This document shows, piece by piece, positions 1 through 40,704 of a stretch of 40,704 bases of DNA. Position 1 is the stretch's first letter. The number at the start of each line of letters is the position of its first letter. Source of the DNA: Mollicutes bacterium (GTDB lineage: Bacteria > Bacillota_I > Bacilli_A > RF39 > UBA660). Made by a program: the position numbers and the translations under genes. A model generated the notes under the pieces. It was not told the origin of the DNA, did not search any database, and saw only the letters and a program-made list of their open reading frames with translations. Location: contig JAAYPA010000011.1 in the NCBI GenBank assembly GCA_012520055.1, forward strand, positions 1 through 40,704, read 5' to 3'.

Positions 1-458
1 ATGTTGCTTATGGTGATAGCGATAACAAAGATAATCGTGATAAATTAAAAAGAGCTATAGAAATAGCTCAAGCTAAAGATTTTGTGGAAAATATGGATGA
101 TAAATATGATTCCCATATTGCTAGAGGAGGAACTAATGTATCCGGAGGCCAAAAACAAAGATTATCGATAGCTAGAGCTATAATGCGTGAACCCGAAATA
201 TATTTATTTGATGATACTTTTTCTGCACTTGATTATAAAACTGACTTAAAACTTAGACAAGAACTTAAAAATCAAACTAAAAATGCAACATGTATCATTG
301 TTTCACAAAGAATCGGAACAATTCTTCATGCTGATCAAATTTTAGTACTGGAAAAAGGAAAATGTGTTGGTCTTGGTACTCATGAAGAATTATTAAAAAA
401 ATGCAAAGTATATCGGGAAATTGCTTTATCGCAATTAAATGAAAAGGAGTTGCAATAA
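1..458 (+). CDS. ABC exporter permease/ATPase subunit, C-terminal end (gene starts left of the window)
   Basis: Frame 3 is open from base 3 (VAYGDSDNKDNRDKLKRAIEIAQAKDFVENMDD...), so the listed GTG at 84 is internal. ABC signature VSGGQKQR, Walker B IYLFDD, H-loop VSQR. Confidence 0.9.
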   Translation, partial: VAYGDSDNKDNRDKLKRAIEIAQAKDFVENMDDKYDSHIARGGTNVSGGQKQRLSIARAIMREPEIYLFDDTFSALDYKTDLKLRQELKNQTKNATCIIVSQRIGTILHADQILVLEKGKCVGLGTHEELLKKCKVYREIALSQLNEKELQ

Positions 459-2251
459 TGAGAAATAAACAAGGACCTGGCATGAACATTGGCGATAAAC
501 CTCAAAATTTTTCAAAAGCAATTAAAGAACTTATCATTTATGGAAATAAATATTGGTTTGCCGTAATATCTTGTACGATATTAGCAACTATCGGGTCTAT
601 TATTGCTATAATCGGTCCTAATAAAATTAGAGATCTTACTGATATAATTACCGAAGGTCTTATGTCCACTATTGATTTTATTCAAGTTAAAAATATTTCT
701 TTTCTTCTATTAATACTGTATTTAATAAGTACGGTTATTAACTTAATTGAAGGCTTAATGATGGCAGGGGTATCTAATAAATTTTCGAAAAATTTAAGAG
801 ATGATATTTCCCAAAAAGTTAACCGTTTACCTCTTAAATATTTTGATAATCATCAATATGGTGATATTTTATCTAGAGTTACTAATGATGTCGATACAAT
901 TAATGGGGCTCTTCAAAACAGTATTGTATCTTTAATAAGTGCTGTAGCCTTATTAATAGGATCATTAATTATGATGTTTTATACCAACTGGATTATGGCT
1001 CTTACGACGATATTTTCAACTTTAATAGGTTTTTTCCTAATGGTAGTTGTCTTAAGTAAATCTCAAAAATATTTTAATGAAAAACAAGAAGCTATGGGGG
1101 ATTTAAACGGTCATATTGAAGAAATTTATTCCAATCATAATATCGTTAAAGTATATAATGGTGAAAAAGACGCTGATATGAAATTTGATATGTTTAATGA
1201 AAGAGAATATAAAGCTAATTTAAAAAGTCAGTTTTTATCAGGAATTATGCAACCAATTATGATGTTTTCAGGTGATTTTAGTTATGTAGCTATTTGTATA
1301 GTTGGCGCAATCTTAACTAGTCACGAAGTCATTACTTTTGGAGTAATTATTGCTTTTATAATTTACATTAGAATATTTACTGGGCCTTTACGTCAGATAG
1401 CTATGGGGCTTACCCAATTACAAGGAGCAGCGGCAGCCAGTGAAAGAGTTTTTGGATTTTTAAATGAAGAAGAAATGCAAGAAGAAAAGAAAACTAAAGA
1501 ACTTAAAATAGAAGATGTTAAAGGTAATATTGAATTTAAGAATGTTAATTTTGGTTATAATTCAAATAAGTTAATTATTAAAGACTTCAGTGCTAAAGTA
1601 AAAGCTGGGCAAAAAGTTGCTATTGTCGGACCAACCGGCGCAGGGAAAACAACTTTAGTAAATTTACTGATGAAGTTTTATGATATTAGCGATGGTGAAA
1701 TTTTAATTGATGACGTTACTATTAAAGATTTAACCAGAGAAAATGTTCGAAAATTATTTATTATGGTTTTACAAGATACTTGGTTATTTGAAGGAACTAT
1801 TAGAGATAATATAGCTTATAATCATCCTAATATCAGTGATAATACTATTAAAGAGGTATGTACTAAAATTGGACTTGATCATTTTATTAAAACGATTAAT
1901 AATGGTTTAGATTATCATATTATTGATTCTGAAAGTATTTCGGCCGGTCAAAGACAATTAATAACCATAGCCCGTGGTATGATTAGTAATGCTCCATTTT
2001 TAATCTTAGATGAAGCTACCAGTAATGTTGATACCAGAACTGAAGAATTAGTCCAAAAAGCGATGGATAAACTTATGAAAGGAAGAACATCCTTTATCAT
2101 AGCCCACCGCTTATCAACTATTAAAAATGCTGATTTAATCCTTGTTATGAATGAAGGAAATATCGTTGAAAAAGGAACCCATAAAGATCTACTAAAACTT
2201 AACGGATTTTATGCTGAACTATATAATTCTCAGTTTACAAAATTAGATTAA
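458..2251 (+). CDS. ABC exporter fused permease/ATPase subunit (partner of a heterodimeric MDR-type exporter)
   Basis: 597 aa. Hydrophobic N-terminal half, Walker A GPTGAGKTT, signature ISAGQRQL, Walker B FLILDEATS, H-loop IIAHRL. The start overlaps the upstream stop (TAATG), implying translational coupling. Confidence 0.9.
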   Translation: MRNKQGPGMNIGDKPQNFSKAIKELIIYGNKYWFAVISCTILATIGSIIAIIGPNKIRDLTDIITEGLMSTIDFIQVKNISFLLLILYLISTVINLIEGLMMAGVSNKFSKNLRDDISQKVNRLPLKYFDNHQYGDILSRVTNDVDTINGALQNSIVSLISAVALLIGSLIMMFYTNWIMALTTIFSTLIGFFLMVVVLSKSQKYFNEKQEAMGDLNGHIEEIYSNHNIVKVYNGEKDADMKFDMFNEREYKANLKSQFLSGIMQPIMMFSGDFSYVAICIVGAILTSHEVITFGVIIAFIIYIRIFTGPLRQIAMGLTQLQGAAAASERVFGFLNEEEMQEEKKTKELKIEDVKGNIEFKNVNFGYNSNKLIIKDFSAKVKAGQKVAIVGPTGAGKTTLVNLLMKFYDISDGEILIDDVTIKDLTRENVRKLFIMVLQDTWLFEGTIRDNIAYNHPNISDNTIKEVCTKIGLDHFIKTINNGLDYHIIDSESISAGQRQLITIARGMISNAPFLILDEATSNVDTRTEELVQKAMDKLMKGRTSFIIAHRLSTIKNADLILVMNEGNIVEKGTHKDLLKLNGFYAELYNSQFTKLD

Positions 2252-2283
2252 AATATCTTACCAAATGTAAGATATTTTTTTTT
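2252..2283 (+). terminator. Intrinsic terminator of the ABC exporter operon
   Basis: AATATCTTAC (2252-2261) / GTAAGATATT (2267-2276), 5-nt loop, followed by a T-run to 2283. Confidence 0.7.
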
Positions 2284-2295
2284 GACAAAAAATGT
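2276..2295 (+). repeat. Left copy of a perfect 20-bp direct repeat, TTTTTTTTGACAAAAAATGT
   Basis: Identical 20-mer at 3581-3600, read directly from the sequence. Confidence 0.9.
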
Positions 2296-2312
2296 TTTTT
2301 AAATGATATAAT
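2282..2312 (+). promoter_or_regulatory. Putative promoter of the 2332 gene
   Basis: TTGACA (2282-2287), 19-nt spacer, extended -10 TGaTATAAT (2304-2312). The spacer is long, so support is moderate. Confidence 0.4.
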
Positions 2313-2331
2313 AATTACTAAGGAGATTGTA

Positions 2332-3552
2332 ATGAAAAAAATACAATTAATTACATATGAGGTTGAAGAGTATCTAGATTATTCTGAAGAAATAGAAGTT
2401 AGTAATTTTAATAATTTAAAGTCTTTAGATTTATTTGATATTAATATATTTGATTTGAACGATAATCGAATCTGGCAGAATAATATCAGTTTTACTCCTG
2501 ACATAAATATTATTTTATATAAAGATTTTAAAAGTATAAACAAGATGCTCAAAAGCAGTACTAAAGCTAAGATTCTATTTTTTCTTCCTCAAAATATTAA
2601 TTATTGCTTAATACGTACTCATGACTACTATCAATTAAAAGATATTGAAGATACGGTTTCAAAAATATTAAATTTTATTATACCTATTCAGTTCGATATT
2701 GAATATGATAATAATCTTACTAAAATTAGTAATGAGTTAATATCTTCATCTTTTTATATAATAAATAACAATTATGAAATAATTACAAAAGCTGAAAGTA
2801 GTGAAAAAATAACCACTATAAAAAAAGATAATATCATTGTTTCTACACTAAAAATAATAGATAAAAATAATAATAATATATTAAATCATTATTTAAATGA
2901 AATAGGTTTAATATCATATGAGCCAACATATCCTGAATGGTTATATAGTTTTAATTTTTTTGATGATCAAACACAAAGAAATAACATAACACAAGCGAAA
3001 AAACAAATTTTGATTCAAGAGAAAATAATTGAAGAAGCGTATTATAAATTAAATCAAAATTTAAAATACAAAAGTATATTATGCTCTACATCAAAGGAGC
3101 TCATAACAGTTGTATTTGAAATATTAGAATTTATTTTTGATATTTCCTTATCTGATTCTAAAGATGAATTAAATGAAGATTTTTTAATAAAAAAAGACAA
3201 TATTACTTATATAGGAGAAATAAAAGGTGTTAACAGTAATGTAAAAAATGAACACATAGGTCAAGTAGATAACCATTATTTGAAATACTTAGATAAATTG
3301 GAATCAACAGACGAAGTTGAAAACTTAAAAAAAATCTTAATAATAAATTTTGAAAGAGAAAGAGATGTGTTGAATCGAAATGAGGTACATCAAAAGCAAA
3401 TTGAGATGGCCAACAAAAGACAGGTTTTGATTATAGATACAGTGAGCTTACTAAAGATTTATGAAAAATTATTAAATGAGGATTTATCAAAAGATAAAGT
3501 AATAGAGTATATTAATAATAATGTCGGGTTAGTGGAAATAAATAAGATTTGA
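2332..3552 (+). CDS. Orphan 406-aa protein with a C-terminal PD-(D/E)xK nuclease-like motif
   Basis: AAGGAG lies 6 nt upstream of the ATG, and the gene has its own terminator. I recognise no family for residues 1-250, and residues about 215-250 look coiled-coil. Residues 283-298 read D-FLIKKDNITYIG-E-I-K (D-x12-E-x-K), followed by Q311...Y316. Confidence 0.6.
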   Translation: MKKIQLITYEVEEYLDYSEEIEVSNFNNLKSLDLFDINIFDLNDNRIWQNNISFTPDINIILYKDFKSINKMLKSSTKAKILFFLPQNINYCLIRTHDYYQLKDIEDTVSKILNFIIPIQFDIEYDNNLTKISNELISSSFYIINNNYEIITKAESSEKITTIKKDNIIVSTLKIIDKNNNNILNHYLNEIGLISYEPTYPEWLYSFNFFDDQTQRNNITQAKKQILIQEKIIEEAYYKLNQNLKYKSILCSTSKELITVVFEILEFIFDISLSDSKDELNEDFLIKKDNITYIGEIKGVNSNVKNEHIGQVDNHYLKYLDKLESTDEVENLKKILIINFERERDVLNRNEVHQKQIEMANKRQVLIIDTVSLLKIYEKLLNEDLSKDKVIEYINNNVGLVEINKI

Positions 3553-3558
3553 GTAAAA

Positions 3559-3588
3559 AATAATAGGAAATGTTCTATTATTTTTTTT
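3559..3588 (+). terminator. Intrinsic terminator of the 2332 gene
   Basis: AATAATAG (3559-3566) / CTATTATT (3575-3582), 8-nt loop, T-run to 3588. Confidence 0.6.
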
Positions 3589-3600
3589 GACAAAAAATGT
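3581..3600 (+). repeat. Right copy of the perfect 20-bp direct repeat, TTTTTTTTGACAAAAAATGT
   Basis: Identical to 2276-2295; the copies are 1305 bp apart. Confidence 0.9.
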
Positions 3601-3640
3601 GTAAAGTCATAAAAAAATACAAGAAAATTTTTAAAACATA

Positions 3641-3669
3641 TTGATTATTTTAGTTATCTAATGTAATAT
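3641..3669 (+). promoter_or_regulatory. Putative mraZ (dcw) promoter
   Basis: TTGATT (3641-3646), 17-nt spacer, TAATAT (3664-3669) preceded by TG. Confidence 0.5.
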
Positions 3670-3670
3670 A

Positions 3671-3705
3671 GTGGTAGACAGTGACATGATGTGGAAGAAA
3701 GTGGG
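3671..3705 (+). promoter_or_regulatory. MraZ operator: four direct GTG(G/A) repeats with 10-bp phasing
   Basis: GTGGTAGACA GTGACATGAT GTGGAAGAAA GTGGGGGATT starts directly after the -10 and runs into the mraZ RBS. The last unit reads AAAGTGG. Confidence 0.6.
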
Positions 3706-3713
3706 GGATTTCG

Positions 3714-4157
3714 ATGTTAATGGGAGAATATCACCATAACATTGATGATAAGGGGCGCCTTATCATTCCTAGTAAGTTTAGATACGAACTAGGCGAAAAA
3801 TTTATAGTCACCCGTGGTTTAGATAAATGTTTATTCGTTTATTCTAATACCGAGTGGGACAAAATAGTTAGTAAACTAAAAAGCTTACCGTTTACGAATA
3901 AAGACGCTCGAAACTTTACCCGTTTCTTCTTATCAGGTGCTGCTGAATGTGAATTCGACCGACAAGGTAGAATTAACATTACCTCCCCATTGGTTAGTTA
4001 CGCCGATTTAACGAAAGAATGCGTTATAATCGGCGCAAATGACCGCCTTGAAATATGGTCAAAAGAATCATGGGATGAATTTTTATCAAAAAATGAAGAC
4101 AGCTTAGCAGACATAGCCGAAAATCTATTTGCATCAGGTCCGTATGAAACATTATAG
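3714..4157 (+). CDS. mraZ: Transcriptional regulator MraZ
   Basis: 147 aa. [23 protein letters not shown] plus a second SpoVT/AbrB-like repeat ([12 protein letters not shown]). First gene of the dcw cluster. Confidence 0.95.
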
Positions 4158-5067
4158 TGTTTTAAAAAATGAAGTAATTGAAGGATTAAATATTAATCCT
4201 GAAGGTATATATATTGATGCAACACTCGGTTATGGAGGTCATTCTGAAGAAATTTTGAAGCGATTAAGAAGGGGTTTCCTATTCGCCTTTGACCAAGATG
4301 AAGATGCCATTCATTTTGGTCAACAAAGACTATCTAAAGTTAGTAATAACTTTAAAATAATATATGATAATTTTGAAAACCTAAAGGAATGCCTAAATAA
4401 AGAAGGTATTACCAAAGTAGATGGTATCGTCTTTGATTTAGGATTGTCCAGTCCACAAATTGATGAAACAGATAGAGGATTTACCTTTATGAAGGACGCA
4501 CCTTTAGATATGAGAATGGATAAACAAAAAAAGCTAACAGCAGAGATAGTAATAAATAATTATAGTTTAGAGGATTTAATTAATATATTCTTCACTTACG
4601 GTGAAGAAAAATTTTCTAAAACTATAGCTAAAAATATAATAGAATATCGTAAAAAACAAAAAATAACTCATACTAAAGAATTAGTAGAAATTATTAAATC
4701 TTCGGTACCAATTAAATACTTCCTTAATAATCATCCGGAAAGACAAATATTTCAAGCTATCAGAATCGAAGTAAATAATGAACTCAAAGTTTTGGAAAAA
4801 GCCTTAGAAGAAGCGATAATGCTTCTAAATCCTCAAGGAAGGATATGTGTTATTTCCTTTCATTCCTTAGAAGATCGAATTGTTAAGCAAATATTTAAAA
4901 AATATAGTGAAATAAATAAATTAGTTAAAGGTTTACCGGTAATACCGGATGAATATAAGCCATTAATTAGATTAGTGATAAATAAACCGATTGTGGCAAC
5001 TGAGAAAGAACTTGCCGAAAACAGCCGAAGTAAAAGTGCTAAATTAAGAATCATAGAGAGGTTATAG
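4144..5067 (+). CDS. rsmH: 16S rRNA (cytosine1402-N4)-methyltransferase RsmH
   Basis: [10 protein letters not shown] and [10 protein letters not shown] motifs. I chose the ATG at 4144 (MKHYSVL...) over the TTG at 4129 given in the ORF track. Overlaps the mraZ stop by 14 nt. Confidence 0.92.
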
Positions 5068-5069
5068 AC

Positions 5070-5357
5070 ATGGTAAAGACTAAAAAATTAAAACTAAATA
5101 AAATTGATAAAGTAATGATAACTATTTTGTTATTATTAGTTTTAATCAGTCCTTTAGTTGTAGTCTTTTCCAAGAGTATCCTTTCCAGAAGTAATATAGA
5201 AGTAGAAAAAATCAAAGCTAAAGTTGAAAAACAAGATACTATCAACGAAAGCTTAACTATGAAGATAAATGAACTGGCAAGTCTTTCCAATATCCAAGAC
5301 ATTGCAAAAGAGTATGGACTTTCTTATATTAATGATAATATAATAGTAATTAAATAG
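5070..5357 (+). CDS. ftsL: Cell division protein FtsL-like
   Basis: 95 aa. Basic N-terminus, one TM (ITILLLLVLISPLVVVF) and a coiled-coil ectodomain, in the conserved slot between rsmH and the class B PBP. Confidence 0.7.
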   Translation: MVKTKKLKLNKIDKVMITILLLLVLISPLVVVFSKSILSRSNIEVEKIKAKVEKQDTINESLTMKINELASLSNIQDIAKEYGLSYINDNIIVIK

Positions 5358-5368
5358 TTGGTGATAAT

Positions 5369-7516
5369 ATGAAACAAAAGAACAATTGCGTTAAATTAAA
5401 CGAGTATTTTTTAATCGTAATTGTTCTTTTATTTGTCCTAATTGCGATTAAAATAGTGTATGTAGCGGTAAGTCCTACCGTAGATGGAATTGATTTAAAA
5501 GCTTTGGCGTTATCAAATCGTACTGCCGAAAAAATTATCAGATCAAAAAGAGGATCTATTTATGATGCCAATAATGAAGTTTTAGCTCAAGATGTTAAAT
5601 CTTATACAGTTATAGCTTATTTAGAAGAATCAAGAACTACTGATCCTGATAATCCCAATCATGTAATTGAGAAAGAAAGAACTTCTCAAGAATTAAGTCC
5701 TTTACTTAATATGAGTGCTGAATATATTTTAAGTCTTTTAAAGAAGGAAAACTTATATCAAGTGGAATTAGGTCCGGGAGGAAGAGGGATTACCGAGTTA
5801 AAAAAACAAGCTATTGAAGCTTTAGACTTACCGGGTATTGATTTTATTGAAGATTCTAAAAGAGATTATCCCAATGGTGATTTTGCTTCCTATATTATCG
5901 GTTATGCTAGGAGAAATGATCAAGGTCAAATAGCTGGAGAAATGGGCATTGAAGCAAAATTCGATGAAAAATTAAAGGGACAAAATGGTAAAATAATTTA
6001 CGAAAAGGACGCTTACGGCTATAAAATGGCCGGAAAACCGGAAATGGTAACTCCGGCAGTCAACGGTTATGATATTTATTTAACTCTGGATTCTAATATT
6101 CAAATGTACTTAGAAAATTTTATAATGGAATTAGAAGGATATAATATCGATTGGGCCACAATTACTATAGCTGATGCTAAAACCGGTGCTATAGTCGGAT
6201 CAGCCTCAACTCCAAGTTTTAATCCTAATATTCTCGAAATTAAAAATTATAATAACCCTTTAACTTCATATATCTATGAACCAGGTTCAACCATGAAAAT
6301 ATTTTCCTTTATGGCAGCTATTGAAAATGGCCTCTATAACGGTGAAGAAACTTATCCATCAGGTAATATTATCGTTGATAATTTTAAAATAAGTGACTGG
6401 AATACCCATGGTTGGGGAACAATTACTTTTGATACCGGTTTTACTTATTCATCTAATACTGCCGCGGTAAGATTAGCCCAAAGATTAGGTAAAGATAAAT
6501 TAACAGACTTTTATGAAAAACTAGGATTTGCTCAAAAAACTGGTATTGAACTTCCTAATGAGTATAATGGGGAAGTTGGAATGGTTTATGAATCGGAACT
6601 GGCCAGTGCTTCTTACGGTCAAGGTATTACTGCTACACCAATTCAAAATATTCAAGCATTAACTTCTTTAACCAATAATGGTATTACTATGAAACCATAT
6701 ATTATCGCTAAAATAGTTGATCCTGATACCGGAGAAGTAATTTATGAAGGTAAAAAGACCGAAGTAAATAAAGTAGCCAGTGAAGATACCATTAAAAAAA
6801 TATTAGATTTAATGGATTTAACGGTTAATACCAAAGATCCGGTAGCTACTGGTAAATCATATCATACTGATGTTTTAACTTTAGTAGGTAAAACCGGTAC
6901 CGCTCAATATACGATGGCCAATGGTAAATATACTTCCGGATCATATAAAAATATTAGATCATTTTCCGGAGTATTTCCAAAAGACAATCCAGAATATATT
7001 ATTTATTTATCTGTAAAAGATTTTGGTGGTACAGCTACTAATTTAGGTAATTTAACTAAGTCAGTTGTAGAATCCATTGCTAAATATAAGAATATTGAAG
7101 ATCGTGAATCTGATACTGATCAAACAAAAATTATTACCATAAATAACTATATTAATCGTTCTAAAAACAGTGTCATAAGTGAATTAGAATCCCAAGGTTT
7201 AATTCCGATTGTTGTTGGTAACGGAGAAACAATCATTCGTCAATCTTTGAGTAAAAATACCAAAGTAATTATTGGCACTAAAGTATTTTTAATGACTAAT
7301 GCTGCAGAATATATTATGCCGAAGGCAATTGGTTGGAATAGTAGTGAAATAATTAGCTTGGCAAATTTACTAAAAATAAAATATAATATAAGTGGTTATG
7401 GCAAGGTAAGTAATCTTTCCATTGCCCCGGGTAGTATAATTGATTTAAATAGTGTATTAGAAATTACTTTAGATAATAGGAGTGTAGTAAATGAAAAAGA
7501 AAATAAAACAAACTAA
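5369..7516 (+). CDS. Class B penicillin-binding protein (PBP2B/FtsI/SpoVD type) with C-terminal PASTA repeats
   Basis: 715 aa. N-terminal TM, SxxK (STMK), SxN (SSN) and KTG (KTGT) motifs, and two PASTA-like repeats at the C-terminus. Confidence 0.92.
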   Translation: MKQKNNCVKLNEYFLIVIVLLFVLIAIKIVYVAVSPTVDGIDLKALALSNRTAEKIIRSKRGSIYDANNEVLAQDVKSYTVIAYLEESRTTDPDNPNHVIEKERTSQELSPLLNMSAEYILSLLKKENLYQVELGPGGRGITELKKQAIEALDLPGIDFIEDSKRDYPNGDFASYIIGYARRNDQGQIAGEMGIEAKFDEKLKGQNGKIIYEKDAYGYKMAGKPEMVTPAVNGYDIYLTLDSNIQMYLENFIMELEGYNIDWATITIADAKTGAIVGSASTPSFNPNILEIKNYNNPLTSYIYEPGSTMKIFSFMAAIENGLYNGEETYPSGNIIVDNFKISDWNTHGWGTITFDTGFTYSSNTAAVRLAQRLGKDKLTDFYEKLGFAQKTGIELPNEYNGEVGMVYESELASASYGQGITATPIQNIQALTSLTNNGITMKPYIIAKIVDPDTGEVIYEGKKTEVNKVASEDTIKKILDLMDLTVNTKDPVATGKSYHTDVLTLVGKTGTAQYTMANGKYTSGSYKNIRSFSGVFPKDNPEYIIYLSVKDFGGTATNLGNLTKSVVESIAKYKNIEDRESDTDQTKIITINNYINRSKNSVISELESQGLIPIVVGNGETIIRQSLSKNTKVIIGTKVFLMTNAAEYIMPKAIGWNSSEIISLANLLKIKYNISGYGKVSNLSIAPGSIIDLNSVLEITLDNRSVVNEKENKTN

Positions 7517-8018
7517 ATCATTTTTAAATTCACCTCATGTAGTCTTGATACCTTTAATTATCATCAACTTTATGTTGCTCTATTTAGGTTATCACCTAAT
7601 GAAAACAGATGATACATATATGTTTAGTGGCACCGGAGATTATGTTAATATTTTAAATGGGGTAGTTAGTTTAAATTATGATATTAATTTATTTGAAGGC
7701 TCAAGTATAGAATATACGAAAGAAAAAGATGTATTAGTAACTGAATATAAGGCGGGTTATTATATAGTAATAGATGATACTCTTGTGCCTTTTCTTACTA
7801 AAACAAATAAAAATTCCCAAGGAGAATCATTAAAACAAATTTTAGAAGAAGAAAAAGCCTTTACTTTAACTGAACCATATACACGTAAGGAATTCTTTAC
7901 CAAAGATGTAAAAAAAGCTTTTGACAATGGATTATTCTTCATAGTAGAAGCAAAAACTAAAAATAATGAAGAAATCTTAGATAAAATAGAAATAAGTATT
8001 TCCAAGATATCGAAATGA
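7491..8018 (+). CDS. Hypothetical membrane-anchored protein
   Basis: 175 aa. AGGAG lies 8 nt upstream, there is one N-terminal TM, and the ORF overlaps the PBP stop by 26 nt. No family recognised. Confidence 0.6.
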   Translation: MKKKIKQTKSFLNSPHVVLIPLIIINFMLLYLGYHLMKTDDTYMFSGTGDYVNILNGVVSLNYDINLFEGSSIEYTKEKDVLVTEYKAGYYIVIDDTLVPFLTKTNKNSQGESLKQILEEEKAFTLTEPYTRKEFFTKDVKKAFDNGLFFIVEAKTKNNEEILDKIEISISKISK

Positions 8019-8029
8019 TATCTTTTTTT
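8004..8029 (+). terminator. Intrinsic terminator ending the dcw transcription unit
   Basis: AAGATATC (8004-8011) / GATATCTT (8017-8024) followed by a T-run. The stop codon lies in the loop. Confidence 0.65.
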
Positions 8030-8120
8030 ATGCAATTAGATAATCTAATTACGCAGATTATCAAACCTTTAATAGTATAAAGTGTAAGATATATATTTAT
8101 CTTATTTTAGCGGAGAATAG

Positions 8121-8432
8121 GTGATAAATATAAATAATGAATTTGAGATAGTTGAAAGACTTACAGCTGTAGAAGAAAGAGAAAAGATAAATAGTCACAG
8201 ATTAAATACTCATGAAAAAGAAATAAAAGATATTAGTGGTATCCTTATATCCATTAAAGAAATAACTTTAGAAATTAAATATATGCGTAAAGATATGTTT
8301 GATGTAGTGGAAAGACTAAAAGAACTGGAAAGTATACCAAAAAACCGCTGGAATGAATTAATTAAGACCATTATTACCATCATAGTGACAGCTTTAAGTA
8401 CTTTTATTTTAGTTAAATTAGGAATCAAATAG
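8121..8432 (+). CDS. XhlA-like lysis-associated membrane protein
   Basis: 103 aa with a GTG start 5 nt after GGAG. N-terminal coiled coil (VERLTAVEEREKINSHRLNTHEKEIKDI) and one C-terminal TM. Sits directly upstream of a holin. Confidence 0.55.
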   Translation: MININNEFEIVERLTAVEEREKINSHRLNTHEKEIKDISGILISIKEITLEIKYMRKDMFDVVERLKELESIPKNRWNELIKTIITIIVTALSTFILVKLGIK

Positions 8433-8437
8433 AAAGG

Positions 8438-8671
8438 GTGATTAATATCAGCAATAAAACTTATGATGTTTTAAAATTTATAGCGCAAATAGTCTTGCCC
8501 GCTTTAGCATCATTATACTTTGCATTATCTTCAATTTGGAAACTACCATATTCTGAAGAAATTGTCGGAACAATCAGTGTGATTATTACTTTTCTTGGAA
8601 CTATTTTAAAAGTATCAAGTGATACTTATTATGCATATCTTAAGAAAGAAAAGGAAGTTACTTATGAATAA
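8438..8671 (+). CDS. Phage holin (Dp-1/phage_holin_1-like)
   Basis: 77 aa. NKTYDVLKFIAQIVLPALASLYFAL...WKLPYSEEIVGT resembles the Dp-1-type holin N-terminus. Two TM segments. Confidence 0.6.
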   Translation: MINISNKTYDVLKFIAQIVLPALASLYFALSSIWKLPYSEEIVGTISVIITFLGTILKVSSDTYYAYLKKEKEVTYE

Positions 8672-8783
8672 AAAATTAACTGAGGAAGAATATGATACTT
8701 TATTAAATTTAGAAGAAATTGAAACCGAAGAAATATTTGATGATACACATCTAGCCAATCACGAGGTTACCGAAAATGATTAA
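8664..8783 (+). CDS. Possible 39-aa acidic peptide within the lysis cassette
   Basis: MNKKLTEEEYDTLLNLEEIETEEIFDDTHLANHEVTEND. Its ATG overlaps the holin stop and its stop overlaps the endolysin ATG, so all three are coupled. Too short for the ORF track. Confidence 0.3.
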   Translation: MNKKLTEEEYDTLLNLEEIETEEIFDDTHLANHEVTEND

Positions 8784-9468
8784 ATTAAAATATCCTTTAA
8801 AATATATTGCTATTACCAGTGGTTATAGATCAAAAAGCAGGCCAAATCATGCAGCTATCGATTTAGGTTGGAATAATAAGTATGGTGGTCAAAACGCACC
8901 AATTTATGCTCCGGCAAATGGTAAAGTAATATTAGTTGTGGATGGCAAAAACAATAATTTACAAAACTCCACCGATCCGGGTAATTTAATTAAAATTCAG
9001 CACTTAGATGGTTTAACCACCAGACTGATTCATTTAAAAAAAGGTAGCATTAAAGTTAAGGTTGGAGATATTGTAACTAAGGGGCAGCAGCTTGCTTTAA
9101 TGAATAGTAGTGGTTATGCCCTAGGTTCTCATCTACATTATGATGTTTGGTTAAATGGTATTAAAGTTAATCCAATAGATTATACTTATTACCATGATGA
9201 TCAAATAGTAAACTTGGATACTTTAAAAACATATCAATTAAAAAAATATCAGGAAGAAGAAGTAAATTCAGAATTTAAATTATATGATAAAGTAATTCCT
9301 ATTAACCTAATTAATTGGCAAGGTAAAAAAATAAAACAATATGATAAAGTTTATTATATAACCAAATTAGAACCGGAACGAAAAACAGTCGTTTTAAGTG
9401 CTTTAAGAAATAATAAATATCAAATATGGGCAAGATTAAATATTAATAATATTCAAAAGGTCAGTTAG
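8776..9468 (+). CDS. M23 (LytM/lysostaphin-type) peptidoglycan endopeptidase, endolysin-like, with a C-terminal binding module
   Basis: 230 aa. HxxxD (HAAIDLG) and HxH (GSHLHYDVW) zinc motifs. The C-terminal roughly 80 aa (KLYDKVIPINLINWQGKKIKQYDKVYYI) look SH3-like. Confidence 0.85.
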   Translation: MIKLKYPLKYIAITSGYRSKSRPNHAAIDLGWNNKYGGQNAPIYAPANGKVILVVDGKNNNLQNSTDPGNLIKIQHLDGLTTRLIHLKKGSIKVKVGDIVTKGQQLALMNSSGYALGSHLHYDVWLNGIKVNPIDYTYYHDDQIVNLDTLKTYQLKKYQEEEVNSEFKLYDKVIPINLINWQGKKIKQYDKVYYITKLEPERKTVVLSALRNNKYQIWARLNINNIQKVS

Positions 9469-9481
9469 ACTGACTTTTTTA
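9460..9481 (+). terminator. Intrinsic terminator of the lysis cassette
   Basis: GTCAGT tag ACTGAC followed by TTTTTT. The stop codon is in the loop. Confidence 0.7.
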
Positions 9482-9556
9482 TTTTGGATACATAAAATAA
9501 TTTAAGAGTTATTAAAATAATTCATTTGGGAATAACTAAAAATAGGAGGTATCCTT

Positions 9557-9982
9557 ATGGGAATTATTTTTGCCATCTTAGCCGGTTTACTTATGAGTAT
9601 TCAAGGAGTTTTTAATACTAGATTAATGAAATCATCCAATATGTGGATTACCAATGTCTGGGTTCATTTTAGTGCTTTTATAACTTGTATTATCATTTGG
9701 CTATTAACCGGCCCTAAAAATTTATTAACGGTATTTAATATTGAAAATAAATTGTATCTATTAGGAGGAATAATAGGTGCTTTTATTACTTTTACCGTAA
9801 TTAAAGGTATCGATAAACTTGGAGCAGCCCAAGCTACAATGATTATATTACTAGCCCAGTTATTAGTAGCTTATGTTATTGAAGTACTTGGTTTATTTGG
9901 TACTGAAAAGGTAGTATTCGAATGGACTAAACTAATGGGGGTAATACTAATGTTAGCCGGAATATTCATATTTAAAAAATAA
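9557..9982 (+). CDS. Small DMT-superfamily (DUF606/YdcZ-like) membrane protein
   Basis: 141 aa, AGGAGG RBS, 4-5 TM segments, glycine-rich helices typical of half-size DMT proteins. Confidence 0.6.
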   Translation: MGIIFAILAGLLMSIQGVFNTRLMKSSNMWITNVWVHFSAFITCIIIWLLTGPKNLLTVFNIENKLYLLGGIIGAFITFTVIKGIDKLGAAQATMIILLAQLLVAYVIEVLGLFGTEKVVFEWTKLMGVILMLAGIFIFKK

Positions 9983-9986
9983 AAAA

Positions 9987-10012
9987 AGATTGTCTAAACA
10001 ATCTATTTTATT
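9987..10012 (+). terminator. Hairpin terminator after the DMT gene
   Basis: AGATTGT ctaa ACAATCT followed by ATTTTATT. Confidence 0.5.
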
Positions 10013-10078
10013 AATTTGGTGCCAGTTAGATAAAGGTTGTTACCCCTATCTCTTAATGAAAAATATTTTTTAAATTAT

Positions 10079-10687
10079 TTACGATCTTTTTCCATCGATA
10101 AAATCTTGTTTCACAGTTTCTGGTGCAGTATTTGATAATACAACTAGATAAGATAGATCATTTTTGTCAATTATTACCGAAGCTGACCCTCTTTTTCCAG
10201 GTTGCCATACTAAAACTGCTTTGCCCTCAATAAATTCCTTTGCGCTATATTCATTCTCATTGTCATTAAATATTTCTTTTGCTTTATTTATAAATTTACT
10301 AAAAACCATATTTGTTATCTTTTTTAATAATCTATCATATATTCTTTCTTCTCTGTCTGAAGAATACGAACTTGACTCATTCTTTATTTTTCTTGTTTTT
10401 CCATCAATATTAACTTCAATGGTAGTTCCGGCATCAAAGACACTCGGTTCTGCATAGACTGATTCAAGTATATTTTCTTCATCTATCAGATACTTCTTTA
10501 TACTGTCCAAATCTTCTTGATTTAGAGTTCCGACTTTCATTATTTTATCTCCTGCTTGAAAGTCGTTAACAAATTGTATAACAGTTCCATCTTGTTTTAT
10601 AGCAATACCAGCATATCCTGGTTTATGTAATCCCCACCAATGTGATAAATAAACTAAAGCATTATTTGTTTCTTCTTTAATATTCAT
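10079..10687 (-). CDS. Hypothetical protein (202 aa)
   Basis: GGAGGA RBS 5-6 nt upstream of the ATG, and a TATAAT on the minus strand at 10714-10709. No family recognised. Confidence 0.65.
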   Translation of the reverse strand: MNIKEETNNALVYLSHWWGLHKPGYAGIAIKQDGTVIQFVNDFQAGDKIMKVGTLNQEDLDSIKKYLIDEENILESVYAEPSVFDAGTTIEVNIDGKTRKIKNESSSYSSDREERIYDRLLKKITNMVFSKFINKAKEIFNDNENEYSAKEFIEGKAVLVWQPGKRGSASVIIDKNDLSYLVVLSNTAPETVKQDFIDGKRS

Positions 10688-10780
10688 AATTTCCTCCTCT
10701 ATATTTCAATTATACTATAGTTGTTATTAAAATCATAGATTTTTTTATTTTGATTTACAAAAGCATTTATTTCTCTACAA

Positions 10781-11135
10781 GGTCATTTTATGACCTATCT
10801 CACTAGGGCATAGCCCATTCGTGAGTCACATTTTGCTTTGCCAAAATCTATAACCCCCTATGTATTTTGACACTACGTATCAAAATATGGGGGCTAAGGT
10901 TTAACACCTTAGAATCCGTTCCCCTTTATTCCGTATTGCCTTATTGCCACTGGCAATAATCCAAAACTTCATAAAGTATTGATGAAAATGTTTTCAACAT
11001 TTTCTTCCGTAGTCCGATTATCTTACTTTTTTAATATCTAGCATATTTCATTTTACAATCGGACATAGTAACTTTTTTATAAAAAAGTTATCAAAAAATC
11101 TCTCTCGGTAGGTAACATCAAAACACTGTTTTGAT
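10781..11135. other. GC-enriched array of at least 10 different perfect inverted repeats; candidate large structured RNA or ssDNA/protein-binding site
   Basis: Ten stems are read directly from the sequence; their coordinates are listed in the 10781-11135 finding. No ORF on either strand. A hand count gives 73/180 G+C over 10781-10960. Confidence 0.5.
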
Positions 11136-11159
11136 AAGTTCCCATTATATCTCTTTTTT

Positions 11160-11207
11160 ATATAAGTCAAGAATTGCACAAGCGACTTTGTCGTTCTTGA
11201 CTTATAT
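11160..11207 (-). terminator. Long hairpin 4 nt after the recombinase stop (no U-tail)
   Basis: ATATAAGTCAAGAA (11160-11173) / TTCTTGACTTATAT (11194-11207), with an inner CGAC ttt GTCG. On the minus strand its 3' arm provides TTGACT, followed 15 nt later by TATAAT (11149-11144). Confidence 0.4.
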
Positions 11208-11211
11208 TCTT

Positions 11212-12956
11212 CTACTGAACCACTATCTTGAAATCGTTTATTTCATTATCTTTCTTTATAGCATATATGAGTAATGTATTATTTCCTTTTAACTTTTCTA
11301 GTTCGCTCATTTGATTTTCACATTCGTAAGTTCTTGCTTTAACTATCCCGTTAAAATCATATACAGCTTTAGGTTTTAATTTCTTAACCAATTTATCAAA
11401 TTCTAATTCTTCATAAATTCCTTTGATTTCAAAAGTCTTACTTCGTTCATTGGCTTTTTCAATTAAATATTCACTAAAACTAAATAAGTCATTTTGTAAG
11501 AAGTCATTATAGAAGATCACTTTTTCGATCGTTATCTCATAATTGCCATCTATTTTGGCTTCAATTTCTTTGACATATTTTTGAATTATATCTCTTTTAG
11601 TTTCTCTTGTTAAGATATTCCAGATATTAGATATTTCATAGTTAGGTTGCTGTTCTCTTTTTTCAAACAAATCTTCAATATCATTATCAAATCTAAAAAG
11701 TTCTTCATCGCTTAATTTACTAATTTTATTGTTGATATTTTCTCGTTCTCTAATAATTTGATTTATTTTATTATCCAATAACTGCTTATTTAAACGATTA
11801 TCAGCAAATAGTGAGATAACATTATTTTCTTTTTTTACCAATTCATCTAATGCTTTTTCAAGTGATAACAATTCATTTTTACCTCTTAAATTAGGTATAT
11901 TGATTATGTTATCGTTAAGAATTGAAAACACACACAAGTCTTGTAATAATGGTAATAATTCTTTCTCAATCTTGCCTGTATTATATAGCTTTTTATAATC
12001 TTCACAATGTCTATTATGGCAAGTAAGATAATATGTTAATTTTATTCGTTTTCCTTTATGTTTTCTTGAAAAGTAATTACTCATAGGTTGATGACATTTA
12101 GGACATTTCACAACACCTCTAAATATGTGGATCTTCTCACCATAACCACCATTGGTATTTCTAATTATTTGGTCTTGAGCTTTTTCCCATACTTCTTTTG
12201 ATACAAGTGGTATGTGGTGATTTTCTATATAGACAACTTCTTCTTTTTTTCTTTTTGTTCTTCCCCAAGTAAGATCACCCTTATATATTGGATTTCTTAT
12301 AATGCCAATTATCGTATGTGGTCTTATACTAAAGTAATCAGTATATCTATTATCAACTTTTAACTCATCCATTATGTCTATACTAGACATACCACTTAAA
12401 TACATACTATAAATGTCTTTCACAACAAGCGAAGTAATTGGATCGGGTATCAATATACTGTTTTCATCTTTTTGATAGCCATAAGGGGCTTTATTTGGGT
12501 ATTTCCCCTGTCTTACAGCTTCTTCCATACCTCGTCTTGTTCTTCCTGCGATTTCTCGTCTTTCTCTTTGAGCAAACAACACATTCATACCATATAACAT
12601 TTCACCATTTGGTGTATTAATATCATAATTCTCATAAAGTAGGTCAATTGCACAATTATTTTCTTTACAATATTTTAAAAACCAGTGTCCATCATAACCT
12701 TCTCTTGTTAATCTATCTACTTTGATAGCACTACAACATCAATAATTCCACTTTTAATATCTTCTAACATTCGTTCCATATTTGGTCTTTTTAAATCTTT
12801 AGCACTATGCCCCGCATCATTATAAATATCTACTATTTCGTAGTTTTGTCTTTTACAATAATCTTTTAACTCTCTAACTTGTCCATCAATAGAATAACCA
12901 TAATCTCTTTGTTCTTCTGTTGATACTCTAACATATATTCCAGCTTTTAAATTCAT
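11212..12956 (-). pseudogene. Large serine recombinase (phage integrase type) interrupted by one frameshift
   Basis: The N-terminal resolvase domain (GIYVRVSTEEQ..., 12956-12717) ends at a TAG. The -1 frame continues VDRLTREGYDGH...LYGMNVLFAQRERREIAGRTRRG, then the recombinase domain, a zinc ribbon (CPKCHQ...CHNRHC) and a coiled coil down to 11212. The fused product would be about 581 aa. Confidence 0.85.
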
Positions 12957-13095
12957 TCAATCATCTCTCTTTCTCTCTCATATTTTTTAAAAGAAAAAGG
13001 CAAAGACAGTATATAGTTTATACATACTACTTCACCTTTTCAAAGAACATACTTTCGTTAATTGTCTATTTATTATAGACTTTTTTCTTTATTTG

Positions 13096-13392
13096 TCAAT
13101 GGTTTGTAGTAAGCATATTTCTGATGATCTCTTTTATTTGATTTAAAGTATAAGACTTTTTATGACTTGGTATGTAATATCTTTTACTATTTAGATTATC
13201 ACAAGCATAATGATAAATTGTTAAATTGATGTCTGGTATTTCATAAATGATTGGCTTGATCGTTTTGATATTAGTTTTCTTTATTTCTAATATTGCACCA
13301 TCAGTTATTTTGATAGTAGGTGGTCTTTCCCCTACGAAGTTTAGAAACTCCTTATCTGCTTTTAAATGTCTTATTGTTTTTAATTCCAACAT
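13096..13392 (-). CDS. Hypothetical 98-aa protein upstream of the recombinase
   Basis: GAAAGGAG RBS, same strand as the recombinase. No family recognised; a role as an excision or directionality factor is only a guess. Confidence 0.5.
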   Translation of the reverse strand: MLELKTIRHLKADKEFLNFVGERPPTIKITDGAILEIKKTNIKTIKPIIYEIPDINLTIYHYACDNLNSKRYYIPSHKKSYTLNQIKEIIRNMLTTNH

Positions 13393-13508
13393 AAAAATAG
13401 ATTGCTCCTTTCTTTAGGTAACAATCTATTTCTAACTGTTTTCTATAATTTGAATGCCACTCCCTTATAATCGTTATGATTACGAGGGGGTAGCAACTTC
13501 CTCATATC

Positions 13509-13585
13509 TGGTGACCCGTACGGGATTCGAACCCATGAATGCTGCCGTGAAAGGGCAGTGTGTTAAGCCTCTTCACCAACGGGCC
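13509..13585 (-). tRNA. tRNA-Glu (anticodon UUC), CCA encoded
   Basis: Reverse complement GGCCCGTTGGTGAAGAGGCTTAACACACTGCCCTTTCACGGCAGCATTCATGGGTTCGAATCCCGTACGGGTCACCA. Cloverleaf folds, loop CT-TTC-AC. Confidence 0.93.
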
Positions 13586-13597
13586 ATTAAATAAAAA

Positions 13598-13674
<77 letters not shown>

Positions 13675-13695
13675 GTACAACAAAAGACCTATTTC

Positions 13696-13724
13696 ATTTT
13701 ATAATAAAACTTATTATTTTGCAA
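13696..13724 (-). promoter_or_regulatory. Putative promoter of the tRNA-Ile/tRNA-Glu pair
   Basis: On the minus strand: TTGCAA (13724-13719), 17 nt, TAAAAT (13701-13696). Confidence 0.5.
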
Positions 13725-13795
13725 CAGTTTTTAGCCAAAATTCCATAAAAAAGCAACAAATTATCTATTAGAAATAAAAAATAATTCAAAATGAA

Positions 13796-14458
13796 TTATT
13801 CTTTAGCTACTATTTCTTGACAATTTTTATATATATGGTTTTCAGGAACATATCCTCTAATTCCATTAACTGGATAAATCGTAACATTTTGCCCTAATAC
13901 AGTACCGGGATTTAATACAGAATTACATCCTACTTCGGAATAATCACCAACTAAGGATCCAAATTTTCTAAGTTTAGTGTCTAAACACTCATTATTATTT
14001 TTAATTGTTACATTGGATTGATCTGCTTTTAAATTTGATATTACAACTCCGGCACCTAAATGAGATTTAAAACCTAAAATAGAATCACCTACATAATTAA
14101 AATGAGGTACCTGACTATTATTAAAAATAATAGAATTTTTAATTTCACAAGAGTTACCTATAATACAATTATTACCAATAATAACATTTTCTCTTATAAA
14201 TGCATTAACTCTGATTTCTGTTTTATGACCAATAATAGCTGGTCCGATAATTATTGCCGAAGGATGTACTGTAGCATCCTTAGCGATTGCTATATTATCA
14301 GTTATTGTATATTCATTAGGATCTAAACTTTTGATGATATTATATATAAAATCTTTTATTTCCGGTAATACTTCAAAAGGGTATTCTTTTTCTTCAATAT
14401 ATGTACCAGCTATACTTTCTTTACTTGCAAATAATTTATTATATTTGATTTCTTCCAT
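13796..14458 (-). CDS. Hexapeptide-repeat (left-handed beta-helix) acyl/acetyltransferase-like protein
   Basis: 220 aa. Many [LIV]-G-x-x-x-x repeats (IIGPAIIGHKTEIRVNAFIRENVIIGNNCIIGNSCEIKNSII...). Confidence 0.7.
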   Translation of the reverse strand: MEEIKYNKLFASKESIAGTYIEEKEYPFEVLPEIKDFIYNIIKSLDPNEYTITDNIAIAKDATVHPSAIIIGPAIIGHKTEIRVNAFIRENVIIGNNCIIGNSCEIKNSIIFNNSQVPHFNYVGDSILGFKSHLGAGVVISNLKADQSNVTIKNNNECLDTKLRKFGSLVGDYSEVGCNSVLNPGTVLGQNVTIYPVNGIRGYVPENHIYKNCQEIVAKE

Positions 14459-14525
14459 ATATTATCCTTTCTAAATATATTATAGCTAATTATAAATTAA
14501 TTATTAATAAAACTATTTATGAATT

Positions 14526-15320
14526 TTATTGTTCCGATTTACCTTTTTTAATTATATTTTCATTTTTTATGAAGAAATTATAACATTCTATAATTCCTTC
14601 ATCGATTGATTTTTGAGCTAATATATTTCTTAATTGATTAACAACTGATTCATTATCTATCATTTTTTTATAGAAAATATCATAAGAATTAATTTCAAAA
14701 TTATTAGTAAAATTTTTAAAAATATTATTGTTTAATAATGGATCAATTATAGCTTCACTTAAATACCATATCAGATGAGGATAATTATAATGACTTTCGT
14801 CGTTATCGTTGAATAATTGTTTCCATTTTTCAAAGTATATAAAGTGACATAATTCATGAATGACTATCATTCGCATTTCATTTAAATCATCAGTAATTTT
14901 TATATCAAATGTTCTTTGATTTATATATCTGGGACAAGCATTTAACACACCAATTCGAGCTATAATATTTGAAAAATCACTTGGCCAATTTATATTTAAT
15001 CTTTTAGATAATCCCTTCATTACATCATCATTAATCTCATTCCAATTTTGTTGGTATTTATCTATAATATCTTGTGATTTATCCATTTCTTTAGTCCAAC
15101 TATCTGCTAATATATTAAGTAGTATTTGGTTTATTTCATCCTTACTTAATTGGGAAAAATCATAATTACTAATTTCGGTAAAATGATTTTTAAAATACTT
15201 TGTGTTTTCTTTATCTTTATTTTGAGATTCACGAAAAATAAAATCTGTTATCACTTCAATATTTTCTTCAAAAGACATAATTTTAAATAATACTTTAGGG
15301 TAACTCATAATTATATTCAC
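14526..15320 (-). CDS. Hypothetical protein with an HExxH zinc-metallopeptidase motif
   Basis: 264 aa. IVIHELCHFIY is the only motif I recognise; family not assigned. Confidence 0.5.
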   Translation of the reverse strand: MNIIMSYPKVLFKIMSFEENIEVITDFIFRESQNKDKENTKYFKNHFTEISNYDFSQLSKDEINQILLNILADSWTKEMDKSQDIIDKYQQNWNEINDDVMKGLSKRLNINWPSDFSNIIARIGVLNACPRYINQRTFDIKITDDLNEMRMIVIHELCHFIYFEKWKQLFNDNDESHYNYPHLIWYLSEAIIDPLLNNNIFKNFTNNFEINSYDIFYKKMIDNESVVNQLRNILAQKSIDEGIIECYNFFIKNENIIKKGKSEQ

Positions 15321-15465
15321 CTCAAGTGTAACTATAACACTTTTTTCAAAAAAAGGAATTGATAAAATAATAAAAAATGTCCATTACTTACATTTCGCTG
15401 AAATAATCAATAAAAAAATGATAGTTAAATATTTGTCATGATTCTGTCAAAATTTGACAAATAAA

Positions 15466-15487
15466 AACTGTTTCTTAAAAAACAGTT
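15466..15487 (-). terminator. Terminator downstream of tRNA-Lys (hairpin is symmetric)
   Basis: AACTGTTT (15466-15473) / AAACAGTT (15480-15487). The minus-strand RNA is followed by UUUUAUUU. Confidence 0.55.
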
Positions 15488-15499
15488 CAATTTTTTGAT

Positions 15500-15575
15500 T
15501 GGTGTCCCCAGAGGGATTCGGACCCGCGACCCATCGCTTAAGAGGCGATTGCTCTACCAGCTGAGCTATGGAGAC
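15500..15575 (-). tRNA. tRNA-Lys (anticodon CUU) with an atypical T-arm
   Basis: Reverse complement GTCTCCATAGCTCAGCTGGTAGAGCAATCGCCTCTTAAGCGATGGGTCGCGGGTCCGAATCCCTCTGGGGACACCA. Loop CT-CTT-AA. The T-loop reads TCCGAAT rather than TTCGAAT, and the T-stem has one C-T mismatch. Confidence 0.8.
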
Positions 15576-15599
15576 AAAATAAAATTACTTATAAAGGTA

Positions 15600-15628
15600 A
15601 TTATACATTAAAAAGTTAAAATTTACAA
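15600..15628 (-). promoter_or_regulatory. Putative tRNA-Lys promoter
   Basis: On the minus strand: TTGTAA (15628-15623), 17 nt, TATAAT (15605-15600) preceded by TG. Confidence 0.55.
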
Positions 15629-16094
15629 TATCAATTTATATTACTATAAAAAAATAAACTTTTAATAAATGAAAGTTATAGCAAGGGAAATTTATTATTT
15701 ATATCTCATTTTATGTAAAATGTGTAAGTATGAAACAAAATCAAATTCCGTTAATATTATTTTTAGATAAACCGGTATGATTATCTTCATACTTGTGTCC
15801 AATAATATTTTTTTAATAACCTAAATTTAAATATAATTTTTAATTTATAAAAATATTTGTTATGATGATTATGGTTAGGGAGGTTTTGAAATATTTAGCT
15901 TACACTTTAAATAAAGCAAAAAAATAAATTTAGAAAGCAAATCTCTTAAATTTTGCTGATACTAATATAAAAGAAAAATAGAAATATTGTTTTGAAAAAA
16001 ATTGTTGAAAAAAGCAATACTATAAAAAATATTTGTGGAAAATAGAAAAGTGATATAATATTTATAAATTTCATTGTTTAGGGGGAATAATATA

Positions 16095-16849
16095 ATGAAT
16101 AATAATGAAAAAATTGAAAATTATAAACAAGAAATAAGAATCAAACAAAATATAGCATTATTGATAGAATAACAAAGATTTTAGGAATATATCGTAATAC
16201 CACTGATTTCACACCTTTTGAATTAACAGATGCACACGGATATATATTTGATGTAGCTAAAAAAACATTTCTAAATTTATTTGATGATTTAAGAAGTGTA
16301 TTAATTGAAAAGGGTTTTATAATCAATTTAACAAATAATGATGTTGACATTCCAACTGAAGATTTAAAGGTTCTTAAAGAAACAAATCCTGTAGTAAACA
16401 AAAGCATTGACGATTTTTACCAAAACATGAGTGTATCTTTCCAATATATTCAACATAGAACTGATACAAAAGCTGTTAATCTAATAATTTTATTGCTAGA
16501 AAATGGTCAAATTGAACAAGTTATAGAATTAATTGTGTCAGAAGACGTTCCTAACGAACTAAAAAAAGATATTCTGCAAAACATTATTTCAAATTATCCT
16601 AAGTTGTTAGTGAAGATGCCAGATATTATTCCTAGTTCATATTTCTATTATGATGGCAAATCAAATTTCAAAGAAAGATTTGAAAAAATCTTAAATCAAA
16701 ATTTAAAAGAAGTTCTAAATGATTCTTATTATATTGGAAAAATTATTAGAACACAAATAAACAGTGAATATACCGATGAACAAACAAGGTTTATGGTTAA
16801 AGGAGTAATTGAATTTTTTGTAAAACATAATTTGGTAGACATAAATTAA
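16095..16849 (+). pseudogene. Orphan gene of about 250 codons interrupted by a frameshift
   Basis: ATG at 16095 with a GGGGGA RBS and an extended -10 (TGaTATAAT, 16051-16059). That frame stops at TAA 16170-16172. The -1 frame is open from 16127 and runs without an ATG into the listed ORF 16427-16849. Confidence 0.5.
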
Positions 16850-16857
16850 ATTATTTG

Positions 16858-17139
16858 ATGGAAGTTCTCTTAAAAATTCAACCAGTAAATTCTGATATAA
16901 TTACTCGTGAAAGACTAGATGAAATTATTAATATTTTATTAAGAAAAACTAAAAAACAAGATTATAAAGCAATGTAGCAAGCAATTTATGATATAAAGAT
17001 AAATACAGATATAAACTTATTAAACGATTTAAGACAAGAACTGGCTAGTAAATTAAACATAGTTAGTAGTTCATTATTAGATCAGTATCCAGCAACAAAA
17101 ATAATAAACGAATTAAATTTAAAACCAAAAACGAAGTAA
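16858..17139 (+). pseudogene. 93-codon orphan ORF with an in-frame TAG
   Basis: MEVLLKIQPVNSDIITRERLDEIINILLRKTKKQDYKAM-TAG(16975-16977)-QAIYDIKINTD...KPKTK. It starts 9 nt after the upstream stop and is followed by a strong terminator. Confidence 0.4.
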
Positions 17140-17144
17140 TTGAT

Positions 17145-17170
17145 AGTACCGAACAATCGGTACTTTTTTT
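17145..17170 (+). terminator. Intrinsic terminator of the 16095-17139 unit
   Basis: AGTACCGA acaa TCGGTACT followed by TTTTTTT. Confidence 0.75.
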
Positions 17171-17263
17171 GAAATTGAAAAGAATAAAGAAAATATAGGG
17201 CATGTTTCATCTATATTTTGTTAACTAGGGCAAAAGTGATATGTCTAGTTCTAAAAAAACGAC

Positions 17264-17296
17264 ATAAAAAAAGTATGATGTTTATTAAATCATACT
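17264..17296 (-). terminator. Intrinsic terminator of the 17309-17539 gene
   Basis: Minus-strand AGTATGAT ... ATCATACT followed by a U-run (plus-strand A-run at 17265-17272). Confidence 0.6.
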
Positions 17297-17308
17297 TAAT
17301 TATTAATT

Positions 17309-17539
17309 TTAAAATCGTAAATCATCATTATCTTTTTCTACTTTTTTGACTAATTTTTTTATTGCCTCTTTTGTTTGATTGAAAACTTTTTCATTCATCG
17401 GTTCCCAGTCTTTAAGAATTTTGTCTACTTCATCAGTTGTCAATTCTCTGCCTTCGTATTGTGCTCTTAAAACTTTAATTATTTTAAATCTCATTTGAAC
17501 AATACATTCGTATAAGTAAATATTTTGGACATCAACCAT
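17309..17539 (-). CDS. Hypothetical 76-aa protein
   Basis: The ORF has its own terminator but a weak RBS. No family recognised. Confidence 0.4.
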   Translation of the reverse strand: MVDVQNIYLYECIVQMRFKIIKVLRAQYEGRELTTDEVDKILKDWEPMNEKVFNQTKEAIKKLVKKVEKDNDDLRF

Positions 17540-17602
17540 AGATTTTTTCCAATTATATTACTGAAATATAATTATTAAATCATTTATAATACTTTTATAA
17601 AA

Positions 17603-17639
17603 CAAAAAAAGCCTTGCAAATCTTATTTTTTACAAGACT
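17603..17639 (-). terminator. Intrinsic terminator of tRNA-Ser
   Basis: Minus-strand AGTCTTGTAAA ... TTTGCAAGGCT. Two G-U pairs form only on the minus-strand RNA, and UUUUUUU follows. Confidence 0.6.
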
Positions 17640-17655
17640 TTTAAATAATCATAAA

Positions 17656-17746
17656 TGGCGGAGCAGAGAAGATTTGAACTTCCGCACCGGTTACCCGATC
17701 TACACCCTTAGCAGGGGCGCCTCTTCAGCCTCTTGAGTACTGCTCC
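17656..17746 (-). tRNA. tRNA-Ser (anticodon GCU), long variable arm, CCA encoded
   Basis: Reverse complement GGAGCAGTACTCAAGAGGCTGAAGAGGCGCCCCTGCTAAGGGTGTAGATCGGGTAACCGGTGCGGAAGTTCAAATCTTCTCTGCTCCGCCA. Confidence 0.93.
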
Positions 17747-17759
17747 AAGCCACAAGAAG

Positions 17760-17788
17760 ATTTTACAATAATTAGCCTTTAAAGTCAA
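17760..17788 (-). promoter_or_regulatory. Putative tRNA-Ser promoter
   Basis: On the minus strand: TTGACT (17788-17783), 17 nt, TAAAAT (17765-17760) preceded by TG. Confidence 0.55.
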
Positions 17789-17820
17789 TGAAAATGACTA
17801 ATTAATAGTAATTTTTATAA

Positions 17821-17841
17821 TAAAAAACAGCCTAAGCTGTT
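17821..17841 (-). terminator. Terminator of the yidD-lipoprotein operon
   Basis: Minus-strand AACAGC ttag GCTGTT followed by TTTTTA. It overlaps the stop codon. Confidence 0.5.
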
Positions 17842-18697
17842 AATATACTTCGCCTTTGATAGCTTCAATAAAGTCTTTCATAAATGTCATATAATCATTA
17901 TCATTTTTTCGATCTTCATCACTGATATTATCCATTTTATTTATTCTGGTAATTTTAGCTCCATTATTAATTAGAGTTTGAATATTTTCATTATTTTCAT
18001 CTGTATCAGAAATGATAAATAAATATTGATTTTCTTTATTACTAAAAGCTTTTTTAGCTCTCGCAAAAGCTGTAGAAGATGAATCCTCATCATTAACATT
18101 AATTATTTCAAATCCGTATTTACTTAAGAAATTGAAAGCTTTATTAGCTACGATTAAAGTTTTATTACCGGCGTTTTCCGCTATAAGTTTTAATTCAGCA
18201 TCAAATTCGGAAATATCAATTTTTAATTCTTCATAATTATTATCAATATCTTCTAAGATGGAAGTATTATTAATATATTCTTTTAAACCATTTTTGATAT
18301 TTTGAGCTATCATTAAGCAATTAGAAGGACTAATCCATAGCTCGGCATCTTCGTTTTTTATTTCCAAACCTCTTGATACATCAATAATATTTAATTTTTT
18401 GTTTTTATTAATTAGTGAAGCTGCTATTTGTTTTTCACTGCTTAAACCATTATAAATAAATAAATGAGCTTTACTGAATTCATTTGTTTTTTTATTGGTA
18501 ATTGTATATTCTTTAATATTAATCCCATCTGGATAAATACTATATATATTTGAATAATCACCATAAAGTCTTGTTGTAATATATTCAATAGGATAAGCGG
18601 TTGTATAAATATCTATTCCATCAAAATCGTCCATTTTAATAAAATCACAACCTGTTATAAAAATGATAGAAATAATTAGTATAATTAATTTTTTCAT
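17840..18697 (-). CDS. Lipoprotein with a TroA/ZnuA-like solute-binding fold; metal ligands apparently not conserved
   Basis: 285 aa. Lipobox ITGC. DAELWISPSN resembles the DPHxWLxPxN segment of Zn/Mn-binding proteins but lacks the His. No ABC permease or ATPase gene is adjacent. Confidence 0.55.
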   Translation of the reverse strand: MKKLIILIISIIFITGCDFIKMDDFDGIDIYTTAYPIEYITTRLYGDYSNIYSIYPDGINIKEYTITNKKTNEFSKAHLFIYNGLSSEKQIAASLINKNKKLNIIDVSRGLEIKNEDAELWISPSNCLMIAQNIKNGLKEYINNTSILEDIDNNYEELKIDISEFDAELKLIAENAGNKTLIVANKAFNFLSKYGFEIINVNDEDSSSTAFARAKKAFSNKENQYLFIISDTDENNENIQTLINNGAKITRINKMDNISDEDRKNDNDYMTFMKDFIEAIKGEVY

Positions 18698-18909
18698 AAA
18701 TTCTCCTTTACCGGGTCATAACCATGTTTACCAAATGGATGACATTTTAATAATCTTTTTATTCCTAATCTTAATCCTTTATATGCACCATAGCGTGTTA
18801 TCGCTTCTTTCATATAGGCACTACATGTTGGGGTAAAGCGACAATGTTTATGAGTGCCAATCGGAGTACTCTGATATAAATCTATTAACTTAATTAAGAG
18901 TTTCTTCAT
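18694..18909 (-). CDS. yidD: Membrane protein insertion efficiency factor YidD
   Basis: 71 aa. CRFTPTCSAYMKEAITRYGAYKGLRLGIKRLLKCHPF...GYDPV. Confidence 0.9.
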   Translation of the reverse strand: MKKLLIKLIDLYQSTPIGTHKHCRFTPTCSAYMKEAITRYGAYKGLRLGIKRLLKCHPFGKHGYDPVKENL

Positions 18910-19024
18910 ATACTCACCTCTTATAATTCTACTATATATTATATATTTTTAAAAGCTTAAAAATTATAAAGCTTTATATTTTGTTAAATAAGATATTATG
19001 ATAAAATATAATCAGGAGTTGATA

Positions 19025-19456
19025 ATGATGAAAAAATATTTAAATTCACTAATATTATTCTTGATATGTATAACATTAAGTGGTTGTACTGTTAATTTAG
19101 AACAACAGGTTACTGATAATAATAGTAAAGGCACTAAGATGATTTGGATTAGTGATGAAGTAATTGATAATATCTCAGCTACAAATAGTATAATTGTAAA
19201 AAATGCTATCAAAGAAAAGGTAAAAACAATTACAGATACAAAAAAAATTGAAAAAATAATTAATTTAATCTCTTCTGGTGAAATTATTGATGGAGACATA
19301 ACTTATGAAGGTCCAATATACTATTTGGAAATGAATTATGATGATCAACTAATAGAAATTATAAATGTTTTCGATGAGAGTATCGGACTTAATAATGACC
19401 AAAATAATCGCTATAAAATAAAGATAAATGAATTAAAAGGCCTAATTAAGAAATAA
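19025..19456 (+). CDS. Hypothetical lipoprotein
   Basis: Start moved to the ATG at 19025 (AGGAG 6 nt upstream). MMKKYLNSLILFLICITLSGC gives a signal peptide plus lipobox. Confidence 0.65.
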   Translation: MMKKYLNSLILFLICITLSGCTVNLEQQVTDNNSKGTKMIWISDEVIDNISATNSIIVKNAIKEKVKTITDTKKIEKIINLISSGEIIDGDITYEGPIYYLEMNYDDQLIEIINVFDESIGLNNDQNNRYKIKINELKGLIKK

Positions 19457-19524
19457 AAACCTTCGGAATTAAAAAAACTGGAGTTTTTAAACTTGTTAAT
19501 GTATAATGAAAATGGTGAAATGCT

Positions 19525-20178
19525 ATGGATTTATCAAAATATGGGGTTAATAATGACAATAAAATATTACAGATAGCTTTAATACATTCTTCGTATGCCA
19601 ATGAAGAAGGTGGGAAACATTATGAACGTCTGGAATTTTTAGGTGATGCAGTTTTACAATTAATTATAAGTGAATACTTTTATAAAAATTGTGAGCTTTC
19701 TGAAGGAGAAATGTCTAAAATCAGAGCTTCTTTTGTTTGTGAAAAAGCTTTATCTACGTATATGGATGATTTAGGTATTACCCCATATATCAAACTAGGT
19801 CATGGTCTTGAAAATAATGTCAGTGAAACCATAGCAGCTGATGTATTTGAAAGTATCGTAGCTGCTATTTATTTAAATAGTGGTTTTAATAAAGCAAGAG
19901 AATTTGTAATGGATGTAGCACTGCCATATCTAAAAAAAGGTATAGGGTTTAATAAAGACTATAAATCTTTATTACAAGAGTTAGTCCAAACTGATAAAAA
20001 AAGTGTTATTTATAATGTTATAAATGAAAGCGGTCCGGCTCATGATAAACTTTTTGAAGTAGAGGTTGTTGTGGAAGGGATTGTTTATGGTCGCGGAAAA
20101 GGTAAGAATAAAAAGGAAGCTGAACAAAATGCAGCTTATGATGCCATATCAAAAAAAGCAGGTGAAAATAAAAAGTGA
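19525..20178 (+). CDS. rnc: Ribonuclease III
   Basis: ERLEFLGDAVL signature and a C-terminal dsRBD (GPAHDKLFEVEV...GKGKNKKEAEQNAA). Confidence 0.95.
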   Translation: MDLSKYGVNNDNKILQIALIHSSYANEEGGKHYERLEFLGDAVLQLIISEYFYKNCELSEGEMSKIRASFVCEKALSTYMDDLGITPYIKLGHGLENNVSETIAADVFESIVAAIYLNSGFNKAREFVMDVALPYLKKGIGFNKDYKSLLQELVQTDKKSVIYNVINESGPAHDKLFEVEVVVEGIVYGRGKGKNKKEAEQNAAYDAISKKAGENKK

Positions 20179-23111
20179 AACTTCTTAGAATTAGTATTCA
20201 TGGCTTTAAAAGCTTTGCCGATAAGACCGAAATCGATATTAAATCGGGTATAACCGGAGTTGTAGGTCCTAATGGTAGTGGTAAAAGTAATATAGTAGAT
20301 GCCGTAAAATGGGTTTTAGGGGAGCAATCAGTCAAAGATATCCGAGGTGGAAATACGATGACTGATGTTATTTTTAGTGGATCTAAATCTCGTAACCCCT
20401 TAACCAGAGCTTGGGTATCTTTAACTATTGATAATTCCGATCATTATTTAAATAGTGATTTAACTGAACTTGAAATAAAAAGAGTTGTTTATTCAACTGG
20501 AGAAAATGAATATTTCATAAACGGAGAACAAGTAAGACTTAAAGATATTACTGATTTATTTATTGATTCGGGTTCAAGTGTTAATTCTTTATCAATTATT
20601 TCGCAAGGTAAAATAGGCGAAATAGTGGGCGGTAAACCGGAAGAAAAAAGAAGTATCTTAGAAGAAGCTGCCGGAGTTTTAAAATATAAAAAACGTAAGG
20701 AAGAAACTCTAAGAAAATTAGATAAGACAAATGATAATCTATCCAGAATCAACTTAATTATAGATGAATTATCTATTAACTTAGAACCTTTGAAAGCTCA
20801 AGCCGAAACGGCTTCTAAGTATTTGAAATTTAAAGAAGAACTAAAGGAAACCGAAATAGCTTTAATAGCTCATGATATTAAAGAAATAAATACTGAATAT
20901 GAAGAAGACAAAGAAAAAGAAAAAACTTTAAGTGAAGAAATTTTAAAAATAGATAACAGTAATATTATTGAAAATTCCAAAGTCGATAATTTAAAATTAA
21001 AACTATTAAAATTAGAAGAAGACATAAGTGAAAAAACTGATAAATTATATGCTTTAAATACGGAACTATCTAAATTAACCGGTGAAAAACAAGTTATGTT
21101 GGAAAGACAAAAATATAAAGTAGAAGATGTCAAACTAGAAGAAAACTTAGTAAATTTAAAAGAAAAAGAACTTGATTTAAAGAATAATTTAAAAATGTCT
21201 GAAGAAGATCTTAAAACTAAAGAAAAAGAATTGACAGAAAAAACTACCGAGCATGAAAAAATAACGAGAGAATATAACAACTTAACTTATGAAAAAGAAG
21301 TACTATTAAAGAAATTAGCTCTTCTAAATAAAGAAGATATTAGTTTAAAAAATAAAATTGAAATCTTAAATGAAACTATTGAAAATGATTATAAAGTACC
21401 AAGTGCTGTTAGAAGTGTAGTAAATAATAATAGATTATCAGGTATCCATAGCTATTTAGGTAAGCTTATAGAAACCGAAGAAAAATACAGTACAGCGATT
21501 GATACTTCACTAGGTTATTCAGCCAATGTTGTTATTGTTGATACGGAAGAATCTGCTAAAGAAGCTATTAATTATTTAAAATCTAACTTCTTAGGTAGAG
21601 CTACTTTCTTTCCTTTAAATATTATTAAACCAAGAGGAGTAGACAGTAATACTATTTTAAAGATTAAAGATTTAGATGCATTTGTCGGGATAGCATCAGA
21701 TTTAGTAAAATGTAATCCGATTTATCGTAATATTATTTTAAATCAGCTTGGTAATGTCATAATAGCCAAAGATTTAAATGGAGCTAACAGGATTGGTAAA
21801 TTAATTAATTATCTATATAAAATAGTTACCTTAGAAGGAGAACTAATTGCTTCAGGTGGAAGTATTACCGGTGGTTCTTCTAAAAACTCTAGTGGTATAC
21901 TAAATCAAAAATTTGAACTGGAAAACTTACTTAAACTATCTAAAGAAAAAGTAAGTCAAATAAAAGACCATGAGAATAAAATTAATGAAATAGATTATAA
22001 TTTAAAAATTTTAGAAAACAAAATATTTAATAGTACCAATAATTTGAACTCATTAAAAGAAACTATTCTTAGAAAAAACCAAAACTTATCTAATATAAAA
22101 AGTAGTTTAGATAATCTTTTAAATGAAACAAGAGGTACGAAAGGAATTTTAAACAAAAAGCTAGATGAAGAAATAGAAACCATCTTAAGTAGATACTACG
22201 AAATAAAATCACAAACAGAAAACTTAGAAATTAAATTAAATGAACTTAAGATGAATAAAAATGATTTACAGGCCCAAATAGGGGAAATAGAAGTAACAAC
22301 TCGTAAAGCAAACAGTGAATATAATAAAAAACAAAATGAACTAAAAGATATTCAAATTCAAATAACGAGATTAGAATCTAAATTGGATAATTTATTACTT
22401 AGATTAAATGAAGAATATGAAATAACTTATGAAAAAGCTATTAAAGAATTTGAATTAAAAGAAGATTTAAATACTGCTCGCAGTAAAGTAAATACCTTAA
22501 AAAGGGATATTAAAATTTTAGGTGAAGTAAATACTGGAGCAATATCTGAATATGAAAGAATTAATAAGAGATTCGAATTCTTGTCTAAACAAAAGGAAGA
22601 TTTAGAAACTTCTATCAAAGATATTTTAGAAGTTATTAATGAATTAGATACTAACATGAAAGAAAGATTAATGTCTACATATGAAGAATTAAATCAAGAA
22701 TTTGGTAGGGTATTTACGAAGTTATTTAAAGGTGGAGAGGGTAAACTTGTTTTAACCGATCCAAATGATATTTTAAATACTGGTTTAGAAATATATGCAG
22801 TTCCTCCTGGAAAAGATATTAAGAATACTAGACTTCTTTCCGGTGGAGAATCAACGCTTACAGCAATAGCACTACTTTTTGCTATTCTAAATATTAGAAC
22901 AGTACCTTTCTGTTTACTTGATGAGGTGGAAGCTGCTCTTGATGAAGTTAATGTTGATATGTTTGGTAACTACCTAAAAAATTTAAATACCAATACCCAG
23001 TTTATTATCATTACGCATAAAAAAAGAACAATGGAATACATTAACAATCTTTATGGAGTTACCATGCAAGAATCAGGAGTATCTAAACTAGTTAGTGTAA
23101 AATTGGATTAA
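20175..23111 (+). CDS. smc: Chromosome partition protein SMC (978 aa, short-arm form)
   Basis: Walker A GPNGSGKSN, long coiled coils around a central hinge, signature LSGGE, Walker B CLLDEVEAALD. The GTG start overlaps the rnc stop (GTGA). Confidence 0.95.
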   Translation: MKLLRISIHGFKSFADKTEIDIKSGITGVVGPNGSGKSNIVDAVKWVLGEQSVKDIRGGNTMTDVIFSGSKSRNPLTRAWVSLTIDNSDHYLNSDLTELEIKRVVYSTGENEYFINGEQVRLKDITDLFIDSGSSVNSLSIISQGKIGEIVGGKPEEKRSILEEAAGVLKYKKRKEETLRKLDKTNDNLSRINLIIDELSINLEPLKAQAETASKYLKFKEELKETEIALIAHDIKEINTEYEEDKEKEKTLSEEILKIDNSNIIENSKVDNLKLKLLKLEEDISEKTDKLYALNTELSKLTGEKQVMLERQKYKVEDVKLEENLVNLKEKELDLKNNLKMSEEDLKTKEKELTEKTTEHEKITREYNNLTYEKEVLLKKLALLNKEDISLKNKIEILNETIENDYKVPSAVRSVVNNNRLSGIHSYLGKLIETEEKYSTAIDTSLGYSANVVIVDTEESAKEAINYLKSNFLGRATFFPLNIIKPRGVDSNTILKIKDLDAFVGIASDLVKCNPIYRNIILNQLGNVIIAKDLNGANRIGKLINYLYKIVTLEGELIASGGSITGGSSKNSSGILNQKFELENLLKLSKEKVSQIKDHENKINEIDYNLKILENKIFNSTNNLNSLKETILRKNQNLSNIKSSLDNLLNETRGTKGILNKKLDEEIETILSRYYEIKSQTENLEIKLNELKMNKNDLQAQIGEIEVTTRKANSEYNKKQNELKDIQIQITRLESKLDNLLLRLNEEYEITYEKAIKEFELKEDLNTARSKVNTLKRDIKILGEVNTGAISEYERINKRFEFLSKQKEDLETSIKDILEVINELDTNMKERLMSTYEELNQEFGRVFTKLFKGGEGKLVLTDPNDILNTGLEIYAVPPGKDIKNTRLLSGGESTLTAIALLFAILNIRTVPFCLLDEVEAALDEVNVDMFGNYLKNLNTNTQFIIITHKKRTMEYINNLYGVTMQESGVSKLVSVKLD

Positions 23112-23142
23112 AAGAATTGAATTTTTGTTCAATTCTTTTTTT
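23111..23142 (+). terminator. Intrinsic terminator of rnc-smc
   Basis: AAAGAATTGAA ... TTCAATTCTTT followed by a T-run. Confidence 0.75.
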
Positions 23143-23278
23143 ATAGCAATGGAGTTATACTAGTAATTTCTCAAGTAGTTTTTTCATAAAAAATTAAAGT
23201 TAAAATGAAATTGTTATTAGAAAATTTGACTTTGGAATCAATTGATAATTTTCTTGAAGTGTGTTTACGTCTAGAATT

Positions 23279-24046
23279 CTATGATGTTATTGATTCGGCA
23301 ATTAAAGTATTGTGATTTAAATTCAAAAAAATAGAGATTGATCCATCAAACTCTATTTTTAAAACCATTTCATTAAAAATGCAATAAGTTTCCATCTTTT
23401 TGTAACATAGGCAACTTTTTTCTTTCTTAATGGAAATATATATTTGTTTAGCGGTTTTATCTACCGGTTGAACCCAAAATAAACCTTCACCTTTAGCCAT
23501 ATCGGTATCAACTAGTCCCGGTCTTATATCTGTAATGGTAATGTTTAATTTATCTTTTTTTATTTTTAATCTAAGGCCTTCTAAATAATTAGCAAGAAAT
23601 GCTTTAGAAGCACTATAGGCTGGGCTATCATTATTTCCTTTCAAAGCAGCAATTGAAGATAGGACTACTAAATGACCACTTTGCTTTTTCATAAAATATT
23701 TAAAAGCAATATTAATCATAGAAGTAACGCCACTAACATTAATATCAATAGTTTCTTTTTCTTTAGACCAATCTAGTTCATAATTAATATAACCAGTTCC
23801 GGAAGTAATAATAATTAAATCAACGTCTTTCATTTCTTTTATTAATTCGGATAAATTATTCATTGCTTCATCAGTTTTAGATACATCAATATATTTAACA
23901 AAACTTTTGGTATCTAATTCGGATTTTAATTCTTTTAAAAGTTCGGTTCTTCTTGCAGCTAAGCCTAATTCATATTTTTCTTTTGCAAGAATTTTAGCCA
24001 GTTCTTTTCCCATTCCACTGCTTGCACCAATAATTATAGCTTTCAT
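23279..24046 (-). CDS. Short-chain dehydrogenase/reductase (SDR)
   Basis: GASSGMG cofactor motif and YSASK catalytic motif. Confidence 0.85.
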   Translation of the reverse strand: MKAIIIGASSGMGKELAKILAKEKYELGLAARRTELLKELKSELDTKSFVKYIDVSKTDEAMNNLSELIKEMKDVDLIIITSGTGYINYELDWSKEKETIDINVSGVTSMINIAFKYFMKKQSGHLVVLSSIAALKGNNDSPAYSASKAFLANYLEGLRLKIKKDKLNITITDIRPGLVDTDMAKGEGLFWVQPVDKTAKQIYISIKKEKSCLCYKKMETYCIFNEMVLKIEFDGSISIFLNLNHNTLIAESITS

Positions 24047-24111
24047 AAACCTCCTATATTTAAGCTTTATTATATCACAAAATATTTGATATAATCTAAA
24101 TAGGTGATGGT

Positions 24112-24702
24112 ATGAGAGAGGTAGAGCTTACAATAAGTATTCTTGAAAGTTTAGAAGAAGTTTTAAAAAAATTAGAAGATCAAGGATTTGAATTTGTAGA
24201 AAAATATTATATGAGAGATTACTATATGGCGCATAAAAGTATTGATTTAACATTAGATAATTATAAAATTTTAAGTAAATGTTTACTTATTAGAGAAATA
24301 GTAGATGATAATCCTAAAAAACAATTAGTATATAAAAACAAAACATATGCTCAAGATGGTAAAATCATTTCTCAAAATAAATTTAAAACAAATATAGACT
24401 CTATAGATAAAGTTAAACAAATGCTAGAAATAGTTGATTTCATTACTTTATTTGAAGTAGAAAATAATTCTTATATCTATAAAAAAGATAATACTGAAGT
24501 TGTTATTCAAAAAATAACAAATCCAGAAGGATTATATATGGAAATAGAAGCAACCGAAGAAGAATTACAAGATCCAAACGATGAAAATATTAAAACTATC
24601 TTAAAAGAAAAACTAGATAACTTAGGATTAAAAACAACAGGAGAGTATGAAGTAAAAAAAGCATTTATTGCTTTGGATAAGGTAAAAAAAATTTCAATAT
24701 AA
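24112..24702 (+). CDS. CYTH-domain protein (CyaB/ThTPase-like)
   Basis: 196 aa. N-terminal REVELT (ExE, but the usual K is T) and C-terminal GLYMEIEA, typical of CYTH beta-barrels. Confidence 0.55.
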   Translation: MREVELTISILESLEEVLKKLEDQGFEFVEKYYMRDYYMAHKSIDLTLDNYKILSKCLLIREIVDDNPKKQLVYKNKTYAQDGKIISQNKFKTNIDSIDKVKQMLEIVDFITLFEVENNSYIYKKDNTEVVIQKITNPEGLYMEIEATEEELQDPNDENIKTILKEKLDNLGLKTTGEYEVKKAFIALDKVKKISI

Positions 24703-24793
24703 AAAATAAGTATATAAAATTTCAATCATTCTAGCGATGCTTTTTTTGACATAATATTTAAATATAAAATTATATATTATTATAGGTGAACCT

Positions 24794-25711
24794 ATGAAGA
24801 AGAGATTTATTGCTAAAAGAAGACATAGATATTTACTTATAAAAATAATTATATGTGTTTTAATAGCATATTTCTCTTTTTCATTTACGATAAAATATTT
24901 AATAAAAACTAAAATCAGTTTAACTGATGAAAAAAGAATTAATGAATATTTAGCCATAGCTTCTAATAACTTAATAGGCGAAATTTCAATTTATGATTTA
25001 CTTAATATAAATTTGACGAGTCCTAATACAATGCTAAAGTTATCTTTTAGTAACTTTAAAAAGCTAGAAGCAGTTAATTATGAAGAAGAAAGTACTAAAG
25101 TAGTTATAGAAGTTAAAGAGCCTTTGGTATATATTTATAATACTCATCAGACCGAAGATTATAATCCAGGTTCTTTAAGAGAATATAATATTACTCCAAC
25201 TGTATATATGGCCTCTGTCATGCTTCAGAAAGCCTTAGAAAAAGAAGGAATATTTTCTATTGTAGAAGATGCTAATATTAAAGAAATTCTTAATTTAAAC
25301 GGGTGGTCTTATGGAAGTTCATATTTAGCTAGTAGAATGCTTTTAGAAGAAGCTAAAAAAGATTATCCATCTATCAAATATTTTATAGATCTTCACAGGG
25401 ATAGTGTTTCAGGGACTACTACAATAGATAAACTAACTTATGCTAAGCTGATGTTTGTTGTCGGTATGAATCATGAAAAATATAATGAAAATCAAAACCT
25501 TGTTATGAGACTACATGACTATATTAAAAGTAATTATGAAAGTGTTATTAAAAATGTTTATTATAGTAAAAATGGTAAATATAATCAGGATTTTGATACT
25601 AATACTTTTTTAGTAGAAATAGGTGGACCTGACAATAAGATTGATGAAGTCTATAACAGTGTGAGTCTTCTTGCAGAAGCACTTATTAAAGAAATAAAAA
25701 AAACATATTAA
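24794..25711 (+). CDS. spoIIP: Stage II sporulation protein P-like amidase
   Basis: 305 aa. N-terminal TM, VYIYNTHQTEDY..., IDLHRDS, FLVEIGG blocks characteristic of SpoIIP. Confidence 0.75.
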   Translation: MKKRFIAKRRHRYLLIKIIICVLIAYFSFSFTIKYLIKTKISLTDEKRINEYLAIASNNLIGEISIYDLLNINLTSPNTMLKLSFSNFKKLEAVNYEEESTKVVIEVKEPLVYIYNTHQTEDYNPGSLREYNITPTVYMASVMLQKALEKEGIFSIVEDANIKEILNLNGWSYGSSYLASRMLLEEAKKDYPSIKYFIDLHRDSVSGTTTIDKLTYAKLMFVVGMNHEKYNENQNLVMRLHDYIKSNYESVIKNVYYSKNGKYNQDFDTNTFLVEIGGPDNKIDEVYNSVSLLAEALIKEIKKTY

Positions 25712-25725
25712 TATAATATAATAGT

Positions 25726-26211
25726 ATGGGTGTTGATATGGATAATTTAATAAAAAAGTCAATGAATGAAGAAATAGCTAGGCAAATTGCTTTATGGAAG
25801 TACGAAGGACATTATGAAGTTTATAATTTGCCATCTTTTGAAGAAATGAAAGAAAATAATTATGGTATGGTTAATCCGAAAAAAGCTGATAATTATATTT
25901 GTTATTTAAAAAATGATGAAGTTGTAGCATATACTAGCATGAAAGAAATGCCTGATGGACGTATATATTTTGGGATTGGTTTAAAGCCAGAATATTGTGG
26001 TAAAAAAATGGGTAACTATTTTACAAAAGATAGCCTAGAAGATATAAAAAAGAGATTTCCTAATTCTAAAATATATTTGGAAATTAGATCATGGAATAAA
26101 AGAGCATTAAAGTCAGCTGAAAATATTGGATTTGTTACAACTGATACTATTATCAAAAAAGATCGTTTAGGAAATGATTCTGAATTTGTTGAAATGGAAC
26201 TTAATGACTAA
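25726..26211 (+). CDS. GNAT-family N-acetyltransferase
   Basis: 161 aa. GIGLKPEYCGKKMG resembles the acetyl-CoA motif A. The start could instead be the ATG at 25738. Confidence 0.6.
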   Translation: MGVDMDNLIKKSMNEEIARQIALWKYEGHYEVYNLPSFEEMKENNYGMVNPKKADNYICYLKNDEVVAYTSMKEMPDGRIYFGIGLKPEYCGKKMGNYFTKDSLEDIKKRFPNSKIYLEIRSWNKRALKSAENIGFVTTDTIIKKDRLGNDSEFVEMELND

Positions 26212-26233
26212 TCACCTTATGGTGATTTTTTTT
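26211..26233 (+). terminator. Intrinsic terminator
   Basis: ATCACC ttat GGTGAT followed by TTTTTTTT. Confidence 0.7.
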
Positions 26234-26280
26234 GACATATTAATTAAGCTTATAATTATATATTAGTAATAGGTGAGCTT

Positions 26281-26610
26281 ATGGAAACTAAAAAGAAAAA
26301 TAATAAATTTAAATATATTTTTTACTTTTTAGTAATAGCGTTTATTTCAGTGTATGTTTCGGGTAAAACTGGTTATTATGAAAATAAACTTAAAAAAAAT
26401 ACTCTTTTAACTAATGAAGCTATTATGCAGTTTGAAAAAGATTTAGAAGATGGTAAACCGGTTGATATTAAAGATTATATTAAAGCGGATGTTCCTGATT
26501 ACCGTAATATTTATTCTAAGGCCGGAGATAAATTAAGTAATACTATTGATACAATTTTAAATGATGGAGTAGGTAAATTAATTGACTTTTTAAAAGCTTT
26601 ATTTAGTTAA
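26281..26610 (+). CDS. Hypothetical membrane-anchored protein (109 aa)
   Basis: One N-terminal TM and an RBS TAGGTGA. Its promoter and leader resemble those of spoIIP. Confidence 0.55.
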   Translation: METKKKNNKFKYIFYFLVIAFISVYVSGKTGYYENKLKKNTLLTNEAIMQFEKDLEDGKPVDIKDYIKADVPDYRNIYSKAGDKLSNTIDTILNDGVGKLIDFLKALFS

Positions 26611-26642
26611 TTTATTGTGCTAAGATAATCTTAGGTGAAAAT

Positions 26643-27647
26643 ATGGGAAAACTAAAAACTATTCTTAGGTATGCTAGAAAAATTGATATTCGGAATATGC
26701 TTAAAATAATTAAAAAAATAAGTAAAAAAGCTAATAAGAATGTTATTTTCATATTCTTTGATGTCATTTATTGTGGACTATCCTATGGTGCCGGATATTA
26801 TGATTATCAGGAATTTGAATTTTATTTATTAAACCGAAAACAAAGAAAAACCTATTTAACCAGAACTAAAAATAATTTAATTGTTAAAAAATATAATAAT
26901 CCTGATTATTTTTATAAGTTTGATGATAAAAGCATTTTTAATGATATTTTTAAAAAATATTTAAAAAGAGATTATTTAGTTCTTACTAAAAATAGTTTTG
27001 ATGAATTTAAAAGTTTTCTAGGGAAACATTCAGAAATAATTGTTAAACCACTTGATGGTGAAGGTGGTAAAGGAGTTGAAAAATACTCTATTAATAAAAA
27101 GACTGATTTAAAAAAATTATTTAATAATATAATTAAAAACAAACAATTTCTGATTGAAGAGTGTGTTAGACAACATTCTGATATTAATAAGCTATATTCT
27201 AAGTCAGTAAATACTTTAAGATTATTTACTTTCTTTGATGGGAAAAATGCTTATGTTATGAATTCAGTATTTAAAATAGGTAATGGGGGAGTTACAGATA
27301 ATTTTTCAAGTGGTAGTATGTATACTTTTGTTAATGATGAAGGAGTAATAATAGTTCCTGCTATTGATCAAGGTGATAATATTTTTGTTAAACATCCTTT
27401 AACTAATGTCAAAATTACCGGATTTAAAGTACCTTTATATAAAGAAGCTTGTGATTTGGTAATAAATGCCGCTAAAGAAATACCGGAAGTTAAATACGTA
27501 GGCTGGGACGTAGCAATAAGTGAAAAGGGTCCGGTTATTATTGAAGGTAATTCTTTTCCGGGAGTATTTCAAGTTAAACCAAGTTTAAGTTCTAATAAAG
27601 AAGGCTTAATTCCGAAATACCAAAAAATCATGGAAATTGAACTTTAA
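26643..27647 (+). CDS. ATP-grasp family protein (sugar-transfer-associated / glutamate-ligase-like)
   Basis: 334 aa. IVKPLDGEGGKGV and IIEGNSFPG blocks typical of ATP-grasp folds. Confidence 0.7.
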   Translation: MGKLKTILRYARKIDIRNMLKIIKKISKKANKNVIFIFFDVIYCGLSYGAGYYDYQEFEFYLLNRKQRKTYLTRTKNNLIVKKYNNPDYFYKFDDKSIFNDIFKKYLKRDYLVLTKNSFDEFKSFLGKHSEIIVKPLDGEGGKGVEKYSINKKTDLKKLFNNIIKNKQFLIEECVRQHSDINKLYSKSVNTLRLFTFFDGKNAYVMNSVFKIGNGGVTDNFSSGSMYTFVNDEGVIIVPAIDQGDNIFVKHPLTNVKITGFKVPLYKEACDLVINAAKEIPEVKYVGWDVAISEKGPVIIEGNSFPGVFQVKPSLSSNKEGLIPKYQKIMEIEL

Positions 27648-27650
27648 TAC

Positions 27651-27679
27651 TTGAATAAGAAGCAAATATTTTGTATAAT
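27651..27679 (+). promoter_or_regulatory. Putative tRNA-Arg promoter
   Basis: TTGAAT (27651-27656), 17 nt, TATAAT (27674-27679). Confidence 0.6.
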
Positions 27680-27699
27680 TAGTTTGCTTCTTAAGAAAC

Positions 27700-27776
27700 G
27701 TCCTCATAGCTCAGCAGGATAGAGCACACGCCTTCTAAGCGTGCGGTCGTACGTTCGAATCGTACTGGGGACGCCA
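27700..27776 (+). tRNA. tRNA-Arg (anticodon UCU), CCA encoded
   Basis: GTCCTCATAGCTCAGCAGGATAGAGCACACGCCTTCTAAGCGTGCGGTCGTACGTTCGAATCGTACTGGGGACGCCA. Loop CT-TCT-AA. Confidence 0.93.
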
Positions 27777-27791
27777 TTTATTTGAAAATTG

Positions 27792-27821
27792 AAGACTACT
27801 TAATTAAAAGTAGTCTTTTTT
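27792..27821 (+). terminator. Intrinsic terminator of tRNA-Arg
   Basis: AAGACTACTT aattaa AAGTAGTCTT followed by TTTTT. Confidence 0.75.
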
Positions 27822-27837
27822 AAAGGTTGGGATAATA

Positions 27838-28179
27838 TTGGATAGCAAGGAATATCTTGATAAACTGATAACAGTTAAAATGGATCGCATGCTTGGAGCT
27901 AAACATCCTAAACACGGGTTTCTTTACTTACTTAATTATGGATATATTCCTGGTACCATAAGTGGCGATGGTGAAGAAATCGATGCCTACGTCCTTGGGG
28001 TATTTGAACCAGTAGAAGAATTTACCGGTAAAGTTATAGCTATTATTCATCGAACTAATGATAACGATGATAAATTAGTAGTGGCACCTCAAAATGTTAA
28101 TTATACGGATGAACAGATTAAAGCACTTACTGAATTTCAGGAAAGATTTTTTGAATCAATAATTATTAGAAATAAATAA
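27838..28179 (+). CDS. Short inorganic-pyrophosphatase-like protein
   Basis: 113 aa with a TTG start. NYGYIPGTISGDGEEIDAYVLG resembles the family I PPase core (NYGFIP...DGDPLD), but the protein is much shorter than canonical PPases. Confidence 0.55.
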   Translation: MDSKEYLDKLITVKMDRMLGAKHPKHGFLYLLNYGYIPGTISGDGEEIDAYVLGVFEPVEEFTGKVIAIIHRTNDNDDKLVVAPQNVNYTDEQIKALTEFQERFFESIIIRNK

Positions 28180-28195
28180 AAGTAAGGTGGTTAAA

Positions 28196-30370
28196 ATGGT
28201 AGATAGTAAATTTATAGAAGAAGAAAAATATCTTGCAACAGTTAATAAGTTAATTAAAAATGATATTGAAAACACCACTTTAGCTCATCAAAAAAAATCA
28301 AAAGAGAAATTAAGTTTTGAGGACAGGCAGCGAGGACAACATTTACTTAATAATTCTATGCTGAATATAATGCATAATCGTATTCGAATTTTAAAAACTA
28401 TTGCGCCATCTCCTTATTTTGGTCGGATAGATTTTAAAGAAAAGAACCATAATCATCCTGAAAAATATTATATTGGTAAAGCCAATGTATGGGATGATCA
28501 ATATAAATTATATGTCATTGACTGGCGAACTCCGGTAGCGGGAATGTATTATGATAATTCCATAGGTAAGGCTTCATATATTGCTCCCGAAGGAGAAATA
28601 AGTGGTATTATTGAATTAAAGAGACAACTTATTATTGAAAACTTTGTACTAAAGAAAGCATTAGACGTTGATTTGGTTGGAAGAGATGTTATTTTACAAG
28701 AATATTTAGATGTTCATGCAAATAACCGTATGAAAAGCATTGTTTCTTCTATTCAAAAACAACAAAATCAAGTAATTCGTTACAATAGCCGTGATAATTT
28801 AATAGTACAAGGTATTGCTGGATCAGGTAAAACCAGTGTAGCATTGCATCGAATCGCTTATTTAATGTATCTATTTAATACTACTAATAATAGTTTAGTA
28901 AATTCAAAACAGTTTATGATAATTGGTCCAAACCCATATTTTTTAAATTATATTTCAAGTGTTTTACCGGATTTAGATGTAGAAAATGCAGTTCAAATAA
29001 CTTTAAATGATTTAGTTAAAAAAGCAACCAGTGAAAAAATTACGGTGGCAGATCCTTCTAAAGAATTACAGGAATATTTAAATAATGATATAAAAGATGA
29101 TATTATAATAGAGAACTCTTTCGGATTTGAAAAAGCTTTAGATATGTATGTTAATGAGTTAATGGATTATTATTTAAACTCTGATATTAAGTACTTAAAT
29201 AAAGTTATTTTTACGAAAGACTACATTGCATCTTTTTTAACTGGTAAAAACGTAAAACTATTAGATAATATTGCTTCTATTCAAAAGCGTTTGATAAGTA
29301 ATGTTAAAAATGATATTAAATCAGATTTTGGTAAACTTGAGGATTTCTTAACTAAAGAAATTAGCTGCCAAATTAAAGAATTACCACAAGAAAGCAAGGA
29401 AAGAATATCTTTATTTGAAAAAAGAGATAAGATTATAGAAGAACTTAAAACGGGTCTTGCTGATGTAATTAAAGAACATTTTAGTTTAGCTAGTAAAACT
29501 GTATTACAGCATTATATACGATTTATAACTAATATTGAAAAATATTTAGATTTACCGGGTATTTTAAAATTTAAGAATGAAACTTTAAAAAGACTTGGTA
29601 AAAAAAACTTATCCAGAGAAGATATTGGACCGATGATATTACTTAAATCAAAACTATCTTCTGTTTCTCAATATAAAGATATAATTCATATTATAATAGA
29701 TGAAGCTCAAGATCTTAATTTAATAGAATTTAAAGCTATAAAAAATACGTTTCCTAATGCTAATTTCTCAATATTTGGTGATTTAAATCAATCTATTTAT
29801 TCCTATAGGGCAGTTAAAGATTGGGATTCGGTCAAAACTAAAGTATTTGATAATAAGTGTCAGTTATTTGAATTAAATCAATCATATCGAACTACTCATG
29901 AAATAATGCAAGAAGCAAATAAAATATCAAAATATTTAACCGGGAATATTTCTGAAGAGATTGTAAGACATGGTGATAAAGTAGATTATATTAAATTATC
30001 AGAGGATGAAACAGTATTACATGTTAAAGCTTTAATAGAAGAAAATCTTGCAGCAGGATATAAATCAATGGCCATTATTACCAAAACCGAAGCCGAAGCA
30101 TTGAGAATTAATCGCAGATTAAAAGATATGGGCATAGTAGTTCCTAATATAACATTTGAAGATAAGAATTATAATGGTGGGATTTGTACTATAGCTTCTA
30201 GTTTAGTTAAAGGATTAGAATTTGATGCAACTATTTTATTAGATGTAAATAAGGAAAATTATAAAATAGAAAAAGATATAGATATGAAATTACTTTATGT
30301 AGCTATGACTAGAGCCCTGCATAAGACAAGTATATTTTATACCAATGAACTACCTAGTATATTGAAATAA
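28196..30370 (+). CDS. helD: HelD / helicase IV-type UvrD-family helicase
   Basis: N-terminal YFGRIDF...YIGK...DWRTP...YY block, Walker A GIAGSGKTS, motif II IIDEAQD, C-terminal LYVAMTRA. Start set at the ATG at 28196 (AAGGTGG 5 nt upstream). Confidence 0.85.
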   Translation: MVDSKFIEEEKYLATVNKLIKNDIENTTLAHQKKSKEKLSFEDRQRGQHLLNNSMLNIMHNRIRILKTIAPSPYFGRIDFKEKNHNHPEKYYIGKANVWDDQYKLYVIDWRTPVAGMYYDNSIGKASYIAPEGEISGIIELKRQLIIENFVLKKALDVDLVGRDVILQEYLDVHANNRMKSIVSSIQKQQNQVIRYNSRDNLIVQGIAGSGKTSVALHRIAYLMYLFNTTNNSLVNSKQFMIIGPNPYFLNYISSVLPDLDVENAVQITLNDLVKKATSEKITVADPSKELQEYLNNDIKDDIIIENSFGFEKALDMYVNELMDYYLNSDIKYLNKVIFTKDYIASFLTGKNVKLLDNIASIQKRLISNVKNDIKSDFGKLEDFLTKEISCQIKELPQESKERISLFEKRDKIIEELKTGLADVIKEHFSLASKTVLQHYIRFITNIEKYLDLPGILKFKNETLKRLGKKNLSREDIGPMILLKSKLSSVSQYKDIIHIIIDEAQDLNLIEFKAIKNTFPNANFSIFGDLNQSIYSYRAVKDWDSVKTKVFDNKCQLFELNQSYRTTHEIMQEANKISKYLTGNISEEIVRHGDKVDYIKLSEDETVLHVKALIEENLAAGYKSMAIITKTEAEALRINRRLKDMGIVVPNITFEDKNYNGGICTIASSLVKGLEFDATILLDVNKENYKIEKDIDMKLLYVAMTRALHKTSIFYTNELPSILK

Positions 30371-30467
30371 TAATGAGTTACTTGAACTCTTTTTATTTTC
30401 TTATGAAGTTACTTTACGAATTTTAAAAAGCATGTTAAAATTATTATAATAGAGAGGATAGATTCTG

Positions 30468-30632
30468 ATGTTAACGGATTTACTGAATAAAGAAATAAAA
30501 ATTACTTATGAGTTAGGCTATTACTATAATAGTAAAAAAGGAGTAGTTACGGAAGTTACTCCGGAATTTATCATACTTGATGATAATACAATGATTAACC
30601 GAGAATTTATCATAAAGATTGAAATAAAATAA
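30468..30632 (+). CDS. Possible 54-aa protein
   Basis: MLTDLLNKEIKITYELGYYYNSKKGVVTEVTPEFIILDDNTMINREFIIKIEIK, with a GAGAGGA RBS. Too short for the ORF track and function unknown. Confidence 0.3.
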   Translation: MLTDLLNKEIKITYELGYYYNSKKGVVTEVTPEFIILDDNTMINREFIIKIEIK

Positions 30633-30655
30633 ACACAAAATAAAAGGGTGATAAT

Positions 30656-31651
30656 ATGAAAGTTTTAGTAATAGGTAAACCGGTCTATAATGTTATACTT
30701 TCTCTACAAAATTTTGTTAGTGAAGGGGCAAAGTATAATTTAAAAGAAAAATTGGAAATGGGTGGTGGAGCAGTATATTGCGCAGCAACTCTTTTAAATA
30801 AGTGGAATACACCGGTTTATTTTAACGGGGTTGTCGGTAGTGATGCCTATGGTAATAAGATTAAAAGTGAATTAGAAGGTGTTGGAGTTAATACCAAATA
30901 TATTGAAATAAATTATGAACATCCAACCGGTTTTAATTATATTTTAATTAATAATCAAAATGGTAGCTCTACGCAAATAATTGTCGATAATCCGGATATT
31001 AATCTTACTAAATACAAATATGATTTCATCCCTGATTATATTATTATGGATGGTACCGATCCGGCCGGTAGCATAGCGGCTTTAAATAATTTTCCTAAAG
31101 CAATTAGTATTTTATTTGCTAATAAAGTTTCGGAAACTGTTTATAATATTAGTAAAAGATGTAGCTATGTTGTAGCTAATATGGGTTATGCCAAAGCGCT
31201 GGCTAAAATGGACTTGGAATTTAATAAAACTAAAAGTTTAGTCAATTTTATGCAAAAAATTAAAGATTTAAATAAAGCTCAATATATTATAACTCTTAAA
31301 GAAAAAGGTGTACTGTATGTTAGTGACAACAAAGTTAAAATGCTTCCTGCTATTAAATTGGAAAAAATAATTGATGATACCAATTCTGGTAATATGTTCT
31401 TTGGAGCATTCTGCTTTGGTTTAATTAATAATTATGGAATAGATTTAGCAGTTAAAATTGCCAATATAACCGGAGGTTTAGCTATGACTAAATTAGGATG
31501 TATTGATGCTGTTCCGAATCTTTCTGAAGTACTTAGATTAGCGGGTATAAAAGAAGAAAATATTGATAATAATCAAGATAGACCGGAAGAAACAGCGCCG
31601 GAAATAATTGAAACTAATAAAGAAAATCCCGCTCCTAATGTTTCCCAATGA
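30656..31651 (+). CDS. PfkB/ribokinase-family protein, divergent
   Basis: 331 aa. GGG(A) motif near residue 36. The DTxGAGD site reads DTNSGNM (catalytic Asp replaced). The C-terminal tail is acidic and Pro-rich. Confidence 0.65.
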   Translation: MKVLVIGKPVYNVILSLQNFVSEGAKYNLKEKLEMGGGAVYCAATLLNKWNTPVYFNGVVGSDAYGNKIKSELEGVGVNTKYIEINYEHPTGFNYILINNQNGSSTQIIVDNPDINLTKYKYDFIPDYIIMDGTDPAGSIAALNNFPKAISILFANKVSETVYNISKRCSYVVANMGYAKALAKMDLEFNKTKSLVNFMQKIKDLNKAQYIITLKEKGVLYVSDNKVKMLPAIKLEKIIDDTNSGNMFFGAFCFGLINNYGIDLAVKIANITGGLAMTKLGCIDAVPNLSEVLRLAGIKEENIDNNQDRPEETAPEIIETNKENPAPNVSQ

Positions 31652-31905
31652 TAGATCCTTTTTTAGTTAATTTACCGACTTTAGATGTTCATGGTTATAC
31701 CAGTGATACTGTTACTTGGGTCATCAGTGATTTTATAAATGACAATCTTATCATGGGTAAAGATAAGATTGTTATTGTTCATGGAATTGGGCAAGGAATT
31801 TTAAAAAAAGTAATTAATAATTATTTTAAAAAAGATAAAAGAATTAAAAAAATATATGGAGATCCTTTTAATTTAGGTATAACAATACTGGAATTAAATA
31901 AATAG
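31648..31905 (+). CDS. Smr-domain protein
   Basis: 85 aa. LDVHGYT ... IVHGIGQGILK (Smr LDLHG / HGxG motifs). ATGA overlap with the upstream gene. Confidence 0.7.
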   Translation: MIDPFLVNLPTLDVHGYTSDTVTWVISDFINDNLIMGKDKIVIVHGIGQGILKKVINNYFKKDKRIKKIYGDPFNLGITILELNK

Positions 31906-31939
31906 TTATGTTAGAATACGCATTTGCAGGTGATAAACA

Positions 31940-33208
31940 ATGTTTGTTGATGAGGTAACAGTAAAACTTATAGCCGGAAAGGGTGGCGATGGCTGCACTT
32001 CTTTTCGTCGTGAAAAATATGTTGAAATGGGCGGACCTAACGGTGGTAATGGTGGTCAAGGAGCAAACATTGTTTTTAAATCCGATAAATCTCTTCGTAC
32101 TTTAATAGATTTAAAAATGATGAAAACCATTAAAGGTCATAAGGGCGAAAACGGTATGGGTTCTGATAGGCATGGAGCTAATGCCCAAAATATTATTATT
32201 AAAGTGCCTATGGGGACGACCGTAACTAACGCCGATACCGGAGAGTTAATTGCAGATATTATTAAGGAAGATGAGGAAGTAATTATTGCTCATGGAGGAA
32301 GAGGTGGAAGAGGTAACAAAGCCTTTGCCACAAGATCTAATAAAGCTCCTCGAATGAGTGAACTTGGTCAACCGGGTGAAATTCTGAGAATTAAATGTGA
32401 ATTAAAAGTTTTAGCCGATGTTGGTCTTGTTGGTTTTCCAAGTGTCGGAAAAAGTACGATATTAAGTATGATTAGTAATGCTAAGCCCAAAATAGCTGCT
32501 TATCATTTTACAACCTTATCTCCTAATTTAGGCTTAGTAAGAGTATATGATGATTCATTTGTTATAGCTGATTTACCTGGTCTTATTGAAGGAGCCAGTG
32601 AAGGAGCTGGTCTTGGTCATAAATTTTTAAGACATGCAATGCGTACTAAGGTTATAGCTCATGTTATTGATATGGCTGGATCAGAATATCGTGATCCATT
32701 AAATGATTATGAACAAATATTAAAAGAAATTGAAAATTATGATCAAAGACTAATTCAAAAACCTTCGGTAGTTATTGCCAATAAAATGGATTTGGAAGGT
32801 GCTAAGGAAAATTTACAAAAATTTAAACAAAAATACCCAAATACAAAAATATTTTCCACCAGTGCTCTTTATAATGAAGGTTTAGATGAATTAATTGTAT
32901 ATTTAAATCAACTTGTTAAAGAAACCGAAAAAAAGCCTCTATATGATGAACCTGATATTAATCATATGGTATATAAATACGAAAGTGAACCTAAATTTAC
33001 TATAACTAAAGAAGGTAATGTTTGGATAATAAACGGTAAAGAAATAGAAGAATTATTATTAATGACTCGTTTTACGGAAGAAGAGAGCGTTATCCGTTTT
33101 GCTCGAAAACTTAAACATATGGGTGTCGAAGAAGAATTAGAAAGACTTGGAGCACATATCGGTGATGAAGTTAAAATTCTAGATTATATTTTTAATTTTA
33201 AAGAATGA
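31940..33208 (+). CDS. obg: GTPase Obg/CgtA
   Basis: MFVDEVTVKLIAGKGGDGCTSFRREK, glycine-rich Obg fold, G1 GFPSVGKST, G3 DLPG, G4 NKMD, C-terminal OCT domain. Confidence 0.96.
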   Translation: MFVDEVTVKLIAGKGGDGCTSFRREKYVEMGGPNGGNGGQGANIVFKSDKSLRTLIDLKMMKTIKGHKGENGMGSDRHGANAQNIIIKVPMGTTVTNADTGELIADIIKEDEEVIIAHGGRGGRGNKAFATRSNKAPRMSELGQPGEILRIKCELKVLADVGLVGFPSVGKSTILSMISNAKPKIAAYHFTTLSPNLGLVRVYDDSFVIADLPGLIEGASEGAGLGHKFLRHAMRTKVIAHVIDMAGSEYRDPLNDYEQILKEIENYDQRLIQKPSVVIANKMDLEGAKENLQKFKQKYPNTKIFSTSALYNEGLDELIVYLNQLVKETEKKPLYDEPDINHMVYKYESEPKFTITKEGNVWIINGKEIEELLLMTRFTEEESVIRFARKLKHMGVEEELERLGAHIGDEVKILDYIFNFKE

Positions 33209-33284
33209 TAATGTAAAGTATCTTTTTTTGTTATTTCGACATTATCTTTAAGATAAAACCAATATAATATGATTGGTGATTTTG

Positions 33285-33722
33285 ATGCGGACTTTTTATG
33301 TATTTAAAATTAAAGATGAATATAGTAAGTTAACCAGAAATATTCCCTATAATTTATATAATACTTATTTAAGTATCAGAATGAGTAATCCGGACAATAT
33401 TGAATATATATATAATCAGTATAAAAGTATTACGGATAAAGTATCGGTATCAGAAATAAATAAATTCTTACTAGGTAAAATGAAAAGATATGACGGATAC
33501 AGTATTTATCGAAATACTCATATGTATAATGATTACTACAGTGATGAGGTAAGTAAATTAATAATTTTTAATAGTTATTTTATATTAAAGAGTAATAAAC
33601 CAAATAGTACTTTTTTTACAGCATTATATAATATACCTAATCTTTTTGTGATTGATTTTGAAAATAAAGACTATTTCTGGTTGAGTGGAATGAATTATTT
33701 AAGGCTTGTTAATTCGGAATAA
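33285..33722 (+). CDS. Hypothetical protein, possibly SirA-like (sporulation inhibitor of replication)
   Basis: About 145 aa. The only support is its size and its position directly upstream of a YneF-like gene, as for sirA (yneE)-yneF in Bacillus subtilis. Sequence similarity was not verified. Confidence 0.35.
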   Translation: MRTFYVFKIKDEYSKLTRNIPYNLYNTYLSIRMSNPDNIEYIYNQYKSITDKVSVSEINKFLLGKMKRYDGYSIYRNTHMYNDYYSDEVSKLIIFNSYFILKSNKPNSTFFTALYNIPNLFVIDFENKDYFWLSGMNYLRLVNSE

Positions 33723-33754
33723 AAACGATATAATTACTTTTAGGAGTGATATAA

Positions 33755-33964
33755 ATGTTACAAGATATATTATTAGTACTAGCCGGTGTTATAATCGGTG
33801 CCATTTTAGGATTTGTCATATGCAGAGCCTATATGAAAAAATATTTAAAGAAAAATCCCCCAATCAATGAAAAAATGATTGAAACATTAATGAGTGGTAT
33901 GGGACGTAAACCAAGTCAAAAACAAGTTAAGCAATTAATGCAACAAATGAATAAAATGATGTAA
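33755..33964 (+). CDS. UPF0154 (YneF-like) small membrane protein
   Basis: 69 aa. N-terminal TM followed by [34 protein letters not shown], the hallmark of the family. Confidence 0.8.
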
Positions 33965-33965
33965 T

Positions 33966-34376
33966 ATGAAAATCGATTTAAGAAAACTATATGCTTTAAA
34001 AAAATTAGAAATAGATGAAACAATAATAATCCCGGAAGAATATTATCAAAATACGGATATATTAAGACTTGAAAATATTAATGTCAATGGAGATATTCAA
34101 ATTAATCATGAAGAAGAAATAGAACTTAATGTTATTGTAAGTGGAACATTTATTCTTCCTTGTGCAATTACTTTAGAGGAAGTTCCTTATGATTTTAATA
34201 CGGAAATATCAGAAATTATTCCGGAAAATAATGAAAAGAATCAATTTTCTCTTGAATTATTAGATATTTTGTGGGAAAATATTGTTTCGGAAGTCCCTAT
34301 CAGGGTTGTTAAGCCAGACTTAGTAGCAAAAAATATTAAGGGAGATGGCTGGGAAATTACCATAAATGTTGATTGA
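33966..34376 (+). CDS. YceD/DUF177 family protein
   Basis: 136 aa, acidic, in the conserved position immediately upstream of rpmF. Confidence 0.7.
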   Translation: MKIDLRKLYALKKLEIDETIIIPEEYYQNTDILRLENINVNGDIQINHEEEIELNVIVSGTFILPCAITLEEVPYDFNTEISEIIPENNEKNQFSLELLDILWENIVSEVPIRVVKPDLVAKNIKGDGWEITINVD

Positions 34377-34398
34377 CAGTTAAGGAAGGAGTGATACT

Positions 34399-34590
34399 AT
34401 GGCAGTTCCATTTAGGAGAACCAGTAAAACTAAAAAAAGAATGCGTCGCACTCATTTAAAGAAAACAGCTCCAAACGTTGTTTTATGTAAAAAATGCGGG
34501 GAACCGGTAGCACCACATCGTGCTTGCACAGCTTGTGGTTATTATAAAGGAAAAGAAGTAATTAAAGTTAATGATTCTGAAGAAAAATAA
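34399..34590 (+). CDS. rpmF: 50S ribosomal protein L32
   Basis: [19 protein letters not shown] with a CxxC...CxxC zinc ribbon. Confidence 0.95.
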
Positions 34591-34617
34591 CTTTAATTTT
34601 TTTTTATTAATATACAA

Positions 34618-34646
34618 AAAGAGATAGTTAACTATTTCTTTTTTTT
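34618..34646 (+). terminator. Intrinsic terminator of rpmF
   Basis: AGAGATAG ttaa CTATTTCT (one G-U pair) followed by TTTTTTT. Confidence 0.7.
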
Positions 34647-34689
34647 GTGGTTTTATGTTATACTGTAAACAGTAAAGGATAGATTGCCT

Positions 34690-35046
34690 ATGAAAAAAAA
34701 CAAAATTATTTTAAAGTATTGTCCTAATTTTTATAAAATAATTAATTTTGATTTTTTTGAGGACGATTATATTTCTGAAAGACTTATCTTTATTTATAAG
34801 AATTTTATATTTAATGTTGATCCTGAAAATAAAGAAGATTTAGAAATTATCAATCAATTTGATTTTGTCTTAAATAAATATATAGAAGATTATTATTTTC
34901 GTAAAGCCATGCAAGATAGTATGATGAATATAAAAGTTCAAAAAAGTGATAATACTATTAGAGATATTGCTATGAGTATTATTAATTGTTTTGATTCTTA
35001 TGAATCCGGGTATACTCGTAATATTTATTTTGCGAGGTGGATTTAA
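34690..35046 (+). CDS. Hypothetical protein (118 aa)
   Basis: ATG at 34690 (MKKNKIIL...). Its stop overlaps the next start (TAATG). No family recognised. Confidence 0.5.
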   Translation: MKKNKIILKYCPNFYKIINFDFFEDDYISERLIFIYKNFIFNVDPENKEDLEIINQFDFVLNKYIEDYYFRKAMQDSMMNIKVQKSDNTIRDIAMSIINCFDSYESGYTRNIYFARWI

Positions 35047-35909
35047 TGGTTGATGAAGATTTTTATATTGAGGAAAGTAATCCTGTAAAGGTTTTTTTTA
35101 CTTGTCTTTTGATATTGTTTTTGATAGGAGCATTAGCCGGAGCTTATTATTATTTTTATGTCTATAATAATATTAGTTTAAAAAATATCGAGGTTGAATT
35201 AGGGGCTAAAGTTCCAAGTGATATTTCTAACTTTGTTAAAAGAGGTAATTATGAAGGATGGACTTTAGATGTATCAAAAGTTCATTTAGATGAAAATAAT
35301 AATACTGACAGTGTCGGTGAATACAGTTATAAGATTTCTAAAGATGATAAAGAATTAAAAGGTAAAATAATTGTTAAAGATACTACACCACCAACTGTCG
35401 AAGTAGGTGAGTTAACTGTAGGAATTAATGAAAACTTCCGTGTTGATGAATTTATAATCAAATGTGAAGACTTATCAGGAGCTTGTTTTCCCGAATATGC
35501 TGATGATAAACAAGAAGAATATATCAAAGAAGAAGGTACTTATGAAATAACCTTAAGAATAACCGATAAGTATGATAATGAAGTAATAAAGAAAACTAAG
35601 TTAACTGTTAGTAAAAATTTTTCTTTAAGTGATACCAAAGCTTCTGATAAAACTGTAGCTAGTGTTTATCCCGTAGATAAAAATTGGGATGGAAGTTTTA
35701 CAATTAAATTTGCTAAAGGAATCGAAGATGAATCAGATGAATTTGAAAAAGCTGTTTTAGAGATTGCCAATCGTGATTTTCAAAAAGATTATGAAGAAGA
35801 AATTGCTGAGCAACATTTACTAACTATATATAATAAATATAATTATGTATTAGGTTTTAGTGTTAAATTAGAACTATCTAGTGGTAAAGTAATATATGTA
35901 ACTAATTAA
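35046..35909 (+). CDS. Membrane-anchored protein with an Ig-like ectodomain
   Basis: Start set at the ATG at 35046 (GAGGTGG 5 nt upstream). One TM. DTTPPTVEV begins a module like those in the 36638 surface protein. Confidence 0.6.
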   Translation: MVDEDFYIEESNPVKVFFTCLLILFLIGALAGAYYYFYVYNNISLKNIEVELGAKVPSDISNFVKRGNYEGWTLDVSKVHLDENNNTDSVGEYSYKISKDDKELKGKIIVKDTTPPTVEVGELTVGINENFRVDEFIIKCEDLSGACFPEYADDKQEEYIKEEGTYEITLRITDKYDNEVIKKTKLTVSKNFSLSDTKASDKTVASVYPVDKNWDGSFTIKFAKGIEDESDEFEKAVLEIANRDFQKDYEEEIAEQHLLTIYNKYNYVLGFSVKLELSSGKVIYVTN

Positions 35910-35924
35910 TGAAAGAGGTGCGAT

Positions 35925-36479
35925 ATGGATTTCCGTGAAGTAACTGAATTTATTAAAGATTTCTTTGGTTATATTTTATTTGTAGGGGCACTGATTATTT
36001 TATTTGTATTCGTTATAGCTATTCAACCGGTAGCGGGAAATTCTATGCATCCAACTTTAAAAGAAGGCGAAATGGTTATTGTATCCAAATTATTTTATAA
36101 TATGGGAAAACCTCAAAGAAATGATATTGTTAATGTCGTTGATGATAAAGGCAAATCATATGTTAAAAGAATTATTGGTTTACCTGGAGAAAAAATAGAT
36201 TATAAGAATAATGTTTTGTATATCAATAATATATCTTATGAAGAAACTTATCTGCCGGAAGAAATTATAACCAGAAATTTCTTGTTTGAAGATTTTTGTT
36301 CATTAGAAGATTGTCCTAACGGAGTAATACCTGAAGGAAAGTATTTAGTATTGGGAGACAATCGTGGTGAATCTGAAGATAGCAGAAGTCCGGAATTTGG
36401 CTTAAGAAAAGAAGAAGATATTAAAGGAAAAATAGTATTTAAAATTTGGCCGATAAAAGAATTTGGAAGAATAAATTAA
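35925..36479 (+). CDS. lepB: Signal peptidase I
   Basis: GNSMHPTL (catalytic Ser), YVKRIIGLPGE (Lys), GDNRGESEDSR. Confidence 0.92.
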   Translation: MDFREVTEFIKDFFGYILFVGALIILFVFVIAIQPVAGNSMHPTLKEGEMVIVSKLFYNMGKPQRNDIVNVVDDKGKSYVKRIIGLPGEKIDYKNNVLYINNISYEETYLPEEIITRNFLFEDFCSLEDCPNGVIPEGKYLVLGDNRGESEDSRSPEFGLRKEEDIKGKIVFKIWPIKEFGRIN

Positions 36480-36497
36480 AGTTTATTCTTTTTTTTG
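36467..36497 (+). terminator. Intrinsic terminator of lepB
   Basis: AAGAATAAA ttaaag TTTATTCTT followed by a T-run. The stop codon is in the loop. Confidence 0.75.
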
Positions 36498-36565
36498 TCG
36501 AAGATTTTAAATATATACATATAATTATTTAGAATATTTAAATATGATAGGATATGGTAAAATTG

Positions 36566-36594
36566 TTGAATTTTGAAAATTTGTATATTATAAT
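36566..36594 (+). promoter_or_regulatory. Putative promoter of the surface-protein gene
   Basis: TTGAAT (36566-36571), 17 nt, TATAAT (36589-36594). Confidence 0.6.
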
Positions 36595-36637
36595 GAGCAT
36601 AATGTTAATATTAATTTAAACATTTAGGGAGGGTATT

Positions 36638-39607
36638 ATGTTTAAAAGAAAAAGGTTAATCATTGCTATATTATTCCTAATTATATTGTTTATTATGACA
36701 ATGTATGCAGGTTCACCTAGACAAAAAGAAACGATTGCAACAAGAACAGTGAAGTTCATAGATAGCTTCAACAATAGTCAAATATCTATGCAAGAAGTCG
36801 AAATAGGAAAGGCGGCTTCAGTACCGGATGCTCCTAAATACACAAATTATGTATTTATCGGCTGGTATGAAGGTGATTCTAAAATTACTGATTTTACTAA
36901 TATTATTAAAGATTTAACTGTATATACCAAATATGCAGATGATATTAATAATAATGGTATAGCAGATAATGAAGACGCTACTTATGATGTAACATTCTAT
37001 GATACACTTGGCAGAAGAAATATTAGTACCATTAAAGTACTAGTAGGTTTAAATGCGGCTGTTCCTAGAGTTCCGACTCATATAGGATATGTCTTTACTG
37101 GTTGGTCTCGCAGCTTTACAAACATCAGAGAAAGTCTTACTGTAAATGCATTATTTTCACCTGATACTAATCGAAATAATGTTGCTGATGAAAAAGATGC
37201 TCGTTATACAGTATCTTTCACTACAAAGGGAAATGGTGTTTTAACCGGTGAAACTGAATTTAAAAACTTATTAACCGGCTTAAATTTCTATGAATTAGTA
37301 ACTATTCCTAAACATGAAGCAGGAAAAGGTTATACTTTCATGGGCTGGGAACCGTCATTACCTGAAAAAGATGGTAAAATAACAAGTAATGTTACTTATA
37401 CTGCCGTATTTGAAGATACTACACCGCCAGAAGTAACATCTATTAAGTATTCAAATGATGGTAAAGTAACTAATGAAGATATTAAAGTTACAATAACTAC
37501 TAATGAAGAAATTAAAACTCCAGCTGGATGGACAAGAGTTAGCACAATAGAATTTACTAAGCCTTATGCTCAAAATACTACTGAAACATTTAAAGTAGAA
37601 GATTTAGCTGGTAATAAATCTAAGGATATCAAAATAATTGTAACAGGCATTGATAAAAATGATCCTGAAGTAGAATTAAATATGAACATGTATAATCCAA
37701 AGTCATTTAGTATCAGTGCTAAAGAAGATAAAGTAGATGATTCTGGATTAAAAAGAGTAGATTATACTTTAAATAAAGGTGAAAGTAGTTTAGGTACTTG
37801 GGGTAAAGATTTATCAGGTAATAAATACGAGAATTTAAGAATAAAAAGTTATCGTAATGATAAAAACAAAACTAAATATTTAATTAGTCTAAGAGATGGT
37901 AATTATTCATTAAATGCTACTGTCAAGGATAAAGCAGGAAATGATACAGAAAAAACCATTGAGTTTATTGTGGATCATACAAACCCAATAGTTAAAGTAA
38001 AATACAATAACGAATATTTATTTAGCGGATCTTATATTAATAATGAAGAAATTATGCCTAAAGTTGAAGTAGTAGATGCTAATTTTGACAAATTTATAGT
38101 CTACAATCATAAAAATAGAGTTATATTTACTTCAGAAGAAAATAATATAGAGATTCAGGATTTAGCTGTTGGATCTTATAAAATCAAAGCTATAGATAAA
38201 GCAGGCAATGATTCTAAATTATTCTATATTAATATCGATAATACTGATCCTGATGCAGAAATTTTTCTAAAAGTTGATAGAAGAATTTATACTGAAGATA
38301 ATAAAGTATTTGAAGAACATGTTAATGTAACAGGTAAAGTATCAAATGAAAAGGATATCAGAAGTCATAATTTTGAAATTATTAATCCAGATAATACAAA
38401 GTATGAAATAAATAAAAATCACACTGATAAAAAATCATATTCATTTGATTTAAATACATCAAAAGGTTCAGGAAAATATCAAATTATTTATACTGCTACT
38501 GATAAAGCAGGAAATAGCAGTAGTGATACTATTATTTTATATATAGATAAAAATGCTCCAACAATTGAAAATGTTGAAGTTACAGATTATAATCACCAAG
38601 ATGAAAATAACAACTATTATGGTAATAGTTCAATTAATGTTAAGATAACAGCTGATGATAATTATAGTGACACATTATCTTATAAATGTGGTAACGATTC
38701 ATGGACTGAAAGTAATGAGTGTACAGTTACTGCTTCAAATGGCGTTTATTCAATCAGAGTAAAAGATGAAGTGGGTAACACTACACAAACTTCATTAAAT
38801 ATTTATATTAATAAAGAACTTCCTAGCATAGATTTTGTTACAACAAATGACGCATCTTATAATGGTGATTATGCCAAAACATTAAAACCTATTTATATTA
38901 ATAGTAATAAAGCTGATAAACTATTATTATCAAAATATAAATGGTCAAATCAAAGTGAATATCAATCATTTAATATTAATAACGCTATATCATCTCCAAC
39001 TAGTGATGGTACATATACTTTAACTATTATGTTAGAAGATTGGTATGGTAATACAAATACTATAACAAGTAATGAATTTACTATTGATAATAAATTACCA
39101 TTAGTAACAAATAAAAGTTATGGTCCTAATAAATCAACTACAGGTAATGTTACTGTTACAATTACTTTTGATGAAGATGTTGAAGTAGAAAATAGTGATT
39201 GGAGTAAAAAAGATAATGATTCAAAAGTATGGTACAAGACTTATAGTGCCAATGCTACTGAATCTGTAATATATAAAGATAGAGCTAACAACTATGGTAA
39301 TAATAAGCTTATAAAAGTTGAAAATATTATTACATATAACGTTAAATATCAAGAAGTAAAAATTCCTTTCGTAAAATATATTACTGCAACTGTAACATTC
39401 AATCATTATGTTCGTCCAGATTATTATTTAGCATTATTTAGTGACTGGCAAATATCTACTGATAATAATGACTGTAAAATAGTATATTTAAAACATTATT
39501 GTAAAAAATGGACTAGAAAATATTATGATAATATTACTGAATATCCTATATTCCACACTTTAGATAATGCTGTAATTAATCCCACAGTTGAAATAAAAGG
39601 ATTATAA
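36638..39607 (+). CDS. Large N-terminally anchored surface protein: Listeria-Bacteroides-type repeats plus tandem Ig-like modules
   Basis: 989 aa. N-terminal TM. Three or four repeats ending Y(V/T)F(I/T/M)GW (RTVKF...YVFIGWY, YDVTF...YVFTGWS, YTVSF...YTFMGWE). About seven further modules each open with D-x-x-x-P-x-[VI] and contain D(K/L)AGN-like motifs. No LPXTG. Confidence 0.85.
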   Translation: MFKRKRLIIAILFLIILFIMTMYAGSPRQKETIATRTVKFIDSFNNSQISMQEVEIGKAASVPDAPKYTNYVFIGWYEGDSKITDFTNIIKDLTVYTKYADDINNNGIADNEDATYDVTFYDTLGRRNISTIKVLVGLNAAVPRVPTHIGYVFTGWSRSFTNIRESLTVNALFSPDTNRNNVADEKDARYTVSFTTKGNGVLTGETEFKNLLTGLNFYELVTIPKHEAGKGYTFMGWEPSLPEKDGKITSNVTYTAVFEDTTPPEVTSIKYSNDGKVTNEDIKVTITTNEEIKTPAGWTRVSTIEFTKPYAQNTTETFKVEDLAGNKSKDIKIIVTGIDKNDPEVELNMNMYNPKSFSISAKEDKVDDSGLKRVDYTLNKGESSLGTWGKDLSGNKYENLRIKSYRNDKNKTKYLISLRDGNYSLNATVKDKAGNDTEKTIEFIVDHTNPIVKVKYNNEYLFSGSYINNEEIMPKVEVVDANFDKFIVYNHKNRVIFTSEENNIEIQDLAVGSYKIKAIDKAGNDSKLFYINIDNTDPDAEIFLKVDRRIYTEDNKVFEEHVNVTGKVSNEKDIRSHNFEIINPDNTKYEINKNHTDKKSYSFDLNTSKGSGKYQIIYTATDKAGNSSSDTIILYIDKNAPTIENVEVTDYNHQDENNNYYGNSSINVKITADDNYSDTLSYKCGNDSWTESNECTVTASNGVYSIRVKDEVGNTTQTSLNIYINKELPSIDFVTTNDASYNGDYAKTLKPIYINSNKADKLLLSKYKWSNQSEYQSFNINNAISSPTSDGTYTLTIMLEDWYGNTNTITSNEFTIDNKLPLVTNKSYGPNKSTTGNVTVTITFDEDVEVENSDWSKKDNDSKVWYKTYSANATESVIYKDRANNYGNNKLIKVENIITYNVKYQEVKIPFVKYITATVTFNHYVRPDYYLALFSDWQISTDNNDCKIVYLKHYCKKWTRKYYDNITEYPIFHTLDNAVINPTVEIKGL

Positions 39608-39628
39608 TTATCCTTACTAGAAATATAA

Positions 39629-39661
39629 AAAATAAAACTCAATACTTGAGTTTTATTTTTT
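39629..39661 (+). terminator. Intrinsic terminator of the surface-protein gene
   Basis: AAAATAAAACTCAA tac TTGAGTTTTATTTT followed by further Ts. Confidence 0.8.
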
Positions 39662-39719
39662 ATATTAATGTAGACATTTTAAAGAAGTATGCTAAAATAA
39701 AATATAGGAAGTGGTAGTA

Positions 39720-40172
39720 ATGGCTTATTTAAAATATAAAGAAGTTACCAAATATTTTTATTTTTCTAAAGTGGTGTCATATAAAGATTTACCTCAATAT
39801 GTAACTGATTATATTTTTGAAGATGAAATTATCCTTTGTGGTTATAAAACTGCAAGAGACTATGGAGTGTTTACAACTAAAAAAATAGTTTTATTTGATA
39901 ACACAAGTACTTTGGGAATGTCTAAACATATCTATACGATTCCTTATAAAACTATTTCAGCTTTATCTATCATATATAAACAAGGCGGTGCGGAGTTGTC
40001 ATTATTTTTAGATAGTGGTTATCCGGTCAGAATTAAATTCAGAAATATGACTAATATTGATAAAAAACGTGTTAGATTAATCTATTCACTTATTTCTAAA
40101 GTAGTAAATGATCAAAAAATTACTAATGAAGAAATCAAAGTGATTCAAGAAAATGATATTAATTTTAAATAA
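39720..40172 (+). CDS. Bacterial PH-domain (YokE-like) protein
   Basis: Start set at the ATG at 39720 (AGGAAGTGG upstream). DYGVFTTKKIVLFD...IYTIPYKTISALSI resembles bPH-domain proteins. Confidence 0.55.
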   Translation: MAYLKYKEVTKYFYFSKVVSYKDLPQYVTDYIFEDEIILCGYKTARDYGVFTTKKIVLFDNTSTLGMSKHIYTIPYKTISALSIIYKQGGAELSLFLDSGYPVRIKFRNMTNIDKKRVRLIYSLISKVVNDQKITNEEIKVIQENDINFK

Positions 40173-40197
40173 TTAATATATAGTATTGGGAGGTATT

Positions 40198-40515
40198 ATG
40201 GTAAAACAAATCAAGAAAAATGAAAATGAGGAAGATTTTGCTGATTTAAAAGAAAGTAACAAAAAAGTAGTAATTAAGAAAATAGTCAATATTGCATTAT
40301 GGGTTATATTATTTATTTTGATAGCTTTTTGTGTAACCGATTTTATTTTAGTAAAAACTGATAACAAACCGGTATTTTGTGCTTTTAACAAAGTAAAAGA
40401 ATTTGAAGATGGTAAGGTATCATCTTGCTACGGATTAGGTTATAAAGTTATTAATTATAATCGTGAAAGTATGTCGGGGTTAGTTTTTTCTCCGGTATGG
40501 AAAAAAGTTAAATAA
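40198..40515 (+). CDS. Hypothetical membrane-anchored protein
   Basis: ATG at 40198 with a GGGAGG RBS and one TM. No family recognised. Confidence 0.5.
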   Translation: MVKQIKKNENEEDFADLKESNKKVVIKKIVNIALWVILFILIAFCVTDFILVKTDNKPVFCAFNKVKEFEDGKVSSCYGLGYKVINYNRESMSGLVFSPVWKKVK

Positions 40516-40529
40516 AAACACATTAGGGT

Positions 40530-40558
40530 ATTGTCAAAAGAGCCGATATTTGCTACAA
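40530..40558 (+). promoter_or_regulatory. Putative tRNA-Met promoter
   Basis: TTGTCA (40530-40535), 17 nt, extended -10 TGcTACAAT (40550-40558). Confidence 0.6.
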
Positions 40559-40578
40559 TTTACTTGACTCTTTTTTAT

Positions 40579-40655
40579 GGCGGTGTAGCTCAGTTGGCTA
40601 GAGCATCCGGTTCATACCCGGCAGGTCGGGAGTTCAAATCTCTCCGCCGCTACCA
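40579..40655 (+). tRNA. tRNA-Met (anticodon CAU, elongator-like), CCA encoded
   Basis: GGCGGTGTAGCTCAGTTGGCTAGAGCATCCGGTTCATACCCGGCAGGTCGGGAGTTCAAATCTCTCCGCCGCTACCA. Loop TT-CAT-AC, with no initiator-type GGG/CCC anticodon stem. Confidence 0.9.
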
Positions 40656-40666
40656 AATAGAATTGA

Positions 40667-40695
40667 AACTTGATATGAAGATATCAAGTTTTTTG
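40667..40695 (+). terminator. Intrinsic terminator of tRNA-Met
   Basis: AACTTGATAT gaag ATATCAAGTT followed by TTTTT. Confidence 0.8.
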
Positions 40696-40704
40696 TTATA
40701 ATAA

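Follow-up and report, generated by a model that had tools for sequence, protein, structure and literature searches.

A single-gene cassette inserted upstream of mraZ in a Mollicutes bacterium encodes a member of a large protein family with a predicted nuclease domain and a candidate role in defence

In contig JAAYPA010000011.1 of a Mollicutes bacterium, an insertion of 1,305 bp with a single gene lies in the intergenic DNA that separates an ABC-exporter gene from mraZ (Table 1). All positions refer to the window, i.e. the whole stretch of 40,704 nucleotides that was analysed. The gene encodes a 406-aa protein of a large uncharacterised family. We hold, with modest confidence for the statement as a whole including the defence role, that this gene was acquired horizontally and codes for a stand-alone immune nuclease directed against phages or mobile DNA. 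A stand-alone immune nuclease is considered probable because family members occur in clusters of antiviral genes as well as in bacterial viruses. The assignment to defence is one of guilt by association, since the family has no PADLOC model.

Table 1 Features of the inserted segment and its borders (positions in the window)
Feature	Position	Strand	Basis
A/U-rich hairpin after the ABC-exporter stop codon, T-run opens the left repeat; likely intrinsic terminator	2250..2278	+	12-bp perfect arms
Left 20-bp direct repeat TTTTTTTTGACAAAAAATGT	2276..2295	+	Exact match; single copy in empty allele L013 at 606-625
Putative promoter: TTGACA 2282-2287 (inside the left repeat), 19-nt spacer, extended -10 TGATATAAT 2304-2312	2282..2312	+	Read from sequence
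1,305-bp segment absent from L013 (unique insert and second repeat copy)	2296..3600	+	One of equivalent registers
Ribosome-binding site AAGGAG, 6 nt before ATG	2320..2325	+	Read from sequence
406-aa ORF, large uncharacterised family	2332..3552	+	ORF list; homologue searches
N-terminal domain, residues ~1-205, class-I glutamine-amidotransferase-like alpha/beta fold	2332..2946	+	AF2 model, Foldseek
Long linker helix, residues 212-250, about 40 residues	2965..3081	+	DSSP on AF2 model
C-terminal PD-(D/E)xK nuclease-fold domain (predicted), residues 251-406	3082..3549	+	Domain model, Foldseek
Catalytic-type motif D283-x12-E296-x-K298 on a beta-hairpin; Q311 at 3262-3264	3178..3225	+	Conservation, AF2 strands
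A/U-rich hairpin after the ORF stop codon, T-run opens the right repeat; likely terminator of the inserted gene	3555..3586	+	12-bp perfect arms
Right 20-bp direct repeat	3581..3600	+	Exact match; native mraZ upstream sequence restored, L013 match from 3581 on

Insertion site and empty allele

An exact-match search located the 20-mer TTTTTTTTGACAAAAAATGT at two sites in the window, and the copies bracket the 1,305-bp unit as an earlier sequence-only reading of this DNA had described. Further copies were not found in the window when up to 3 mismatches were allowed (shuffled sequences gave 0.23 matches on average). The repeat tool showed that the 20-mer extends in register to a degenerate repeat of 57 nt (2239-2295 versus 3544-3600, 77 % identity). 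The duplicated 20 bp consist of the T-tail of the likely terminator and TTGACAAAAAATGT. The copies enclose one unit of putative promoter, ribosome-binding site, ORF and putative terminator. By precomputed Pfam annotation of identical contigs, the left flank carries an ABC_membrane/ABC_tran pair and the right flank MraZ, RsmH, DivIC and PBP. Both the self-contained single gene and the housekeeping flanks had been recognised from the letters.

The same reading predicted an empty site with a single 20-mer between the exporter terminator and the mraZ promoter. Such an allele was found in L013, a contig from another sample, where the order is ABC exporter, terminator, single 20-mer and mraZ, and 1,305 bp are missing. 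Positions 1-625 of L013 align with window positions 1670-2295 and positions 604-1868 with 3579-4843. Identity to the window is 88.8 % in the left flank and 98.7 % in the right flank, and this jump indicates a recombination breakpoint at the insertion site. Contigs of related species (L015, L016, L017, L022, L024 and L041) have only ~130-170 bp from the ABC exporter to mraZ and are likewise empty. None of 80 related species representatives carries a homologue upstream of mraZ (~4 kb scanned, or shorter upstream DNA at some loci), so the gene is not a core gene of this locus. A biogas-fermenter sample shows both sides of the filled allele, and one further sample contains this allele as well. The insertion itself is virtually beyond doubt.

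It is very improbable that the polarity is reversed, with the gene ancestral at the locus and L013 a precise deletion between the 20-bp repeats. L013 is exactly the product expected of such a deletion, and direct repeats of 20 bp do support RecA-independent deletion. However, all six species-level relatives with adjacent ABC-exporter and mraZ genes are empty, the gene is present there in none of the 80 representatives, and the GC content of the insert (20-23 %) is 7-12 points below that of its flanks (27-35 %). Even a deletion would need a prior insertion, because the second repeat copy must exist beforehand. L013 could be a secondary precise excision, which would leave the main conclusion of an acquired gene unchanged.

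Three contigs start at window positions 3151-3165, and strain hypervariability inside the ORF was considered for this. It was rejected, since a second contig of the same sample equals window positions 1-2856 at 100 % identity; the contigs thus probably start at a mere gap in the assembly, where AT content is highest.

The 20-mer was found in 112 contigs of the JGI metagenome collection, every examined stretch containing one copy in an unrelated context, and it occurs once each in 7 viral contigs. Such single copies show that it is not a common junction sequence, which would have spoken against the cassette interpretation. On these grounds the 20-mer was also rejected as an att site or the end of a mobile element. 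Direct repeats were not found flanking other family members, nor terminal inverted repeats at the ends of the insert, which also argues against a mobile-element end.

Insertion sequences and transposons typically duplicate 2-14 bp of their target. Here the duplication is 20 bp, terminal inverted repeats are lacking and the single ORF does not encode a transposase; a recombinase gene is absent as well. Integron gene cassettes are promoterless ORFs with an attC site, found near intI/attI, whereas the unit described here has its own extended -10 and ribosome-binding site. The ORF list of the window shows only housekeeping neighbours at the insertion site, and the 20-mer does not recur as a site elsewhere. 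Identical flanking direct repeats resembling an attL/attR core, as in elements moved by tyrosine recombinases, are present in the form of the 20-bp repeat; the one ORF of the insert has no similarity to recombinases, an integrase included. The unit resembles CIME-type elements, Xer-dependent IMEX and pdif modules in being short, recombinase-less cargo between identical direct repeats in an intergenic region, with one copy in the empty allele. It differs in that the 20-mer has no recognisable resemblance to dif-type sites and is not reused elsewhere. The cassette might conceivably have been mobilised in trans. Our leading guess for the 20-bp duplication is Campbell-type or microhomology-mediated integration at 20 bp of identity, after which the cassette may have spread via homologous recombination of the flanks.

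Expression signals

The arms of the two hairpins (2250-2261/2267-2278 and 3555-3566/3575-3586) are each 12 bp long and 100 % complementary. The folding energy is -9.8 kcal/mol for both hairpins, and the z-scores are -5.0 (left) and -3.5 (right). The empty allele L013 contains a hairpin homologous to the left one. A consensus terminator scan reported neither hairpin because it requires 3 G-C pairs. The sequence-only reading had placed both 20-mer copies on the T-tails of hairpin terminators: the hairpins and their overlap with the T-run were borne out, while terminator is no more than a plausible name for them in this AT-rich genome, given the negative scan.

TTGACA and TGATATAAT may serve as the promoter of the inserted gene. 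This putative promoter is missing from the list of a consensus promoter scan because the scan allows spacers of 16-18 nt only. The AAGGAG ribosome-binding site is present, one base to the left of the position implied by the earlier description. The cassette would thus be a self-contained expression unit, in which the duplicated TTGACA supplies the -35 element, followed by the extended -10, ribosome-binding site, ORF and hairpin with T-run. As a result of the 20-bp duplication, the exporter terminator and the native mraZ upstream region are both intact.

Protein family and domain organisation

The inserted gene had been described as coding for an orphan protein. This proved wrong in the sense of a protein lacking relatives: a word-indexed search yielded 499 homologues, and a full HMM search at least 1,263 clusters at 50 % identity. 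Nearly all members are full-length (about 400-425 aa), and they occur in phage contigs and in gut and biogas MAGs of uncultured Bacilli. The 406-aa protein has no match among the family models of Pfam, NCBIfam, PADLOC and PHROGs. In the PADLOC comparison that had been suggested for it, 0 families of v2.0.0 matched at E up to 10, and hence no anti-phage system catalogued there. A set of 89 members gave nothing consistent against Pfam and PADLOC, the latter producing only scattered chance matches of single members. PDB searches with the sequence and with a profile gave no match, and literature searches for a defence protein combining GATase-like and PD-(D/E)xK domains found nothing specific.

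An AlphaFold2 model of the full protein (pLDDT 89) shows three parts, an N-terminal domain, a helix and a C-terminal domain. The C-terminal domain, modelled with a pLDDT of 92.8 and a pTM of 0.89, very probably has the PD-(D/E)xK nuclease fold. Its elements follow the order alpha-beta-beta-alpha-beta-alpha-beta (H10-25, E39-44, E47-55, H62-82, E87-95, H110-118, E121-125). The model contains the core of this fold, a central mixed sheet in an alpha-beta-beta-beta-alpha-beta arrangement, with Foldseek E values of only about 0.03. The top PDB matches are exclusively PD-(D/E)xK proteins, namely FokI, Nt.BspD6I, Cdn1, bunyavirus cap-snatching endonucleases and EcoO109I; the E values are weak and none is ≤1e-3. 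FokI matches with a query-normalised TM of 0.57-0.60 and a probability of 0.96, and Nt.BspD6I also with a probability of 0.96. A fold search of BFVD returned weak matches only, to restriction enzymes, Mrr and GATase1 proteins. Structure prediction thus agrees with the nuclease fold that had been proposed from the motif.

The motif D283-x12-E296-x-K298, with the layout of restriction-endonuclease-fold nucleases, was confirmed at the location given from the sequence. In the model it lies on the adjacent strands 283-288 and 291-300, an Asp...(Asp/Glu)-x-Lys arrangement. All of 89 sequences with 31-54 % identity to the window protein have D283, E296, K298, G299 and Q311, and the first three residues are also invariant in a set of 28 sequences. 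Q311 and Y316 had both been pointed out after the motif. Q311 is indeed invariant; Y316 is not conserved, H315 and Y319 being conserved instead. These features suggest that the 406-aa protein is an active nuclease. Membership of the FokI family by sequence was rejected, since hhalign gave a probability of 0.3 % between the profile of the C-terminal domain and the FokI cleavage domain (FokI sequence verified against 1fok and 2fok), and Pfam gave no match.

For residues 1-250 no family had been recognised. This stands at the level of sequence families, but residues 1-205 have a recognisable class I glutamine amidotransferase (GATase1)-like fold. The top PDB matches of the N-terminal domain in Foldseek are Pdx2, HisH and the GATase domain of PhzE (E 4e-5 to 1e-3); TM1158 is also among the matches, which span E 4e-5 to 5e-3 at probabilities of about 1.0. 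The domain shows the three-layer alpha/beta/alpha fold of class I GATases. Target-normalised TM values are 0.4-0.5 and the rmsd is moderate (6-8 Å), so the likeness is one at fold level only. A catalytic Cys-His-Glu triad is not apparent, as residues 1-205 contain no invariant or near-invariant Cys or His across 89 members. Conserved residues in these 89 are Q5, D33, N38, W48, D65, P86, K103, E126 and T130. A conserved LPQN (85-88) directly follows strand 80-84, where the nucleophile elbow of a GATase would lie in this fold. The linker helix may form a coiled coil or contribute to dimerisation. Median pI values are 5.3 for the N-terminal domain, 5.2 for the helix and 4.9 for the C-terminal domain, i.e. 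all three parts are acidic, and such a character is unusual for a DNA-recognition domain.

Genomic neighbourhoods of homologues

Homologues were found beside SoFic or PDC-S13 with a large serine recombinase, near a tyrosine integrase with a ScoMcrA-like gene, and in contexts including SIR2, DRT UG5-nitrilase and PDDEXK_4. Other contexts include IetA/IetS, Type IV and Type III restriction enzymes, an AbiO/Nhi-like helicase and an AriA-like ATPase. Full-length or nearly full-length relatives are also present in 19 IMG/VR viral contigs. In most of these the gene is located just upstream of the terminase genes, flanked by a transcriptional regulator (phrog_36) and terminase and portal genes, and HNH endonucleases occur among the neighbours. 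A conserved partner gene was not found, and the downstream neighbours are not homologous to one another. Downstream genes of 885 and 864 aa in two homologues were considered as a conserved partner and rejected, being unrelated to each other; one is the DRT UG5-nitrilase system itself. Overlapping downstream genes of 252 and 205 aa are likewise unrelated to each other. The occurrence in defence islands, integrative elements and prophages supports the earlier suggestion of a stand-alone defence or selfish nuclease.

The terminase-side position in phages could instead reflect a phage or selfish function. The gene of a selfish, free-standing homing-type endonuclease would spread when the enzyme cuts the empty intergenic allele of related genomes or phages and repair copies the gene in, without benefit to the host. 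The vicinity of terminase genes is a classic site of free-standing endonuclease genes, and the phage copies are usually found there, with HNH endonucleases among their neighbours. Homing would fit a single gene of nuclease fold that has its own expression signals, lies in a spacer between conserved genes and is polymorphic for presence at the locus; flank divergence also changes abruptly right at the site, much as in a co-conversion tract. Nevertheless, homing is considered unlikely: a 20-bp target duplication is not a homing product, and the chromosomal homologues occupy many unrelated neighbourhoods, rich in defence genes, rather than one cognate target. Moreover, the N-terminal domain has an acidic, enzyme-like fold and is not a known module for binding long DNA targets.

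A phage gene with a role on the phage side, such as a late or packaging nuclease, anti-defence or degradation of host DNA, would make the window copy a stranded prophage fragment with no current role. We regard this as improbable. The 19 viral contigs, most with the gene just before terS, terL and portal, fit this explanation, as do small ORFs resembling a phage lysis remnant that lie a few kb further downstream in the window. However, the insert consists of this gene alone, with clean junctions identical to the empty site. Its ORF is intact and preceded by what read as strong expression signals. Many homologues reside in non-phage defence islands and recombinase-borne islets, and the gene would be expected to be missing from the majority of phages that share this module order.

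The resemblance of the fold to Type IIS and Type II restriction nucleases, and one homologue that adjoins a Type III methyltransferase and restriction-enzyme pair, might suggest a conventional restriction enzyme or toxin that is an orphan here, its cognate methyltransferase or antitoxin being encoded at another genomic location. This is quite improbable. The adjoining Type III pair is a complete system by itself. The insert in the window is single-gene and, unlike FokI-type restriction-modification systems, carries no methyltransferase; neither a methyltransferase nor a small antitoxin-like gene is consistently adjacent in 9 chromosomal and 19 viral contexts.

Comparison with known systems

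The proteins that best match the C-terminal domain in structure, FokI and Nt.BspD6I, are Type IIS PD-(D/E)xK enzymes. They share with the window protein a C-terminal nuclease after a helical linker and Asp...(Asp/Glu)-x-Lys on consecutive strands. The N-terminal part of the window protein, however, is not a FokI-type DNA-recognition domain, and a sequence relationship was not detected. The ligand-gated effectors Card1/Can2 and Cdn1, from CRISPR type III and related signalling, combine an N-terminal alpha/beta sensor with a C-terminal PD-(D/E)xK domain in about 370-400 aa, an architecture that the window protein would share. The nuclease domain of Cdn1 matches the C-terminal domain with a Foldseek probability of 0.90 (20 % identity over 102 columns), whereas full-length matches to Cdn1 and Card1 are weak (query-normalised TM 0.14-0.20, rmsd 28). 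The N-terminal domain of the window protein differs, matching GATase1 and not the CARF or SAVED fold. Cyclase or CRISPR genes, including those for cyclic-oligonucleotide synthases (Cas10, CD-NTase), were not linked in any examined neighbourhood.

Shedu (SduA, DUF4263) and others are single-protein defence nucleases encoded in defence islands, in which the C-terminal PD-(D/E)xK domain is preceded by a regulatory N-terminal region that varies. The window protein is also a single protein with a C-terminal domain of this predicted fold. However, neither it nor the 89 members match any PADLOC or Pfam model covering Shedu and related systems. Readers of modified bases as in Type IV enzymes (SRA, YTH/EVE, DUF262, winged-helix Mrr-N and others) were not found with Pfam or PADLOC, the N-terminal domain being GATase1-like; this domain might conceivably be a new kind of modified-base reader.

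END nucleases are single-gene defence systems that join a Type IIS-like nuclease to the catalytically dead domain of a repair enzyme (PMC12191111). They lack a methyltransferase, their pseudo-enzyme domain is proposed to act as sensor, and they occur in defence islands with no co-associated gene, where they were missed by PADLOC and DefenseFinder (PMC12191111). Their N-terminal nuclease belongs to the PLD superfamily (HxK) and their C-terminal sensor is an inactive EndoIII (PMC12191111). The window protein would follow the same concept, but has its predicted PD-(D/E)xK domain at the C-terminus, joined to a GATase1-like domain; the two are not homologous.

Possible mode of action and significance

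In an immune nuclease of this kind, the N-terminal pseudo-enzyme domain may sense or target the invader and so license the C-terminal domain, which would perform Mg2+-dependent DNA cleavage. The long helix probably mediates dimerisation, because nuclease domains of the PD-(D/E)xK fold often need pairing. A more detailed proposal, which is tentative and rather doubtful as a whole, is that the family represents an undescribed class of single-protein immune nucleases. The GATase-like pseudo-enzyme would be an infection sensor whose remodelled active-site pocket binds a phage protein, a metabolite or a signal derived from a nucleotide, and which thereby gates a FokI/Cdn1-like nuclease. The gene would travel among phages, integrative islets and chromosomes as a promoter-gene-terminator cassette that plugs into terminator/promoter junctions by duplicating about 20 bp, leaving neighbouring operons untouched.

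If the family is one of defence nucleases, a widespread single-gene system, with 1,263 or more clusters at 50 % identity, would be added to the catalogue of bacterial immunity. The pairing of a sensor-like GATase1-like domain with a PD-(D/E)xK effector domain is undescribed. The locus shows at base-pair resolution how a putative defence gene was slotted between a terminator and the promoter of a cell-division operon, with neither disturbed. The cassette can be synthesised and tested directly, since it is only 1.3 kb long and has its own signals. The filled window and the empty L013 together constitute a natural knock-in/knock-out pair in an uncultured lineage.

Insertion and the empty site

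Two exact copies of the 20-mer were found to enclose a putative promoter, a ribosome binding site, the 406-aa ORF and a hairpin, as the sequence-only reading had described, and the cassette is an intact expression unit (see table). The flanks, likewise as described, are housekeeping genes, since precomputed Pfam assignments on identical contigs place two ABC_membrane/ABC_tran exporter genes on the left and MraZ, RsmH, a DivIC-family protein and a PBP on the right. No further 20-mer copy was found in the 40.7-kb window with up to 3 mismatches tolerated (shuffles average 0.23 matches). Both copies start inside T-runs, each belonging to a hairpin whose 12-bp stem is perfect (-9.8 kcal/mol for both; z-scores -5.0 and -3.5); a consensus terminator scan reported no terminator at these hairpins because it requires three G-C pairs. 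A degenerate in-register extension of the repeat covers 57 nt at 77% identity, part of which may be only the common terminator build (A-tract, stem, T-tract). Read from the sequence, the duplication leaves the exporter hairpin and T-run intact, keeps the native mraZ upstream region whole and recruits the left TTGACA, which stands 19 nt ahead of the extended -10 carried by the cassette itself.

Coordinates of the cassette, of its surroundings and of features on contigs of relatives (L numbers)
Contig	Position	Feature
Window	2276-2295	20-mer TTTTTTTTGACAAAAAATGT, left copy
Window	2304-2312	Extended -10 TGATATAAT, between the copies
Window	2320-2325	AAGGAG, between the copies
Window	2332-3552	ORF, 406 aa, between the copies
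Window	3555-3586	A/U-rich hairpin between ORF and right copy, overlapping its start
Window	3581-3600	20-mer, right copy
Window	3587-3615	Palindrome region
L017	2435-2452	Palindrome region
L019	1643-1660	Palindrome region
L024	1351-1368	Palindrome region
Window	about 3642-3670	Putative mraZ promoter, TTGATT...TGTAATAT
Window	3671-3705	Four GTGGN boxes
Window	8120-8670	Small ORFs downstream of dcw-cluster genes
L018	2530-3846	Variable exporter-mraZ spacer
L025	3156-3872	Variable exporter-mraZ spacer
L030	1426-3872	Variable exporter-mraZ spacer
L033	922-3868	Variable exporter-mraZ spacer
L034	764-3872	Variable exporter-mraZ spacer
L027	1168-3722	Variable exporter-mraZ spacer
L001	5075-6001	Fic gene upstream of homologue
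L241	6061-6987	Fic gene upstream of homologue
L009	7304-9898	864-aa protein after homologue
L243	8303-10897	864-aa protein after homologue

Contigs with an identical MraZ were looked up to compare the locus. One from another sample (L013, 1,868 bp) aligns to window 1670-2295 and then straight to 3579-4843, the overlap of the two alignments being one 20-mer copy. It lacks the 1,305 bp and runs from the exporter stop codon through the hairpin and one 20-mer into the native mraZ upstream region, which is the empty site that had been predicted. The comparison also took in 80 species representatives whose MraZ is related, all of them MAGs of uncultured Bacilli, "Mollicutes" or "Tenericutes". In none of these did the roughly 4 kb preceding mraZ (less upstream DNA at some loci) contain a homologue of the ORF, so that the gene is not a conserved core gene here; in six of them (L015, L016, L017, L022, L024 and L041) exporter and mraZ are only about 130-170 bp apart. 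The GC content of the insert is 20-23%, against 27-35% in the flanks. The cassette is foreign in origin and was inserted. Under the reversed polarity of the indel the empty allele would be the derived one, and the 20-bp duplication would indeed permit precise loss too; this rival has to accommodate the 80 loci and the GC content of the insert.

Neither terminal inverted repeats nor a recombinase gene were found in the insert, and 20 bp is too long for an ordinary transposase target duplication. The duplication fits a circular intermediate integrating through 20-bp identity, or a microhomology-mediated event. Such flanking repeats were not found at other family members. The 20-mer occurs in 112 contigs of a metagenome collection and 7 of a viral collection; the stretches examined hold one copy each, in unrelated contexts and never near a family member, and the 20-mer is thus no recurrent element. 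L013 shares 98.7% identity with the window on the mraZ side and 88.8% on the exporter side, while the neighbouring species L015 shares about 87% on both. This difference puts a homologous-recombination breakpoint at the insertion site and suggests transfer of the cassette, or of the empty allele, between lineages through flank recombination.

Protein family and genomic contexts

The window protein had been regarded as an orphan, which proved wrong. A word-indexed search yielded 499 homologues (top identity 54%), and when 1.84 billion cluster representatives were searched in full with an HMM, 1,263 clusters came up at E <= 1e-3, 432 of them at E <= 1e-30, nearly all full-length at about 400-425 aa. 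All named members looked up come from MAGs of Bacilli or Ruminococcus and bear the name "hypothetical protein". The window protein matches no model in Pfam, NCBIfam, PADLOC or PHROGs, 89 diverse members gave no consistent Pfam or PADLOC match, and searches of the PDB by sequence and by profile gave none.

Nine distinct chromosomal contexts of homologues were read. P0002 and P0017 lie with a large serine recombinase and a Fic gene (PADLOC SoFic/PDC-S04) abutting or overlapping the homologue's start, and P0024 with a large serine recombinase, PDC-S13 and AAA_13. P0083 stands between PDDEXK_4, RNase III and SIR2 on one side and DRT UG5-nitrilase and RNase_T on the other; P0085 follows an integrase and a MazG-like gene and precedes an AbiO/Nhi-like helicase and a Type IV restriction enzyme. 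P0072 and P0070 are found in an islet behind recG, together with NikA-like, NUDIX and ScoMcrA-like genes and either a tyrosine integrase or TnpV. P0031 follows IetA/IetS, and P0055 follows SNF2, DUF4391, a methyltransferase and a Type III restriction enzyme. No neighbour is conserved from one context to another. Furthermore, 19 IMG/VR viral contigs carry full-length or nearly full-length relatives (33-39% identity), in most cases flanked by a phrog_36 transcriptional regulator and terminase/portal genes. Stand-alone defence genes typically show such a spread over defence islands, recombinase islets and a prophage accessory position, unaccompanied by any constant partner.

In the closest relatives (50-54% identity) the SoFic/PDC-S04-matching Fic gene is directly upstream, running over the start codon of the homologue in L001 and 13 bp off in L241. 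Each pair is part of an islet that also carries a large serine recombinase; no Fic gene is present in the window cassette. An 864-aa protein comes after the homologue in one islet lineage that is inserted behind recG-DUF975 and also holds NikA-like and TnpV or integrase genes. This protein matches neither Pfam nor PADLOC models, is not related to the DRT protein behind another homologue, and may be a separate uncharacterised defence gene.

Predicted structure

The full-length AlphaFold2 model (28-sequence alignment) has a pLDDT of 89 and a pTM of 0.53, so confidence extends to its domains but not to how they are oriented towards each other. The N-terminal part, from residue 1 to about 205, is an alpha/beta domain whose top PDB matches are the class-I glutamine amidotransferases Pdx2, HisH and the PhzE GATase domain, besides the GATase-like domain of GH42 beta-galactosidases (E 4e-5 to 1e-3; target-normalised TM-score about 0.4-0.5). 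In the model this domain is GATase1-like by fold only. LPQN (85-88) is conserved directly after strand 80-84, presumably at the expected nucleophile-elbow site of the fold. Because no Cys or His is conserved among 28 or 89 sequences and LPQN takes the presumed elbow, the modelled domain resembles a pseudo-enzyme that has kept its pocket in remodelled form. Polar positions conserved in it are Q5, D33, N38, D65, Q87/N88, K103, E126/N127 and T130.

A single long helix (212-250) follows. Residues 245-406 modelled alone (pLDDT 92.8, pTM 0.89) have the element order expected of a restriction-endonuclease-like core, and the top PDB matches, at E only about 0.03, are PD-(D/E)xK nucleases throughout: FokI (query-normalised TM 0.57-0.60), the Nt.BspD6I nickase, the cA3-activated nuclease Cdn1, bunyavirus cap-snatching endonucleases, EcoO109I and LmuA. 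No sequence relationship to the cleavage domain of FokI came out of a profile comparison. The nuclease fold proposed earlier is thus found in the model, and its motif is kept: D283, E296, K298, G299, Q311 and R349 are invariant among 89 sequences (31-54% identity to the window protein), with N339, R342 and Q356 nearly so. Y316, also counted in that motif, is not conserved among them. By modelled fold and motif the window protein is a PD-(D/E)xK superfamily member. Both domains and the helix are acidic.

Proposed function

The window protein resembles modular sensor-nuclease proteins, the nearest being Type IIS enzymes, Card1/Can2/Cdn1 and Shedu, with END nucleases (PMC12191111) parallel in concept. 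However, it belongs to none of these by sequence, lacks CARF and SAVED domains as well as any known reader domain, and its family has no methyltransferase or cyclase linkage. No paper on the combination of GATase1-like and PD-(D/E)xK domains was found; the defence catalogue compared was PADLOC v2.0.0.

Judged by guilt by association, the protein is most likely a stand-alone nuclease, either gated by a sensor or selective for its target, that defends against phages or other DNA invaders. The N-terminal pseudo-enzyme domain would license or direct the nuclease, the C-terminal domain would cleave DNA, the long helix would mediate dimerisation, and immunity would be the outcome. The fold carries an invariant catalytic-type motif, and the family occupies defence and mobile-element neighbourhoods with no methyltransferase or other partner. 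An orphan restriction enzyme or toxin would share that fold and motif, its partner then being distant. A homing-type selfish endonuclease is a further rival, as the genomic distribution would suit a selfish nuclease as well. The viral relatives beside terminase/portal genes would suit a phage-side function, and the chromosomal islands would suit the preferred defence nuclease. Insertion, fold, motif and neighbourhoods thus support the stand-alone anti-phage or selfish nuclease cassette of the sequence-only reading in all but its orphan status. The cassette is a clean 1.3-kb unit of a large unnamed family and is directly testable.

The mraZ upstream region and the filled allele

The four GTGGN boxes (GTGGT, GTGAC, GTGGA, GTGGG; exact 10-nt spacing) lie downstream of the putative mraZ promoter, ahead of the start codon of mraZ, and are near-identical base for base in all related species; their arrangement fits that of MraZ operator repeats. 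The insertion target in related species is a palindrome, TTGACA-N6-TGTCAA, directly after the exporter terminator, and the insertion point lies inside it, after TTGACAAAAAATGT. TTGACA, about 17 nt and TAAAAA are conserved upstream of the main mraZ promoter, an element that could be a second promoter or a dimeric-regulator operator. The exporter-mraZ spacer varies across the clade, holding a 438-aa secreted-looking protein in one species, 1-4 tandem paralogues in several (each about 230 aa long and hydrophobic in a central segment), and uppS-cdsA-rseP in another; a duplicated junction like that of the window was absent from these variable spacers.

The filled allele occurs in at least two other assemblies. 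A biogas-fermenter sample covers it from both sides (window 1-2856, on an identical contig, and 3151-8228). In these two assemblies the contigs on the mraZ side begin at 3151 or 3165 and run to 8225-8228, and in one of the two a separate contig ends at 2856. The gap 2857-3150 is probably an assembly break in the most AT-rich stretch (roughly 20% GC). The right break at about 8225, common to both assemblies, may mark a strain-variable region. Next to it, one small ORF combines an N-terminal coiled coil with a transmembrane helix at its C-terminus (...RWNELIKTIITIIVTALSTFILVKLGIK) and is followed by a small multi-transmembrane protein, a pair resembling an XhlA/holin-type lysis remnant.

What the first reader, a model, noticed from the sequence alone, without database searches (positions are those of the whole stretch)
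10781..11135. GC-enriched array of at least 10 different perfect inverted repeats between the recombinase and the lysis-side genes; possibly a large structured RNA or an ssDNA/recombination site
The 524-bp gap between the recombinase stop (11212) and the start of the 10079-10687 gene has no ORF on either strand. It is far more G+C-rich than its surroundings; my hand count is 73/180 (about 40%) over 10781-10960.

The gap is almost entirely back-to-back hairpins, each with a different sequence:
- GGTCAT/ATGACC (10781-10795)
- CTCAC..GGC/GCC..GTGAG (10799-10825)
- ATTTTG/CAAAAT (10830-10847)
- CCCCC..TATTTTGA/TCAAAATA..GGGGG (10854-10893)
- CTAAGGT/ACCTTAG (10894-10912)
- TTATTGCC/GGCAATAA (10941-10959)
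- GAAAATGTT/AACATTTTC (10984-11004)
- GTCCGATT/AATCGGAC (11012-11064)
- TAACTTTTTT/AAAAAAGTTA (11069-11090)
- ATCAAAAC/GTTTTGAT (11117-11135)

On the minus strand, TTGACT-15 nt-TATAAT (11170-11144) is embedded in the recombinase's terminal hairpin and points into the array. This is compatible with a non-coding transcript of about 350 nt. Large ornate RNAs such as ROOL and GOLLD are known to sit in prophages near tRNA genes, which matches this context, but I cannot confirm any consensus by eye.

Against a purely RNA reading, the stems are nearly all perfect Watson-Crick pairs with 3-6-nt loops and no G-U pairs. That fits DNA-level structure equally well, for example a single-strand origin, oriT, pac site or att site of the decayed element.
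Basis: partly seen in the sequence, partly recalled or inferred. Interest (0 to 1): 0.75.

Follow-up and report, generated by a model that had tools for sequence, protein, structure and literature searches.

The report
Orphan conjugative transfer origin, decayed element
The hairpin array is real, but it is the DNA transfer origin (oriT) region of a small decayed mobilizable island inserted at a tRNA gene, not a large structured RNA, so it is an ordinary though neatly preserved piece of mobile DNA.

Summary
All ten hairpins exist, and window 10781-11135 is the most hairpin-dense stretch of the window. The context and the main (RNA) reading do not hold.

The recombinase is not part of a prophage. 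It belongs to a 3.5-kb integrative mobilizable element (IME, window 10017-13513) inserted at the CCA end of tRNA-Glu. Relatives with an intact recombinase carry a MobV (Mob_Pre) relaxase gene just after the same hairpin region.

Window 10830-10912 (minus strand) is a pMV158/pUB110-type oriT:
- a 5-bp G+C outer stem, an inner A+T stem and an ATA bulge in the 3' arm;
- then TAGGGGG/TTA, against the mapped nick sites TAGTGTG/TTA (pMV158) and TAGTGCG/TTA (IMESag-rpsI).

The block is conserved with compensatory changes in the 13 distinct sequences counted. Its only plasmid matches are 25 mobilizable Bacillus plasmids; in both examined, it lies just upstream of a relaxase gene.

In the window the relaxase gene is missing, replaced by an orphan 202-aa gene, and the recombinase is frameshifted. 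This is therefore an orphan oriT.

My best guess is a single-strand origin, which is unproven. There is no Rfam hit. Verdict: new member of a known kind.

The parts
10017..13513 (-). Whole integrative mobilizable element (about 3.5 kb). Reading the minus strand: small ORF, recombinase, hairpin array, oriT, orphan gene, right end.
   Evidence: blastn places window 13513->10830 on L009 5444-8131 at 91% identity, and window 10057->10017 on L009 11327-11368 at 98%. Junction sequences were compared in window, L009, L011, L014 and L015.
13509..13585 (-). tRNA-Glu(TTC). Its CCA 3' end is the left junction (attL) of the element.
   Evidence: ARAGORN and Rfam. Homology to L009 starts at 13513. Related elements abut the CCA ends of tRNA-Glu(CTC), tRNA-Gly(GCC) and tRNA-His(GTG) in L011, L014 and L015.
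13487..13508 (-). Left terminal sequence GATATGAGGAAGTTGCTACCCC. It contains one arm of the terminal inverted repeat (GTTGCTACCCC).
   Evidence: Conserved directly after the tRNA CCA in window, L009, L011, L014 and L015.
10017..10046 (-). Right terminal sequence GGGGTAACAACCTTTATCTAACTGGCACCA (attR). It ends in a repeat of the tRNA-like CACCA.
   Evidence: 98% identical to the L009 right end, and also present in L014. It is followed by the likely tRNA-operon terminator (AGATTGTttagACAATCT plus a T run).
13096..13392 (-). 98-aa ORF that always precedes this recombinase. No known family.
   Evidence: ORFs of 100-102 aa occupy the same position in L009-L015. No Pfam, NCBIfam, PHROG or PADLOC hit.
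11212..12956 (-). Large serine recombinase gene, inactivated by a 1-nt deletion. It is called as two ORFs: 79 aa (12717-12956) and 462 aa (11212-12600).
   Evidence: Pfam Resolvase on the short ORF and Recombinase on the long one. Intact 581-582-aa homologues exist at 72-95% identity. The deletion is seen against L009 and the same split is present in contig L003.
11160..11207 (-). D1: large hairpin just after the recombinase stop, with a 14-bp outer stem and a CGAC/GTCG inner stem. It is the first unit of the oriT-linked array.
   Evidence: the repeat finder I2. Compensatory changes occur in the L020 group (A-T to T-A) and in L033 (T-A to C-G; CGAC/GTCG to CAAC/GTTG). No T run follows it, so it is not scored as a terminator.
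11117..11135 (-). D2: hairpin ATCAAAAC/GTTTTGAT.
   Evidence: The stem is kept while the loop changes (AGT, ATC, or extended in the L020 group).
11093..11112 (-). Conserved unpaired motif CCTACCGAGAGAGATTTTTT. It resembles the RSB motif of plasmid single-strand origins (TTATGCCGAGAAAATTT).
   Evidence: CCGAG is invariant and the flanking CC(T/G)ACCGAG nearly so in window, L009, L020, L045, L040 and L033. The RSB sequence comes from PMC4598088. This is a resemblance only.
11069..11090 (-). D3: perfect palindrome TAACTTTTTTA/TAAAAAAGTTA.
   Evidence: The stem is conserved and the centre varies. Together with its flanks it gives the best, though not significant, local alignment to pUB110 about 190 nt upstream of its oriT.
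11012..11064 (-). D4: long-range stem GTCCGATT/AATCGGAC enclosing a variable 37-nt loop.
   Evidence: I14. The stems are conserved while the loop diverges strongly between window, L009 and the L020 group.
10962..11004 (-). D5 hairpin GAAAATGTT/AACATTTTC (10984-11004) plus the following ATCAATACTTTATGAAGTTTTG. This 43-mer is identical in all long-type relatives.
   Evidence: In L049 the inner stem is replaced (GTT/AAC becomes TAATGC/GCATTA) while the base GAAAAT/ATTTTC is kept.
10924..10976 (-). D6: imperfect 26-nt-arm palindrome with the core hairpin TTATTGCCA/TGGCAATAA (10941-10959).
   Evidence: I1, I17. L009 shows C-G to T-A plus one G.T. The L020 group has a re-built hairpin AATTGC/GCAATT. 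L040 has G.T pairs that work only on the minus strand.
10894..10912 (-). H1: hairpin CTAAGGT/ACCTTAG directly 5' of the oriT hairpin.
   Evidence: Two of its seven pairs show compensatory changes across 13 sequences: C-G/A-U/U-G at the base and U-A/C-G at the top. In L016-type relatives it is replaced by GCCTCGCAGAGC, identical to pUB110.
10854..10893 (-). oriT main hairpin, the analogue of pMV158 IR1/IR3. It has an outer stem CCCCC/GGGGG, an inner stem TATTTTGATAC/GTGTCAAAATA, and a CATA bulge in the 3' arm.
   Evidence: Architecture and sequence were compared with the pMV158 oriT GCACACACTTTATGAATATAAAGTATAGTGTG/TTATACTTTA (PMC3105389; PMC5863519). 100% and 99.2% of cells are paired, with one compensatory pair (A-U in 6 sequences, U-A in 7). 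Matches occur in Bacillus MOBV plasmids.
10853..10854 (-). Predicted nick site: between G10854 and T10853 on the minus strand, within TAGGGGG/TTATAG.
   Evidence: By analogy with the mapped nick sites TAGTGTG/TTA (pMV158) and TAGTGCG/TTA (IMESag-rpsI) (PMC5090054). The position is inferred, not shown.
10839..10872 (-). IR2 analogue: an imperfect inverted repeat whose loop (GGGGGT) contains the predicted nick.
   Evidence: the repeat finder I6: arms 10839-10852 and 10859-10872, 79% complementary. Compare pMV158 IR2, TAAAGTATAgtgtg/tTATACTTTA.
10830..10847 (-). H3: hairpin ATTTTG/CAAAAT 3' of the nick. It is the last conserved unit; homology with mob-bearing elements stops right after it.
   Evidence: The stem is invariant in 13 sequences while the loop varies by substitutions and 1-nt indels. 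It is extended by an extra stem in L049. Homology ends at 10830.
10780..10825 (-). Two further hairpins: CTCAC..GTGAG with GGGC/GCCC inside, and AGGTCAT/ATGACCT. They are not part of the oriT module and are shared only with L033, which has different flanks.
   Evidence: window 10835-10762 matches L033 11616-11689 at 92%. Function unknown.
10079..10687 (-). 202-aa orphan gene occupying the place where relatives carry the relaxase gene. It would be the first gene after the predicted nick.
   Evidence: No family in Pfam, NCBIfam, PHROGs or PADLOC. Only two homologue clusters in 5.8 billion proteins. No Mob homologue is found anywhere in the window.

Best explanation
**What it is.** The array is the transfer-origin region of a small, decayed integrative mobilizable element (IME).

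**The oriT.** The core (window 10830-10912, minus strand) is an oriT of the pMV158/pUB110 (MOBV) type.
- In an active relative, the MobV relaxase would bind the extruded hairpin.
- It would cut the minus strand after GGGGG, predicted between 10854 and 10853.
- It would then pilot that strand, 5' end first, into a recipient through a helper element's mating pore.

**The upstream array.**
- Most likely it works as folded single-stranded DNA.
- It would act as a single-strand origin that primes complementary-strand synthesis after transfer, like ssoU upstream of the pMV158/pUB110 oriT.

**State in this window.** The relaxase gene has been replaced by an orphan gene and the recombinase carries a frameshift. 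The oriT is therefore an orphan, usable at best in trans.

**Shown and inferred.**
- Shown: homology and structure of the oriT, its linkage to relaxase genes in relatives, and the element's borders.
- Inferred: the exact nick position, which strand is transferred, and the single-strand-origin role.
For: **1. Relatives carry a relaxase next to the array.** Intact homologues of the recombinase (P0003, 95% identity) are followed, after the same hairpin region, by a Mob_Pre/MobV relaxase gene. That relaxase has the HxxR and HxDE..PHxH motifs. The window aligns to that locus at 91% from 13513 to 10830.

**2. The oriT matches known MOBV origins.**
- Window minus strand: G CCCCC a TATTTTGATAC gta GTGTCAAAATA cata GGGGG/TTATAGATTTT.
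- pMV158 oriT: GCACAC ACTTTAT gaat ATAAAGT ata GTGTG/TTATACTTTA (PMC3105389).
- Shared features are a 5-bp outer stem, an inner A+T stem, an ATA bulge in the 3' arm, the hairpin ending at the nick, and a second inverted repeat spanning the nick.
- Mapped nick sites are TAGTGTG/TTA and TAGTGCG/TTA (PMC5090054); here it is TAGGGGG/TTA.

**3. Independent links to plasmid origins.**
- L016-type relatives carry GCCTCGCAGAGC directly 5' of the hairpin, identical to pUB110.
- blastn of the 100-nt block against 72,556 plasmids hits only 25 small Bacillus plasmids, all typed mobilizable. Both that I fetched are typed MOBV.
- In NZ_CP128154.1 the match lies 74 nt upstream of the relaxase gene on the same strand. 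In pBMB13 it also lies just upstream of the relaxase gene.
- A covariance model built only from the IME family finds the Bacillus plasmid origins (E=5e-4 and 5e-3). Its joint-best, non-significant match in the pUB110 locus (E=0.85) covers the known oriT.

**4. The oriT structure is under selection.** In 13 distinct sequences, 98.9% of cells are paired and 3 pairs show compensatory changes. Slid controls give 32-54% pairing.

**5. The distal array travels with the oriT.** It is 83% identical in L020, L037, L040 and L045, and the L020 recombinase is only 31% identical in protein; L037, L040 and L045 also lack DNA-level similarity to the window recombinase gene.
- It shows compensatory and structure-preserving replacements in D1, D5 and D6.
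- Its G.T pairs work only on the minus strand.

**6. Precedent for the layout.** pMV158 has ssoU and ssoA flanking its mobilization cassette (PMC5737340), and deleting ssoU lowers interspecies transfer 300-1000-fold (PMC4595007). IMESag-rpsI has oriT-mob-ssoA.

**7. The att sites are elsewhere.** The element's ends are at the tRNA-Glu CCA and at 10017, so the gap is not an att site.
Against: **On the oriT:**
- No relaxase gene exists in the window, so activity here cannot be assumed.
- The nick motif differs from mapped sites at two positions (GGGGG against GTGTG or GTGCG), and no cleavage has been shown.
- The covariance-model match to pUB110 itself is not significant (E=0.85).

**On the distal array as a single-strand origin:**
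- No significant similarity to any plasmid.
- The best alignment to the pUB110 upstream region has z=2.2 only.
- The CS-6 motif TAGCGT is absent, and the RSB resemblance is limited to CCGAG plus an A/T run.
- Covariation cannot tell folded ssDNA from RNA.
- Only about three independent lineages carry the full array.
- Short-type relatives (L016-L019) lack hairpins D1-D6.
Confidence: 0.8

Rival explanations
1. The distal hairpins, or the whole array, are a structured RNA. It would be either a long 5' leader that controls relaxase expression or a free non-coding RNA transcribed on the minus strand from near 11144.
For: - The stems show compensatory changes and G.U-compatible pairs on the minus strand.
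- The fold z-score as RNA is -7.8.
- A TTGACT..TATAAT pair exists upstream.
- The array lies upstream of mob on its sense strand in L009 and L020.
- The CCCCC arm could in principle pair with the GGGGG of the mob ribosome-binding site.
Against: - No Rfam match even at E<=10.
- The promoter spacer is 15 nt here and 13 nt in the L020 group, with a changed -10. Promoter-like sites occur only at chance level and there are no terminators.
- The same relaxase gene works with no D1-D6 array in L016-L019.
- The array is retained in the window and part of it in L033, where mob is gone.
- In L014 and L015, a hairpin-rich stretch again precedes an oriT that is far from mob and on the opposite strand. This ties such arrays to oriT orientation rather than to mob transcription.
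Confidence: 0.12
2. The distal palindromes are double-stranded binding sites for dimeric proteins, such as relaxosome accessory factors or a repressor of the recombinase or mob genes. They would not be a priming signal.
For: - Most stems are perfect palindromes with very short loops (D3 has a 0-nt loop; D2 and D6 have 1-nt loops). Short loops are poor for hairpin extrusion and typical of operators.
- A 43-mer is invariant across 83%-identical relatives.
- MobM itself binds its oriT as dsDNA to repress its own gene (PMC5863519).
Against: - Stem sequences are replaced while pairing is kept (D1 in L033 and L020, D5 in L049, D6 in the L020 group). That is not expected for a fixed protein recognition sequence.
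- Non-Watson-Crick positions are mostly G.T on one strand.
- No candidate DNA-binding gene is consistently linked. The 98-aa ORF goes with the recombinase type, not with the array.
Confidence: 0.12
3. The gap holds the recombinase's own attachment or recombination site. An example would be the ~50-bp imperfect palindrome at 10924-10976, read as an attP left over from a decayed prophage.
For: The arms at 10924-10949 and 10951-10976 form a 26-nt, 77%-complementary dyad of the size typical of serine-integrase att sites. The lysis genes and the recombinase gene converge on this gap, the layout seen around attP in circular temperate phage genomes.
Against: - The element's real ends were found. They are the tRNA CCA on one side and ..CTGGCACCA at 10017 on the other, with a terminal inverted repeat. 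The same ends occur in four other loci at different tRNAs.
- The array co-occurs with recombinases only 31% identical.
- The holin and peptidase genes lie outside the element.
Confidence: 0.02
4. The array is a pile-up of transcription terminators or insulators, or a chance product of A+T-rich sequence, with no specific function.
For: It lies between two co-directional genes. D1 directly follows a stop codon.
Against: - No terminator-like site was found, since no T run follows any stem.
- Hairpin density is far beyond shuffles.
- The array is conserved with covariation across elements.
Confidence: 0.03

Closest known systems
oriT of pMV158 / pUB110 (MOBV1 family; MobM relaxase)
   Same: - Three overlapping inverted repeats.
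- A 5-bp G+C outer stem, an inner A+T stem and an ATA bulge in the 3' arm.
- The hairpin ends at the nick, and the TAG.G.G/TTATA core is shared.
- It lies just upstream of a MobV relaxase gene on its sense strand (in relatives).
- GCCTCGCAGAGC lies 5' of the hairpin in L016-type relatives.
   Different: - The outer stem is CCCCC/GGGGG rather than CACAC/GTGTG.
- The inner stem is longer (8-11 bp) and has a different sequence.
- There is an extra conserved hairpin 3' of the nick.
- The cognate relaxase is a divergent Mob_Pre (Pfam E=3e-13) with a ~50-residue N-terminal extension or insertion.
- It sits in an integrated element rather than a plasmid, and in this window has no relaxase.
MOBV origins of small Bacillus cereus-group plasmids (e.g. 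NZ_CP128154.1, pBMB13)
   Same: These are the closest sequence matches. The inner hairpin ATTTTGATACGTAGTGTCAAAAT is nearly identical, followed by TATAGGG/TTAC, and lies about 70-80 nt upstream of a 'plasmid recombination protein' gene.
   Different: The outer stem is CCCTATA/TATAGGG. The flanks are unrelated. As far as I checked, these origins are annotated only by gene context and have not been mapped experimentally.
IMESag-rpsI mobilization module (oriT-mobSag-ssoA) of Streptococcus agalactiae
   Same: An integrated mobilizable element carrying a pMV158-like oriT with IR1-IR3. Its G/T nick is experimentally mapped, and it has a MobV relaxase and an associated lagging-strand origin (PMC5090054).
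   Different: It has a tyrosine integrase and inserts at rpsI. Its ssoA lies downstream of mob and has recognisable RSB/CS-6-type features. Here the integrase is a serine recombinase at tRNA CCA ends, and the candidate sso is upstream of oriT and of no recognised type.
Relaxase-less integrative elements with only an oriT (MGIs; 'iOriTs')
   Same: An integrated element with recombinase, att sites and an oriT but no relaxase, which would depend on relaxases of related elements (PMC5704250; bioRxiv 10.64898/2026.01.13.699239).
   Different: Here the relaxase-less state is plainly secondary: close relatives have mob at the same place. The recombinase is also broken, so the element is probably inert rather than a dedicated hitcher.
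Tn4451/Tn4453 of clostridia (serine recombinase TnpX plus Mob/Pre-family TnpZ acting at an RSA site)
   Same: A small Firmicute IME combining a large serine recombinase with a Mob/Pre relaxase and its upstream origin. The review PMC5704250 names Tn4451 as the classic serine-recombinase IME; the TnpZ/RSA details are from my own knowledge.
   Different: I made no sequence comparison. Tn4451 has low target specificity and carries catP, whereas the present family targets tRNA 3' ends.
Single-strand origins ssoU (pUB110/pMV158) and sso1 of ICEBs1
   Same: A hairpin-rich, 200-340-nt non-coding stretch beside the mobilization genes, on the transferred strand. The literature states that function depends more on structure than on sequence (PMC4595007; PMC5737340).
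   Different: There is no significant sequence similarity, no CS-6, and only a partial RSB-like motif. Function is untested.

Membership tests
MOBV (pMV158-type) origin of transfer | Nick-region core 5'-TAGTG(T/C)G/TTA-3' on the relaxase-sense strand | tested here: met
   The window minus strand reads TAGGGGG/TTATAG at 10860-10848. TAG.G.G/TTA is shared with both mapped sites (PMC5090054). The two differing positions include the one that already varies between pMV158 and IMESag-rpsI. The 13-nt pattern ATAGKGKGTTATA occurs once in the window, with no mismatch; a scan allowing one mismatch expects 0.41 by chance.
MOBV (pMV158-type) origin of transfer | Three partly overlapping inverted repeats: an inner hairpin (IR1), its extension by an outer stem with a bulge in the 3' arm ending at the nick (IR3), and a repeat spanning the nick (IR2) | tested here: met
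   - Inner stem: 10863-10873 with 10877-10887.
- Outer stem: CCCCC/GGGGG, 10889-10893 with 10854-10858, with a CATA bulge.
- IR2 analogue: 10839-10852 with 10859-10872.
- Compared with PMC5863519 and PMC3105389.
MOBV (pMV158-type) origin of transfer | Located just upstream of, and on the sense strand of, a MobV (Mob_Pre, PF01076) relaxase gene | tested here: inconclusive
   Met in the relatives L009, L010, L016-L020 and others, and in Bacillus plasmid NZ_CP128154.1. Not met in the window itself, where no mob gene exists. L014 and L015 show that a related oriT can sit far from mob.
MOBV (pMV158-type) origin of transfer | Hairpin conserved by selection (pairing kept through substitutions) | tested here: met
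   On alignment A5, 98.9% of cells are paired, 3 pairs carry double changes (12 cells), and 0 of 500 shuffles reach the observed covariation score. Slid controls give 32-54% pairing.
MOBV (pMV158-type) origin of transfer | Site-specific cleavage by the cognate relaxase and mobilization in vivo | not testable with these tools
   Needs nicking and mating assays.
Single-strand origin (ssoA / ssoU type) | Conserved RSB motif (5'-TTATGCCGAGAAAATTT-3') | tested here: inconclusive
   The window has CCTACCGAGAGAGATTTTTT (11112-11093, minus strand) and L009 has CCGAGAAAGATTTT. The CCGAG core is invariant in six relatives. The RSB sequence is from PMC4598088. This is a partial match only.
Single-strand origin (ssoA / ssoU type) | CS-6 (5'-TAGCGT-3') in a terminal loop downstream of RSB | tested here: not met
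   The loop of D4, about 67 nt downstream, reads ATGCTAGA here, ACGATAGG in L009 and ACGATAAT in L020. None contains TAGCGT.
Single-strand origin (ssoA / ssoU type) | Sequence similarity to a known sso | tested here: not met
   blastn against plasmids finds nothing at E<=1e-5 and only chance-level hits at E>=1. The best local alignment to the pUB110 region upstream of oriT scores 27, against 21 +/- 2.7 in shuffles.
Single-strand origin (ssoA / ssoU type) | Extensive secondary structure of one strand, placed beside the mobilization cassette on the transferred strand | tested here: met
   The DNA fold z-score is -9.5 on the minus strand. The array is contiguous with and 5' of the oriT in every relative that has it. 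Placement follows the pMV158 precedent (PMC5737340). Strand specificity is only hinted at by G.T pairs.
Single-strand origin (ssoA / ssoU type) | Orientation-dependent conversion of ssDNA to dsDNA | not testable with these tools
   Needs the assays used for ICEBs1 sso1 (PMC4595007).
Large ornate RNAs (ROOL, GOLLD, HEARO, raiA, OLE) and any other Rfam family | Match to the family covariance model | tested here: not met
   Only tRNAs reach gathering scores in the window. On 10600-11300 at E<=10 there are only six chance-level hits to unrelated small-RNA models, all far below their thresholds.
Integrative mobilizable element (IME) | Own site-specific recombinase and att sites with short direct repeats at the ends | tested here: met
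   The recombinase is a large serine recombinase, though frameshifted. The ends and the CACCA repeat are identified and recur at other tRNAs.
Integrative mobilizable element (IME) | Own relaxase gene (canonical IME) | tested here: not met
   Absent from the window and present in close relatives. The window copy therefore fits the relaxase-less (MGI / iOriT-like) or decayed category.
Serine-integrase att site inside the gap | Recombination crossover located in the gap | tested here: not met
   The junctions lie at 13509-13513 and 10017-10025, not in 10688-11211.

The most novel reading that the evidence does not exclude
The ~290-nt hairpin array upstream of the oriT (window 10924-11207) could be a previously undescribed class of single-strand origin or ssDNA priming signal. 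It would be a portable partner of MOBV-type origins in integrated elements of uncultured low-G+C Bacilli and Mycoplasmatota. At least two interchangeable versions appear to exist: the D1-D6 array, and the GTGGCACG..GTGGCGATAG module of L014-L019, L033 and L049. If so, it would be a sequence-independent, structure-defined sso family found by comparative genomics.
Probability: 0.3. Interest if true: 0.45.

Novelty: new member of a known kind. Interest (0 to 1): 0.3.

Why it matters
**Annotation.** The result turns an apparent 'mystery structured region in a prophage' into a clean annotation. It is an orphan MOBV-type oriT inside a 3.5-kb serine-recombinase element at a tRNA CCA end.

**A reusable signature.** The pattern CCCCC-hairpin-CATAGGGGG/TTATAG, together with covariance model R1, can flag this oriT family in metagenomes. 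Such origins are normally invisible to gene-based annotation.

**Modular exchange.** One oriT block is combined with three unrelated serine recombinases, with or without its relaxase gene, and with different cargo. (Close relatives of the window's recombinase, L011-L013, carry a MobA/VirD2-type relaxase instead, but I did not look for their oriT.) Relaxase-less copies illustrate how 'oriT-only' hitchers can arise.

**Open question.** Whether integrated mobilizable elements carry dedicated single-strand origins remains unsettled. The distal array is a concrete, testable candidate.

Tried and rejected
- **Rfam.** Searched the whole window at gathering thresholds and the region at E<=10. Only tRNAs or chance hits came back.
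- **blastn of the 524-nt gap.** No match in phages or plasmids. Relaxing to E<=10 for the distal array gave only chance hits on the A/T palindrome.
- **REP-like dispersed repeats.** None in the window.
- **Link to the downstream 202-aa gene.** The protein has only two homologue clusters, and the distant one (P0002) sits next to topA without any such array. Rejected.
- **Recombinase relatives in viral contigs.** One remote hit, not informative. An oriT 20-mer search in viral contigs found one locus of the same family (L026).
- **Prophage attP reading.** Considered for the 10924-10976 palindrome and rejected once the true element ends were found.
- **Promoter and terminator scan.** Chance level for promoters and zero terminators.
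- **Similarity of the array to pUB110 ssoU.** The best alignment is suggestive in position and strand but not significant.
- **Primary sso papers.** I tried to read PMC27924, PMC2632109, PMC210059 and PMC106852 for RSB, CS-6 and ssoU details. None is held, and pMV158 NC_010096.1 is not in the plasmid collection. RSB and CS-6 were taken from PMC4598088 instead.
- **Metagenome 18-mer search.** Of the 33 stretches hit, 12 are true family members and the rest are chance hits in unrelated coding sequence.
- **The relaxase start called in L009.** The GTG at L009 8088 lies inside the oriT hairpin. I rejected it as the true start because 1-2-nt indels between relatives break that frame and the Pfam domain begins near residue 53.


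Full report
**1. Observation**

- All ten inverted repeats are at the stated positions.
- G+C over 10781-10960 is 73/180, and 33.8% over the whole feature against 27.3% for the window.
- Perfect stems of at least 6 bp cover 39.7% of 10781-11135. In 1000 dinucleotide shuffles the figure is 5.1% +/- 4.1%, with a maximum of 24%. No other 355-nt stretch of the window reaches this value.
- Folding energies are far below shuffles on both strands. As RNA, z is -7.8 and -7.5. As DNA, z is -9.5 and -9.0.
- The palindromes are not repeated elsewhere in the window.

**2. What the neighbourhood really is**

The recombinase is a large serine recombinase split by a frameshift. The Resolvase domain lies on a 79-aa ORF and the Recombinase and zinc-ribbon domains on a 462-aa ORF. 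Compared with its closest intact relative, the cause is a 1-nt deletion.

A protein search found intact 581-582-aa homologues at 72-95% identity in metagenomes and in 'Bacilli bacterium' MAGs. Their loci share a layout: a ~100-aa ORF, then the recombinase, then a relaxase gene.
- L009, L010, L014 and L015 carry Mob_Pre/MobV (PF01076).
- L011-L013 carry a MobA/VirD2-like relaxase.

These are integrative mobilizable elements (IMEs), not prophages.

The window aligns to L009 at 91% from 13513 down to 10830. A further 42 nt (10057-10017) match the far end of the L009 element at 98%.

The junctions are clear.
- On the minus strand the element starts directly after the CCA of tRNA-Glu (..GGGTCACCA|GATATGAGGAAGTTGCTACCCC..).
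- It ends with ..GGGGTAACAACCTTTATCTAACTGGCACCA| at 10017.
- A stem-loop with a T run follows, which looks like the original tRNA-operon terminator.

The same ends flank relatives at tRNA-Glu(CTC), tRNA-Gly(GCC) and tRNA-His(GTG). The element is therefore window 10017-13513. The holin, M23 peptidase and transporter genes to the left are outside it.

**3. The core of the array is an oriT**

In L009 and L010 the 340-nt spacer between the recombinase and mob is the homologue of window 11211-10873. Homology continues to 10830 and then stops.

A genome-collection scan with the L009 relaxase, plus an exact-pattern scan of metagenomes, gave further loci. About 90 nt are shared by all of them. Read on the window's minus strand these are:
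- hairpin H1 (CTAAGGT/ACCTTAG);
- a long hairpin, CCCCC-a-TATTTTGATAC-gta-GTGTCAAAATA-cata-GGGGG;
- the sequence TTATAG;
- hairpin H3 (ATTTTG/CAAAAT).

In mob-bearing loci a ribosome-binding site (AAAGAAAGGGGGA) and the relaxase gene follow.

This is the architecture of the pMV158 oriT, GCACACACTTTATGAATATAAAGTATAGTGTG/TTATACTTTA (PMC3105389). Shared features are (PMC5863519; the repeat finder I6):
- a 5-bp outer stem and an inner A+T stem;
- an ATA bulge in the 3' arm;
- a nick at the 3' end of that arm;
- a second inverted repeat spanning the nick.

The mapped nick sites are TAGTGTG/TTA in pMV158 and TAGTGCG/TTA in IMESag-rpsI (PMC5090054). The window has TAGGGGG/TTA.

Three independent links support true homology.
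- L016-type relatives have GCCTCGCAGAGC immediately 5' of the hairpin, exactly as in pUB110.
- blastn of the 100-nt block against 72,556 plasmids returns only 25 small Bacillus plasmids, all typed mobilizable. Both that I fetched are typed MOBV. In NZ_CP128154.1 the match lies 74 nt upstream of the relaxase gene on the same strand, and in pBMB13 it is likewise just upstream.
- A covariance model built only from the IME family recovers those plasmid origins (E=5e-4 and 5e-3). Its joint-best, non-significant match in the pUB110 locus (E=0.85) covers the known oriT.

Across 13 distinct sequences 98.9% of pair cells are paired. Three pairs carry compensatory double changes, for example GA..TC to GT..AC in the inner stem. 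Slid controls fall to 32-54%. An invariant T.G pair and further G.T pairs work only on the minus strand. That is the relaxase-sense strand, which in pMV158 is the nicked and transferred strand.

The GTG start called for the L009 relaxase lies inside the hairpin and is probably wrong.
- 1-2-nt indels between relatives break that frame.
- The Pfam domain starts near residue 53.

**4. State of the window copy**

Homology to mob-bearing loci ends right after H3, at 10830. Two unrelated hairpins follow (10780-10825), shared only with L033, whose flanks differ. Then comes a 202-aa gene with no known family and only two homologue clusters.

No relaxase homologue exists in the window. With the recombinase also frameshifted, this copy is an orphan oriT in a decayed element. 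At best it could be mobilized and excised in trans by relatives. Relaxase-less integrative elements are a recognised category (PMC5704250; bioRxiv 10.64898/2026.01.13.699239).

**5. The distal hairpins**

Window 10924-11207 holds hairpins D1-D6 and a conserved unpaired motif, CCTACCGAG..ATTTTTT. This stretch is present only in some relatives: L009/L010, L020, L037, L040 and L045. Parts of it occur in L033 and L049.

Together with the oriT it is 83% identical in the L020 group. The L020 recombinase is only 31% identical in protein, and none of that group matches the window's recombinase gene at the DNA level. The array therefore belongs with the oriT, not with the recombinase.

Pairing is preserved through change.
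- D1 shows three compensatory events.
- The inner stem of D5 is replaced in L049.
- D6 is rebuilt in the L020 group.
- The D4 stems are kept around a diverged loop.

A 43-mer is invariant. There are no terminators, and promoter-like sites occur only at chance level.

The L016-L019 relatives lack D1-D6 but have another short module (GTGGCACG..GTGGCGATAG). The same module precedes a pMV158-identical oriT (TAGTGTG/TTAC) in L014 and L015, where it lies on the strand opposite to mob and more than 2 kb away from it. Hairpin-rich modules thus sit 5' of the nick whatever the orientation of mob. This argues against a mob leader RNA.

In pMV158 the mobilization cassette is flanked by the lagging-strand origins ssoU and ssoA, and ssoU matters for interspecies transfer (PMC5737340; PMC4595007). 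IMESag-rpsI has oriT-mob-ssoA. Function of an sso is said to depend on structure more than on sequence.

My best reading is therefore that the distal array is a single-strand origin acting on the transferred strand. This is an inference.
- The RSB resemblance is partial and CS-6 is absent.
- No known sso is significantly similar.
- Covariation cannot separate ssDNA from RNA.

I put this sub-claim at about 0.4. The oriT call itself is near 0.9.

**6. Comparison and novelty**

The feature is a new member of a known kind: a MOBV-type oriT, in the setting of a serine-recombinase IME. It is not a member of any Rfam family and is not an att site.

Modestly new elements are:
- this oriT subtype (CCCCC/GGGGG outer stem, extra hairpin H3);
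- its modular pairing with three unrelated serine recombinases, with or without its relaxase gene, and with different cargo;
- the candidate sso array;
- the family's insertion at the CCA ends of several different tRNA genes, whereas a review states that serine-recombinase IMEs usually insert within genes (PMC5704250).

**7. Verdict**

Interest is low to moderate, at 0.3.

Noticed in passing
window 13509-13513 and 10017-10046; L011 1000-1090; L014 5397-5480 and 11740-11790; L015 5407-5490: This serine-recombinase element family sits exactly at the CCA 3' end of different tRNA genes: Glu-TTC, Glu-CTC, Gly-GCC and His-GTG. The right end is constant (..CTGGC(A/T)CCA) and there is a terminal inverted repeat GTTGCTACCCC/GGGGTAACAAC. 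A review says serine-recombinase IMEs usually insert inside genes, so targeting the CCA end may be unusual.
   Followed up: partly
L015 11440-11528 (minus strand); L014 11142-11231 (minus strand): These relatives carry a second-type oriT with the exact pMV158 nick motif (GCACAC..TAGTGTG/TTAC). It is on the strand opposite to their MobV gene and more than 2 kb downstream of it, and it is preceded by its own hairpin-rich stretch.
   Followed up: partly
L009 8088-8170 (likewise L016-L020): The relaxase gene is called from a GTG that lies inside the oriT hairpin. The conserved TTATAGAAG after the ribosome-binding site AAAGGGGGA suggests a non-canonical ATA or ATT start codon instead.
   Followed up: partly
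window 10079-10687 (minus strand): A 202-aa orphan protein is the first gene after the predicted nick (the leading position) and replaces the relaxase gene. There are only two homologue clusters in 5.8 billion proteins, and no Pfam, NCBIfam, PHROG or PADLOC hit. The distant homologue lies next to topA.
   Followed up: partly
window 10780-10825; L033 11616-11689: Two hairpins (CTCAC..GTGAG and AGGTCAT/ATGACCT) form a ~60-nt module that follows the oriT in the window and in L033. The upstream and downstream sequences of those two loci differ. Function unknown.
   Followed up: partly
L020 2786-2995: A 69-aa ORF is inserted between the oriT and the relaxase gene, with a duplicated ribosome-binding region. 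The insertion is at almost the same point where the window's homology breaks.
   Followed up: no
L011 3377-5586 (also L012, L013): Elements with an 86%-identical recombinase carry a MobA/VirD2-like relaxase and a 109-aa partner instead of MobV, after a 569-nt spacer that I did not analyse.
   Followed up: no
L001, L002, L004-L006 (contig ends at window ~11070-11235): Five independent metagenome contigs that carry the orphan gene all end inside the hairpin array or at the 3' end of the recombinase. This suggests assembly breaks caused by palindromes or by multiple variants of this module in the community.
   Followed up: no
window 7491-9982: A Dp-1-type holin (PF16938), an M23 peptidase, small ORFs and a YdcZ/EamA transporter lie between the cell-division cluster (mraZ..PBP) and the tRNA operon. 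They are outside the mobilizable element, and their origin (phage remnant or host genes) was not examined.
   Followed up: no
window 9987-10004: A stem-loop AGATTGTttagACAATCT followed by a T run lies directly after the element's right end. It is probably the original terminator of the tRNA-Ile/tRNA-Glu operon, displaced 3.5 kb by the insertion.
   Followed up: no
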